Below, one piece after another: positions 1 through 64,000 of a DNA stretch of 64,000 nucleotides (within the stretch, counting starts at the first letter, position 1; every line of letters begins with the position of its first letter). This stretch comes from Cystobasidiomycetes sp. EMM_F5 (Eukaryota), in contig JBPGPT010000022.1 of NCBI GenBank assembly GCA_051047955.1, forward strand, positions 62,001-126,000, given 5' to 3'. Both the position numbers and the translations under genes were made by a program. Below the pieces are notes generated by a model. It did no database searches. It had not been told where the DNA came from and saw only the letters and a list, made by a program, of their open reading frames with translations.

Positions 1-36
1 GTTCGTACACCCAATCCTACAGTTACATTCTGACAG

Positions 37-1440
37 AACAGCACAACCGGAAAATCGCAGTCATCATGAACGAGTTTGGTGATTCCGCCGACATTGAATG
101 TATGCATGAAGGGACATGGTTTATTTTCTATGGCTCTAGCTGATGGTCGCGCTTCGTGTTTTAGCCAAATCGCTATCCATATCTGACCCAGACAGGGAGC
201 AAGGCCTGTACGAGGAGATGCTCGAGCTAAATGTACGCTATTTTTGTTATGCCTGATAATAGCAACTAATGGATTATCTCGTCTAGAACGGGTGTATTTG
301 CTGCACTGTCAAAGACTCTGGAGTGAAGGCTATCGAGACGCTGATGCAACGTCGGCGAAAAGAAATTCGTCGGAGTAGACTGTCCTCCAAAGGACGCTCT
401 TCACCTACCAGTTCATCTACGACTCTAGACAAGGGAAAAGGAAAGGCTGTGTTTGATTACATACTGCTCGAAACGACAGGATTGGCGGATCCTCTGCCCG
501 TCGCTCAAATGTTCTGGCAGGACGAAGCGCTCGCAAGTGAGATTTACCTCGACGCAATAGTCTGTGTGTATGTCTGAGGATTGAACGAGCAATCTTAGGT
601 CGAGCTAGCTGACTATTCGTTATGCTTAGCGTCGATGCCGTCTATGCCCTCAAGCAACTCAGGCAGGATTATCCAGAGCGTGATGCGTTCACACAGTGAG
701 GTTCGGTTGGACGAATACATGCTGAACTGATTTAGATTGCTTTGCAGGCAAATAGCTTCTGCGGATGTCATCTTGCTCAACAAGATTGATCTGGTGGACT
801 CTTCACAGCGAGATGCTACCCGAGAGGCCATAAGGTGAGAAGTGCACACTAGTAGGGTCAATCAGGGTATCAGTATCTAATAAGGCTCGCCCACTTCAGC
901 GCAATCAACGCTACTGCCCCCATACATTTCACGGTCAAGGGTGCTATAGATTTGCAGCGGATCCTTAACATTAATGCGTACGGGGCGGATGCTCGTATCT
1001 ATGGCACATCTCCCGGTCTATCGCGCCTGCTCGAGACTGAAGTGCGCAGTTCGAACGAGTGCCCTCATCATCCGCACGAACATACCCATGATCCGGCGCA
1101 TACTGGAATCTCGACGAGGTCTGTCGGTATACCTGTAATACTCAGTGCGACACAGAGGAGACAACTCGAGTCGTCTGTGCAAAGGTTGCTGTGGGATAGC
1201 TCGACCGGACTGGACATTCTCCGCACCAAGGGTGTCTTTTATGGGAAAGAGGAGGGGGATGACGAGAGTGTCTACGAGTACACCATACAAGGAGTGAGGG
1301 AGATTTACGAGGTCAAGCGGATGGGCAGAGTGAGACAAGTCAGCCATGACACGTCTGCCGCTCCGAATCCTCCTTCTGGCCGGCTCGTATTTATCGGGCG
1401 GCGGCTGGACTTGGTGCGGGATGACTGGACATCTCTGTAG
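37..1440 (+). CDS. ZNG1: CobW/COG0523 G3E-family zinc metallochaperone GTPase (Zng1-like), multi-exon, 5' end lies outside the window
   Basis: Spliced exons give [20 protein letters not shown] (CxCC metal motif), [13 protein letters not shown] (Walker B), LLNKIDLV (NKxD), a His-rich linker [12 protein letters not shown] and a CobW_C-like ILRTKG...IQGVREIYE...RLVFIGR. Confidence 0.88.
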
Positions 1441-2013
1441 AATGCGAGTCTGTGTATCGAATAGTCTGTGTTGCAATGCAATCCTACAGAGCGTTACCCT
1501 GCTATGCCTACTTGTAATGTGCATGTTCGATCATCACTCAACTTCGCCGACTCCGCCACTCCAACTTGATCCACGCTCGCTCTCTCTCTCTTCAAGCAAA
1601 AGCTCAAGTCTTTCGTGGCAGCTTCCCACAGCTTTCGGCAGTCTTTCAATATCACGACACTCAGTGCTCCATACGATACCCCCCACCTTCGTTTTCCTCG
1701 CTTCCTCGCCGCCGCCCTTTTGAATACGGCCCTCCGCTCGCTCGGAGGTTGTGCGAAACTTGCAAGACAAAAGCCCAAAGGAAAGTGATTATCGAGCTTT
1801 GGATTGGTATTGGAGGCTTTGGAGGGTGGACGAGGTGGGCAGCCTCTTATGATCTCCCGACGGGCTTACCTCGCTTGCACAGCTGACGGTCGTGCGTTGG
1901 TCACTTCTGACACCCAGCCAGCCAAACCGTCGACGATACACGACAGGACTTGCGTGGACTGACTTGAAGGGACAGTCCCGCTCTCCTCTTCTTCCAACTC
2001 CTCACATCTCTCG

Positions 2014-3918
2014 ATGATGGCCTCAAACCATCGTCCGGAAATTGTGGCTGCAGCTGAATGGCTCGCATCGCACATTCCCCAGTCTGCGTCGAGGCAGACG
2101 TTTACCGACAGTCTCATTGACCAGCTCACAGCACGCTGCAAGGACCACTGGCATACAGACGACCCAGAACGAGCGAGTGCGCTGCGATGCCTCACTCGGT
2201 CGGGCACCGCCGTCTGCAACCTCGACAGTCTAGTCATGCGCGCTCTCTCGGCAGCGGGCTACAATTCAACACATGCAGCAGCGTACATGGCCAGCTCCAT
2301 GCAGGCAGAGACGTGGACACTGTGGATTGACCCCGGTTGCGTAGCATTCCGGTCGCACGATGCCGCCAGTCTAGGTGGCAACGCAAGCGCCAACGCAGCA
2401 AGTGGAGGTGTCTTCTTTGATACTGGAGTCTCAACAACGTCAAAGCCTGGTCCCCTCTCCGGCATCAAGGAAATTTGGGGTCAGCTGCCAGCCTCACTCG
2501 TTGCTGCCCATGATACGCCACTCCTGCAACACCGGACTCGGACACCCTCAAACCCTGCCGCCGACGCCGCAAGCGACGACAACGATACCTACTCCATCTC
2601 TGCTGCGCTCCAGGCCGAGTTTGCCGACCTCATTGTCAATGCCAGTCCGTCCAAGCGAAGCAAGGCTATTGCCATTGTTCGACCGCCGACAGCAGCATCG
2701 ACTTCATCTTCCTCCTCGTCACACTCGCGCTCTACGACTGTCGCATCGGATGTAGGCACCATTTCTGCAATGACTGCTCCTGCAGCAACACCCCCAAGAC
2801 CACCACTCCCACCTCTTGCATTTACGATTCAAGAATCTACGTCGCCTTACGTACCGTCGTTTACATCGATGATGGCTTCTGCCAGCTCTGCGACAACTCC
2901 AACGCCCCTGGCGCCGTCTCCATCCCCACTGTCAGTCGTCTACACCCTTCCAGAGTGTATCGACTCGCCCGACATGTCTTCACCGTCGCTCAATGAATAC
3001 AATGTCAACGACCCATTCATGAGACCCTCCTCACGTTCGTCCACCGGATCAGTAGAGTCTTCGTCGTCTGTCGAATCGATGGTCACTTCATCTTCTGCAT
3101 CTTCGTCATCTGCTGCTCGGTCTGCCGAATCGTGTTCCGTCTTCTCCCATGCGTCTTCCGAGTCTCATTCCTCTGTTGGTTCTCTCGAATCGCCTGGAAG
3201 CGATGGTGGCATAAGCTACGGACCGGCCTCCCTGATGGGCATGGTTGCGAAAGCTACTCACGGTGAAGCTGAACAAGCCAAAGCGTGGACTTTTCCAGGA
3301 TCCGGCTTGGTAGCCCCTTCTTCCATTGCTACCAATGGCGTATTCAAGTGTCCTCCATCGCCAGCCAAGCAACGCCGCTCTGGACACTCTGCCTCTGTTT
3401 CGCACGTCTCTCGACACGGTCACACGCTGTCCACTTCTTCGGCTACATCGGTCCTTTCGTCTGGTAACACCGATAGCAAGCATGGCAGGACAAAGTCTTC
3501 GCAGTCCAACATTCGTGTTGCGGCGACCGCAGGAACTGTTCAGGACTATTCAAACGGCAAAGTCGGTGTCCTTGGCGGCGGCGTACTGTTGGGATCCGCA
3601 GGTTCCTCCAGCTCGTCTGGCGATGCGGCAGATCGACGTGACAGACGAGGACGAGGCAACTCGTCAGGACACAGCAAGACGCTGTCGACGAGCTCCAACT
3701 TGTCCAATGGCTCTGCTGCTCCTTCTAGTTCGAACGATGCCACCACTCGCCCAAAGAGCAGATCTCGCAATCCGTCACTGCACTCTGCGAATGGGGCCTC
3801 ACAGTCTTGGTATCCCCAAACCCATCAGTATCATGGTCAGTACCACAATCAGCACTTTAATGCGCCCTCTATGCCTCCTATGCCAAACCATCAGCATTGG
3901 GCTACATATCAGCAGTGA
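2014..3918 (+). CDS. BTG/Tob (anti-proliferative) domain protein with long Ser/Pro-rich disordered tail, single exon, 634 aa
   Basis: N-terminal EIVAAAEWL...FTDSLIDQLTARCKDHWHTDDPERASALRCL resembles BTG box A (HW-P-P-GS-YRCI). WTLWIDPGCVAFR resembles box B (LTLWVDP-EVSYR). Confidence 0.75.
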   Translation: MMASNHRPEIVAAAEWLASHIPQSASRQTFTDSLIDQLTARCKDHWHTDDPERASALRCLTRSGTAVCNLDSLVMRALSAAGYNSTHAAAYMASSMQAETWTLWIDPGCVAFRSHDAASLGGNASANAASGGVFFDTGVSTTSKPGPLSGIKEIWGQLPASLVAAHDTPLLQHRTRTPSNPAADAASDDNDTYSISAALQAEFADLIVNASPSKRSKAIAIVRPPTAASTSSSSSSHSRSTTVASDVGTISAMTAPAATPPRPPLPPLAFTIQESTSPYVPSFTSMMASASSATTPTPLAPSPSPLSVVYTLPECIDSPDMSSPSLNEYNVNDPFMRPSSRSSTGSVESSSSVESMVTSSSASSSSAARSAESCSVFSHASSESHSSVGSLESPGSDGGISYGPASLMGMVAKATHGEAEQAKAWTFPGSGLVAPSSIATNGVFKCPPSPAKQRRSGHSASVSHVSRHGHTLSTSSATSVLSSGNTDSKHGRTKSSQSNIRVAATAGTVQDYSNGKVGVLGGGVLLGSAGSSSSSGDAADRRDRRGRGNSSGHSKTLSTSSNLSNGSAAPSSSNDATTRPKSRSRNPSLHSANGASQSWYPQTHQYHGQYHNQHFNAPSMPPMPNHQHWATYQQ

Positions 3919-4601
3919 AGTGCAAGCGCATTTACGACATCAAGACATGCCCACTTTCATGGATGTCATTGATGCTATCAAACGACAGTCTGAGACGATA
4001 AAAAAATCCTTCAGTGATTCTTTTTCACGACATTCGCACGGATTCAGTCTCGAGCGGTTCAGTAGTAACGACAACCAGCAGCAATCATACACGTCGACTC
4101 ACTTGGCGGACAACACTTTCTCATATTTCACGTATATGTGTAACACCACCTTTGACGACTTTCGACATATTCTTGGCCCATCCAGCCCCACAAATCTGTC
4201 TTGACCAAAATACATGAAATTTCCTCTTTCCAAACGAAACGACTCTGGCTTTCTCTGGGCTGTGACCTTGTTGTGTTGATGTGCTTTTGGACATGTCGCA
4301 TTGTTTCGATTTACGATATCTCTGTCGTTTTACTAGCTTACAACGCTGTTGTGCTCAATCGTAGCCTGAATTGACTAAGAAACATCAACCTTTTCGTTCT
4401 ACACAGCGGCAATCTCATAAATCCAATGGGTTCCGTGCCAATTGGCTTTGCTTGTTGATTGCTCTTGGTTGTTGATCTAGACATTGCTTGCCACCATCGC
4501 GCGCGTCATAACTTTTTGCGATGTATGTCATTTCGACTTTGAAGTAAGTTGCTTTGCTTTTGACTTGGACTTCCATCCAAGATATCACATAACAAGATAG
4601 C

Positions 4602-5470
4602 ATGTCGGCGAGTCGACCGTCGTTCGTAAAGACGTTGCTGGATCGGCCACTTCCTGAACTGCGGCCGCCAAAGCTGAGCGAGAGCAACAATCCGCCGTGG
4701 TCAAAGGAAGTCAGAGCTGCAATTGCGGATGGAGCATATCATCCATTGTTGGAGAGCGCAGTGAGGCCGACTCTGCAGCTAAAAAGAAAGGTTGCATTGC
4801 CTGATGTGTCGACTGATATCCCCGAAACAGCTACATCTGATGAACGATGACCTGTTTTCTGCACACTTTCTGCTCCGCAAGATGCAAGAAGATGAATGGG
4901 GTCGGTCTGCTTGACAAGCATAACACTATCGCACAATCTTCAGAGCACTGAGTTGGACCTGATACAGGAAAATGGCTACACGCTTGTTTGCATCTCGCTG
5001 GTGCGTTTCGCTTGCAACCAGGCAACTATAGCACTGAACTCGTCTTCCCAATAACACAGAAGGAGATCTCGAAAAGAATGCCAAGCTATGGTATGACCAG
5101 ATTGAACCGTCTGTATTGTCCCATTTCTGGGGCAAGCAAGACCCCGTCAAGCACGCCCAAGACGCTATGCGAAAATGCCAGCAGGTCATGTATCACCAAA
5201 AGCCTGGAGACAAGGACGGAAGTTTGCTGCATGAATGCCGGGAGACGCGGTGGAAGGAATTGGTTGCGATCTTCCAGTACCTCGAGCAGAAGCATGGCTG
5301 GGATCGCGTGGAGGGGACAACTGCATACACTCGTGATGAGGATCCAGGTCACAAGAGTAATGTATTGGGGTAAGTCGATTCGCTCTGTGTGAGCTAAATG
5401 AGCTCATGTATGGGTCTTTACATTTCTCCACGGGTCAAGAGAGGGGTGGAGAAAGTTTGAAAGGGAGTAA
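4602..5470 (+). CDS. Conserved uncharacterised protein (LHLxNDDL..AH / HAxLH..EGD...NAKxWY family), about 5 exons
   Basis: GT-AG splicing joins HPLLESA | LHLMNDDLFSAHFLLRKMQEDEWG | KWLHACLHLA | EGDLEKNAKLWYDQ...NVLG | EGWRKFERE*. The last exon is less certain. Confidence 0.7.
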
Positions 5471-5608
5471 ACATGGCTGTACGAGTAATTGCAGTGTCTT
5501 CAGCAACCTCAAAAATGCTCCAAGCTTCAAAATGTCCACCGTATTTAGCTTACCATTAGCATTCTTGTCCATTGGCCGTCTTATGCGTTGCCTTGTTACA
5601 ATCCAAAC

Positions 5609-6513
5609 ATGTCGCTGCCCATATTTGCTGCCCGCACTGCGTCTGCCTTACCATGTACATGTCGTATGTTCCAAAGCAATGCTTCAGCTGTCCGCCCAGT
5701 CGCGGCGCTGTATCCAAGATATCGGCCATTGATGACGAGCAGTCAGTCAAAGAATCCAGAAATTAACGAAGAGAAGTAAAAGCCAATGATGAGAGTGTTC
5801 AGGTCATAAATCAGCTTCCACATCGTCCACCGTTGAGTCCAGTGCGGTCTTGCGAGCGAGACAGCAAGCTCGTCGAGCCAATACAACCCTGCCGGCAATC
5901 AAGGTGTGCATCTTGAAAGCTGCAATCAAGCATTCATAGTGACAAGTATCTTCCAGGATCAAAGGCTCAAGTATCTCGCTGTAGCTAGTCTCGCAGTCGG
6001 CGCTTGGACATGCTTTGTACTCTGGGCAATGAGCGCCGAAAAGGCTTCAAGCTCTGGTGAGTTCTGTTCGCCCTCATTGTGAATGCAGTAGCTGAAAATC
6101 GCACTGTGATGCATCTTACAAGTCGTTCGCACAATTGCTTTCCAATTGCGCACGTCTCCTACCGTGCGAGATGCGATTGGCGAAGGTGTTCGGCCAAAAG
6201 CCTTGTTTTTCAGTCACGAAGCTTGGATACATGGCAAGGTCAACACTCTCAAGGGAGTAGTTGACATACACTTCCGTGTCATCTCCGACAGCGGCAGTGA
6301 GTGTCCTGCAAAATGTGTAAATGCGATAGGTTGACGATCTGTTCCTACTGGTTCTGCACAGAGCAAGGTACTGTCTATTTCAAGTCTATTCGTCCCCATC
6401 CGCATGCCCGCTTCGAGACGACGCTTTTCCAGCTCCTTGTTGACGGGAATCCCACACCTGTGGATCTATCTAGCGAGGACGTGCTGTTGACCGAATTACC
6501 GGCAGCTGCGTAA
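5609..6513 (+). CDS. COA1: Cytochrome c oxidase assembly factor Coa1-like, multi-exon
   Basis: The spliced product has an Arg/Ser-rich presequence-like N-terminus and one TM (YLAVASLAVGAWTCFVLWA). It continues EKASSSVVRTIAFQLRTSPTVRDAIGE...WIHGKVNTLKGVVDIHFRV...QGTVYFKSIRPHPHARF, matching the fungal Coa1 pattern. The start exon is less certain. Confidence 0.78.
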
Positions 6514-6694
6514 GGTAACGGTCTCTCACATCGATGACTAAAACGAGGTGGGATTATGTGTACAATCATCCACTTATATCTTCTCTACTACATCGAACTA
6601 CACTGCACTCTATAGATACATTTTGTGTTCTACCTAACTTCCTATCGTTGTCGCTGAAGTCTACACAGCATCAAGAAATTGCGAAAGGATTGGT

Positions 6695-9600
6695 CTAGAG
6701 AGTATTGACCGCATTCGATGTGGTAGCTTCGGTGGGGTGTACGGTGACATTATCGTAATGCGATGGGAAGGACGTTTCATATGCACTTTCCCCTTCAATG
6801 ATCTTTCGAAGTCGAGAGATGATTGCCGTCGGAAAGGCGCGATCGACTGCCTGCTGTAGGAGAGCTTCCGCCTTGCCCTTTTCACCGATCGTGACCTCGC
6901 AGCGAATCATGGTCTCGTAAGTGGACGGCTCGCGGTACACTGGTTGATCCGCTTCAGTATTTGGCAGATCCATGGCGTGGTTGCCGCTCGCAGCAACACC
7001 GCTGACAGGGTCGGACATTCCGTTAAAGATATCGCGAGCTGCTTCAATCTCGCCAATGGCAGCATGGGACCTGATGAGAGTATTGTTCACGTCTAAACGT
7101 TCGGCAAATGAATCAATCAGCAAGCTGTATATAGCAGGCATAAGCGAGGCTGCACTCACAAGCTGTAGGTCGGACGAAGTGGGCCTTCATGCGTTGCGTA
7201 TACTGCGCGACGAGGTCGCTTCGACTATGTGTCAAGAATACATTCAACAAGGCTTCATAGCATATAACGTCGGGCATGTTCGTGTCGGAATCCGCTGTGG
7301 ACGAGTGTCCTTCGATTGACTCGAATATTTCGATTGCCTTGTCTAATTGACCTGCACTGTTGCCGTAGGCGTTGATAACAGCCGCCCAATGGCTGCCCGC
7401 TACCTTGATGCCAGAGCTAAGCATTTGATTGAAGACGTCGTCGACCGAAGCTAAATCTACCGGCTGAATGCTGCCATAAGCATCAAGCAAGACCTTGTAA
7501 GTATGAGAGGTCGGCGACACCTGAGCGCTCAAAAGACGATCAAAGTAGGCCAGAGCCTTCTCCCTGTCCGGCTTGGTCGAGACATAAAACTGAATCATCG
7601 TATTGAAGGGAGCTACGCGCGCTTTGTAGCCACGAGATTCGGCCATCTCGTTGAAATAGTTGGTCGCCATGGCCTCATCGCCAGTCCTACAGCATGCGGC
7701 GATGATTGCACCATACGTAACAGCCGTAGGTGAGATTTTAGCGGCCTTCATTTCGTCGAACAGTGAGAGTGCAGCTTGTGCACGGCGAGCCTTCGATAAC
7801 TTGGAAATGACAACGTTGTAGAGGAATTGGCTTGGAACGACACCGAAACGGCGCGACTCTTCAAATAGCTCGACCGCGACTGTAGCATCGTCAGTAGTAT
7901 CGTGAGCTGCATTGATCATTGCCGCGTAGGCGTCAGCCGATGGGGCTGCACCAGCCTTGAGCAGTCGGTCGCGGTGATACGCCACACCAGTCAAGTTTCC
8001 AGCGTTTGCCATTGCGATAATCATACGGTCTTCCAGGTAAGTCCAGGCGGCTGTCCGTAGCGTCTCGGTATTCAAGGCGTACAGATTTTTCGAAGCCATG
8101 TGATAAATGTCCTGAACCACAGAACTGCCACCGTCCTGACGGGCAAGCCGATCAATTAAGCGACCCAGGGTCTCCGGATTGCACAGGACAGAATTTTTGC
8201 GGAATTCTTGTTGCACGATATCGTAAATACCCTTCGCTGGTGTATTTGCCCGCAAAAGGCTGTCCATCTTCGCAGAAAACTTCCAATCCACCATCAATCC
8301 TGTGTGGTCCATGGCGGGAACGTTTGACTCGTCTAAGGGAATAGTAGGCTTCACCTGAAGACGCCGCGTCCGCTCTGCGACATCGTCAAAAGCTGCGCTG
8401 AGCGCTTCGGACGAAAGGGAAGGCGTTGCGGAAGTCGCGCTTATACCGCTGTTGACTTCTGAAGGTGGTGCGGGTGGTGCAAGAATTTCTTGCAACCGCA
8501 CGGGGCCATTGACCAGCCTCGATCGCAGACCTTTGAGGATTGCGACTTGGCGACCGAAGGCTCGCGCTAAGCCGTATTCGGTAATCGCTTTCTGCAGTGT
8601 GATAAAAGTCTTATTGAAGTCGGCTTGGAATCGAGACGCGCAAGCTTTGAGAATAGTATTGAACGTATCGGACAGCATCGGTAGGCTTGGTAGATCATCC
8701 GGAACAGGTTGAGCATGTATCCGGGCAGCCCAGCGCACTGCGGCATCTATATCACCACTCTCCGCGAAGCCTTGAATAAGCATGAGCAGTGTTACGGCTG
8801 TCGGCTTGGCATCTTCCGAAGTCGACTCCATCATACTCTCCAACATCTTGATGGCCTCGACAGCTTGACCTTGAAGAAGACGACCATACATGATATGGTC
8901 ACGTATGTCAATCTTGCGATTGCGTTGTTGAAAAGCGACAATACGCGGGCTGACTGTCGACAAATCAGCATCTGCCATAGCCTCGCCTTCATTCTCTGCT
9001 TCGTTTGCTTGGGCATCGTCAGAAGCGGCCTCTTCTTCAGCAGAGACGGCCTCTAAGTTCGGCTTTGCCACAGGCAATTCAAGTCGCTTCATACCCGCGT
9101 CACAGACTGCATCAAATGCTGTCCAGTCGCCAATCTTGGCATACACGTCCAGAAGTGCCGACACTTGGGCTAAACCGTCAGCATTGTTATGCCAGCCGGC
9201 TGTGTCTAGTCGCGAGAAGACGGTCAGAGCAGCATCGGCATTACCCCGGCGAGAGGCTGAGGCAAGCAAGCTCAGCAGTGCCGCTCTGAATCCCGGATTA
9301 GGGACAAATGAGATTGGTATCGTTGCGAGAATTTCCATCGCCTTGTTGAAAGTCTGCTCGGCCTGATCGTTGGAAATACCCAGCATCGCCTCCAGATTGT
9401 CATCGATCGATTTATCGTTCGTGGGATTCATTTCGATACTTGCGGGTGCTGCTGCATCGTCCGTGACGGGCTGGGCATCAACATTGGAGCTTGCTATTCG
9501 ACTTGCGTTACGAAGGAGTTCCAGTGAAGACACCCGTGACATATTCTCGCCGCAACATCTGGCAAGAAAGCGCACAGCGTGGAAGGTTAGAGTATTGGAA

Positions 9601-10981
9601 TGAAGTCCGAGCCCGAATCGCCCAAAATCGTCATAGACCTCGACAAAATCCTTGGCGTGAACACCGCGACTTGAAAGATCCGATGTCGCGTGAAAGAACA
9701 GGACTTGTCTGTCATATGTATGTGCCGACGCGTCCGACTTGTAATTTTGGTATAGAGTACGCAATCTTTCATACGCTTCCTGTCTGTTTGCAAGATAGTC
9801 CTGTCGAGCGAAATCCCGAATCTCCTTGATATCTTGCGACCATTTATCCAGAGCCTCTTCGGCTGTGACTGATTTGGCTGCAGAGGCATTGGGCTCCGCT
9901 ACGATACTATGTGGAGCTTCCGTCGTGCTTGTCGAATGCCGCCGTACGCGCACAACCTTTGGTCGAGTGAAGGTATGGAATGAATTGGATCGATGTAGTG
10001 GCAGAGAGGCTCTTTGAGCAGGGAGGACGGATGACGAGACGGGGGGTGCCTTGTCTTCTGTAGGTACTTGATTAATCTGAGGTGAGGGAGCGGCTGTTAT
10101 CAGTAATCGAGGCGGTTGTTGTGAATAAAATCGGGCGGCGTGCGCGCGTGGAAGTGCTGTTTGCGATATACTAGTAGAAACATGCAATGGCAGTGAATTC
10201 GTGAAGGCATGTCGATATCTGGCTTGAAGCTCGGACTGAGTGAAGGAGTATGGAGATGACCGTGCGAGGGTCGGTGTGAACGGATCAGACGAGGCCAGTG
10301 CATGCGCCTCCGTTGATCGACTCGGAGACATATCCACTGACGCAGGGGCCTTCTCTTGCTGCCGCGACAAAGCGAGCGGGACCTGTTGCTGCTTTTGTGG
10401 GAGTGTGCCATATTTTGGAATCTCGACGATACTGCTACTTCTCGTTCGCCGTAACAACGGGAGGGACGCATTGCGAAGGGTAGATCGGGATGGACCGGCC
10501 GACGGGACATCTTCTTCATCGTCAAGTGTTCTTGCTGCCGTAGGTTCAGCTAGTGAAGGATCCGCTGAGGAAGTCGTCGTTCCTCGAGAATAGGCCTGTT
10601 TTGATTAAGATCAGCCAAATTTCGCTTCTTTGCAGTTAGACCCACATGATAGCCATAACTCCTCCCGGCATGCCACTTTGCACCACCTGTTCCGCTCGCA
10701 GAATTTCCAGCATTCCCTAGCGAGCTGGCCGTAGCATTTGAATCAAAGAATGTACCCGACGAGCCCGACGGACTGTGACCGTTTCCTGCAGCGGAAGCGG
10801 AGGCGGACGATGGGCCGGGACCAGCTGTAGCGTTACCAGAGCTACTGCTACCACCGATACTGTTGATGTTGTTCTGGGCATTGCTGCCGATATTCAGATT
10901 CAAGGCATTGCGTAAAGAGTGCGGTAATTGCCCGAGTTTGGCTTGAAACGGCGCAAAGGCATGGCCTGCCTTGTGCAGCAT
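6695..10981 (-). CDS. Large pentatricopeptide-repeat (PPR) protein, probably mitochondrial, 3 exons, about 1400 aa
   Basis: Tandem 35-aa PPR units (PSADAYAAMINA, PSQFLYNVVISKLSKA, PTAVTYGAIIAACCRTG, APFNTMIQFY, PTSHTYKVLLDAYG, PDVICYEALLNVF). ORFs 10550-10981, 7113-10457 and 6695-7159 join through GT-AG introns. Confidence 0.9.
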
Positions 10982-11550
10982 CGCCTATGCCACGCCCGCA
11001 GGCTGCTCCAAAGACCCAACCAGCTCTGAGCTGTTCAGATCTAGATTCCGGTTTCGAAATTTATGACCGCCGGGGTTTCAGGCTGCGAAATGGGTGCAGG
11101 TAATTGGTTTGCAGAGTTTGCAGTGTGGTTGCAGTGCAGTAATACTCAGTTGTGTGCAGTATTCAGGTGTTGCAGCGAGTCCAAGAAGTTCACAGACTTG
11201 GACTAGTAAATAAATGACGGCCGGATGGAATCGGACTCGACAGCCGACAGCCGAAGGGCAACGCAAGCAGGCATAAAGCAGCGAACAAAGATCAAGAAAT
11301 ACGATGGCATTATTGACGAGCATTGCGTACGAGTTACACTGGGCGTAACGGACCTTCTACTGGTACATCTGACGGGCTTGTCCTTTTCGTAGCCGATGAT
11401 GGAGGGACCTGGTTGCACAGGGTATGGCCTTCTTCTTTCTTCTCAATCTTGTTCGGCTGGCTTTGTAGCCATCTTCACAGCTAGATTCAGTAATCTGCGC
11501 CGTTGCCAAGCAGGCCCGTCTGCCACGTCCTGGTCTGACTCACTTCTAAA

Positions 11551-13216
11551 TTACAAGTCGGCAGCTTTGAGGTGAACGACGAGGACGCTCAAATTGTCGG
11601 TCGAGTAATTTTGTAGCGCATGATCGAGGAGGACTTGGGACGCTTCTTGAGCATCCTTGATGTTTCTGATCAAGTCAACTGCCTGCTGATCTTCACAGAC
11701 GTCCCAGAGCTACATTATCAGCACAGCAATCCGACATCAGCGTTACATTCCTCCATCCGCCAGGCTGAAACGTCACCTACACCATCGCATGCTATGATGA
11801 GGAAATCGTCATCTTCGCCCAGCGTCGTCTCGGTAGTATAAGGACTGCCAACGACAAACTCCTTCATGGACGAGTCGCCGAGCGACCGAGTAACGGCCAA
11901 AACGCCATTGACTCGATTATTCATGACAAAACCGCCTGCGTCTGTGATACGCTTTGCTTCTTGCGCATCCGATCCTTTATGATCGTACGTCAACCGAACA
12001 GCCTTTCCTCCTCGGCTGTCAAAAGTTTAACTCGTCAGGTCCGCGTTCAATAGCACAATCGTCTGTCACTGACCAAAGAACAGCGCGGGCGTCTCCGACA
12101 TTGGCAGTATACAGGGTCCGCTTTGCCATATTCCGAGGAATGGCGGGCGCCTTGTCTGAATGATGCTGAGTCTGAGTCGTCGCTGGTGCTTTGACGTCAG
12201 CGGCAGCAGTTGTTGCCGTCGTTGACGGGCTCTTTGTGCTTCCACTGCCGCTTCCACTAAACAGTGACCTCAGACGTTCGCGATGTATACCATCACCAAA
12301 TTTCCGCTTCCTCTCTTCTTCTGGCATGTCGCTGTCGTCTTCTTGCTGTGCTCCTGCTACTCCACCGGTAGCGGCGTGACTTCCCAGCTCTGGCTGGTGG
12401 GATGTCTGCTCATCGGCTTGGTCTAGCTGGACAGCGTGACCATCGGCGTCCTCTAGACGCAAAAAGGCAGTGACGGCAGTGCATCCTGAATGAGTACCGC
12501 CCTGAGCAGCCAGTTTTGAGAGTTCTCCGTCCGCAATGTGGAATGTGTGGTTGAGCAGGTCGGGAATGGGTTGCGATGGATCGGACGATGCAAGTTGTTC
12601 GAGGAGGTACTGTAGACGATGTGGTGGTTGTGAGGGTCATTGTGCGGTAAGTACTGCGTCTCTGGCACAAGTCCTTACACCACCCACCTTGTGAAAGTTT
12701 GCGCCGCACCACTCTGCTGCGTGCTTTCCGGCGTGTCCGTCGAAAACTGCAAAGTATCCTTGACCCTGTGAGCGAGTGTCAGCGTGGTTGGAATGTCGAA
12801 ACCTCGACTCGACTCGCCTTTACACCCCCGTAGTCGTACACAAAGGCATGGGCGTCCTCCATCGTCCTCCTGCACTTTCTGTTTCTGTCCTCCGACACGC
12901 CTACCCTGAAGCTCGCATACTTTGACGTCGAGGCTGCGTGCTTTGCGTCCTTTGCCGTCTGGAGAATGTCTGGATTCGGGTGACGATTGACGACTCCCCC
13001 GGTATCGACCCCGTCCGCCTGGGTGATGGCGATGGACTGCGCGTTCGGGTCGCTGTCCTGGCGCTGCACCTTGTCCCTGTGCTGCACCCTGGCTGCGTGC
13101 GAGTCGCTCCCGTCTGCCCCAGCCGACGACGGCGGTGAAGCCATCTGCTCTGGGCTCAGCGTCGGATGGTCGGCGTTGGGGGTTTGCGAGTGCGAGTGCG
13201 AGTCTGGCGTGCTCAT
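11551..13216 (-). CDS. PTC1: PP2C-family Ser/Thr phosphatase, Ptc1-like, multi-exon
   Basis: Motifs [71 protein letters not shown] and [11 protein letters not shown] low-complexity insert precedes [10 protein letters not shown]. Confidence 0.92.
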
Positions 13217-13414
13217 AGTGTGGGTGTAGTGTGTTGAATCGGTTGGTGTGGGTCGTGTTGTTGGTTTACAAATGACTGTTGAAATGACCTTCTGATGTCA
13301 TGAATTGTTCAAGTCTTTTGCCTTTCCCCCGGGTGGGCTGTGAGGACTTGAACTTTTGCGACGACATTGATCCACCATTGCCTTTCAACACCGACCACAT
13401 GCTCGGTCTGCAAC

Positions 13415-16284
13415 ATGGACACGCTGAGCACATCGCAGCTGTTCCATGACCTCGACAGGAGCGGCAGTGCAGCTGGAAGCAACGGCAACGATGACCTGAT
13501 GCATCTAAACAACACCCGGCTGGCTGATATTACAATGGACGATGTGACGATGGAGGCTGGTCGCAGTGGAGGACACTGTGCTCCCATTCAACGTACTCCA
13601 TACCCTGAACAGTGCAGAGACGTCCTGATTAATCTCCAGCCTTTAAACGGTACAAACATCAAGATAAACAAACAACAACCACACTCGCGTAACGTCAATG
13701 CCCCCAACAGCCTCATCGACGCAGAGTCGCCAGCACAATCCAAGCACGTCGTACTAGGAACAGTCAGGAAGAATCAAGCAGCCGTCAACAGACATGCTCA
13801 GTCTGACATGGCGCCCACCCCAACACAGCTCAGCCGGAACGCTCTGCAGGTCATCAGCAAGATTAGACACAGCAGACAGATGGTCGAGAGTCAGATGAGG
13901 AGCGGTAGGGCTCAACAAGCCATGCACACGTCTGAAATAACGGCAAACGAGACTGAAGCGTCAAGAATGCTGCACGAGCTGGCAGATGGTGGAGAAACCT
14001 TCTTGATGAATGTGACCATGTCTGCAGCTTTACCAGATCCGTCGTCTAGACATCTACGTCCTACACCGTCATCCCTCAATCTAGACGATGACGAATTCAG
14101 CTTTGCTATGACTACTCCACTTCCGCCGTCACCAAACACGCAAACGCAATCAACATCCAAACACACAATACCCGCTACAGCCAAACTGCACATCGATGAG
14201 GATAATCGACGTATAGTGACAAACCTAAATCAAATCGGACTGCGAGAAAGTCAGTCGCGGGTAGTCTCTGTGGCATCGAGTGTACAGAGTACAACATCCA
14301 TGCTATCCGGCACGAGCTCCATCAGGCTTAGGATTGGAAACGATAGACCTCTGTAGGTGTAACGGCTCAGCAGTGTGAGTCGAATGACTGAAGCTCGTGT
14401 CTTGGAAGAATGTCGGAATCCTTCTTTGTACCACAGCAGAATGTTGACTTGATGGATGATTCGCTCGAACGGACAATCGAAAATATCGATAATGATGATA
14501 TCATTCCTCCCCCTAGACCAGCTTGGGCTACTCACCTCTCACCTGCTGGACGCGGTAGTGCCAGCTCGTCTGGTGGAACAGTCGCCGCAACGCAGAAACA
14601 CCATCATGTCCGTCGTGAGGTGCATCTCAGACCTAACGATGCGACTCCAGTGAGAAGATTTCCCTCACATACGAGTAAATCGCCAAGCACAGCCGAAAAA
14701 GCATATAACCCACTCCTCCCAAAATCACTTTCCTCACATACTAACCTGAATGAACGGGTCAGCCCTCGCCCTGTTCATCGTTTATCACCGAATGCTGCAG
14801 CAGAGCGTATTCATCAATTACGAAGCGCCACTCGCCCAGGTCTTAGTGATAGACTTCTCACACCCGCCAGACCGACGGTCTCACAATCTTCATATACTCC
14901 ACGTACGGGAACCCAGCTGAAAACAGTCACAGCTGGAAAGAGTATCCGTGCTTCTCCGAGCAAAATGGAGGGAGAATTGACTCCTGCTGCTCGACCGCTG
15001 CGTACGGTCGTAGCTGGTATACGGACTTCGCATTCAATGAACGTACTAAGTACACCCTCCGTGGGCTCCAGACAGCAATCCGCGCATACGACGATCAAGG
15101 AGAGGACGCCAAGGTTTTCAGTTCTGCCTTCAACCACGAAGGATCGGACACCCGTGCAGGAAATCCGTAAAGCGGCCGCGCCATCATCTAGTTCACCGAG
15201 CTATCGGACAGCTTGTGACAAGCAAAGTCTTAGGTCGCCGCATGCTGTGGATGGCGTATATACGCAAGTGCCAGAGCGATCATCTCCGGCCAAAGTCGTC
15301 AAGCGCGATTCGTTACGACCTGATACTGTCCGGCCGGGTGCTGTAGACATGCAGTCACAGCACGCACCCCCATCGCGATTGGCTCGGTCCCACTCTGAGC
15401 GCTCGGTAACAGCCACGACTATCATGGCTGCACATCGTGCACAAGAAGCTAAGCCGTCGAGTAGTAGCCCTCACGTGCAGAGTGCCGTCAAGCCAGAGGC
15501 AGACTCTCCTCGCAAACTATTTGCCAGGATGAAGGCGCATCAGCCGACGTCGTTAGCCCATCGACCTGGTGCATCGAGTGCGCACATAACTCACGCATAT
15601 CCGGCCAACCCAGTCCGACCCTCGTCTGTTCGTACAGTCTCTGCTGAAGACCGGCTCAACCTCGAAGCGCGTATTGCACAGCGTCGGGAAGCGCGTTTGG
15701 CGTCAAATCCGATTGCAGCGCAAAATGAAAGGCCGCCAAGCGATACTGAGCGGCTCGTCCCTTCCCAGAGATTGTCGAGTACACAGCAACGGTCTACCAC
15801 ACGCAACGTGGCGCCAGCTCCGGCTCCCAGACCGTCCGTCTCGCTCGTGAAAAGTACATCACAAACGAGGATGGTACCGCCTTCTGCTTCATCTCGGCAA
15901 CTCTCCCAGCTCTCACGCTCGACAAGTTCAGTGTCTAGTATATCGTCGTTGGGAAGCAGCGTGGGCAACAACTTGAGGGCCAGTGCGAGTCATGCCGTGC
16001 TCTCTAATGCTGCGAGGTCTGAAGTCGGTAGTACAACTGGTCGCGGAGTATCGTCTCGAACTTCAATGGATGTCACGAGGCGGTATAGTATCGCTCCGTC
16101 TCGGACCTTGTCAGCAGCACGTTCTGGCAGTGCTGGCTTGACACGAGCGCACACTGCCGGGCAGATAGCGTCGTTGGCAGGGCCTATATCCACTTCGAGA
16201 CTGCCGACATCCAGCTCGAGCAAGCGTTTGCTGGCAGATGTGGAGCGTAGTGATGCGGATGTGCCGCGACGTCGCAACTACTAG
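13415..16284 (+). CDS. Long basic Ser/Thr/Arg/Pro-rich disordered protein of unknown function, 2 exons
   Basis: ORFs 13367-14356 and 14410-16284 join in frame by intron 14353-14408 (GTAGGT...AAG). No globular domain recognised. Confidence 0.7.
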
Positions 16285-16512
16285 GTCGCAGAATGTGGGG
16301 AAGTCGCTACAGTACGTCATGGACGCATGGACGGGCAATTCGCGGGAGCATCCGGACACGGTTACTGCACGGCAAAGTGTGACTACACATCGCGTCGTCT
16401 TTGATTACAATGCTCCGGCAGCATTCCATGTTATTGATTAGTCGTTGATAGCCCTTGTCGGGTACCAACCCAGATGCAATATGAGACCATCGATGTGCGA
16501 TTTGCAGACACA

Positions 16513-19154
16513 ATGACCATGAGCCGTCACGACGCAGCCTACCGCACGCTCGTCGACACCGTCGTGCCCCAAAGCTTTGCCGGGCGAACTCTGGCGTTTC
16601 TTTTGCTGGCTGCCGCCGTCAAGCTCTTGGTATGGGACCCGCTGCAGCGCAAGCTGATGGTCAGCAGAGCCAAGCTGTGAGGCCTGCAATTGTCCTGATA
16701 TGGGTGCTCGCTGCTGGCTGATGGTTTGAACTGATAATATTGGACGATTAAACGCACCTCGGTCATTCTAACATCTGCGGTGATGGTCATGCAATGGGCC
16801 CTCGTTTACATTATGCTGGCGTATCCTATCACTGGCTTGGATGTCCTCGCCGGCCACGTCCTCGTAAATCAATGTTGCAGCCGACAACGCCGTAATGCTG
16901 GAATACCAGACTACGACAGGCGGCCACTCATGATTGCACTGGTCGATGCGCGAGCTCGCAGAGACGCAGACGACTCGCGGCGGAGAGAAAAGAGCAAGCA
17001 GAAACGGAAAACGAGAGCGTCCGATTCGCCGCGACAGGCCGGCCAATGTAAGTGCAGGCTACGTCGCGAGCGTGCTTGCGTATTGTGACATTGCGTCAAT
17101 CTAGCGTCCATGACTCTTCCTCAGCTGCGACATACAAAGTCATACGGCCAATTGTACACGCCCGTCCAGCCATCGCCGCTCAGAGTACACTCGGCAACAT
17201 TCATGCAGACTAGCTCTAGCTCGCCCTCTGACCGACAAGGGGATGTACCAATCACACGATCTGCCTCTCCTGGATCCGAACGGCTGTCACGCATACAGCA
17301 GCGGAAAAGATCTTTCAACACCTCGAATGCATCTTTAACTCGACCCTTGCTGCATGAGCAGGCTCAAAGTGCCCCTCAAGGAACCTCAGACACGACATTG
17401 AGCTCCGAAAGTGCAGTTCCATCTCGAAAACGCCCCGCGGCTCCTTCGGAAAGCTCGTTTGCATCTGAAACAAGATCAGACTCACGCCAGCATAAGCGGA
17501 GTCGGGCGAGTGGAGAAAACCATGACGTCGAGTCTGAGGAGGAGGGCGATGCTATGGAGATTGACGTCTCCTCACAGAATACGAATGAAGTACGACCAAA
17601 CAGAAAAAGACCGCCCCAAAGTGAAGCAGGCGATACAGCCATCAATGGAGCGCGGCGCGGAACAAAAATGCGCAAACTACAGCAGCGTCGCATCAGTAAC
17701 GGGTCTACCATGTTGGCGAACCAGAAAGGTCAGAAACCGCGGGAAGATGGCAGCTCCCGGCGTGAATCTCCGCCAAGCGAATCGACAGACGAAGAGAGCA
17801 CCGACAGGTCGCAAACTATATCAGAATTCAACGAGGAAGATATGGAGCGAGTGAAAGCCGCAAGGGCGAAGCTGGCTGCCAAGGGCAAATCCAAGCTGCG
17901 AGTCAGTGACGTTGGTACACCTTCCACGCTGCCAGTTACGCGGAGACAGGGTACACCACAGGCGAAGTCTAGTAATCTTGAAGTTCGAGACGAAGATCGA
18001 AAGTCTGGAGAAGAGTGGGAGGACGCGAGGGGGCAATTGTACAGAAAAGGCGACGACGGGAGAATACGAAGGCAAATTGAGGTGTATGAATTTCAGCTAA
18101 AGCATAAGATGGTAAGCCATTCTCCTACTCTTAGAGCCGGCCTGACGTTCGATCAAAGCCAAAAGACTCTGTCCATCCAGATCGCTATGCGGAGCATTTG
18201 GTGCTCGCAACGAAATGGCTTACTGACGAAGAGGTGCACTCTGCACAGGAGGCACTCCTTCTCAAGGGTCAGGAAGCGGAGAGAGCACAACGCGATCGAC
18301 CGGCTCTAGGGGAAGATGCTGAAATGGCAGAGGCGTCACCTGAACCATCGCCAGCTCTTTCTGCGAGTGAAGACCCGATGCATATGCGCGGCACCGGAGT
18401 GCCTCTACGCTCCTACTCGTCCACATCATGGACGCCGATCACATCAGGCAATACTTCAACATCGAGTCTTTCCTCCGGAAATAGCAGACAGAGGTGGTAC
18501 TCTGCCAATACTTCCATATTATCCCCTTTCGCATCACCGATAAGGTATTCTCCCCGCAGAAGTCGGAACGTCCCCAGTACTGCAGTGCCGGATCTCAGCA
18601 AAAGTAGTGCGGAGAAGCAAATACCCACCAATAAGCCTTTCATTGCCGACAAGATCTTGGCGGCTCGCGCTAGAACATCCTCACCAGCGCAAGCCGACGA
18701 TGGTCCGGCAAGATCGCCTGTACAGATGGCTGGGAAAGACTTGACAACCAAAGTTGATGTAGAGGATGCTGCAGTCTCTACGAAACCTTTGACATTCCAG
18801 GTCGCTTCCACACTCACCACTTCAACGTCTCCGCAGAGCGCAACAACACCATCCTCGATCGAGTCAGCACCTCCTCTGGCCGCGGCCCCTTCTGGCACGG
18901 CGGCGATGCAGTCACCACCCAGAATATCTAATGTCTCTTCGCCTGTAGTACTACCACCGGCAGCTTCAGTCGTCTCTGAAGCACAACCCAAATCTGACTT
19001 TCCCACAGCCAACCTCTTCTCTGCAAGTAATGCGCCTCTTCTAGCTACCAATCTCAAATTCGATCTTTCGGCTCTGGCGGGTGATACGAGTGCAAATTCG
19101 GGAGGACTGTCAGTGCCGCAAAAGCCGAAAGCCCGCCCGCTTCGAAGGCGATGA
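16513..19154 (+). CDS. N-terminally membrane-anchored basic/disordered protein, nucleoporin-like (POM121/Nup1-like architecture), 4 exons
   Basis: Introns 16677-16880, 17048-17104 and about 18112-18158 keep one frame. The product has TM LAFLLLAAAVKLLVW, RQRRNAGIPDYDRRP, several basic NLS-like clusters (RKRPAAP, RPNRKRPP), the island GEEWED...PKDSVHPDR...KWLTDEE, and basic C-terminus KPKARPLRRR. Confidence 0.6.
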
Positions 19155-19811
19155 CCTGAATTTTACTTGTATAGCCTGTGCAGATCGATAACTCAAATTG
19201 GTACATCTTCGTTAACGATAAAATAACTGTGTGATGATGATCAACACTGGCTCTGAATTGCATTTGGCATTATAAGTCCCATAAGTTAAGGAATTTACAG
19301 ATCAGATTGCTGTACCCAAGCAGCTTCTGCTCGCGATGCGCTGACGCTGATGTGCTGAGAAGTATACACACAGATCAAACCGCTGCAACCTCCCTCCAGT
19401 TCGGAGATGTACTGTGTCTGACACGCTGTTCACTGCTAAGTTCCCGGGACGATCTCCTGACTGCAGCCATACAGTGACGCTTCGGAACACAAGCGCGAAT
19501 GCTCAGAGCCTCTCTTGGGTAGCATCCCGAGAAGGCTGTATATCCTTTGGCATTCACGTGAAAATGGTGGCCCGCTTGCGGCTCTCAGGCCAGCTGACAG
19601 CACCGCGGACATCGCCCGATGAGAGCGCCGAAACTCCGTCCCAAATTGCTCCTTTTCCATGCACTCTAGATTTTGGCTCTTGAAGTCTCATCTCAACCAA
19701 TTCGACATCGAAAGCAGCCTACTCTTAAGCCTTTTGACATCACATTCTTTACACGTATCACTTTCATTCAGTCGTTTACGCCGCAATTGCAGCATAATCA
19801 CCTTCATCACC

Positions 19812-20429
19812 ATGCCAGCTACTCTCCACACCATGTCCAGTATCGCCGTTGCCTTCACCGCGACTCTGCTAGCTTCTGGCACCTTGGCCCTGCCAACCTC
19901 TGGCGGGCTCATTGGACGCGCTACATCTGGGGCACCTCTTGCGGGCGTTGTTGCAGCTGGTAGCAGTGCCACGTGCACGGCTCACCCATACGAGACCTCG
20001 TACTCCGGTGGCGAAGCATGCGGGTTTGCCCCAGGCTCCCTTACCAATTTCCTCCACGTCGCAGCAATCGATGGAAGTCTGGACAAAGGTCGCTGCAACA
20101 GCTGCATCAGCGTCACCGCTGATGGTAGTAAGTCCTGTTATTGTCATACGCAGATTATGCTGATGTCTTTCCATCCACGTCTCGCAGTGGGTAGAGCGCC
20201 CGTCTATGTTCTGATTGTTGACAAGAAAGGTGGGGATACCGTCGGCAACACAGGCCTCGATTTGAGCGCAACTGCCTATAATGAGATCACCGGAGCCAGC
20301 GTACCGCCAAGCGGTGTTGGTGGCGCTGGTGTGCCGATGTCTTGGACTCAAGTACCCTTAGAGAACTGCGCCGTCAAGTGGAGCGGACAGAACTGTCCTT
20401 CAGAGTTCATGGGCAACTACTGCAACTGA
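19812..20429 (+). CDS. Secreted RlpA-like double-psi beta-barrel (expansin/loosenin-like) Cys-rich protein, copy 1
   Basis: Signal peptide (IAVAFTATLLASGTLALP), then ACG...AAID...CNSCISVT...VYVLIVD...GLDLSATAY...MSWTQV, the DPBB pattern. One 60-nt stop-free intron at 20128-20187. Confidence 0.78.
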   Translation: MPATLHTMSSIAVAFTATLLASGTLALPTSGGLIGRATSGAPLAGVVAAGSSATCTAHPYETSYSGGEACGFAPGSLTNFLHVAAIDGSLDKGRCNSCISVTADGSKSCYCHTQIMLMSFHPRLAVGRAPVYVLIVDKKGGDTVGNTGLDLSATAYNEITGASVPPSGVGGAGVPMSWTQVPLENCAVKWSGQNCPSEFMGNYCN

Positions 20430-20933
20430 GCGCACAGGCCATGGCACGCGCAAATCTGCGAAATTGAGTGTTCTTGATCATATCTATCTCTTATTCATCG
20501 TTGTTGGCAAGCGGCGCTGTGCGCATAAGCCTTCGTATCGTCTGACTATGCATTGGCTGATGAAGCGCGGCTGGATCAAGTTTCTGAAGCTTTGGCCCTT
20601 GGCAAGCCGCGCGAACACTGACATAGGACGTTGACCTGGTCTTTAGCGCTTGAGCATTACGACTTCCACGCTAACATGCTGCTGTAACGTCCTCCTCCAG
20701 TGAGGGCCAGGATGTCACTTTGCACGCACATATAGCCCTGAACTCGCTCGCCGGGAGCTGAGCGACAAATGGGGTACTTTCTCCATGTGCGATCCCTTTC
20801 AAAGTGCAATATTGCAACATCGCAATCCCTTTCCGGTTGAGGGAGCATAGCCTCGTCACAAGTGGTACAAAGGCCAGTTAATGACACAGCAGACATCGCC
20901 TGACCCGAGCCCCGTCGTGAAAGGTCCAAGCAA

Positions 20934-20941
20934 GTATATAA
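20934..20941 (+). promoter_or_regulatory. Putative TATA box of DPBB copy 2
   Basis: GTATATAA lies about 155 bp upstream of ATG 21093. Confidence 0.35.
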
Positions 20942-21092
20942 TGCTACGTTCAAGGTCACTGTCAGATTGACTCACTCAGTCCAACCCCGAATACCTAGCA
21001 TCCGGCTTGCGAAGACCCAACAAAACCACATTCATTTCCGTACTTGCATACTCTCCACAACCTTCCCCCAAACCATCATTGCAACCATCTTT

Positions 21093-21697
21093 ATGTCTGC
21101 TATCATAAATTCACGTTCTACAGCAGCTATTGCTATTACGGCATCTTTGCTAGTTTCATCCGCGCTGGCTCTACCGACCTCTGGTGAAATCGTTGGACGC
21201 GCTACATCTGGTACACCTCTAGCAGGCGTTGTTGCAGCTGGTAGCAGCGCCACGTGCACGGCTCACCCATACGAAACCTCGTACTCCGGTAGCGAAGCAT
21301 GCGGCTTTGCCCCAGGCTCCTTGACAAACTACCTCCACATCGCTGCAATTGACGGAAGTCTCGACAAGGGCCGATGCAATTCCTGCTTAGAGGTCATCGG
21401 ACGTGAGTGCTGTACACTTCTTTTGATGGTCATTGCTGAATTTGCCCGGCTCCAGCTACCAACACCCCAGTCTACGTACTCATTGTCGATAAGAAAGGTG
21501 GTGCGACTGTAGGCAATACTGGCCTCGATTTGAGCGCAACGGCCTACAATGAATTGACTGGAGCACACGTGCCATCGAGCGGCGATGGTGGTGCTGGTGT
21601 GCAGATGTCGTGGACACAGGTAGGACTGGAGAAATGCGCCGTGAAATGGAGCGGACAGAACTGCCCGGCAGAGTTTAAGGGAAACTTCTGCAACTAG
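21093..21697 (+). CDS. Secreted RlpA-like DPBB (expansin/loosenin-like) protein, copy 2 (tandem paralogue)
   Basis: Mature sequence is near-identical to copy 1. Intron 21403-21455 at an equivalent position restores PTNTPVYVLIVDKKGG...GLDLSATAYNELTG...CAVKWSGQNCPAEFKGNFCN*. Confidence 0.78.
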
Positions 21698-21760
21698 GCG
21701 CTGTTGTCCCGTTCTCGCGTCATTGACATAAGGATTTCTGCGCTGGGCGCGATACTTGTC

Positions 21761-23111
21761 TCAAGGCTTCGGAGGGCGTATTATGTGTCTGATACCTTGC
21801 TCAGAGCCACTGGGGACGTTCCTAAGCAAAGCGTATGCCTCCTCCTTATCTTCTTTCGAAAAGTGGGAACCAAGACCTCTTTGTCCGGGTGTCCGTCGGA
21901 ACAGGTGGGAAGGGGCCCGCCCTATGTCTTGCTCTAACCTAGGTATATTGAGTTGATCTTTGACCAATTCCTGCGTGAGTATGCCCATGGCTATGAGTGC
22001 CGAGCCATCTAATGCTTGCAGCATGGAGGGTATAGCGATGCCTTCGCCGTCGACAGGCTTCGAGGCCGTCGAAAGCAAGCCTTGAGCAGCGTAGAGACCG
22101 GCTGTATAGGTTGATAGACTTTTGAGCAGATCAGAGGAGGGAAAGTCTGGCAGAGTGCTTTCCATGAGCTAATTAAAATAAAATCGTGAGATAATGTACT
22201 CACCGCTCGGAGTGCTAGCACCACTGTCATGAACGGCGTCCGGGTCAAACAAGACAGTCAAGTCTACAGGCTGATCCGGCTCTGCAAGAGCATGCTCTGT
22301 AGCAGGTTGCGATGGCACCAACGCTGCGGCAGGGTCGACGTGTTCGGCAGCCGCCAAGGGGGACACCGTATCGCCTTGATCTGAATCCGCAAAGTCGTCA
22401 TCATCCGAAGTCGACGGATCCTCGACTGTATCCAGGTTCTTGGCCAATTTTGCAGCTGCCCGTCTTTTGTATGATCGAGCTTCCCTTTGTCGTCGAAGCG
22501 CACGCTTGAGCAATCCTTGCTCTTGCGCCGCATACAGATGCGCCGGATCAGCCGAACCAGGCTCGAGTCGGGATTTGTCGCTTCCTGCTTGCTGCGGAAA
22601 CAGGGTTGCTTCGTAGATTGAGCCATAGTCGAAACGGTTTGTGGAGACGGCAGAGCGTGGGGGTTGCAACAGATGCTTGAGCTTTTTCAGCGTACTACGC
22701 GTATCAGCGGGTATGTTCTGACAGGCCAAAAGATGCGACAGTAGGTTAAGGACGGGCAGAGTGGAGAAGACGAGTCTTGAGATGGCTGAAGCGCGTGCAT
22801 CGGCACAAATTAGCGAGTGAGTGATTTTCTACATCAATGCTAGCCCTACCAATTCCTCGCAACACCTCGATACTTGCATTGGTACCCTGTCCAAACTGCT
22901 CTCGAGCCCGCTGGACTTGGATCATTTCGCTTTCGAGGCAGGCTCTGCAGTAGTGCTTGCCGGCTGTCTGGCTGCCATCGTTACTAGCACTGCCCTCGCG
23001 CTGTTGTGCTGGGCCATCAATGTAAAAGTACGACACGATGGTTCTCTCTGCCCGCTGCCGCTCAGTTGACGGTATCCCAGCTGCGGAAGCTGGCGCATCC
23101 TGACGGGTCAT
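21761..23111 (-). CDS. Protein with N-terminal CxxC...HxxxC zinc-finger-like motif and C-terminal Rrn10 (RNA Pol I UAF subunit)-like domain, 3 exons
   Basis: Splicing gives HYCRAC...LSHLLAC. The C-terminal FPSSDLLKSLSTYTAGLY...LDGSALIAMGILTQE resembles the fungal Rrn10 signature (LPxSDLLKxxHxY...DxxALxAxGILxEE). Confidence 0.6.
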
Positions 23112-23242
23112 GGTGGACAGCCATGGATGGGCCGAGTCATGAAATCGTCGGAGTTGTCAGATTGGGAAGAAAGATATTTGCTTGAATCCTAATCTTGACG
23201 ACATTAGATAGCTCTTGACCAATTCTGACGATTCCGACAAAT

Positions 23243-24513
23243 ATGCAAGGCTCGACAGCTGCGTCGACGTCGAGTAGCAGTACTGCTGCCGCGACCATTG
23301 ATCCAGGTGCATTTGCCTGATGAATTGCTGAAAAGATAACCCGACCAAGCTCATATTCAATGACTAACTCGCTTTCCCGGGCAATACACAGCTCTCTTTG
23401 CGAGGATACAGCCAGCAGACTATCTCGCGAGATTCCTGGCAGAAGGCTACAGGCCAGACGGGAGAACGGCAGACCAGTCGAGAGATCCTGCAATAAACAT
23501 CGGTATGGCCGGATTACTGATGGATTGACGGCCCTTAACCGAGTGCGGAGTCGCTGAAGATGATGGCGTCAGGCTCCATATCCTCGGCGCATGGTTCTGC
23601 GCTCGTTCGGCTGGGGGACACGACCGTCCTGTGCGGAATAAACGCAGAAATCGCAGAACCAGACCTCCTGGCGCCCCATAGCGGTTATCTAGGTAAGAAT
23701 GTCCTAGCTCGCGAAATGCGTTACATTCTAACGAATATTTATAGTGCCAAATGTCGATCTGCCAGCAATGTGCTCGCCTAAATATCGACCTGGACCGCCC
23801 CCAGACGAAGCTCAGGTCTTGTCCAATCGGATACGCAACATAGCCCTCTCGTTGGTATAGTTTATATGGTTCCATACCGCACTAGTGCTCACGCAACATC
23901 GCAGCTCTGGAATTGTCTCTTTACAATCCCTCTGTATAAAATCTGGCAAAGCCGTGTGGGTACTATATGCCGACATCGTCTGCATCAACGACGACGGGTC
24001 GGTTCTGGACGCTGCTTTACTCGCTCTGACCGCCGCCTTACGGCAAAGTAAGTAATTGCAGATCCGATAGCCTTTCGTACGGAATTGGCTTACCTACACA
24101 TCGGACAGCTCGCTTGCCGAAAGCGACATGGGACGAAGATTCCTCTGAGGCTGTAGTATTGCCCGAAGATGCCGATATTACCGTACCTCTAGCCATCATA
24201 TCGACCGTTCTTTGTGCATCGTTCGGCGTATCGGAAAGGTCGGGCTAGCCACGCTATCTCCGCTTGCTTGACATGACTGAATGCTGTGGTTTCGCTCCTC
24301 AGTGGTCATCTTCTCCCCGATCCGACGTCCTTCGAAGAGCCACTTTGTCCGACGGGAGTGACAATCGCTCTCGACGAAAATTCGCAAATAAAGCATGTCT
24401 GGCAGGCTGGTCCTGGTAGGCGAAAGGCGAATGACCCGACTGCGTTGACGAAAGAGTGTCTCAAATTGGCACGGAGTCGATATAAAACCTTGTATGAGCT
24501 GTTGTTGACGTAA
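23243..24513 (+). CDS. RRP43: RNA exosome RNase PH-like subunit Rrp43 (EXOSC8), multi-exon
   Basis: LFARIQPADYLARFLAEGYRPDGR, SISSAHGSALVRLGDTTVLCGI, PNVDLPAMCSPKYRPGPP, KAVWVLYADIVCINDDGS and LPDPTSFEE. Confidence 0.88.
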
Positions 24514-24631
24514 AGGTATCGGTACAACACTGCTCATACTAACCCGAATTGCAACAACGCAAATGCCGCCAAACGTACTGAGCGGACCTAAGGATACAAC
24601 CTTCAAACCCTGAATTTCAAGTATGCTCTTT

Positions 24632-27600
24632 CTAGCGGTTTTGCGTTCGCTGTGCCAGTCTACGAGCCAACATCTTCTGCAATGGCAGCTTCTCCGGCAA
24701 GTACTCGCTGTTGTTGATGCAAAGAATGCGCATATTCTTGTGATATCGAAGATTTGTCAAAAGCTTCGGGGTGATGAGGAAGTACTGGCCTCCAACGCTC
24801 TTCTCGCAGACAACGTTCACAAGATGATTGTGCAACGCTCGTTCGGCTCGTTGGTCCATACCCTGGTTGATCTCGTCGACCAACGAGAAGGGAACTTTTG
24901 ACGATTCGAGCAGTGAGAGAAGGTACATCATGGTGGTCAATGACCGTTCACCACCAGATTGACGGTGTGCTGTCAGGTCTTGCAAATCTTCCCCGTCTCT
25001 GAAGGCAACCTTGATGCGGACAGCCCACTTGGCATAATCGTCGTGTTCGGAGATGCTGACCTCTCCGAGGCAGCCCAGGCTGTTCATAGCAGTAGAGAAG
25101 TTGTCTCCAACCTTGTCAACAATCTTCTTCAATTTGGGGTACCACGAACCCTGATTTGCAGAAATGAATGCGTCAGCAAGGTATCGGCAACAGGTGGGCT
25201 GTTGACTCACGTGCAACCGCTCAATACGATCCCTGGCTCTCTGTACGCGCTCCGCTTGGTGCTCCAATTTGTCTTGCAAGTGTACCACTTCCGCCTTGAG
25301 ATCCTCGTACCGCTGTACGATCTCTGCTGGCACATTCGCGATGAGCTCTAAGTGACCTTGCAGATCGGCGATTCTTTCCGATGATTCTTCTCCAGTGATG
25401 CCGCCCAAATCCTGCAGCCGCGCATTCAAGTCGTCTTCGAGCTCCGCTGGGAGCCTTGCTTTTGTTGCTTCAGCTTCGGCGTATTGTTGATTTGCTTGGG
25501 CTTTGATCACAGTAAACCTCTCTTTGACTAAAGGGTCACCACATCACGCGGTCACACGGCTTAGTCCAGCACAGCATTTTTTTACGGTGGAGAAGGATCA
25601 CTCACCAGCCGCTAAATTGTCCTCAGCCTCTTTGAAGTCCTTGTTGGCAGTGATCACGGCTTCAGACAGAGCCTTTTGATCTGCTTGCGACTGGAGCAGG
25701 TTTATGCAGGAGATAGCGTCCAGATTCGAAACACGCAACAACCGCTGACTTTCAGTCACCATCGGTTTGACCGCTTCCAACCGCTTGGCCGTCAGAGTTG
25801 CTGTCTGCTGCGCGATGCGTTGGCGGAGCTCGTCTTCCGTCGGCATGCCCTTCAGCCTTTGCAGATTACCTCGCTTGGTGGCTAATCAAGCAGGAGCCAC
25901 GTCAAGACGAGAATGACATACTTTACCATACTGCGCTCACCAAGTTGTAGCTTGGCCGCCTCGTGATCCCTCAGGATCTTGGCTTCCGCATCACGCGCAT
26001 CCAGACACTCTTGCTAAAGGATCAAGCAGGCCAACGATCAGTAGTATTCGTAGGGCGCATCTGATCAGAGAGTACACTTACGCGTGCTTGCCTGTATTTT
26101 TCGTGCAATGGGCGGATCTCCTCTTCGCGTAGTGCAAGGCCATTGCGTTCTTGCTGAAGCTTTTCAATCGTTTCATCAATGATAGTCAATTGTTGAGTGC
26201 AGTCTCTGATTCTCGTCTGATCAGCTGCGTTGTGTTTGCAATAAAATCAGTGATTATGCGCGACTTTAACAAGACATCGGTACCTACCCGTCTCGCCAAA
26301 GATACGTGGATCTTTCGTCTGATTGTCTTGTACGATTGCCTTCTTGTTACCATACTTTGAAAAGCTGACAATGGTCACATGCCTAGGTGTAACATATTTC
26401 TGGAACGGTGCGCCAGGCTGTCGCAACCGCTCGTGCTGTATGCGGCTTTCGTCGCCAAATGTGACGGCCTATGAGTGAAGTGTGAGCTTGGGTCGGCATG
26501 TGGGTACAAAGCTGACGAACAACTCGGTGCAGCTGCTGAGCTTCACACAGATATGCTAGGACAGGCTCCGGACCCTCGATCAGGTCGATAGCGAAACAGT
26601 CAAAGCCCCATTGAGCCAGCTGCGGAAGAAAGACATGTCAGAGTCGATCACAAATATTGGAATCAGGCACTCACCTCTTCCCGCGAGCAGGGCGAAGGGT
26701 AGTCTGCCAAAGTACGCTTGTTGGGCGGCAACTCCACTAGATTTACGCGAAGATCTCGAGTCCGATTCTCCCCCAGGGGGAAGCTCATAAACATAGCCCG
26801 TAGATTCTGATAGTCTCGATTATCGAACGTCACAATCGTCTGCACCATACTTGTCAGCTGATGTTCCAGACATGCAAATCCTAAACTTACCTTCATTGTG
26901 GTATAATTGATTGCCGCTTCGGCCAGTTTAGCATGCCGCCGGTCTTTGACTCCAACAACCAATCTGACAGGGTCGAAGACAGTATCGTGGAAACGCTCTT
27001 TATAGTCGCGGAGCCATCGAGTTGCCATCCAGAGGTTGCCGTCTTCTCTCTGACACTGTTCATCCTTGCGGAACTGAAAGCTGTTCAACTGATTGAGTCT
27101 ACAGAAATTGTCAGAGACGTTTGCACAGCAGGAGACGCAGGCGTACCTGTCCGCTACACGCTTCCTCTCGGTATTGCTAGTATCAATCTGCTGTTTGATA
27201 CCTTCTGCCTGTCCTTGGATCGCAACTATGGATTCCTTGACACCAGCTATCTGGTCCTTGAAACCTCGTATCTTCTTGTCAAGCTCTCGCATCTTTTCGT
27301 CGGTCGGTACATCCTGCACTAGCTTAGCCAAGCGTTCGCACGCGGCCTCCAAGGTCGCAATCTCCCTCTTGCGCAATCGCTCATTCTCCTTGAGCTCTTG
27401 TACTTTGGACTGCAGCGCCTGTACCTCGTCTTCGCCAGACTTGATTTTGGTATGCACTTTGACAAGATGAGACGAGACCTTGTTGCGGTACTTTGCAGTC
27501 TGGCTCCTGCGCTCCTCCACAGCTTTCACAAATTCCTTGGCAGAGCTGCGCATGAAATGTATCAGTACTCTGCACAAGGCTTCAACTAATCTATGGCAGG

Positions 27601-29265
27601 GGCTTACTCTAGCTGATCTCGTATTGGCTGGTTGACGTCAATCATAGTATCATAGACCTCCTTAGCCTGATTACGTTGGCGCTTGACGACGTCAAACTGT
27701 TCCTTGAGCTTTGTGTAGAGGATGAAAGGATGCAAAGCTTCCAATATGGTGACCTGCAAACATCTGAGCCTGATTATCGGCACAGACAGGATGAGGGTTG
27801 CCTACCTCTTTTTCCAATGCGCGCTTCTCCTTGTGCCGCTTGACATCCCTCTCCATCCCAGCAAGAGCCCTCTCCTTACTCACGAGATCTGTTCTATGCT
27901 TCTCCAAGTCCTTGTCGGTATTAAGCATTTGCTTGGCTTGTTCGGCCAGGTCAGCCTGCTGCTCGAGGAGGGTAAGGTCGGCAGCACGCTGTGTCTCTCT
28001 GAGCAACTCCGATGCATCCATCTTGGCGAAGGATGCGACTCGATCTTGCGGCAGAAAAGAGCTACGAGGTGCGCGAGCATACATCATTCAGCATTGCCTT
28101 TCAACTGTCGCTGTTTGCATGCTCACCAGAGGTTGTTTACGTTGACGTGAAGATCTTTCACACTGTCCGTGACTGTCGACTGAGTAACGTGTTTGCCTGA
28201 AAGAGTCTGTCAGCACCCGCAACGTGTATGGCGCGATGTGAGATTTCGACATCCTACCATTGAGCACGAATACCGATTTGTTATCGGCAGAGCTGAGCGA
28301 GCGCTTGATGGTGACATTCGACCTCCCTGGCTTTCCCTTCAACTCGAGCTCTACGAAGCCTTCTGTGCAATTGTCGCGGACATATGAGCGCAGATCTTTC
28401 GCTCTGTCCATTACCTAGATATGTATGCGAAACTTGTCAACACTGTCGGACGTTCGGAGCCCCTGACATCACGCACCTTGACAGAAAACCCAAGCCCGAT
28501 AGCGATAGCAGCGGCTATTGAACTCTTACCGGTACCATTCGGCGCTATACGAAGGCAATCCCTCAGGTTCATGGCAACAATTTACGCGCACAGACCCTAC
28601 CCATAATCTGTGCAAACCAATTCGTCAGTCAAGCGTCTTACTAGACATTGAATGAGCGAGTCGCATACCATGTTCAAGTAAGGACCAGGACGACACTCCA
28701 TGTCGCCATAGGTCACAAAGTTGTGCACTTTGATCCGGACGATAGATCCCATCACGTAGCTGGAACGACAGTGCACAGTCAGCGGGACCTGGTGTCGTGA
28801 CTGCGCATATCCAGTGATTTACTTGTCTTTGGGATCGCGTAGCAGTCTTGGCTTCGGGGCAGCTGCTTCGAGCTTGACTTGGACTTCAGTTCGCGCCGTG
28901 CCGTTTGGACCACGCTGAGACGACGACGGCGCTGCGTCTCGTGCATCATCGCCCTCTCCATCGTCATTATCGCGGTCATCCTGCTCTATACGCCGTTTCT
29001 TGCTCCGCCCAGTTGACTGTGGATCCGCGTCTCGTCTGCTTCGCGATGCTGGGGTGCTGGCTACAGACGCAGCGGCCTTCCTGCCCTGCTGCCGTCTGTT
29101 TGGCGTCGTCAGCTCTGCTTGCACCGCGTCGTCGTCGTCGTCGTCCCTTTCGCTGTCTGAATTCTTGTTGTTGTTGACCTCGTCGCGGCTCATATTGACG
29201 CGTTGCACGTCTTCAAGGTTGCTATCGTGAGCCCTACTCTTGCGACTTACACTGCGACCAGACAT
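24632..29265 (-). CDS. SMC5: Structural maintenance of chromosomes protein 5, many exons
   Basis: GSIVRIKVHNFVTY, Walker A APNGTGKSS, FLPQDRVASFA, coiled coils, and C-terminal QSGGERSLTTMMYLLSL...PFSLVDEINQGMD (Smc5 signature and Walker B). Confidence 0.93.
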
Positions 29266-29754
29266 TGCAGGAATGGCAGCAGCTGCAACAGCTCGACCGT
29301 GCTCAAGTTGGGCAGCCAGCAAGTCCGTGAAAATGATCAGGCAACAACGCGTAAAGGAGCAATAGGCAAAGAAGAGCAAGGACGCGAATCAATGTAATGA
29401 TGAATTACGAAGGGAGCTGAGTATTAGTGGAGATTGATGGGAGAATGACAACGGACAGCGAAAAAGTGCGGACGCAGTCTCAACACTGCGAACCAGATAA
29501 ACGGGTTGCGGGGAAAGTAGCTGCTTTGTGAGAGATGCGATGAATCGCGTGTGTGTTCTTGACGAGAGCTGGCCAATGAACAGGTAAAAGGCTATCTAGT
29601 CATGCCTGATGAGGGCATGTCGCATGAACGGTAGCCCCAAGCCGTTCCGCCAAGGTTTCGCATACACAAAGTGCATGGCTGGAGTGGTGGTACAAGACTC
29701 GCAGAGTCTGAGGTACTGCTGCAAAAGGTTTGAGATCGACGAGCGGTAAATGGA

Positions 29755-32700
29755 CTAGCCACGTTGCGCGTCCGTCACATCGAGAACGAATCGACCAACA
29801 AGCTGCTCGACGCCTTCGACAGACCTCGTAGAATACGAAGACGCCATCGAGTGACGTGTCGGAGAGCCCGGTGTCGGGTACTGTTTTCGTTCTACCACTT
29901 TGACTGCAATGGACCCAACATCTGACGCTCTCGGAATGCCCCAGCTGAGAAACATGGCATCCGGTCAGTAATACATTCGCAGCCTCCCACCGCGCATCGA
30001 CTCACAATTCCATATCACGCGCGTCAAAGTTGAGCCATTCCGGCAACTCCAAGCCGTCGTATTCCTCCTCATCTGGGTAGTCTGTGTAGGCGTAATACGA
30101 GCTGCGGGGCGGTCTGGGGGTAGTAGACATTAGCTCAATCGACATTGCATCAGAACCTCGCACTCACCCGTCGCGACCCTGGCTACCGATGCTTGCTGCC
30201 GGAGCCGGATAGATTTGAGCGGTAAAATGGAACGGATTGGCAACTTGGATTTGCACTCTCAAAGGCTCCAAAATTAACGAGTTGACGGTATGACGGGAGC
30301 GCATGCTACGGCCGGCTTCAGACTTTGTTGGGCTAGATGGTCTGTAAGCATCGGGTGCATCGAGATCCGTCTCGTGCCGTGCCGTGTCATCGTAAAGCAA
30401 TGCTTCTCGTGGGATGCCTTCAGAGACGTAGGGGGCGGAAGCAGTGCTGTACCGGCGTGAGGGCTCCATTTCTTCAATGGCATCTTCTGTGCTTTCGTCA
30501 ATCACTTCCAAGCCTTCGCGTGTGCTAAAGGGCGCAGATCCCGCTATCCCACGTTGGCTGACCCATCGCTCTTCTTGAGGCGGCGATTCAGATCTTTCGC
30601 CACGGTGTTCCGAGTTGAAAGCCATCAGACGCGGTCGTACGGCTGGTCCTGCTGGCGCAGGAAAGCTGTCGGCCGCGCCAAATCCGGCAGGATGACTGTT
30701 CAATTGCTCGAGGTGCGCAGTCGCAATAGCAGCATCTTCTGCTAGCCTCACGCTGTCTTCGTCCTCAAGAGTCTCATCAGCATATCTCCCCGAATCGCTT
30801 CGCGCTAGACTGCGAGAAGAGATGCGGCGGGGCTGCACCAACCGGATGCCACCATTGGGCGGGATAGGATACGAAGAAGGTCCTGCGAGTGCCGTCTGTT
30901 GCACAGGGTACATGCTTACATTTGCAGCAGAAGGATACGGCTGGAAGTCGCGGCGCTGGCGTGGGATAGATTGTGGCGAAGCACTGTTGTTGGTGTGTGC
31001 TGGTCTGGGACGCTGCACCGGGCTATCCCCGCTTCCAGACGAACCTTCCGAGTAGAAGAGTGATGAGCTCTGTTGGCTATCAAAGCTTGAACGCGTAACA
31101 TCTGCTTCGCTGGGGCCTTCTATACTGTCTGCATCACCATGCATGCTTTGGCTGTCGACACTTCTCGGAGTGTAGGTATGGCCATCGTGGTCCGTCACAA
31201 CAATGATATTGTGCTGTTGTGGAGCATGTATCGGTAACCGAGGGGCCGGCGTGGCATGAGCCATGCCGAGAATCTGAGCGATACTCCGAGGCCCGCTATT
31301 GTTGGGGTGAGTCTGTTGCATTGATTGCTGTGAATCGCTCTTGTGACCGCCAAAGACTCGCATGAAATCCATACGTTTTGGTCGTGATTGCTGCTCCTCG
31401 GCAGCCAGGTTTGCGGCAACAGACATTTCCGCAGCGGCCATGGCTTGATCCAAGCGATCACTGTCTTGTGAGCTGACTGTATTATCGCCAATATCGCTTG
31501 TAGGCGAAGCGGCTCGGAATTTACTCTTCTCAAACCAACCTGCAGGTCCTCTGCTGGCTACTGCCAATGTCTTGTCCTCGTCTACCCTGTCATCATCATT
31601 TGCAGCACAGTACCGTCGGCAGAGCCACATCAACAATATGACAAGCAGGATGCCAGCCAATGTGCCGAAAACAACTGCGATAGCAATCTTTGCTCCATTG
31701 CTGAGGCCACCACTCTGCATGTTGGCATTTGCATCCTTGTAGTAGAGGTTGACTGTCGCAGACTCGGAAATGCCAGCTGTTGCATCGCGCCCTGTGATGT
31801 TGACAAGGATATCTTGGCCATCAAAGGCTGGAGGAATGCCGACCAGCTGCTTGGTGGCATTGTTGAAGCTGAGCCAGCTTGATACATTGGCAGGATTGAA
31901 TGAAGCGGTATATGTCGCGCTACTGCCGGTGAGGTAGGACTTGAGGTCACCTGTAAAAGATGTGCCTCCTGTAATATTATAATTGGGAAGTGTATTGGAC
32001 GCAAAGAGTGTAGGGATGATGCGGATCGTGAAGTTTGTGCGAATAGTGTCGTTGAAGGTGTCCGTGTATATTACGGGAATACTGATCGGATGGGTCGAGG
32101 GTAAGTCTGCAGGCAGCTGGCCAGACACCGTCCTCGAAGATGTGTCATAGGATAGACTGTTTGAGAGATTACCCAGTGCGACCTGTACAGAGACTAGGCT
32201 GGTATCCTGTACCGCAACTCCATCCAGTAGCAAGCCGGATACCGGGACAGTATACTGGACAGCCTGCTTAGCGGTCGCGTTGACGGAAGGCAGACCCTGC
32301 GTTTGGATGAATGAATGCTGACCAATGTTGATGCGAATGGTCTGCATGACGTCTCCATAGCCATATCTATCGCTGCCAAAGATGTTGATCTCGAAATTGT
32401 TGGTGTTGGAAGGCGACTGGCCATTCAGAGTGACAGTCTCATTGTCAAACGTCATCCAAGCCGGAAGGCTTACTGTACCAGCTCTGTAAGCTGTAAAGTA
32501 TAATTTCTGATTCTCCGGATCGCCAAACATTTCCGGCAGGAAGCCCAGACTGAAGGACCACTTTGGCGGAATGCGTATGGATCCATCAGGCTGGACGTAT
32601 GCGCTCGAGATAACCGCACCTCCGCCTGCTTGCAGCTGTGCGCTGACAGGATAGCCGATTGTTGGCGAGGCGTCATTGACAACGAGGCAGTGAAAGCCCG

Positions 32701-33025
32701 ACGTAGTGCCTTGAGCACTATCAGAGCTGTTGGCTTGTACGACGACGTAGTTGTTCCCAAGATCATCGCGCGTCGGCGTGCCAAAGAAGGAGAGCGTGTT
32801 CGCGTCGAAGGAGAGCCAGCTGGGCATGTCTTGTGCTCGATATGACATGGCAGTATCGGCCAAGAAGGTATCGGGAAGGAGCGTCCATGTGAAGGTGTGG
32901 TTAACCCGCGCTACAGGCGGGAGTTGTGCTTGTAAAGGGTAGTGCAGTGTGGGCGGAGCCGCTGCGGCTAGAGAAAGAAGCAACGCGCCATAAAGCGCGT
33001 ACAGAAAGTGAAGCGTCATAGCCAT
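29755..33025 (-). CDS. AXL2: Axl2-like type I membrane protein with dystroglycan-type cadherin-like (CADG) repeats, 3 exons
   Basis: Signal peptide, QLPPVARV, repeated (L/M)PxW(L/M)xF(D/N) Ig-like units, single TM IAIAVVFGTLAGILLVILLMWLC, and a long cytoplasmic tail. Two 3' introns extend the CDS to the stop at 29755. Confidence 0.82.
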
Positions 33026-34174
33026 CTCTGTACTGATGATGTGAAAGATGTAAAGTAGACTGATCAAGGGTGTGCGTGTCTAGTATAAACGATAGTGTGA
33101 ATAGTCGTGAAAGAAAAGGAGCGTTCTTTGTACGCAGTAAGTCGGGCGCAAGCGCCTATTAACTGAACGAATGTGGTTGACGGGTCGTCTCTGTGCATTG
33201 CGATAGCTCATTAGCTAATGCATTCCTGTGGCTTGACGGTCCACGTACAGACAGAATGTCACCGGGAAGAAAGAGCGAAAAGAGCCGGGAGACCAAGGCA
33301 GAGTGCTCAATTGTCTAGTCCGACATGCAGGGATAGTATAGTCGATACGTGGTAGACAGACGATTGGCGCTGCCGTCCAGGACCGGCACCCGAATCTGCT
33401 GCTTTGCTTGAAAAACGAAGGTGGATCCCGTAGAGGGCTGATTGAAACGTCGAAGGGGTGGAACAGGCGGCCGAAGTGAGCCTGCTCTGTCACAACGGGT
33501 GCGCAGACTGTCTACGCCTGTGTTGCACCCGGTCGCTGGCTGTCGTAGGGTCGATATGGGGATGTCCCAATCGCCAATTTCACAAAGTACTCGCGATGTT
33601 GCTGGATGGCGTGTAAAGAGGGCGCGCTGGGAGGGGCGGGACTGTCGAGTAAACAGGTAAACAGAGTGAATGGCAGGATATCAGACGATGGTAAACACGG
33701 CGACACAGGTGAGTGAGTGCTGGCTGGCTGGCTGGCTGCGGACTGGAAATTATTGCAGACCCCGTTTACGCGGATCAGAGAGCGTGCCAGGTACGCCCAC
33801 CCAGCATTCCTGCCAGACGATATAACGCGGTCATCGATAGTCAGCCAGTAGTCAGTGGTAGCCAGTCAGTAGTCAGGATGCATGTATGCACACAGCCTCG
33901 CTCGCAGTCCTGTCCGCTTTCGACGGGCTTTTCAGCTCTCAAAACGGCAGCTCGAGCTTCAAATTTCATCAGAAGTAGCTGGAGCGTCAATACGCCCACT
34001 GACAGCACGCATGGGCCTCAAGACGCACATCATCCTGATCATTGGTATCATCTTTGCTTGCATTTCATTCTATGGTAGCTCTAGACAGCCAAATGGGCCA
34101 CTAAACACGACAATCTCGCTCGTTTGACAAGGCCGTTCAACACAGGCATCGTGACTTTTCCCTGTTTACGCGCT

Positions 34175-35893
34175 TCACAGCTTCTTCAGGATCTCCTCGG
34201 TAAACTGCTGCGTTGAGGCTTTTCCGCCCAGATCACCAGTAATCATCTTGCCCTCGGCGATGGTCTGTTAGACATTACCGTTGCCAACATCAGCCTGTGT
34301 GCAGACACTGGCAATTCATCAAAACACTCACCTTCAAGGCAGCATTCTCAATCTTCTCTGCAAACGGAGTCAGGTTCATGTGTCGCAACATCATCATGCT
34401 CGATAGCAGCAAGGCAGTAGGATTCGCTTTGCCCTGGCCTGCAATATCGGGTGCAGAACCGTGAACAGCCTCAAAGATGGAAGCGGAAGCGCCAATGTTT
34501 CCAGAGGGTGTCAGACCAAGTCCTCCGATCAATCCGGCGCAAAGGTCTAGATTGGGTAAGTCAGCGAGTATTTACTTTCGATGATCGCGTGTGACTTACC
34601 GGACAAGATGTCACCATACAGGTTTGGCATAACCATGACTCTGTCAGAGTATGGAGCCGGGTCGGTAACGATACGGAGGCAGACTCTATCGAGCAGATCC
34701 TCGTCGTATTTGATGTTTGGGAAGTCTTTGGCGACTGCGCGGCATGCCTGTAGGAACATGCCGTCCGACATCTTCATGATTGGCGCCTTGTGCACTGCTG
34801 TAACGTGTGGTCTATTTTGGTCTTGAGCATACTGGAAGGCGTACCGCGCAACACGCTCGGACGCCTCGTATGTAATGAGCTTGATGCTCTGCACCACACC
34901 AGGTTGAATCTCGTGCTCGATACCAGAGTACTCTCCTTCGGTATTTTCGCGAATCAAGACAGTGTTGACATCATCGTACGCCGTCTTGTAACCTTGAATA
35001 CTCCTGCATGGTCGCACATTTGCAAACAGACCAAAAGTACGTCTTAGCGTCAAGTTGAGCGAAACGTGCCCTTTCCCGATGGGCGTAGCCAGCGGTCCCT
35101 TGAGGGCGACAAGATTCGTCTTGATGCTTCGGATGGACTCGGCAGGAATGGTTGATTTCCCGTCAACAATGGTCGGCGTGACGTTGACCTCCTCCCAGTC
35201 GATGGGAACCTGTGTATGTGTGGAGTGAATTTAATAGTCTATCCTGGCACAGCGTCGCCGTACCTTGGCCTATCAAGAGAGAAATGATGAGCGATAGTCA
35301 CGTCAAAGCGCAAGGAAGATGCAAACCCACTTTGCTATAGATGGCTTTTATGGATTCTGCGATTTCTGGTCCGATACCTGGCAGAACAGACGGACCTCTA
35401 AATCTCCGCTCCACCATCACTTTGCTATACCTGTTGGCTTACCGTCGCCGGGGATCAACGTAACGAGAAAGTTGCCCTGTAAATAAGCATCACAACATCA
35501 TCAGCTATGCTCTACTGTCGCAGCGTCCAAGCTACTGTCGCAGCGTCCAAGCTGCCCACATTGCTCTTCTTGTTGCCGGTGAACTCGCTAGCCTGTTTGG
35601 CCTGCTCTTTGGTGGTCGCGTATGCTCTTGCGGGAGAGAGCGCCTATATCCGTGCAACCGCGGACGGAGGATACCATTCAATGTCGTCGAGTGCAGCGCC
35701 GTTCAAGCCAGATTGATCACGGCCAGATGTAGTGCCATAAGGAGGAGAGCCGGGACGGAGCATGTCAACAACAGAGACGCTTCTGGCATTGACCATTGTC
35801 ATCCAGACATACCTGTATCGCAGCGGCCCTCCTGAGAGCTGGGTTTACGACTGAAGCTCCAGCCAACGACCTGGGGACGATATTGGCTGCCAT
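34175..35893 (-). CDS. IDH2: Mitochondrial NAD-dependent isocitrate dehydrogenase subunit 2 (catalytic), multi-exon
   Basis: [72 protein letters not shown] and [13 protein letters not shown]. Confidence 0.95.
35512..35553. repeat. Perfect 20-bp direct tandem duplication inside an IDH2 intron
   Basis: CTACTGTCGCAGCGTCCAAG occurs twice back-to-back (35512-35531, 35532-35551) followed by CT. Confidence 0.95.
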
Positions 35894-36212
35894 TTCTTGG
35901 AGACAGAGGGCGATACAACCAATGCAGACGGATGAAAGTGTAGCCTGTGCGGTAATGTCCAGAGGCGTGGATATCAGATGTAGCCTGCCTGTAGGGTTGC
36001 CCGTCAGAGTACGGGTTCGCAAAAGAAAAAGAAGTTGCAATAATGGCAAGCGCGGGGCTGGCCCAAAAGACGACGTGGGTTGACTTCCGACCACATCCAC
36101 AGCCAACAACGTCGAGCACACGTCTGCGATAAGGCTGCTCTGATTCACAAAGACTGCCAGTACTTGATATCCCGGCTGCTTCTCCCCGTCGTCACTGCTC
36201 GAGTTCCAAATC
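35894..36212. promoter_or_regulatory. Putative bidirectional promoter of IDH2/IDH1
   Basis: 319 bp separate the divergent ATGs of the two subunit genes. Confidence 0.65.
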
Positions 36213-37916
36213 ATGCTCGTGCAATCGGCAATCAAAGGGTTGCCAAAGGCTGCGGTAGGGATAATGCTGAAGCGGAGTGTATGGTAAATAATCTAAGCTG
36301 ATACTACTGCAGCTCGCTCCCTTCTCCCGCTCTGCGACAACGCTAGGACTCGGAACCGCAAAAGTATCAGCGAGGGTAAGTGGGGAAGACAGCCTTCTGT
36401 AACATACACTAAGTCGAGAATGGACGATATATCTTTCACTTGCTCATAAACTAATCCATCCCGCCTGGACCGAACCTTGTTAATCCGCACTTGTCTTCCA
36501 CAGGCCCCGACAAAGTATGGAGGAGTTTATACCGTCACTCTGATACCGGGAGACGGCGTTGGCAAGGAGATTACAAACTCAGTCAAGGAGATCTTTGAAC
36601 ATGTCAACGTTCCAATCGAATTCGAAGAATTCGCCGTGTCTGGCGAGACGGATCCGAATGATACCGAGTTTAAAAAGTCTATGGACTCGCTCAGAAGGAA
36701 CAAGGTTGGCTTGAAAGGTTTGTTCATATTCCATGTCTGCTTCATGGTGTAGCGTGAGCTAATCACCGCTGCTTTGATGTGATAAACAGGCATTTTGTAC
36801 ACGCCAATCGAACGATCCGGCCACACATCCTGGAACGTAGCTATGCGTCAACAGCTCGATATCTACGCATCTGTCACGCTTTGTAAATCGTTGCCTGGAT
36901 TGAAAACGCGTCATGACAACGTCGACTTCGCCATTATTCGTGAAAACACGTGAGTGGGCAAAAATGGATGATATTGACCAGAAACTCGCTCATACAGTAA
37001 GTACGTGAATACAGAGAGGGTGAATACTCTGGTCTGGAACACCAGGCTGTCAATGGCGTCGTCGAGTCGCTCAAAATTATGACCCGGGCTAAAAGCGAGC
37101 GTATCGCTCGGTTTGCCTTTGATTTTGCACTCAAGAATGGTCGCAAGAAGGTTACGTGCGTTCACAAAGCCAATATTATGAAGCTAGGTTGTTATGCATT
37201 CATCTTTCAGCTGGAAATTTTGTTTTATTGAAGACTTGCACTTTTCCGGCAGGCGACGGTTTATTCCTCAATACCTGCCGCGAGATCGCTGAAGAGTACA
37301 AGGCCGCTGGCATAGCATTCAGCGACATGATTATCGATAATACGTGAGTGATGTTATGATATCTGCCGCGTTTGTCGTAGACGTCGCGGTCGATCCCGAT
37401 GTGGCGGTCCTGACAGCCATATTCGCTGTGCGATCAAAAGGCCTCTAGCTGACACTCTGTTGTCTGCCATAGTTCGATGCAACTGGTCGCCAAGCCTCAA
37501 CAATTTGACGTCATGGTCATGCCAAACTTGTACGGGTCCATCATCTCCAACATTGGGGCTGCGCTAGTCGGCGGACCGGGCATTGTTCCTGGAGCTTCAA
37601 TTGGGCGGGTGGGTGCAATCAATACCTCTACCGGGTGAGCCATACTAATAATATTCTAAATATACAGGAATTCGCCCTCTTCGAGCCTGGCTGCCGCCAC
37701 GTGGCCAAGGACATTCAAGGCAAGGACGTTGCCAACCCTGCTGCGATGATTCTCTCGTCTACAATGATGCTCCGGCATCTCGGCCTGGACCACGCTGCCA
37801 ACACGATTGCTGCGTCGGTGTACAAGGTCGTGAATGACCACAAGGTGCGCACACCCGACATGGGAGGCACTTCGCACACGACCGACTTTACCAAGGCTGT
37901 CATCGGTGCGCTATAG
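36213..37916 (+). CDS. IDH1: Mitochondrial NAD-dependent isocitrate dehydrogenase subunit 1 (regulatory), multi-exon
   Basis: [83 protein letters not shown] and [12 protein letters not shown] (Idh1-type motif). Confidence 0.95.
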
Positions 37917-38275
37917 TGCTTGGTGGGTTGTATGTGTGGAGGATTGCGGGGCATGATCTAGAGAGTGGCTATCGTTCAGGCCAGCTCAAATGAAACACAC
38001 TACCATGACTGCGCAACATGTACTAGACGTGCTCGTTATTTGTGTGCCGCTCCGTTGCCCAGCGTCTTCTTGCCAACACCACCCAAATTTGAACTGTCGC
38101 TCGAGCCCCCTGCGGCACCACTGAGCGCGTCTGACAAGGGGGGTGGTCTGAGTTTTCGAGCGAGGGCAGAGTATGTGAATGTTGTTGTAATGTTGCATTT
38201 GAATGGACTCGACTACTACTGCTGCCATCAGATTATAATGACAACCTGATAATCCCATCCATACAAACCACAATA

Positions 38276-41200
38276 ATGCCGCCCACTCCCATCGACGACC
38301 TCGTCAGCCTCGTCGGCGTCTCTGGGGGGCCATCCAGCTCATCGTCGACCGTGACCATTCCGTCCACCGAGAACATACTGAACACCCTGCAGCAGCGACA
38401 TCGCAGTGCTCCTCCAGATGAACGGCCGTGCGCTTGGGTCGGGCACTCGACGTTGCTCCTCGTCCACCCGCAGCGGGCACTCGAGTTGAACTCGGACAGC
38501 GGTGCGCGGCAGTATCAAGAACAGGTAGTTGACGATGGCTCAGTTCCAGCTGACGGTGACCATGTCGAGTCCACTACATTGTCCACGCCACTCCCGCCCC
38601 ACCCGTACAGTATCGCTGGACGGGCATTTGCGAGCATGCAGAGGAGCGGCACTTCCCAGGCAGTCGTATTCAGCGGCGTGTCGGGCTCCGGAAAGTCGTA
38701 CGCTTGCTCCCTCGTCCTGTCCCAGCTCCTCCGGATAGCGCAAGCCCAACCTGCCCCTGCATCTCCGTTGCCTCACTTGAAGAAACTACCAAAACTATGC
38801 CAGCAGATTCATGCTGCAGACACCCTCCTCTCCGCCTTTACCTGCGCAAAGACGGCTACTACTCCTAACGCATCCAGATCCGGGAGAATACTCGAACTCC
38901 ACTACTCTTCTGCATACGCAAATAAAAAGGACGATTCTGCACACTCCCCGCGGGTCCTGTACGGCGCAAAACTCCTCACCTTTGCATTCGATGCATCCCG
39001 CCTGTCCATCCCGCTAGGAAAGGAAGAGCGGTCATTTCATGTATTCTATCAGTTTTTAGCAGGAGCAACGGCAAGCGAACGACAAGCATACAGACTACCA
39101 GCAGACGCAAGCCACTATGAGCTCCTCGCAAGCTCGGCGTGCTTTACTCTCCCTCGCGGACACGACGCCGGACAATCTGGGTCGGATGAGATGTCATTTG
39201 CAGATTTACGTGCAGCGTTTGACATTCTCGGCATCAAGGCAAAGCACGTCGAGATGATCTTCAAACTCATCTCTGCCATTCTCCTACTGGGAAACATTCA
39301 CTTTACGTCGCTTGAAGCGGCCCACGAGTCCAATCAGGAGACGGTATCTGTATCGGCAGAGAGCATGCAGGCATTCGGTGATGCGGCCTCCCTTCTCGGC
39401 CTGAACCCAGAAGATCTCGAACGAGCGCTCGTCAACAAGACTGCTTACGTTCGTAAAGAGGTAGTATGTACCCTTCTAGACCAGCACGGCGCAACAAGGC
39501 AGAGAGACAGTCTGATGGCATCGCTCTATGCTATCCTCTGCTCGTACGTCGTCGAGTCTGCAAATCACCGAATCTATCCCGGAGATGATCAGATCAAGAA
39601 GATGCAACCCGAAGCCGGCGCAGCTTCCATCATCCTCCTCGACACACCTGGCTTTCAGACGAAATCTCCGTCAGGAGGTATGGCCTTTGCTAGTGGACTA
39701 GGCGATAGTACTAGCTCCAATACAGGCGCGGGACGACGGCAGACGCTGATCGATGCGTATGGTGAGGATGGATACGAGCAATTTACGCAAAACTGCTCTG
39801 CCGAATTGTTGCAGCACTGGCTGAATCGCAGGGCATTCAATGACGACTCTCACGATTTCGTCAAACGTGCCGTTGCCGATGGTATAAAGTTGCCAGAGGT
39901 AGACGTTCTCGATACGTCTGCCATGACGCTCGAGTTGCTTCGAGGTGGTGCAATTGGCTCGAGAGCAGACTCGAAATTAGGCGGCGTGCTGGGCGGTCTA
40001 GCAAAGACATGCTCCAATCTCCGTAAAGGCAAATTGTCGACCATCAAGGAAGCTGACGCTGCATTCTCTGATGGCATCGAGGAGCGATTTCGTGCTCACT
40101 CGCAATTCCTTGGGCGAATGAACACTGGATCCGGCACAAGTTTTGGAATCAAGCATTACGCAGGGACGGTGTCTTACTCTACCAAGCACTTTGTAGAGAA
40201 TGATTCCGACATGTTTGACTCGGAGTTTGTACGGCTCTTCAGGACGTTTTCAACTGAAACATTCTTGGCAAAGCTCTTTTCTGGACCGTGTCTGGCTGCC
40301 GAGTCTCACCCTCGTGATCAGTCGGTCGTCGTTGCTGCTCAGGTATCATCGCAGCCTCTGCGACACCTCAGCCCGCTCAAAGTCTCACGATCAGCTTCTA
40401 CTTCCGTCTCCTCGGATCCGCCCGAACCTGAGATCCAGCCAATCTCTACGCAGCTCAACGATACTCTGACCGACATTCTCGCTGTGCTCAATGAAGTGCC
40501 GGTATGGTCCGTTGCTTGTATACGTCCAAACGACGATGGTAACCCTTCAAGATTTGACGTCCGAAGAGTCAAGGATCAGATTGAAGGCATCGAGCTGCGC
40601 AACATGCTATCAAGAAAACGTGTCTTGTACGCCGAATCGTTCGAATATGCACAGTTTGCAAAGAGATACAAGACTATGGGTTTTGAGGTTGATGGAGCCG
40701 TTAGTGCCGAGATGGTGACAGACTTTCTGACTGGCAGAGGGCTCACCAAAGGCAAAGACTACGAAGTCGGAAAGGCATATGTTTGGCTATCATTTTCAGC
40801 GTGGATGAAGCTGGAACAGCCGTTACGCAAAGCCGAGGTGGACAAATTGCGAGAGGGAGAGGCGAGACAGCGCGCGTTGAATGTCGCAAACGCGCGCAAG
40901 TCACTGGAGGCGAAGAGCACTGCGGCAAGTAGCGATGGAGCCACTTCTCCTGTTTCCGGACAGCGTGGATTGTCTCAAACACTGGCGGCTACGGCTTCCA
41001 GAGATACACTTGTGCCTGGAGTCGACGGCGATGCATTCAAGGCAGGGTATGAAAACGAGTCGTCGGACAATCTCCTCAAGAATGCCACTCCTCATGCCGG
41101 GGCGGGCATGTATGGGGATATACCAGTTCCGACTATCCCGTACGATGCAGGCTATGCTCATCCAAACGCAAATTACATGCGGCAAAGTCAAATGTCGTTT

Positions 41201-44200
41201 GCAAACTCGATGCATGCTCCAAACACACCTGGCGCAAACGATGTATGGGGTCCCGAATGGAAGAATGCAAATAATGTGGAAAAGTCGCCTGCGAGTCCCA
41301 ACTTTCCAATCAGTACGAATGGTGCTGGCGGAAAAGATGGCAAGGCAAAGGGTGCAGCAAAGAACGGTGGGAAAGACAAACATGCCACAACGGTCGAAGA
41401 AGTTCCGACGAGCGGAGCCAGGAGAGCGTGGCTGATTCTCGTCTGGGCTTTCACATGGTGGATACCGTCGTTTATGCTCACCTATATCGGGCGGATGAAG
41501 CGGCCCGATGTCCGTATCGCCTGGCGAGAGAAGGTCACGCTGTGCATGCTCATCTTCTTGTGCTGTGGTAGTCTTGTGAGTGCAGCTGAACAGACTTGAC
41601 AACCATGCTGACATAGGCCTTTCTGGCTTTACAGCTCTTTCTGATTCTCGGGCTGGGTCAAGTCCTGTGTCCTCAGTTCGACAAGGCTTGGAATATAAAG
41701 GAACTTGTGAGTCCCGGTGGAATATGAGCGGAATGAGCCGTATGTACTGAAAGTCCACGCACGGTTAAGTCGTATCACCAGGGTCGGACAGACTATGTGA
41801 GTTGTGCACAAGTCGGCACTCACTCACCATAGTAACTTTGACACTTACTCGCTCGATGTTTTCTGTAGTGGGTTGGAGTTGCCGGACAAGCGTATGGTGG
41901 GTAGCTGCACAATCGTGGCATCAAACTGTTGTCTCACATTGCAAGAGCACAGACCTCACGAACTTTTACAAGTCTCAGCATTCGGATATCCAAGGAATGG
42001 ATGTGAATACAGACGATATGCTCGAGCTCGGAGGTAAAGACCTTACCAACTACTGTAAGCTCCCGCTTCGGATAACGACTAGATGACAGCTAATCACAAT
42101 GCCAGTCCCGGTTCCGTTAACATTGGGTTGCCCTGGACTTATCAACAACAATCGAGTGGTCCTTCAATCTGCAAATTTTACACCCAGTAAGTTTGGCTTG
42201 CCAAATAATAGCAAGCGATCAGTCTCTGACACGACGAGTTGCATCAGTCGTGTCAACAGCAATGCATGTTTCAGGTCAGACGCAATCCGTATCTTCATCC
42301 GCTCTTTTCCACCCAGACTGGTATACTGCAAACTTTATGTAAGCAGAGCGACATTTTCGTGGATGTTTTGCTTACTGGCTCTCAATGCAGGCCAAAGATG
42401 CAGAAGTATCACAAAGGCCCGCTTGTTTATACTATGGGCGATCTTGCGAAGGGAGCTGATGATAAGCGCATCTGGGCTATGTACAGGCAAAAAGTATATG
42501 ATATGTGAGTCTTGTCAGATATGCCACACAGGGCTATACTCAGTGCTCCATTCAGCTCCGATTACGTCTACACTGTCAACACCATGAACGATGACAATAC
42601 TTACCAGTTCCTACCAACAACTGTCACCGACTTGTTTCAGCAGTCTCCAGGTACCGACATTACCTCAGAACTCGATGCTCTCCCGGCCGAGTCTCTAAGC
42701 GACGATCAGAAAGCGCAAACTTTGAACTGCTTGAACAATGTCTTCTACCGTGGAGATTTCGATTTCCGCGTCACTCCACGCTGTACCGTACAGAGCTGGT
42801 TTCTTCTGGCTTTCTCTATCGTCTTGATAGTCACCATCGCTGCCAAGTTCGTCGCAGCCTTACAGATCACCAAAAAGCGCAACCCGGAGCTTCAGGACAA
42901 GTTCATCATTTGCCAAGTACCGTGTTATACCGAAGGCGAAGATTCGCTCAAACGCACGATTGACTCGCTTGCCAACCTCAAGTATGACGATAAGCGCAAG
43001 CTGCTATTTGTGATATGCGACGGCATGATTGTTGGAAGCGGAAATGACAGACCAACTCCACGCATTGTTCTCGATATCCTCGGTGTAGAGAATCTCGACC
43101 CAGACCCACTGCTCTTCAAGTCGCTTGGCAACGGCAACAGGCAATTAAATTATGTAAGACGGTTTCCATTTTGGCAGTCATGAAGCTGACGGATGTGTGC
43201 GTAGGCCAAGGTCTATTCAGGTTTATACGAATTCGAAGGGCATGTTCTACCCTTCCTTGTTGTCGTCAAGGTCGGCAAGCCGAGCGAACGCTCCAAGCCT
43301 GGAAATCGTGGCAAGCGAGATAGTCAAATCCTTCTCATGCGATTCCTCAATCGCGTGCACCTGGATTCGGAAATGTCGCCACTCGAACTTGAGATATATC
43401 ATCAGATCAAGAATGTCATCGGCGTCGACCCCAAGCTCTACGAATTCCTACTGACCGTGGACGCCGATACAGAAGTCAAGCCAGACTCGCTCAATCGGCT
43501 AGTCGCTGTGGCTGCTGACGATTCTTCCATTATCGGCTTATGCGGAGAAACAAAGCTTTCCAATGAGCAGGAATCCTGGTGGACGATGATCCAGGTATAC
43601 GAGTACTACATCTCGCATCATCTGGCAAAAGCTTTTGAAAGGTAATGAAAGAGCTTTGTAAGCACATCGTCTACTGACATGCTCCGTATCACTGCAGCTT
43701 GTTTGGATCCGTAACGTGCCTACCAGGCTGTTTCACCCTATTCCGATTGCGTACAGCGGACAAGGGCCGCCCTCTGCTTATATCCAATCTTGTGATTGAT
43801 GACTATGCTGAGAACGATGTCGACACCCTCCACAAGAAGAACCTGCTCCACCTCGGAGAAGATCGATATCTCACGACTCTCATTTTGAAGCATTTCCCAA
43901 CATTCAAGACCAAGTTTACTCCCGATGCCCGCGCTATGACCGCAGCTCCCGAGAGGTGGAACATCCTACTGTCGCAGCGTCGCAGATGGATTAATTCCAC
44001 CATCCATAATCTGTTTGAGCTGGTTGCATTGAAGGATTTGTGCGGTTTTTGCTGCTTCAGCATGAGGTTCATTGTCTTCATAGATCTTCTCGGCACGATC
44101 ATGTTACCGGCAACAACCGTCTACCTCGTCTATCTGATAGTAACGGTCGCCACTAAAGCTGCCTCTCCGCCTCTCATTTCTCTGATCATGCTGGGTGCTG

Positions 44201-45417
44201 TGTATGGTCTGCAAGCGATCATCTTCCTCCTCAAACGGCAATGGCAATTCATCGGCTGGCTCGTCATCTATATTCTCGCCTACCCGTATGTAATATTCCA
44301 CAACTTGCTTGTAGATGCGGAACCTGAACTCTGCTCTGTAAAGTGTGTACTCCTTCTTCCTTCCCCTGTACTCTTTCTGGCACTTTGACGACTTCAGTGT
44401 AAGGTCCAGTACTTTTGCCACTTACGGAAGTTCTGATAATTGTCCTCGGGATAGTGGGGCAACACCCGTGTCGTCGTAGGGGAAGGCAAGAACAAGAAAA
44501 TCCTTGCTGGCGATGATGATCACTATGACGGTAAGATAGCTTATAATCTCCGAATGTCTAGGCTGAACGCTTGTGCAGACTCTATGATACCACTTCGCAA
44601 ATTCTCAGACTATCAGAGGGCAGCATGGGATACACAGACAAAATTCGGCCACTCGCCGCAGCGTTCCGAGGCAGGATTCAGCCTAGCTCCGCCTGCACAT
44701 CGACAAAGCCCGCAAGGCTCAGTAGCGGGAGGTTACACACATTCGCGCAACGGCTCTCGTCCTGCCACGCTCATGAACTATCCAGCTGGTCCGCAACCCG
44801 TTTTCTCCCCCTTCAGTCAAGGCAACCCAGGGGCCTACTCGAGAGCAGGATCGGCTGTTGGTAGCGATCACGGAGGCTATCAGCAGCCAGTCAACCCTTA
44901 TAGAGCGAGTCAGATGTCTTTCAATCCATACATGCAGTCGCAGAGCGCGCTCGGCATGCCCAGTCAGCCATACGCTACACCGGGCACGATGACTGCAAGA
45001 AACAGTTCGTACACTCTGTCGAATTGGGTTGCACCGCAGCACGCGGCTACGTATGCTGCCGCGCCAGGTAACCCGTTCGCTGACCCAAGCCAAAATCCAA
45101 CGGCGGTCGCAGTCGATCCGACGAACCCGACGGATGCCGAGCTACTTACGGCACTCCGACAATATCTTCGCACTCAGGACTTGCTGAAGATAACAAAGGT
45201 AAGTGAACCTAGATTGAGGTGTCCTCCGGCCGCGACTCAAGTCCTACCCTTACAGCGGTCAACCCGCGAAGCAGTCGCCACTATATTCCCACAGGCGGAT
45301 CTTACTAGTCGAAAAGCATACCTCAATCAGTCCATTGATGCCATCCTACAAGGTACATACGTTCTATTGTATTCCTAAGATATTGAGCGCTGATGACGGA
45401 TCGCAGGTCAAGTGTAA
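38276..45417 (+). CDS. Chitin synthase with N-terminal myosin motor-like domain, cyt-b5-like region, Chitin_synth_2 domain and DEK_C (class V/VII group)
   Basis: Myosin-like [50 protein letters not shown]. Synthase motifs [60 protein letters not shown]-terminal DEK_C (PTDAELL...[14 protein letters not shown]). Confidence 0.95.
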
Positions 45418-45665
45418 CGTGCAGTTGATTCATGCCAATACCCGCAGTGCCTGTAGATTACGCCTCCTGTTGTTTTCCAGTTCTCGCACCATGCACAAGG
45501 ACACTGTTAGCTCATGAAGCTGCGGCGGCAGAACGTACTGACCAACTAGGCTCCCTATCACACGCTGACGGGATGTTTGGCAGTCGGCACGGTGCCGATA
45601 CCAGTCATAAGAGGTTGGATGTATGCGATTCGACTCCTTGTGTTGGCTTTTAAATCGATATCGTC

Positions 45666-47695
45666 ATGCCACCTGCGAGCCGGATGCAAGCGGGACTAGC
45701 GGCTGGAGTTACTGATGAATCAGACTCTTACTCCTCCTCTGATGAGACCGATTCACTAAGCTCCCCTTTTCGCGCCACCTTTATCGCAAATGCAGATGAT
45801 AGCCGATATAGCCAGCAGTCGAATGCTCCTGCACAACAATCAAGAACGAAGACCGGCAGCTCAAACGCACCGACGAGTCGATTGACGCGGCAATTTAGCG
45901 CTGCAGAGTCGGCTTCAATAGTATCTAAATCGACTAAATCAGTCGTGGCATTCAACGCCAGAGACGCTATAACTGGACATCCTTTGTTGGACCCGGTCCT
46001 CGGATCAGATGGACTCAGTAAGTGTGTCTTTTGGCATTTAGACGGCTTTACCGGCTCATCAACTTCTGGACAGTACATGATCGATGGTCACTGTTGGATT
46101 TTCATGATTGTCGAAAGAGACCTTTCCAAATGTACGCCGCTGCTGACGCTGATTGACGGGACAGCCGCTCACGGACATAAGGTATCAGTCTAGGGGACGT
46201 TATTCAGCTGAAGGATGCTATTCTGTCAGCACACCCAGAACGTCGTCAATTCCTATCCTCCAAGCGGTCTTCATACCGGGCGACAGCAATAGACATGTGC
46301 ACTTCGACTGATCATAACAAGATGGAAGACTGCATCACCATGCTGTCTGATGTTCTTCTGTGGAAGAAGGACGATGTGGAGATTCTGACCCGGCGAGCTG
46401 TATTGCGCTACCGCTTACGCTTGCTAGAAGACGCGAAACATGACCTGGACAGGGCTATAAGCATCTCAACGGCTAGTCCGGCCGGCGTTCCGAGCTTAGA
46501 CAGCCTCCGATATCGAGGTGCCGTGCATTCAGAAATCCGAGACTTTGACAGTGCCCTGCTCGATATCGAAAAGGCGTTGGCACAGGCGGAGCATGATCCA
46601 CTATCACTCAGTTTGAGAGCCATGGTCAAAGCTGGAAAGGGGGATTTCGAAGAAGCGGAGTCAGATCTTCAAGCCGTAGCGGAAGCGCTTGAGACTGGAC
46701 AAGGTTCTCAGAGGTGCGCGAAGGACAGGACTTGCACAGAGTCACAAGAGCCCTGATGCTTTTGCTACAAACTTCGTAGCTCGCTTGCCAATGAAACGCG
46801 AGACATGGATCTTTGCGCTAAGGGATGGGCACATAGCTCGGTGAGTCGCGCCATAGCATTTTCCAATGTTCAGATGTAACAATCAATTTCTGCATCCGCA
46901 GCTTGGTGACATCAGTGCGGCTTTGCAAGCATTCCAGCTTGCACAATCTCTGCGACCCTTCGACCCGTACACCACAGCCTGCACTGGTATCGCTTACGTG
47001 CACATGGGTCTGCAGCTGCAAAGCGAAGGCGCCGCAAGCGAGGCGAATGATCGGACAAGCCAAGGTATTGCCGAGCTGACCTCAGCCGTCGGGGTCGTCA
47101 TGGCAGTCACAAGAGGTGGGTCGCCGGAAGCAATCTCAGGGGCTGGTTGCGGAAAAGCGGACAGCCTATCGTCAAGCCGTGCATATGATGCTTTCTTCCT
47201 TCGAGGTATTGTGAGGTAATCGCACATGCGTTTGAAGAAGGCTGAGAATAAGGCGTATATAGGTATGGCTTATTTTGCATTGGAGTACGTCATCCCGGTA
47301 CTATGAAGAAGCACTCATCTTTGACGTCCAGATGAATTGGCAGAGAATTCGAGGCGTCTTTGTCAGACTTCGAGGTTGCTCAAAAGATCCGACCGAGCAT
47401 CATGAAAAGTACTGGAGAATTCCAGTGAGGAAAGCCTGTTCTGCTCGGAAGGAGTTGAGACCTAACGTCACTTGTCTGTATCATTCTGTCCGCTCCTTGC
47501 AGCTGTATGCTTGCGATCCTTCTGGCTGAAACTGGGCAGAGTGGTGAGAGGTCGATGTGCCAATAATAGACCGCATGAAAGCTGAGGTTTATGCGGTGAG
47601 CAGAAGAAGCTGCCCACAATTTCGATATGGCCATGGCTTTGAAACCGGATGCGCGAGAAGCATATTTGAGCAAGAGAATAGAGTATGGATTATAA
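45666..47695 (+). CDS. TPR-repeat protein of unknown function, multi-exon
   Basis: TPR-like helices (ILTRRAVLRYRL..LEDAKHDLDRAI, RYRGAVHSEIRDFDSALLDIEKAL, AFFLRGMAYFALEEFEASLSDFEVA) follow a Ser-rich N-terminus. Splicing reaches TAA at 47695. Confidence 0.72.
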
Positions 47696-47775
47696 GGGCA
47701 ACAGTCTGTCGCGTGTCCATGCCGCTGTTTATGTATATTTAGTTGCTTTGATGACCGTTGACATTCGACCGTTGT

Positions 47776-48903
47776 TTATGTATCATCCTTAGCACTGAGC
47801 GCTTGATAGGACTTCGTCAAATCGAACGCCTCTAGCTGCTTCAATACTTCAGACTCGGCCATGAAGGAGTGTGGAATATCCTGTAAAAGCCGCCGTTGAA
47901 CTTGTAGTTTATGGGTCCATTCGTCGTCGCTAGGATAAGCCACGACAGCATGCGGTCTATCGAAATCCACCGCCGAAAGCACGCGCTCATGATTCGAAAA
48001 TGGTGCATAAACAATGTTTGTGCAGCCCTCCGTGATGGGTTCGTTATGGCTTGTCAGAAAGACGCGGACATCGCAAGAGTTGTGGATTCGCAGCTACGAC
48101 GGCCGTCAGTCAGCATATGGCTGGCGAAATGTCTGAGTTGAGAATTACTCGCCTGATGACATCCCAGCATGAAGACACATTGCCTTGCATTTTGCACAAA
48201 CACGCTACCGGTCACGGTTGGAGCGAGTACAAGACACCGATCAAGCTGGTTGAGATATATCGCCGAAACTTGCTGCGCCCTCAAGTCGACAATGCACTCG
48301 ACCAGGTTTGAGAGAGAATGGCTGCCACCGACCACGCCGAATGCAGCATCGCTGATGATGTGTTCACGTTGGCGTTTTGACACGAGCCCAGGGGACGTAG
48401 TTTTCTGGACAGAGTATTCCGGTGACTTTGCATCTGTCACGACATCTGCTGTAGATGGCTCCTTCTCGACGCGTTTTGCTTTTCGAAACCCAAATCTTGG
48501 TGCAGACTGTGGTACCTCAGGCATTGTAAGGCGTTCCAGGCGATCTAAGAGCTGGACAGGGCGTCGAAGGAAGAGTGCCACTCTCAGATAAGCATTTTGA
48601 GGGTAGTGTAGCCCATTTCCCCACCTCGCGAGCCTTCTTTTGTTCGTATGCTGGCCATTGACCGGCTTGCAAGTCAGCCGTCCGGCGGAGATTCAGGAGT
48701 TCCTCGAGGGAATTAAGAGAATCAGTAGCGTTATGGGCCTCCAAGAAGTCTGGGCACATTGTGCACCCAGTGATGAATCCGACAAGACATCAGCTTTACG
48801 TGCATAATTTTCACGCGTTTGACACCGGGAAAAAGCCCGTACGGTTAGTCCTCGCTGTCCAGTGTGCGTACGAGGATGGAGAGTGGTGCATGTGTGTTTG
48901 CAT
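47776..48903 (-). CDS. TBCC: Tubulin-binding cofactor C (Cin2/Tbc1-like), multi-exon
   Basis: N-terminal WPAYEQ...PRFGFRK, then C-CAP/TBCC beta-helix GSVFVQNARQCVFMLGCHQLRIHNS...PITEGCTNIVYAPF, with the catalytic Arg in QLRIH. Confidence 0.85.
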
Positions 48904-49121
48904 GTTTTTTTGCGGAAATGCAAGCTGTTCTCGGCTATCGGATCCGTAGGATAGCGCCACCGGACGGCTCTTTGCGAAAAGCAATGCAACAACTATGGGG
49001 CTTTCTTTGCTCTCAACCAGTTACTGCAAAGCTGAACCGCTGCAAGCTGCACAAGACGACGCAGCAGGCCTGGGGCTGCAAAGTATTCCAATCGCAATAG
49101 CCGGCAACCTGCGGCGTCTAA

Positions 49122-50087
49122 ATGGCGGGGTACGCCGTCTATGACTTCAACGCACAAGAGGCTTCGATGGGCACACCAGGCTTCAGCAGCAACGGGGCAG
49201 GCAGCACGAGTATGGGCGGATACGGGAGCAATGGCGGGTTCAGCGAGGACGACTTGCTCGCTTCTCTGGCCAGCTTCGGGGTAGAAGGGCAGACGGAACG
49301 AGATCTCGCGACAATCAAGGCAATGCTCAGCAACGGCAGCGGAGCAAACGGCGTACACGCTTTCCAGCAGGCAGCAGTAGCTCAGCAGGGCTGGAATGCA
49401 TACCTTCAGACGGCTGGAAACCCTCCGCCAAATACGCCAACTCTGGGAAAGTCGCTCGAGCTGCAGGGCATGAATATCCACCTCGGGACTCCCAGCGGAT
49501 CCTCTGGAACACGGCGGCGGGACGTCAGCCTCGACAGAGACTACCTCAACAGCTTACAATATCAACAGCTCCAAGCCCAGCAGCAACAACAGCCATACAC
49601 GTGCCGGCCAGGTCATAATGCCGAACAGAGTTTGGGAATGGATGGTATTGAAGTGTCGGACAATGACGACGCAATGGACTGCGGTGAAGGTACCAGCTAC
49701 AGCCAGTCTGTATCGTTTCAATACCAAAGCCCTCCACCGCTCCAGCCTGTGCCGATACCGTTCAGCTTCAACCAGCAACAACCCCCGATAAATCACCAGC
49801 GTTATCATCACCGACGCAAATCTGGCCACGGCCGGACATCGTCCACCAATGTCATGGAGGACATAGTAGAGGAAGATCGCTTCAATGCAGATGGCTTTCC
49901 TTCGCAAACTCTGCAACAAAGGTCCGGCTTATCGGATGTGGTAACCTCCGCCGACCACGTAAACGGATCGGCAAGCCCCTTACAATTTCGGCAATCCAAT
50001 AACAGTAGTCCTGCTCCAGAACCACCGACTACACGCAGTCGTTCGAGAGCGATAGCCGCCGCAGCTGCTTCCCGAGCTCTACCGTAA
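49122..50087 (+). CDS. Hypothetical Gln/Ser/Pro-rich disordered protein, 321 aa, single exon
   Basis: Long intact ORF between two identified genes with poly-Q and a PPPNTP motif. No recognisable domain. Confidence 0.7.
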   Translation: MAGYAVYDFNAQEASMGTPGFSSNGAGSTSMGGYGSNGGFSEDDLLASLASFGVEGQTERDLATIKAMLSNGSGANGVHAFQQAAVAQQGWNAYLQTAGNPPPNTPTLGKSLELQGMNIHLGTPSGSSGTRRRDVSLDRDYLNSLQYQQLQAQQQQQPYTCRPGHNAEQSLGMDGIEVSDNDDAMDCGEGTSYSQSVSFQYQSPPPLQPVPIPFSFNQQQPPINHQRYHHRRKSGHGRTSSTNVMEDIVEEDRFNADGFPSQTLQQRSGLSDVVTSADHVNGSASPLQFRQSNNSSPAPEPPTTRSRSRAIAAAAASRALP

Positions 50088-50600
50088 GATGCATCTGTTT
50101 CGCCCCGCCAAAAGTGGCGTCGACGGCTCGCAAGCCCCCAATCCCGTGTGATTGCAGGCGGACAGGGATTTCAGTGTAATATCTCATCTCCTACGTTCAC
50201 GTCCAATATCCTCTTTACCATACTCCCCTTCTTTGGTTGCCACTTCTGGTCAATGTACACACTTTGCTCTGGGCAGGAAGGAAATCAGTTCCGGTCAACT
50301 ATGTTAGGATGTACGCACAATTCAGCATGTTCTTACAATGGTGTACGAGTAGGTAAGGGCAAAACGGTATTGCTGTTGTCACTAGTATCTCTGTCGTTTC
50401 AGATGCAGCAAAGCATAGCAAAAGCTACATATCGTAGCACGAAGGTCCAGGTCTATTCGACCAGATCGGAAGCGTCTCAAGGCAAATCGTACATCCACAG
50501 ACATCCTATTACGTCTAACAAGAGCCGCTCAACCCGTACAGACCACCTCCACCTCCACAATTACTCACTAGGCTGAATAGGTACATTACACTCACAAGCC

Positions 50601-52483
50601 TTACAAGGCTACGCCATACATAACTATCTCGATAGTCGACTGCCGCCGCGATTTCTCCTTCGCACCGCGCGTGGAGTAGGTCGAGTTGACGCGCTGCTTT
50701 CCAGACAACCCAATCGAGTAGCCATGCACTTGCTGCACAAAATCTCTGCTCTCGATGCTCTTGTGCTTGTCGTCGAAGCGACTCTCCACCTCAGCCAAGA
50801 AGGAAGCGAATGCGTCCTTGTGTGGCTGTGCCGAAGCCGACAGTACAGAGGATGCTGGCGACGAGATGGAGCTGTCCGACACTGTCTGGTCGGATAGTAG
50901 CAGACTTTGTGACAGCCCGTCGATAATGCTCTCAGACAGGTCAGCAGACCTGACAGACGACGAAAATGACGCTGATGATCGTGCAACGTCTGATGCGAAG
51001 CTTTCTTGCCGCACTCGAGGCGTCACATCGTTATCGTGGCAGCCTGCAGCTTCCCTCGCTGAAGTATACAGCGCTTGCTGCGATTTGAAACGCGAATGAT
51101 AAGCTCTAGCCGGTTTTGTCGGCCGATGCGCCGCGTTTACGATCCGTGCGGCCAGCCGACCAGCTTCCGAAGCAAGATCCGCTGCACTTCCAGAGGCCAT
51201 TGAGGCGCAAGAGGACGACGATTCGTGCGATTGAAGCAACGGCAAGCTAGGCCGTTGGGATTGTGACAATGAACTTGGTTGCTGTAAAGAAGCTGAGTTC
51301 TCTGATGGACTTGGGCTAGGTGACTGAGCCTCCGCAAGTGGCATTAGGAAGCCTCCCGAGGTCGCCATAAAGTCGATTTCGAAGGGATTTAGTGACCGTC
51401 GTTGCGGAGCTTTCGGCGTGGGAACTGCCAGAGTAGACGCAGCGGACGATTTGTTGGTGCCTGATTCACACTCGCGATGGCCCTGATGACACTGCTGCCG
51501 ATTCAATACTGACGGGTCACAACAGTCAGAAGAAGGAGCAGGGGATGCGGCATTTGATCCTGGCACAGATAGATTGGCGCCCGCGGGGCCGCTAGACATG
51601 GCCGGGATTGACAGCGAGGAGGAGGATGGACCAAGAAGACCACCGCCGGCTTCTAGCATGCTGACCCATAATTGAGTCATGCGTTTACATTCGGCCGACG
51701 ATACTGGACCATTTCGGGTCAAGCTCGTCCGATTGTTCTTTGGTGATGAGCGAGGAGTATGTGACTGCGCGCTCGCTGGAAGAAGTGGACTCTGGATGAC
51801 TGGAGAGTGCGTAGCTTTGGGCATTGCGTCAGCGCCCGCAATCAGGTATGGCAGCGGGGACAGAAGCGACGGAGGAACGTCGAGCTCTGGACCTCCGAGC
51901 TGTAGTCTTGGAAGGATTGGCTTGGAGCTGGACTTCTTCATAGTATTGATATCTAGCGGCAGAGGCGGGAGCTCCTTCTGCGAGGTTGCTGTTGATAACA
52001 AGGATTACAATGCATGGAGAATTAGCCATAGCACTGCATTCTCTTTTGTGTGTGTAAAGTCTACCCACGCTGAGGAGACATGTAGCGTAACGGCGGAGCA
52101 ATATAACCAGCCTGTGACTTTTCGCCACCAGCGCGACCGTAACAGTGCGAAGAGCCAGAAGACGAAGGTTCGAAGAGCGATGGTGAGGACAGGCGCGATG
52201 TAGGCCATACTGATGACGAATGCGGGTCTCTCTGACTGGGATGCGCCTTCTTCAATTGCCTTGGCTTGTCTTCCCGAAGTACTGCGGAAGACGTGCGACC
52301 ATCCCATTCACGGCCGTGTGACGTTGTCACAGGCAGCTCGAAGATGATATTATTTGACAGAATCTGCCGCTGGGAGTAATGGTTTGAGCTAGATCCACTG
52401 ATAGAGCTTCCGAGCGAGCTTGAGGGCGCCGTCGTCGATGACATACTGATGCCAGAATCGATGCGTTCGCGCTGGCCTTTCAT
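50601..52483 (-). CDS. Hypothetical Ser-rich disordered protein, 2 exons, ending ...IEIVMYGVAL
   Basis: ORFs 52061-52483 and 50601-52001 join in frame through a GTGGGT...AACAG intron (about 52069-51991). Confidence 0.7.
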
Positions 52484-53176
52484 TGCAAGCAGTGCAACTG
52501 TGGTCTGCAGCTCTAGAGAACTACCGCGCAGATAGAAGCTGCTTGCGCTTTTCGTATGTTGCCGACGAGGTTTGCAGGTTGCTGGATGAATGTCGAGCGT
52601 GATAGAATGGCAGCTGGTCCGTCAGCTATAGCTCGCCATTAGCCGTGTTGTAAACAAGACATGTCGATATCGCCAATTGTCGCGACATGTCGCGTTGACT
52701 TCCGCTCCGGCATGCGTTGCGGCGCGTAGTCAGTTGCGAGGCATGCACGATACATCGGGCGAGAGGATGACGCGTCTGATGTATGTTGTTGGGTGCGTCG
52801 GTAGCTGTACAAGCTGCGTTGACGCGTCCTGTATCGTTTGCGGAGTTTACTTCAGTTCTTCCATACAATTTCAGTCGATGACGTAGGAAGAAATGTATAA
52901 TGCAGTGTTTGTGAGTGTAGGATACGACATGTTTCGCAATCCCATTGTTCTGCGTCGTCAGTCATCTACTACCACTCATCAACTCGTCAGCAATAATCTT
53001 GTCCCTTGATGTTGGTTTCAATCCCAAATTGCACCACTTGCAATTGCCTTGTATACAATCAGCTTTCCGTCTCGCCGACTGCATCACTATTCGAGCCCAG
53101 CGACATCAAGTCATTGAAAGCTGCCGTCTGGACTGCTCTCGCAACCATTCGTCCATTCGCTCATCCGACATCAATC

Positions 53177-55509
53177 ATGACGCATTTCCAGGATGGGACG
53201 ACCCCATCAGCTGCCATCAGTCCAATTGACGTAGCCCACAAGCCTCCGAGTATCGCTTCCGAGCAGACTGGCGCATCAGTCCAGTCGACCTCGCCCAGCC
53301 TGCTCTCGATGAAGGCCGCAAAGCTAAAGTCCAAGATCAAATCAAAGCTGCACCGCCGGGCTGGACAGGACGGCGACGACGACGACGACGATGTGGACGA
53401 GGACGACGAGGACGGTCTCAACGACGACAATGATGCGGTTGCTGCTACCGGCGTTGTGGCCGTGGATCACGCCAACTCGAGCTCCAATCCCAATGCAAAC
53501 ATGACGGCAGCCCAGATGTACGCAGACGAGCAGCGGGCTCCAGACGATACTGCAGCCCGTATCGCGTCTCCTGCCAATAGCTTTGACGCCGACAAGGGTT
53601 CACCGCTCACAAAGACGGAAAGTATCGGCAGGCGGTCAGTCGACAGCTCTCGCGCCCACGCTCGTTCCCAGAGCGATTGGAAGCGCACGGCAGAGTTTCA
53701 CAACCTCTTCGACGAGATTACGACCGACGAGGTTCTCATTTCAGATTATACGTCGGCGTGGTTCAAGGATGTAAGGCAACCCTACCAAGATGTGCACAAA
53801 CAAGACAATCACTGACAGCGGCTTTCATCGCATCTCATCAATGTACTGCAGATCCTGCGCCATGGTCGCCTGTATGTCGGCGCAGAACACCTCGCGTTCA
53901 GCTGTTCCATTATCGGTTTGAAGGCCCAGGTAAGGATCCAGTCGTTCTCTACGAGCATATCTGGACTCAAGCATACGTATGTCTATGCTCATTCACAAAC
54001 GCAACTCCTTCATCCAGGTTGTTATCTCGTACAGTGATATCGCGTCCATGTGAGTTTGACCGATGTTCATATACGTCATGTAGAAGGCTAATCAAAGCAC
54101 TACAGCGAGAAGACCGTCACCGCCAAAGTAATTCCCAACGCTATTAGTATAACACTGAAGAACGGTGAAAATGTGCGTCTCGCTCTCACGTGTCTCATTA
54201 TTCCGCAAACCCTGATATGCGTTGCATTCGGCAGTATTTATTCTCGTCCTTTGTCACTCGCGACGCGTCTTATGATCTCATTGTCGACTCTTGGAGGGGC
54301 GAGAACTCTTCGGCGTATGAAAGCATGCTGGCGGATCAAGCGGAATCTTCGGGTTTGGCAGGCCCAGACGAGACTGTTGTAGCTGCATCACCCTCGCCTG
54401 CCGCGACACCCAAAACTGCATCGAGTGCACCCGCGTCCGGTGGTCTGCCGACAAAAGAAGGCTCGGCAGCCGTAACTACGAAAGCTCCTCACGCATCTAC
54501 CGATTGCTCCGGTAACCACTTCAAGGAGACATCCCTAGATGTACGTTTCCCAAGCGACCCGATCAAGATCTACGAGTTGCTATACCACAATTCCGAGTTC
54601 TTGCAAACTTTCTGGAAGACCCAGAAGCTCACAGATACGAAGATTGGTGAATGGCAAGGTGGCAAGAGAAGTACGAGCTACACCAAACCCTTGAACGGAA
54701 GCGTTGGACCATCGTCCACGACTTGCTATATCGATGATGAGGAGCTGGCGGCCGACCCGGAAAAAGCATATGAGATCTTGTCTATCACCAAAACTCCGGA
54801 TGTTCCGTCCGGAGGAAGGTAGGACCGGTATTACCTGCCATTATAGGTACCAGTACTGACTCGCATTGCTCTGCAGCTTCCAAGTCGAGACGAAGAGTTG
54901 CCTGACTTGGGCGGGAGGATCTAAAGGAGGGTGTCGTTTGTTCGTGTCAACAGAGTGCAAGTGGTCCGGGAAAAGTTGGATCAAGGGTACGCACAATATT
55001 ACATTGCAGCGATTTCGATTAACCAATCAATTCTGTGTACCTCTGATACAGGCATCGTAACTTCAGCTTCGATTGCTGGACAAAGGGAGTACAATATAGC
55101 GCTCGCCAAAGCCGTTCGAGCCCACATCAAGTCTCACCCTGCCGAATTTGGAGCCAGTGACTCGAATGCACCAGAAGCCGACGACGAAGTAGGAACTGAC
55201 GAAGTCAATCCCGAAAGAGCTGAGAAGGAAGCAGTCGCGACGGGATCTCACAGCCCGTCCTTTCGGACGATCGTCTCCGATCCTTTCGGCAACCAAAACC
55301 TCCCACTTACGATCCTGGCTCTCTCGAATATCGCGCTTCTCATCTTCATCCTACTCACCTGGTCGTTCTCGGGCAAAGCTACCAAAGTAACGAAATCAGT
55401 CATGTCTGCAGTCAACGAACAAGAAGCAATTGTTCGTCTGCAGCGACTGGAGACTTCTTGGGCTAAATTCAAGCAATGTGTAGATATACTTACAAAGGAC
55501 GATATATAA
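53177..55509 (+). CDS. GRAM + VASt (StART-like) + TM membrane-contact-site sterol transfer protein (LAM/Ysp2/Aster family)
   Basis: GRAM: EFHNLF...DYTSAW..DILRHGRLYV...IPNAISI...FSSFVTRDASYDLI. VASt: SYTKPLNGSVGP...TKTPDVPSG...FQVETKSCLTWAG...WSGKSWIKG. C-terminal TM and short coiled coil. Confidence 0.88.
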
Positions 55510-55759
55510 GCAATACTGCATGACCTAGACCTTATTCAGTGAGCATCCTTGTGTCGTGTAAAATATAGATGCTACGCATCGAGATTGTCTGTAGCTATAG
55601 AGATCAAACACGTCATCGACAGCGAACGCATGCGTGTCAGCTTTTTCGGTCGAGGCGTGGCAGCAAATTCGTTTTGTGCCCTGTGCTGCCGATTACTCCG
55701 ACTGGTGTGAACAACAACACATGTTTGAAATTCAAGCTACTTTGGCAACTAGCTAATTA

Positions 55760-57674
55760 TCACCGCACAGATAACGGCGGCTGCACCAACGGTATCCGCG
55801 TGACATCAAAGACTTCAGCTTTAAACGCTTCGAGATCTTCTGCTGCAATATCCTCCTCCTTCGGTATAGAGTCAGGATAGTCTCCTTGTCTCAATGTACT
55901 GGCAGTGTTTCCAAACGCAGACGCGGCTCCACCGAAGGCCGGCGTGCTCTTGCCAAAGGATGTCGTGCCAAATGCAGACTGTGATGGAGCGAATGCACTA
56001 CTTGATGTATTCCCGAAGGCCGTCTGGCCGAATGCAGAAGCTGAAGGGGTTGATGTTTTGTCAAATGCTATAGATTATGCTTAGCCGAAGTCTAGTGATA
56101 CAAACATGCGTATGATCAAACCTACCAGATGCTGTCTGAGCTGCGAATGCAGGAGCAGCAGGGGTTTGGGGTGTTGCCGAAGCTCCAAAGCCCGATGAGC
56201 CAAATGCCGGTTTCGTAGGTGTACTGGTACTGCCAAATGCGCTTGTTTGGCCAAACGCAGATTGCGGAGCAGTAGGAGCAGGATTGTTAAACGCTGAAGT
56301 TGCACTGATCATTGCCGGTGGTCCGAATGCCGATTTTGGGACCGCAGTCTGCCCGAATGCAGAAGTTGGCGCAGAGGTCTGACCAAAGGCAGAGGTAGGA
56401 GCTGAAGTTTGTCCAAAAGCGGATGGCTGCGATGCGCCGAATGCCGACGGTGTGCTCTGCTGCGTATTGCCTTAGATGTGCAATGTGTGAGCACAATCTA
56501 TTGTATAAAGTCAAGATAGGCCACCTACCGAAAGCTGAAAAGGATGTTCCGCCAAAGCCAGGCTTTGCTTGTGTAGAAGAAGTCGTACCGAAGGCAGATG
56601 GTGTCTGAGGGTTACCGAATGCCGAGGCCTGACCGAACGCAGATTTCGTAGCATTGCTGGCAAAGGCACCGAAAGCAGATGTGGTAGCCGGCTTTGCAAA
56701 AGCGCTTACACCCGCTGCGGGTGAGTTTGTCTGTCCGAAAGCACTTCCTCCAAACGCCGAGGGTTTGGATGTCTGCCCGAAAGCACTGACAGGTTGTGTG
56801 GAGGTGCTTCCGAAGGCTGATCCTCCGAATGATGTAGGCTGTTTACCGAATGCGCTGGTATTGTTACCAAACGCGGACACGACGGGCGGGGCAGCTTGCT
56901 GCGTGTGGGATTGACTTCTCGCGAAAGCTACCGCTTGATCTAGGTTGTTCAGTATGTTGTTGTATGCCGCAGTCACCTTTTCGTGGAGTGCATCCTCCGG
57001 CTGCGCAGAAGTAACAGAACAATTGACATTGGCTTACCGGGTCAGCGTGCACAGTTTACAAGACCTACATAAAGCGCCGGATTGTTTGCCAGTCGGGCCT
57101 CGTAGAACTTGGCTCGCAGCTCATCTTGAGACACATCCTCGTTGGCGATCAGGAGCTTTTCCCCTTTGGCCGGGCCGTACGAGGAGAAAGGCCACAGTGG
57201 TCGTTCTTCGGTCAGATCTTTGCGGATTGTGCTGGCGCTATTGTACGTGGAACGAGTCAGCAGCATCGATAGAATTGTCTGAATGCATCGCACTCGAATG
57301 CAGGCGCGGCGGGGGCAGAGGTGGCTGCCTTTAAATTAGCTGGCGTTCCTTTAGACCCTCCGCCGGGATGTTCGCTGCGAGAAGGGCGTCAGCAGAATGA
57401 TGTTGGGGCGAGGTTGCATAAAGCCGGCGTACTTCTGCAACGCCAAACATCAGCCTTTCTTTCCGGCAGACCGAGCAGAGTACTTGCAAAGCATTGGGAT
57501 CCATATTTGCAGTCTAGCAAGCGATGAATCACTCAGCAAAGACGGCTGAAGCGGTCAATTGCAATACTGACTGCCGCGAAGGTAGAACTGGCAGCTGCGG
57601 AGTGAGCGGGCAGTAGAGAGTCAGTCGGGACATCCTCATCAGCGCCATATCCAATATGCAGCGTACATTGCCAT
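55760..57674 (-). CDS. NUP42: FG nucleoporin Nup42/Amo1 (CG1/NUPL2-like) with N-terminal CCCH zinc finger, multi-exon
   Basis: Spliced N-terminus [23 protein letters not shown], then RPLWPFSSYGP...DVSQDELR, numerous SAFG/AFG repeats, and C-terminal LEAFKAEVFDVTRIPLVQPP (Gle1-binding-type tail). Confidence 0.9.
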
Positions 57675-57772
57675 TATAAAGCTTCAAGACATCCGTTTGA
57701 ATGGGTCCGAAGCTGACCTTTATCTGATTCAAATCGCAGCTCTCCATCCCGACAACCGGGACATCCGCCAGG

Positions 57773-60053
57773 ATGGACGTGGACGACGAGGACACTGCTG
57801 GCATACTGAGTCAAAATACGACGGGCGACCACAGTCTGGCTGGGTCGGGCATGTCGACCCCGGCTGGTCGAGGTGCCCGGACTCCGCACTTCAATATGAC
57901 CGCAATGACTACTGAATACTACACTGAGCGGGATGTGAACGGCGACGACGACGACGAGGATGACAGCCTATCGTTCCCCGGCAGTCCCAAGGCGGCCACG
58001 ACGCCCACGTTCAATCAGAGTTACGCCAACCTCAAGCGGACGCTGAGCTACAAGAGCCTTCGCGAGATTGAGCTCAAGCACGTCCAGGATCAGCTGTGGC
58101 GTAGAAAGAACGAGACGCGAAAAAGACCGAAAGATATCGAGCAACTAGCCATTTACGCGTGTTCGGCAGCCACTCGTGCGGTCGCGTTTATTGACAACAG
58201 ACAGACGACGCTGAGTAGTGCGACTGGACAGGCGCCTTCCTTCTTGGCTTTGGACTGAGAGCCGGCGTCAACCTCGTCACTACTCTGATCCGGCTCATTC
58301 AGAGAAGGTCGGTGCAGCAGAGCAGAGTTGACATTAGACAGCTGACCTTCCACAAAGAAAACTCGGCGTCCAGCTACTCCTGCACGCCATCTTTACCAAG
58401 GAATCTTTTCGCTTTGGTGGAATGTTTGGCAGTTTTGTAAATTGTAATACTGGCGCAACGGCAACATTAAGCTGATCCAATACGGGCCGCTCAAAGGTAT
58501 TCCTCTGGAAAGTCGCGCTGCACTTGCTTCGTATCTACAATCCAGGCTCCAAGGGCCGAAAGAGGACTGAAGGATGGCACGCTCCCGTAGCTGGAGCAAT
58601 ATCCGGATTGGCAATTTTAGCAGAAAGCACGAGAAATCGCGCAGGTATCGCGCAGCAGGTATTTGTGCGGTGCGTGCGAGCTGATTTGGCACGATGCCGA
58701 GCACCGCTCAAGTCGCTGCACAATTTCTAGTGGATTGCAGGGCTGGTATAATATTCTACATGCGCGAGGATACGTCAATATCCCACATGGTGACATCCTA
58801 TTATTCGGTCTATCATGTGGCCAAATCGTGAGTCCGAGTCGGGTTCCGCCAAGTCTGTGCTGACTCTAGCTGCAAAAGATGTACGCATGGCTTGTAGGTC
58901 TGACATCCTTGGCCCCTGGCACAGCTATATTGAGAATTCCACAAGGTCTCACCCGAAGCGCTCAACCCCGGCTATAATCAGTGGATACTAAACGCTTCGA
59001 AAGTTCCGGGACCTGTGCTACCTTGGGTTGTGGTGCGTAGCGTTGCGCAACGACAGCAGAAGCAGCTTCTGAAAGTGTACCGCAGGCGAGACATAAGCGC
59101 ACGAATGAGATGCCGCCGTTGGAGAGTGCATACAAAATCCTCTCACGGCGGGACGTGACGCCCATGAATGCTTTACGGATCGAGAAACTCATTGACGACT
59201 GCCAAAAAGGCGATTATGGCGTAGCCTTTCCTCCGTGGTAAGCACAATCTAATTCGTTCAATATTTCCGGAGACTTAAGACTGCCTTCAGTGAATTGGTT
59301 CATCCATGGCTTGACTCGTGCAGAGTGACACAGTTAACGCGCTGGCGTGATGTGTTTGGCTGGATCTTTCCCGTCTACGCCGCGCTACACTTCATACCGC
59401 CGATACTGCTTAAGCGCAAGCAATTCGCAAAAGCGTAAGCAAGGCAATGAGCATTCGCTCTCAAGCTAAGCACTAACGCTCGCACCACACAGGCCACTGC
59501 CTCAATTGCTACGAAGTTTGAAGGGCACGATTCGGTCATCTGCTTTCCTGAGCACCTTTGTCGTAATATTCCAAGCGCAAGTCTGCTTTCGCCATCAGAC
59601 TTGGGGCTTTGCACAAAAGCTGCCAAAGTATCTCCAAGCCCTGTGGCTGACAAAGTATTAGTAAGTTTCACTAAACAGCTTCAAGATTGCGCAAGCGGCT
59701 GAGCCTTTCGCTTCAGCTACTGGGTGATGGGACTTTCAACTTGCTTGTCGCTGTTCATCGAGGACAAGCGAAGGCGCGGAGAGCTGGCCATGTACGTTCT
59801 GCCTAAAGCGCTAGAATCTGCGTGGTCTATCGCTCGTCGAAGGGCGTATGTACCGTTCAGTACGTCCATCATACTTTCAAAGTGACAATTGAGCAAAAGA
59901 TCAAGGCTGAAAAGGTGACTCACAGTCCCTGCTGGCGAAGTCTTGCTCAGCTGCTCAGCTCTTTCGATGGCAATGAGTACTTATCAGCATGAGCCAGACA
60001 TGCTCTCCGGTCTGGTGCGCACTATTCTGTACCAACTTGTTGGACTGGATTAG
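57773..60053 (+). CDS. TMEM135-like (Tim17/PMP24-related) multi-pass membrane protein, many exons
   Basis: AFLLGFGLRAG, VAGAISGLAIL.E, HGDILLFGLSCGQIMYAW, HPWLDSC, PVYAALHFIP, RSSAFLSTF and IEDKRRRGELAMYVLPKALES. Confidence 0.82.
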
Positions 60054-60192
60054 ATTTGTAGGCGATCATGGAGCGCGAGCGGACAGCGCAAACAGCGATT
60101 TACTGGCACTTGGAAAAGGATGCGAGTCATGCCGATGACAGGAAGGCTACTGCATACTCAGCGTTCCAATGGGTGTGCATACAAAAGTACAG

Positions 60193-60216
60193 GGAATGTC
60201 AGGAATGTCAGGAATG
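60193..60216. repeat. Three GGAATG hexamers at 9-bp period (GGAATGTCA unit)
   Basis: GGAATG at 60193, 60202 and 60211. Confidence 0.85.
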
Positions 60217-61335
60217 AAGAGGGCGCATACATCCAACAGGTCGAGCAGAACCCCTCATGCGATATGCCAACAGCGCACGACCCGGAGTAAGTACAGTGGG
60301 CGCGGAGCAGACCATCCGGAGAGCTGAGCGGTCAGTCGGAGTGGTGAGTTAAATTTAATTCGAGCAATTCCGCTCGGCGCGCAGGGGCATCGCTTATTTG
60401 CTGTCTCTCCTTCACTGTAGGACAGCACAGCGATTTTGTCCTACGACTCGATCCACAAGCACAACCAGCGAGAGCTACATACGTTTGATGGCAGAGACAA
60501 CCTCATAGGAAGATGCGGTATCGCTTCGCAGGAAACATCAGGCAGTGTTAAGAGAGCAGGGTCAATAAGGCAATATAGCGAGCTATGGCTTGAGTACGAA
60601 AACTTGTCGTCAGATGCACGGCAAATTTCGTAAAGTTGCACATCTGCAGTAATCGATGGCATACCAATGATCTGCGTGGATGCGCACATATGAAGGCAAT
60701 ACCCGTTGCGGGGCCTGACGTGATCTCTGCATAATCCGTCATACTCCGAAACGGAGAGGACGAAGGGACGGCTGTAAAAGTAACTTGAAAAGGTATCGAT
60801 GCAGCTACGGATTGCTTGCCTGTGCTCTCCCTGTCACTGACTGTACTCGTGTTGATGACTGACCGGTCGATACGGCGTTGCACACCACAGCTAACGCATT
60901 GCACATCTGGAGCGTCGGTAGATTGCAAACCTGACCTTCTCACCGTTTCTGACATACATGCTAAACGTAGACGCAACGATGGTCTATACTTCCCTTCGCG
61001 GCTGTATCGGGCCATACCATTTGACCTCCAGGCACGGCCGCAAATCATGTTTTTCTCTCTAAAGAAGAAAGCGGCCGCACTCGTCCAAGCGAAGCATCGA
61101 TGTCAAGAATGGCCTGCAGTACTGCAAATGTACCCAACTAGACGACATCCTGGTGCTATCGCATGGCAGCAGATTTTGCAGATCGCCTACCGCGCAGCCT
61201 CACTGACGTAGTTTCTCCCCTTTACCTGCCTGGAAGCGAATTAACATATCAGACATTTCCAGACTGCTTTGCTCTTTGATCTCTAGCCACAACTGACTCT
61301 TCTGACTACCACCTTCCAGCATCTGGCAGCCCACC

Positions 61336-62921
61336 ATGCTGTGTAAGTGTTGTTCACTAGCGTCCTCCCCGGGTTCCTGGGTAGGGGCACCAGGGACGGC
61401 ACAACTGACGCGCATAAACACCTGCAGACAAGGGCTTCAAGCAGGACATTATCGCCTGCGTGGGCGAGTTCATTGGAACTACAATGTTCATCTTTCTAGG
61501 ACTCGGAACCATCAAGACCGCACAGAGTAAGAAAAGCAGTCCACTGACGTCAAAAGCGCCACCCTGACCATACAACTTGGTGCAGATTCTCAGACGTTTG
61601 TGCAGTCGCAGACGGCTACGTCACTGTCAAATCAAACCATCCTCTTCATCTCTATCGGCATGGGTCTTTCTCTCCTCGTCACAGCTTGGACTTTCTTCCG
61701 TATCACTGGTGGTCTCTTCAATCCCGCAGTCACTCTAGCATTATGGCTCATTGGAGGATTGAAGCTAGTCCGCGCCATCTTGTTGACGGTAGCTCAAATT
61801 GTGCGCTCGCTTGATCTCTTCTACAGCCATCGACAAACACTGATAGATCATCTCATCGATAGGCTGGCGGAATCGCTGGAGCTGCTTTGGTAGAGGGTAT
61901 GACACCTTCGTCTGGCGTGTCTGCTGGAGGGGTTGCAAACACCATCACGAAGCTAGAACCAGGAATGAGCATCGTCAAGGGCGTCTTCCTCGAAGCTTTC
62001 CTGACGGCCATGCTGGTATTTGTCATTTTGATGCTGGCAGCCGAGAGTACGTCTCTTACCCTAAATTGTGTGCTTGTACGTTTGACTGACTAGCAAACAC
62101 TATAGAACACCGAGCCACTTATCTTGCTCCGGTTGGTATCGGTCTTACCCTGTTTGTATGCCAAATGTTCGGCACGCTATGGACAGGTTGCGGAATGAAT
62201 CCTGCTCGTTCATTTGGCCCATCAGTCGTTGCTGGTTCCTTCCCAGGGTGCGTCAGGCGTATGTCGCTGTTCTTGCGCGTTTGTTAACAAAGCGCTACCC
62301 ATTCTGCAGATATCACTGGATTTACTGTGAGCTTAGGCGGATTGCCTCTTGCATGGAGCAGTGCTGACGATATTGTACAACGCAGGGGTCGGACCGTTGA
62401 TTGGATCGCTCATATCCACTGCTATTTACTCACTCCTCAAGCTATTTGACTACACTTCCGTCGTACTCGGCCAAGATAGTGACGATGCTGCCAAGGCTCC
62501 TCCTATTCCAGTATTCGAGAAGGTTTGGCACGCTGGTATGGGCTACACTCGCGATCAACGCACAGCAATGCTCAGCTCAGGCATGCGCCCGGCGGACATC
62601 GAGCGAAACGAAGCTTCTATGGTGGCCACTGCCGGCACAGCTCAAATGACGCAGAAGAATGGCAATGCCAATGGCGGTCATTATATCCCAGCAGACGCGT
62701 TCGTGTCTGGCAGACCCAAGCACACTACCAGAGTGTCTGGTCGCAGAAATAATTCGGACGCGAATGGACGAATGACGACTGGAAATGTCGAGAGAGCTCC
62801 ATCGCCAGATCCACCACTCATGCACTCTGGCCAACAAGAAGTCGGTGGTCTAGGCGCTCCTGGCAAGCACGGCTCCGGTATCACCAATTCTTCCTATGTG
62901 AAGAAGGTTCTCCATACTTGA
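61336..62921 (+). CDS. Aquaporin (MIP family) with long C-terminal tail, multi-exon
   Basis: GEFIGTTMFIF, ITGGLFNPAVT, EAFLTAMLVFVILMLAAEK, TGCGMNPARSFGP and HWIYW-GP (two NPA boxes). Confidence 0.93.
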
Positions 62922-63308
62922 TTGCCAGTCACCTAGACATCTGATGAGAAGCCTAATCACGCAAGCAAAACTGCTCGACCGACACGAACATCATACCCAT
63001 TGATACTATTAGCATTATAATCGATTGACATATACACGTCGCATCATACATTTTCATTATCTAATTTGTATTGCATACTGTTAGCGTGTTGTGTTTTGCG
63101 TCGCGGAAGATACAGGGTTGCTGCCCTTGCATACCTTTGTGACCTCCACGATTTCGTTGTCTATGTTCTTTGTGGCGTGGATCGTCAAATTGCCGCATTA
63201 CCCGGTCACGACAATGACGCGCTGCAAGAACCGCGATGCGCACAACCAAGCGTGGGAAACTTCTTGAGCTTGTACTTGTGCACAACCCAGCATAATCACT
63301 TAGGAGTC

Positions 63309-63992
63309 ATGCCCTCAGACAAAGAAATCATTGCTCAGAATGTAAGAGAAGGATTCATTTTGAGGCGCAAGATGTATATTCTGACGTTATAGACTAGGCG
63401 CAGGAGCTTGAGAACAAGTCGCGATGGGATAGACCGGAGAAGTTCTCGGACCGCGACACGGCAATGTCGGATGAGAGTGGGATTAGCGACAGTCGGGTAG
63501 CTAGCTCGTTTGAAGGCGCGACCTTCTCGACTGGCCGTACTGGACAGACGGGCGGTGGGGAGAATCCGGTGCGTCCGGGTCCTGTCCGCCTTTGCATGTC
63601 ATGGTGCTGCTGACATTGTCTACTTTAACAAACAGCAACTCATCCCGCCCGAGGAAGGTGGAGAGGGCAGATCTGGAACGTCTTCCGCGATCTACGAAGA
63701 TGCAAGAGGGTGAGCTCATCTTGACTCTCTCCTACTTCACTCAGCCGGATCACTGACGATATTCCGTGTTCCGATAGCGGAAAGGAGGATATCAAAGCCG
63801 ACATTGCTCGGAATGACCCATCAGTCAATCGTCAAGGCGACAATGTGAGAAGAGAAGGTGGTGTCCCTGGAGCTAGACCTCCTCAGGAACTGACAGATGT
63901 AAGCGAGCGTGCGTCTTTCCTAACGAGGACGTCGACGTTGAGATTACAAACAATCTCCGCAGGATCAGCTGGAAGGAGCTCGTTCCGGTTAG
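63309..63992 (+). CDS. Small hydrophilic Gly/Asp/Glu-rich protein (hydrophilin-like), 5 exons, about 142 aa
   Basis: GT-AG splicing gives MPSDKEIIAQN | AQELENKSRW...DESGISD...FEGATFSTG...GGGENP | QLIPPEEGG...DARG | GKEDIKA...ELTD | DQLEGARSG*. Not captured as a whole by the ORF track. Confidence 0.72.
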
Positions 63993-64000
63993 GATACGCC

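What the first reader, a model, noticed from the sequence alone, without database searches (positions are those of the whole stretch)
57375..57674. CCCH zinc finger of NUP42 assembled from 8-, 23-, 26- and 2-nt exons, including a GC-AG intron
Seen, minus strand: ATGGCAAT (57674-57667), then CTGCCAGTTCTACCTTCGCGGCA (57594-57572), then ACTGC...TGCTTT (57513-57488) ending at a non-canonical GCAAGT donor. Next is a 2-nt exon AA (57434-57433) flanked by TTGCAG and GTACGC with a GCTGAT branch site, then CGAACATCCC. Of the paths I tried, only this one gives [23 protein letters not shown], a perfect C-x7-C-x5-C-x3-H finger as known for Nup42/Amo1. Inference: a 2-nt internal exon is near the lower limit of spliceosomal exons, would be missed by most gene predictors, and its skipping would frameshift the gene, so it could act as a regulatory switch.
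Basis: partly seen in the sequence, partly recalled or inferred. Interest (0 to 1): 0.75.

Follow-up and report, generated by a model that had tools for sequence, protein, structure and literature searches.

The report
Two-base exon in a yeast nucleoporin gene
A basidiomycete yeast gene for the nuclear-pore protein NUP42 most likely needs a two-base exon to encode its zinc finger, which the public gene model lacks, but such tiny exons are already known in related fungi.

Summary
On the minus strand, 57674 to 55760 fits a nine-exon, 477-residue NUP42-type nucleoporin. It has an N-terminal CCCH finger, a conserved middle domain, 28 FG dipeptides and a C-terminal Gle1-binding-like motif.

Homology fixes the reading frame on both sides of the 113-nt gap 57487-57375, and the two frames differ by two bases. 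Only one route with GT/GC-AG borders keeps C-x3-H: a GC-AG intron of 53 nt, the exon AA (57434-57433), then a GT-AG intron of 58 nt. Each intron has a CTRAY branch motif.

A spliced alignment guided by 18 orthologue N-termini picks this route. AA plus C makes the Asn found in 57 of 58 related loci. Chance rarely gives such an arrangement (1 to 7 of 20000 shuffles).

Missing evidence: no RNA run was listed, and no DNA of close relatives was reachable. In the 58 related loci the finger has no intron at this spot.

The public protein model starts inside intron 5 and lacks the finger. The "regulatory switch" idea has no support. Two-base exons are already catalogued in Coprinopsis (PMC12230235). 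This is a probable new member of a known kind, of modest interest.

The parts
57667..57674 (-). Coding part of exon 1 (ATGGCAAT). The start codon is 57674-57672, with A at -3 and G at +4.
   Evidence: Orthologues start M-x-[VI]-C.
57595..57666 (-). Intron 1, 72 nt, GTACGC...CAG
57572..57594 (-). Exon 2, 23 nt (first Cys to the Gly before the second Cys of the finger)
57514..57571 (-). Intron 2, 58 nt, GTCAGT...TAG
57488..57513 (-). Exon 3, 26 nt (second and third Cys), ending ...TGCTTT
57435..57487 (-). Intron 3, 53 nt, with a GC-AG border (GCAAGT...TTGCAG). The CTGAT branch motif lies 15 nt from the 3' end.
   Evidence: Without GC donors the best path loses the His.
57433..57434 (-). Exon 4, the two bases AA. 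These are the first two bases of the Asn codon of the C-F-N-E-H-P stretch.
   Evidence: Inferred from homology and splice signals; no RNA evidence.
57375..57432 (-). Intron 4, 58 nt, GTACGC...CAG (the same donor hexamer as intron 1). The CTGAC branch motif lies 14 nt from the 3' end.
   Evidence: Reading through it hits a TGA (my reading).
57294..57374 (-). Exon 5, 81 nt (C + EHPGGG...APAAPAF + GA). Only one of its three frames is open.
   Evidence: The linker aligns with orthologue P0008.
57238..57293 (-). Intron 5, 56 nt, GTGCGA...TAG. It contains the ATG used by the public model.
57069..57237 (-). Exon 6, 169 nt: the conserved NUP42 middle domain (P0001)
   Evidence: 134 hits at E<=1e-3. 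JGI/IMG names hits P0005 and P0008 'nucleoporin NUP42'.
57001..57068 (-). Intron 6, 68 nt, GTAGGT...CAG
   Evidence: The public model has the same junction.
56529..57000 (-). Exon 7, 472 nt: start of the FG-repeat region
56471..56528 (-). Intron 7, 58 nt, GTAGGT...AAG
56126..56470 (-). Exon 8, 345 nt: FG repeats
56068..56125 (-). Intron 8, 58 nt, GTAGGT...TAG
55760..56067 (-). Exon 9, 308 nt including the stop codon: last FG repeats and a C-terminal motif like the Gle1-binding peptide of human NUP42

Best explanation
The minus strand from 57674 to 55760 carries the NUP42 (hCG1/NUPL2-type) nucleoporin gene of a cystobasidiomycete yeast. It has nine exons and encodes 477 residues. The N-terminal CCCH zinc finger is cut by four short introns.

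The Asn codon of the conserved C-x-N-E-H-P stretch is split three ways. Nothing of it lies in exon 3, its first two bases (AA) form an exon of their own, and its last base (C) opens exon 5. The intron upstream of AA has a GC-AG border with an otherwise strong donor (GCAAGT). The intron downstream has a GT-AG border and the same donor hexamer as intron 1.

Inferred mechanism: in this intron-dense yeast each intron of about 55 nt is recognised across the intron. The acceptor of intron 3 and the donor of intron 4 are only 2 nt apart, so two spliceosomes cannot sit there at once. The two introns must therefore be removed one after the other, as was proposed for the 1-nt exon of Arabidopsis APC11.

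Inclusion of AA is most likely constitutive, because the finger and the whole downstream frame depend on it.

Shown: the sequence, the signals, the frame requirement and the fit to orthologues. Inferred: that the mRNA really carries AA, and that the two introns are removed in sequence.
For: 1. Both frames are anchored by homology.
   - Upstream of the gap, M-A-I-C...G-S-Q-C-F fits a profile of 18 orthologue N-termini.
   - Downstream, only one frame of exon 5 is open. It runs into the conserved exon 6 and aligns with orthologues.
   - The two frames differ by 2 nt.

   - It scored 41.0 bits net.
   - It was still the best path with penalties of 10 and 14 bits per intron.
   - The best paths without a GC donor (29.1) or without exons under 3 nt (30.8) lose the His or leave the conserved frame (and my reading of the sequence).

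3. AA plus C gives Asn. Asn occupies this position in 12 of the 18 profile sequences and in 57 of 58 related metagenome loci, which hold 24 distinct peptides.

4. The full nine-exon model is 1434 nt, with its only stop at the end. It aligns from residue 1 to 477 with full-length orthologues, for example P0025 residues 1-539 at E 4e-77 and P0109 residues 1-470 at E 3e-65. In all, 27 alignments start within its first five residues.

5. The splice signals fit the rest of the gene.
   - Both flanking introns (53 and 58 nt) have CTRAY motifs 14-15 nt from the acceptor.
   - Both fall in the 53-72 nt range of the gene's other six introns.
   - A single intron across the gap would be 113 nt.

6. Chance is unlikely: 1 to 7 of 20000 shuffles of the gap reproduce the arrangement.

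7. There is precedent in print.
   - 2-nt exons occur in Coprinopsis cinerea (PMC12230235).
   - The cDNA-verified bglA gene of Rhodotorula minuta has 10 microexons, introns of 55-69 nt and a GC-AG intron beside microexons (PMC9142197).
   - That R. minuta belongs to the Cystobasidiomycetes is recalled, not tested here.
Against: - No transcript evidence: no RNA run was listed for the locus.
- The structure is not conserved in any DNA I could reach. Of the 58 related loci with a clear finger, 55 have an ATG-only first coding exon plus one 66-nt piece, 2 have one further intron elsewhere, and 1 has no intron. None has an intron in the Asn codon. These loci are only 35-60% identical in exon 6. 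The closest clade (P0004, P0005, P0014) had no locus in the collection.
- Two rare features, a GC donor and a 2-nt exon, are needed side by side.
- The donor GTACGC lacks the usual T at +6. Its excess among intron-like strings in the window (5 seen against 1.1 expected) comes from a scan that was not enriched overall (362 against 355), so it is weak support.
- The public gene model does not use these exons. It was made without RNA data, as far as the genome note says.
Confidence: 0.8

Rival explanations
1. The finger exons are no longer used. The gene starts at a downstream ATG, as in the public model, and the upstream pieces are relics.
For: The public model (386 aa) starts at an ATG inside my intron 5. 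No RNA evidence shows otherwise.
Against: A relic would decay, yet here:

- all three Cys and the His are intact, along with four full sets of donor, branch and acceptor signals and a start codon in good context;
- the peptide scores 68.0 bits against the orthologue profile;
- all 58 related loci with enough upstream DNA and a clear result keep the finger.

The public model's first ten residues come from intron sequence that includes the branch motif and the acceptor. It matched no Pfam family.
Confidence: 0.07
2. One intron with non-standard borders spans the whole gap, with no 2-nt exon. An AA-AG intron would give C-F-A-E-H-P, a GC-GC intron C-F-S-E-H-P, and a CA-CA intron C-F-G-E-H-P.
For: Each of these keeps C-x3-H and the frame (my reading). 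Position 20 is not invariant among orthologues (N 12, F 5, Y 1 of 18).
Against: - None of these border pairs is a known spliceosomal class.
- The intron would be 111-113 nt, against 53-72 nt for the others.
- The last six residues score 12.8 bits, against 19.4 for the Asn reading.
- This reading leaves the internal acceptor-AA-donor with two branch motifs unexplained (1-7 of 20000 shuffles).
Confidence: 0.04
3. Sequence or assembly error. Without the GC at 57487-57486, exon 3 would end ...TGCTTTAA and a single GT-AG intron (GTACTC...CAG) would give the same protein.
For: Deleting two bases gives the same C-F-N-E-H-P without a microexon (my reading).
Against: - The donor GTACTC has no G at +5, and that intron would be 109 nt, about twice the usual length.
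- The internal acceptor-AA-donor and its branch motifs would then be a coincidence.
- A Logan assembly contig encodes the same exon-6 ORF (P0002, 100% identical), but I could not read that contig's DNA at this site.
Confidence: 0.04
4. The 2-nt exon is real and its inclusion is regulated. Skipping it shifts the frame and lowers NUP42 output.
For: Skipping AA gives a stop after 26 codons. A microexon switch has been reported in a filamentous fungus, Trichoderma Xlr2 (PMC11121469, abstract in the listing).
Against: Nothing in the sequence points to regulation, and no RNA data exist. The finger is kept in every related locus examined, which fits constitutive inclusion.
Confidence: 0.05

Closest known systems
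2-nt and other exons of 3 nt or less in Coprinopsis cinerea (long-read annotation, PMC12230235; passages read)
   Same: Both are basidiomycete fungi with internal exons of 1-3 nt whose omission creates a premature stop. The paper lists 57 exons of 2 nt in 50 genes.
   Different: Those exons are backed by long-read cDNA; this one rests on homology and splice signals only. The lineage differs (Agaricomycetes against Cystobasidiomycetes), and the passages I read do not name NUP42. The paper's supplements were not opened.
1-nt exon of Fusarium CYP621A genes (PMC12940212; passages read)
   Same: In both cases a fungal ultra-short exon sits inside a conserved motif and is flanked by AG and GT. It was found because the frame cannot otherwise be kept and the apparent intron is about twice the usual length. 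Automatic annotation missed it.
   Different: That exon is 1 nt, is conserved in 20 orthologues and is confirmed in SRA reads. This one is 2 nt, is seen in a single genome, has no RNA support, and has a GC-AG intron on one side.
1-nt exon of Arabidopsis APC11 (PMC4674806; passages read)
   Same: A constitutive ultra-short exon. The authors proposed stepwise removal of the two flanking introns, which is the mechanism I infer here.
   Different: It is a plant gene with experimental proof from reporter constructs.
bglA of Rhodotorula minuta and other basidiomycetous yeasts (PMC9142197; passages read)
   Same: Very intron-dense yeast genes with introns of about 60 nt, many microexons and one GC-AG intron next to microexons.
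   Different: The smallest exon reported there is 6 bp (5 bp in Sirobasidium), and it is a different gene.
Human NUP42 (NUPL2/hCG1) and fungal C3H1-type orthologues
   Same: N-terminal C-x7-C-x5-C-x3-H finger, a conserved middle domain, FG repeats and a C-terminal motif. The best PDB matches of the C-terminus are the NUP42 peptides in 7TBL, 6B4J and 6B4F.
   Different: The C-terminal match is weak (E 0.13). Binding to Gle1 and location at the pore are untested.

Membership tests
NUP42 / hCG1-type nucleoporin | N-terminal CCCH (C-x7-C-x5-C-x3-H) zinc finger starting at residue 4 | tested here: met
   Met only through the spliced model. The pattern lies at residues 4-22, scores 68.0 bits against the profile of 18 orthologues and is the best spliced path. 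Orthologues P0008 and P0025 pass Pfam zf-CCCH / zf-CCCH_4. The joined peptide itself was not sent to Pfam.
NUP42 / hCG1-type nucleoporin | Conserved middle domain shared with proteins named NUP42 | tested here: met
   Exon 6 (P0001) has 134 hits at E<=1e-3. Hits P0005 and P0008 are named 'nucleoporin NUP42' by JGI/IMG. The whole model aligns end to end with orthologues.
NUP42 / hCG1-type nucleoporin | FG repeats | tested here: met
   The model has 28 FG dipeptides, 21 of them as SAFG. Pfam Nucleoporin_FG scores only 17.7 bits on exon 7, below the 32.2 cut-off.
NUP42 / hCG1-type nucleoporin | C-terminal Gle1-binding motif | tested here: inconclusive
   The top three PDB sequence matches are NUP42 / Nucleoporin like 2 peptides (7tbl_f, 6b4j_C, 6b4f_C). 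They cover residues 74-102 of the last exon's translation, at E 0.13 and 16 bits.
Ultra-short (3 nt or less) spliceosomal exon | Flanked directly by an acceptor AG and a donor GT, each belonging to an intron with its own branch site and a normal length | tested here: met
   TTGCAG|AA|GTACGC. The introns are 53 and 58 nt, with CTGAT and CTGAC 15 and 14 nt from the acceptors. Shuffles reproduce this 1-7 times in 20000.
Ultra-short (3 nt or less) spliceosomal exon | Needed to keep the frame and a conserved motif | tested here: met
   Skipping AA gives a stop after 26 codons. Paths without it lose the His or leave the frame.
Ultra-short (3 nt or less) spliceosomal exon | Present in mature mRNA | not testable with these tools
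   No RNA run was listed, so read laying could not be used.
Ultra-short (3 nt or less) spliceosomal exon | Conserved in orthologous genes | tested here: not met
   None of the 58 related loci has an intron in this codon. All are distant (35-60% identity in exon 6). No DNA of closer relatives was reachable.
GC-AG intron | GC at +1/+2 with a strong remaining donor consensus, and an AG acceptor | tested here: met
   GCAAGT...TTGCAG. That GC donors usually show a strong consensus at +3 to +6 is recalled knowledge. In related locus L033 a GCAAGT donor sits where near-identical L043 has GTAAGT.

The most novel reading that the evidence does not exclude
The AA exon is real, and its two flanking introns must be removed in a fixed order, a form of recursive splicing that keeps 2 nt. 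On this reading the step is leaky or regulated. Skipping yields a 26-codon reading frame and transcript decay, so the yeast tunes its NUP42 level through a 2-nt exon beside a GC-AG intron.
Probability: 0.06. Interest if true: 0.6.

Novelty: new member of a known kind. Interest (0 to 1): 0.3.

Why it matters
If the exon is real, the public protein for this gene is wrong. That model lacks the zinc finger, starts in an intron and carries an unrelated name. The gene would also be a clear example of how ab initio annotation fails on intron-dense basidiomycete yeasts.

It would add a 2-nt exon next to a GC-AG intron, inside a nearly invariant motif, to the short list of exons of 3 nt or less in fungi. 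That would be a handy test case for microexon-aware gene finders and for studying the order of intron removal.

It does not open a new kind of biology. Exons of 1-2 nt are already documented in Coprinopsis, Fusarium and plants.

Tried and rejected
- **RNA evidence.** The look-up of sequencing runs on 55600-57800 listed no RNA holder, so no reads could be laid.
- **Whole genome.** None is held for this window.
- **Earlier notes of the scan.** Nothing was found by place or by words.
- **Word-index protein searches.** The search with exon 6 (longer proteins) scored no hit among 28 candidates. The search with residues 1-110 of the public model returned only a near-self ORF. The full HMMER search was what worked.
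- **The search for related loci.** A 6-sequence alignment worked.
- **Closest relatives.** tblastn of the P0004, P0005 and P0014 clade against the 66 loci found no locus of that clade, so the intron layout of close relatives stays unknown.
- **Path enumeration.** Brute-force enumeration timed out and was replaced by a counting recursion.
- **Unsupervised intron scan.** A scan of the window for intron-like strings was not enriched over shuffles (GT class 362 against 355; GC class 465 against 491). It says little beyond a small excess of some donor hexamers.
- **Origin by duplication.** I tested whether the AA exon arose by duplication of the exon 3 junction. The first alignment was invalid because the two stretches overlapped. 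The corrected one was not above chance: 588 of 3000 shuffles reached the observed score. Rejected.
- **Nested (twin) intron readings.** I found no order of removal that gives the in-frame mRNA without keeping AA (my reading).
- **Donor at 57483.** Using the GT 4 nt downstream, with or without AA, runs into a stop within about 17 codons (my reading).
Full report
**Observation**

Reading 58200-55800 on the minus strand and extracting the pieces by coordinate confirms every element of the finding:

- ATGGCAAT at 57674-57667, followed by GTACGC;
- a 23-nt piece at 57594-57572, between CCGCAG and GTCAGT;
- a 26-nt piece at 57513-57488, between TTGCTAG and GCAAGT;
- AA at 57434-57433, between TTGCAG and GTACGC;
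- CGAACATCCC from 57374, after TCGCAG.

CTGAT and CTGAC motifs lie 15 and 14 nt upstream of the two acceptors that flank AA.

**What the gene is**

The large exon downstream (57236-57069 in frame, P0001) matched no Pfam family. A full HMMER search of 1.84 billion representative proteins gave 134 hits at E<=1e-3, of which 9 were at E<=1e-10.

Of the 135 proteins then stored (the query plus 134 hits), 24 carry an N-terminal CCCH pattern of the form M-x-[VI]-C...C-[RK]-[FY]-G...C-x-N-E-H-P. A cluster look-up showed that JGI/IMG names two hits 'nucleoporin NUP42'. UniRef calls others 'C3H1-type domain-containing protein' (Coprinopsis marcescibilis, Pyrrhoderma noxium).

A nine-exon model built from the window is 1434 nt, with one stop at the very end, and encodes 477 residues. 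Its features are:

- the C-x7-C-x5-C-x3-H pattern at residues 4-22;
- 28 FG dipeptides, 21 of them as SAFG;
- end-to-end alignment with full-length orthologues: residues 1-477 against 1-539 of P0025 at E 4e-77, and against 1-470 of P0109 at E 3e-65;
- 27 alignments that begin within its first five residues;
- a C-terminus whose best PDB sequence matches are the NUP42 / 'Nucleoporin like 2' peptides of 7TBL, 6B4J and 6B4F, though only weakly (E 0.13, 16 bits).

I file the gene as a NUP42-type nucleoporin. The Gle1-binding end is only suggested.

**Is the 2-nt exon needed?**

There are 217 open GT-AG paths from ATG 57674 to the exon 6 frame, and 260,934 if GC donors are allowed. The argument therefore has to rest on homology and on site quality.

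*Frames.* Upstream, the three small exons spell [19 protein letters not shown]. Downstream, only one of the three frames of exon 5 (57374-57294) is open, as one search shows directly. That frame gives E-H-P-G-G-G...A-P-A-A-P-A-F and runs into exon 6, in line with orthologue P0008. The two frames are 2 nt apart.

*Profile-guided alignment.* I built a position profile from 18 orthologue N-termini, leaving out the window's own sequence. I then ran a spliced alignment that allowed any GT-AG or GC-AG intron of 40-250 nt and exons down to 1 nt.

- It stays the best path at penalties of 10 and 14.
- At penalties of 15 and 20 the aligner stops splicing after exon 3.
- Forbidding GC donors gives 29.1 bits and a peptide without the His.
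- Forbidding exons under 3 nt gives 30.8 bits, by jumping to exon 6 in a frame that soon hits a stop.

*Single-intron alternatives.* Readings that keep C-x3-H with one intron need AA-AG, GC-GC or CA-CA borders. They score 12.8 bits over the last six residues, against 19.4 for C-F-N-E-H-P. Using the GT 4 nt downstream (57483), with or without AA, runs into stops.

**The residue made by AA**

AA plus the C of exon 5 gives Asn. Asn holds this position in 12 of the 18 profile sequences; the others have F (5) and Y (1).

As a further test on genomic DNA, the search for related loci returned 66 metagenome loci that encode relatives of exon 6.

- 4 loci had too little upstream DNA.
- 3 loci gave no path.
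- 59 loci gave a path, and 58 of these scored at least 50 bits. L028 scored -2.6 and was set aside.
- Of the 58 loci, which hold 24 distinct peptides, 57 have Asn at that position and one has Tyr.

**Splice signals and chance**

All eight introns of the model are 53-72 nt long. The two around AA are 53 and 58 nt, whereas a single intron across the gap would be 113 nt. Intron 4 has the same donor hexamer as intron 1 (GTACGC). The GC donor reads GCAAGT, a full match to the usual donor consensus apart from the C (recalled knowledge).

A composite pattern of intron, 2 nt and intron occurs in the 64-kb window, both strands, only at this AA. Dinucleotide shuffles of the window gave a mean of 0.38, with 22 of 100 shuffles having at least one.

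Within the 113-nt gap, 20000 shuffles of the interior gave:

| Condition | Shuffles |
|---|---|
| Any usable AG-NN-G[TC] | 3134 |
| NN = AA | 175 |
| Branch motifs in both halves and G at +5 | 7 |
| All of the above | 1 |

**What speaks against it**

- No RNA run was listed for this stretch, so the mRNA was never seen.
- The layout is not conserved in the DNA I could reach. Of the 58 loci, 55 have an intron directly after the ATG and then the whole finger in one piece, 2 have one more intron elsewhere, and L001 has none.
- These loci are distant (35-60% identity in exon 6).
- The closest protein clade (P0004, P0005, P0014; 48-61% identity) shares the positions of introns 5 and 6, judging by its read-through ORFs, but has no locus in the collection.
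- The public protein for the same or a near-identical gene (KAL7005944.1, 386 aa, named 'Vacuolar protein sorting-associated protein 4') starts inside intron 5 and has no finger. It also matched no Pfam family.
- The genome note for the organism named on that record describes prediction with funannotate and BUSCO training. It does not contain the word RNA in its text (PMC12697161, passages).
- That note also says the isolate has no sister taxon among 27 class genomes, which fits the lack of close relatives here.

**Mechanism**

Shown: the signals, the frame requirement and the fit to orthologues.

Inferred: the acceptor of intron 3 and the donor of intron 4 are 2 nt apart, so both cannot be engaged at once. 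The introns must therefore be removed in sequence, each recognised across its own span of about 55 nt. This is the combined intron-definition and stepwise model proposed for the 1-nt exon of Arabidopsis APC11 (PMC4674806, passages).

Skipping AA gives a stop after 26 codons. Nothing suggests that skipping is used for regulation.

**Comparison with what is known**

- Long-read annotation of Coprinopsis cinerea lists 13 exons of 1 nt, 57 of 2 nt (in 50 genes) and 27 of 3 nt (PMC12230235, passages).
- A 1-nt exon in Fusarium CYP621A genes was found by the same logic as here (a frame that cannot otherwise be kept, and an intron of double length) and was confirmed in SRA reads (PMC12940212, passages).
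- Plants have conserved 1-nt exons in APC11 and VPS55 that annotations miss (PMC8831610, passages).
- The cDNA-verified bglA gene of Rhodotorula minuta has 22 exons, 10 of them under 30 bp, introns of 55-69 nt, and one GC-AG intron flanking microexons (PMC9142197, passages). That this yeast belongs to the Cystobasidiomycetes is recalled knowledge.
- My search for '2-nt exon' and five similar phrases returned 31 papers, of which 25 were listed. None of the listed titles or abstracts concerns NUP42.

**Verdict**

The 2-nt exon beside a GC-AG intron is the best-supported reading, at about 0.8, but it rests on homology and splice signals alone. The public model should be extended by the finger exons. 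The switch idea is unsupported.

This is a new member of a known kind. It is useful for annotation and as a splicing test case, and of modest general interest.

Noticed in passing
window 56629-56790 (minus strand): The public model of this gene (P0136) removes an in-frame 162-nt stretch (54 residues) of FG repeat as an intron (GTCAGT...CAG). This is far longer than the gene's other introns (53-72 nt). It may be a prediction artefact or a real optional intron.
   Followed up: partly
L002-L065 (57 of the 58 loci with a clear finger); window 57667-57674: In the related loci an intron follows the ATG start codon directly, so the coding part of exon 1 is 3 nt. In the window the first intron lies 5 nt further in, and L001 has no intron in the finger. 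So the intron positions in this finger differ between lineages.
   Followed up: partly
L033:10-61 and L043:3749-3800: Two loci encode the same finger peptide but differ at the donor of the intron after the ATG: GCAAGT in L033 and GTAAGT in L043. This is a natural GT/GC exchange at one orthologous donor.
   Followed up: no
window 57773-58258 (plus strand): A head-to-head neighbour ORF of 161 residues has its ATG only 98 nt from the NUP42 ATG, so the two genes share a very short divergent promoter region. It has no convincing Pfam family (best hit E 0.049).
   Followed up: partly
window 57263 region and the public record named: The public protein for this gene is named 'Vacuolar protein sorting-associated protein 4', yet its sequence is an FG nucleoporin. 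The name looks like a transfer error.
   Followed up: no
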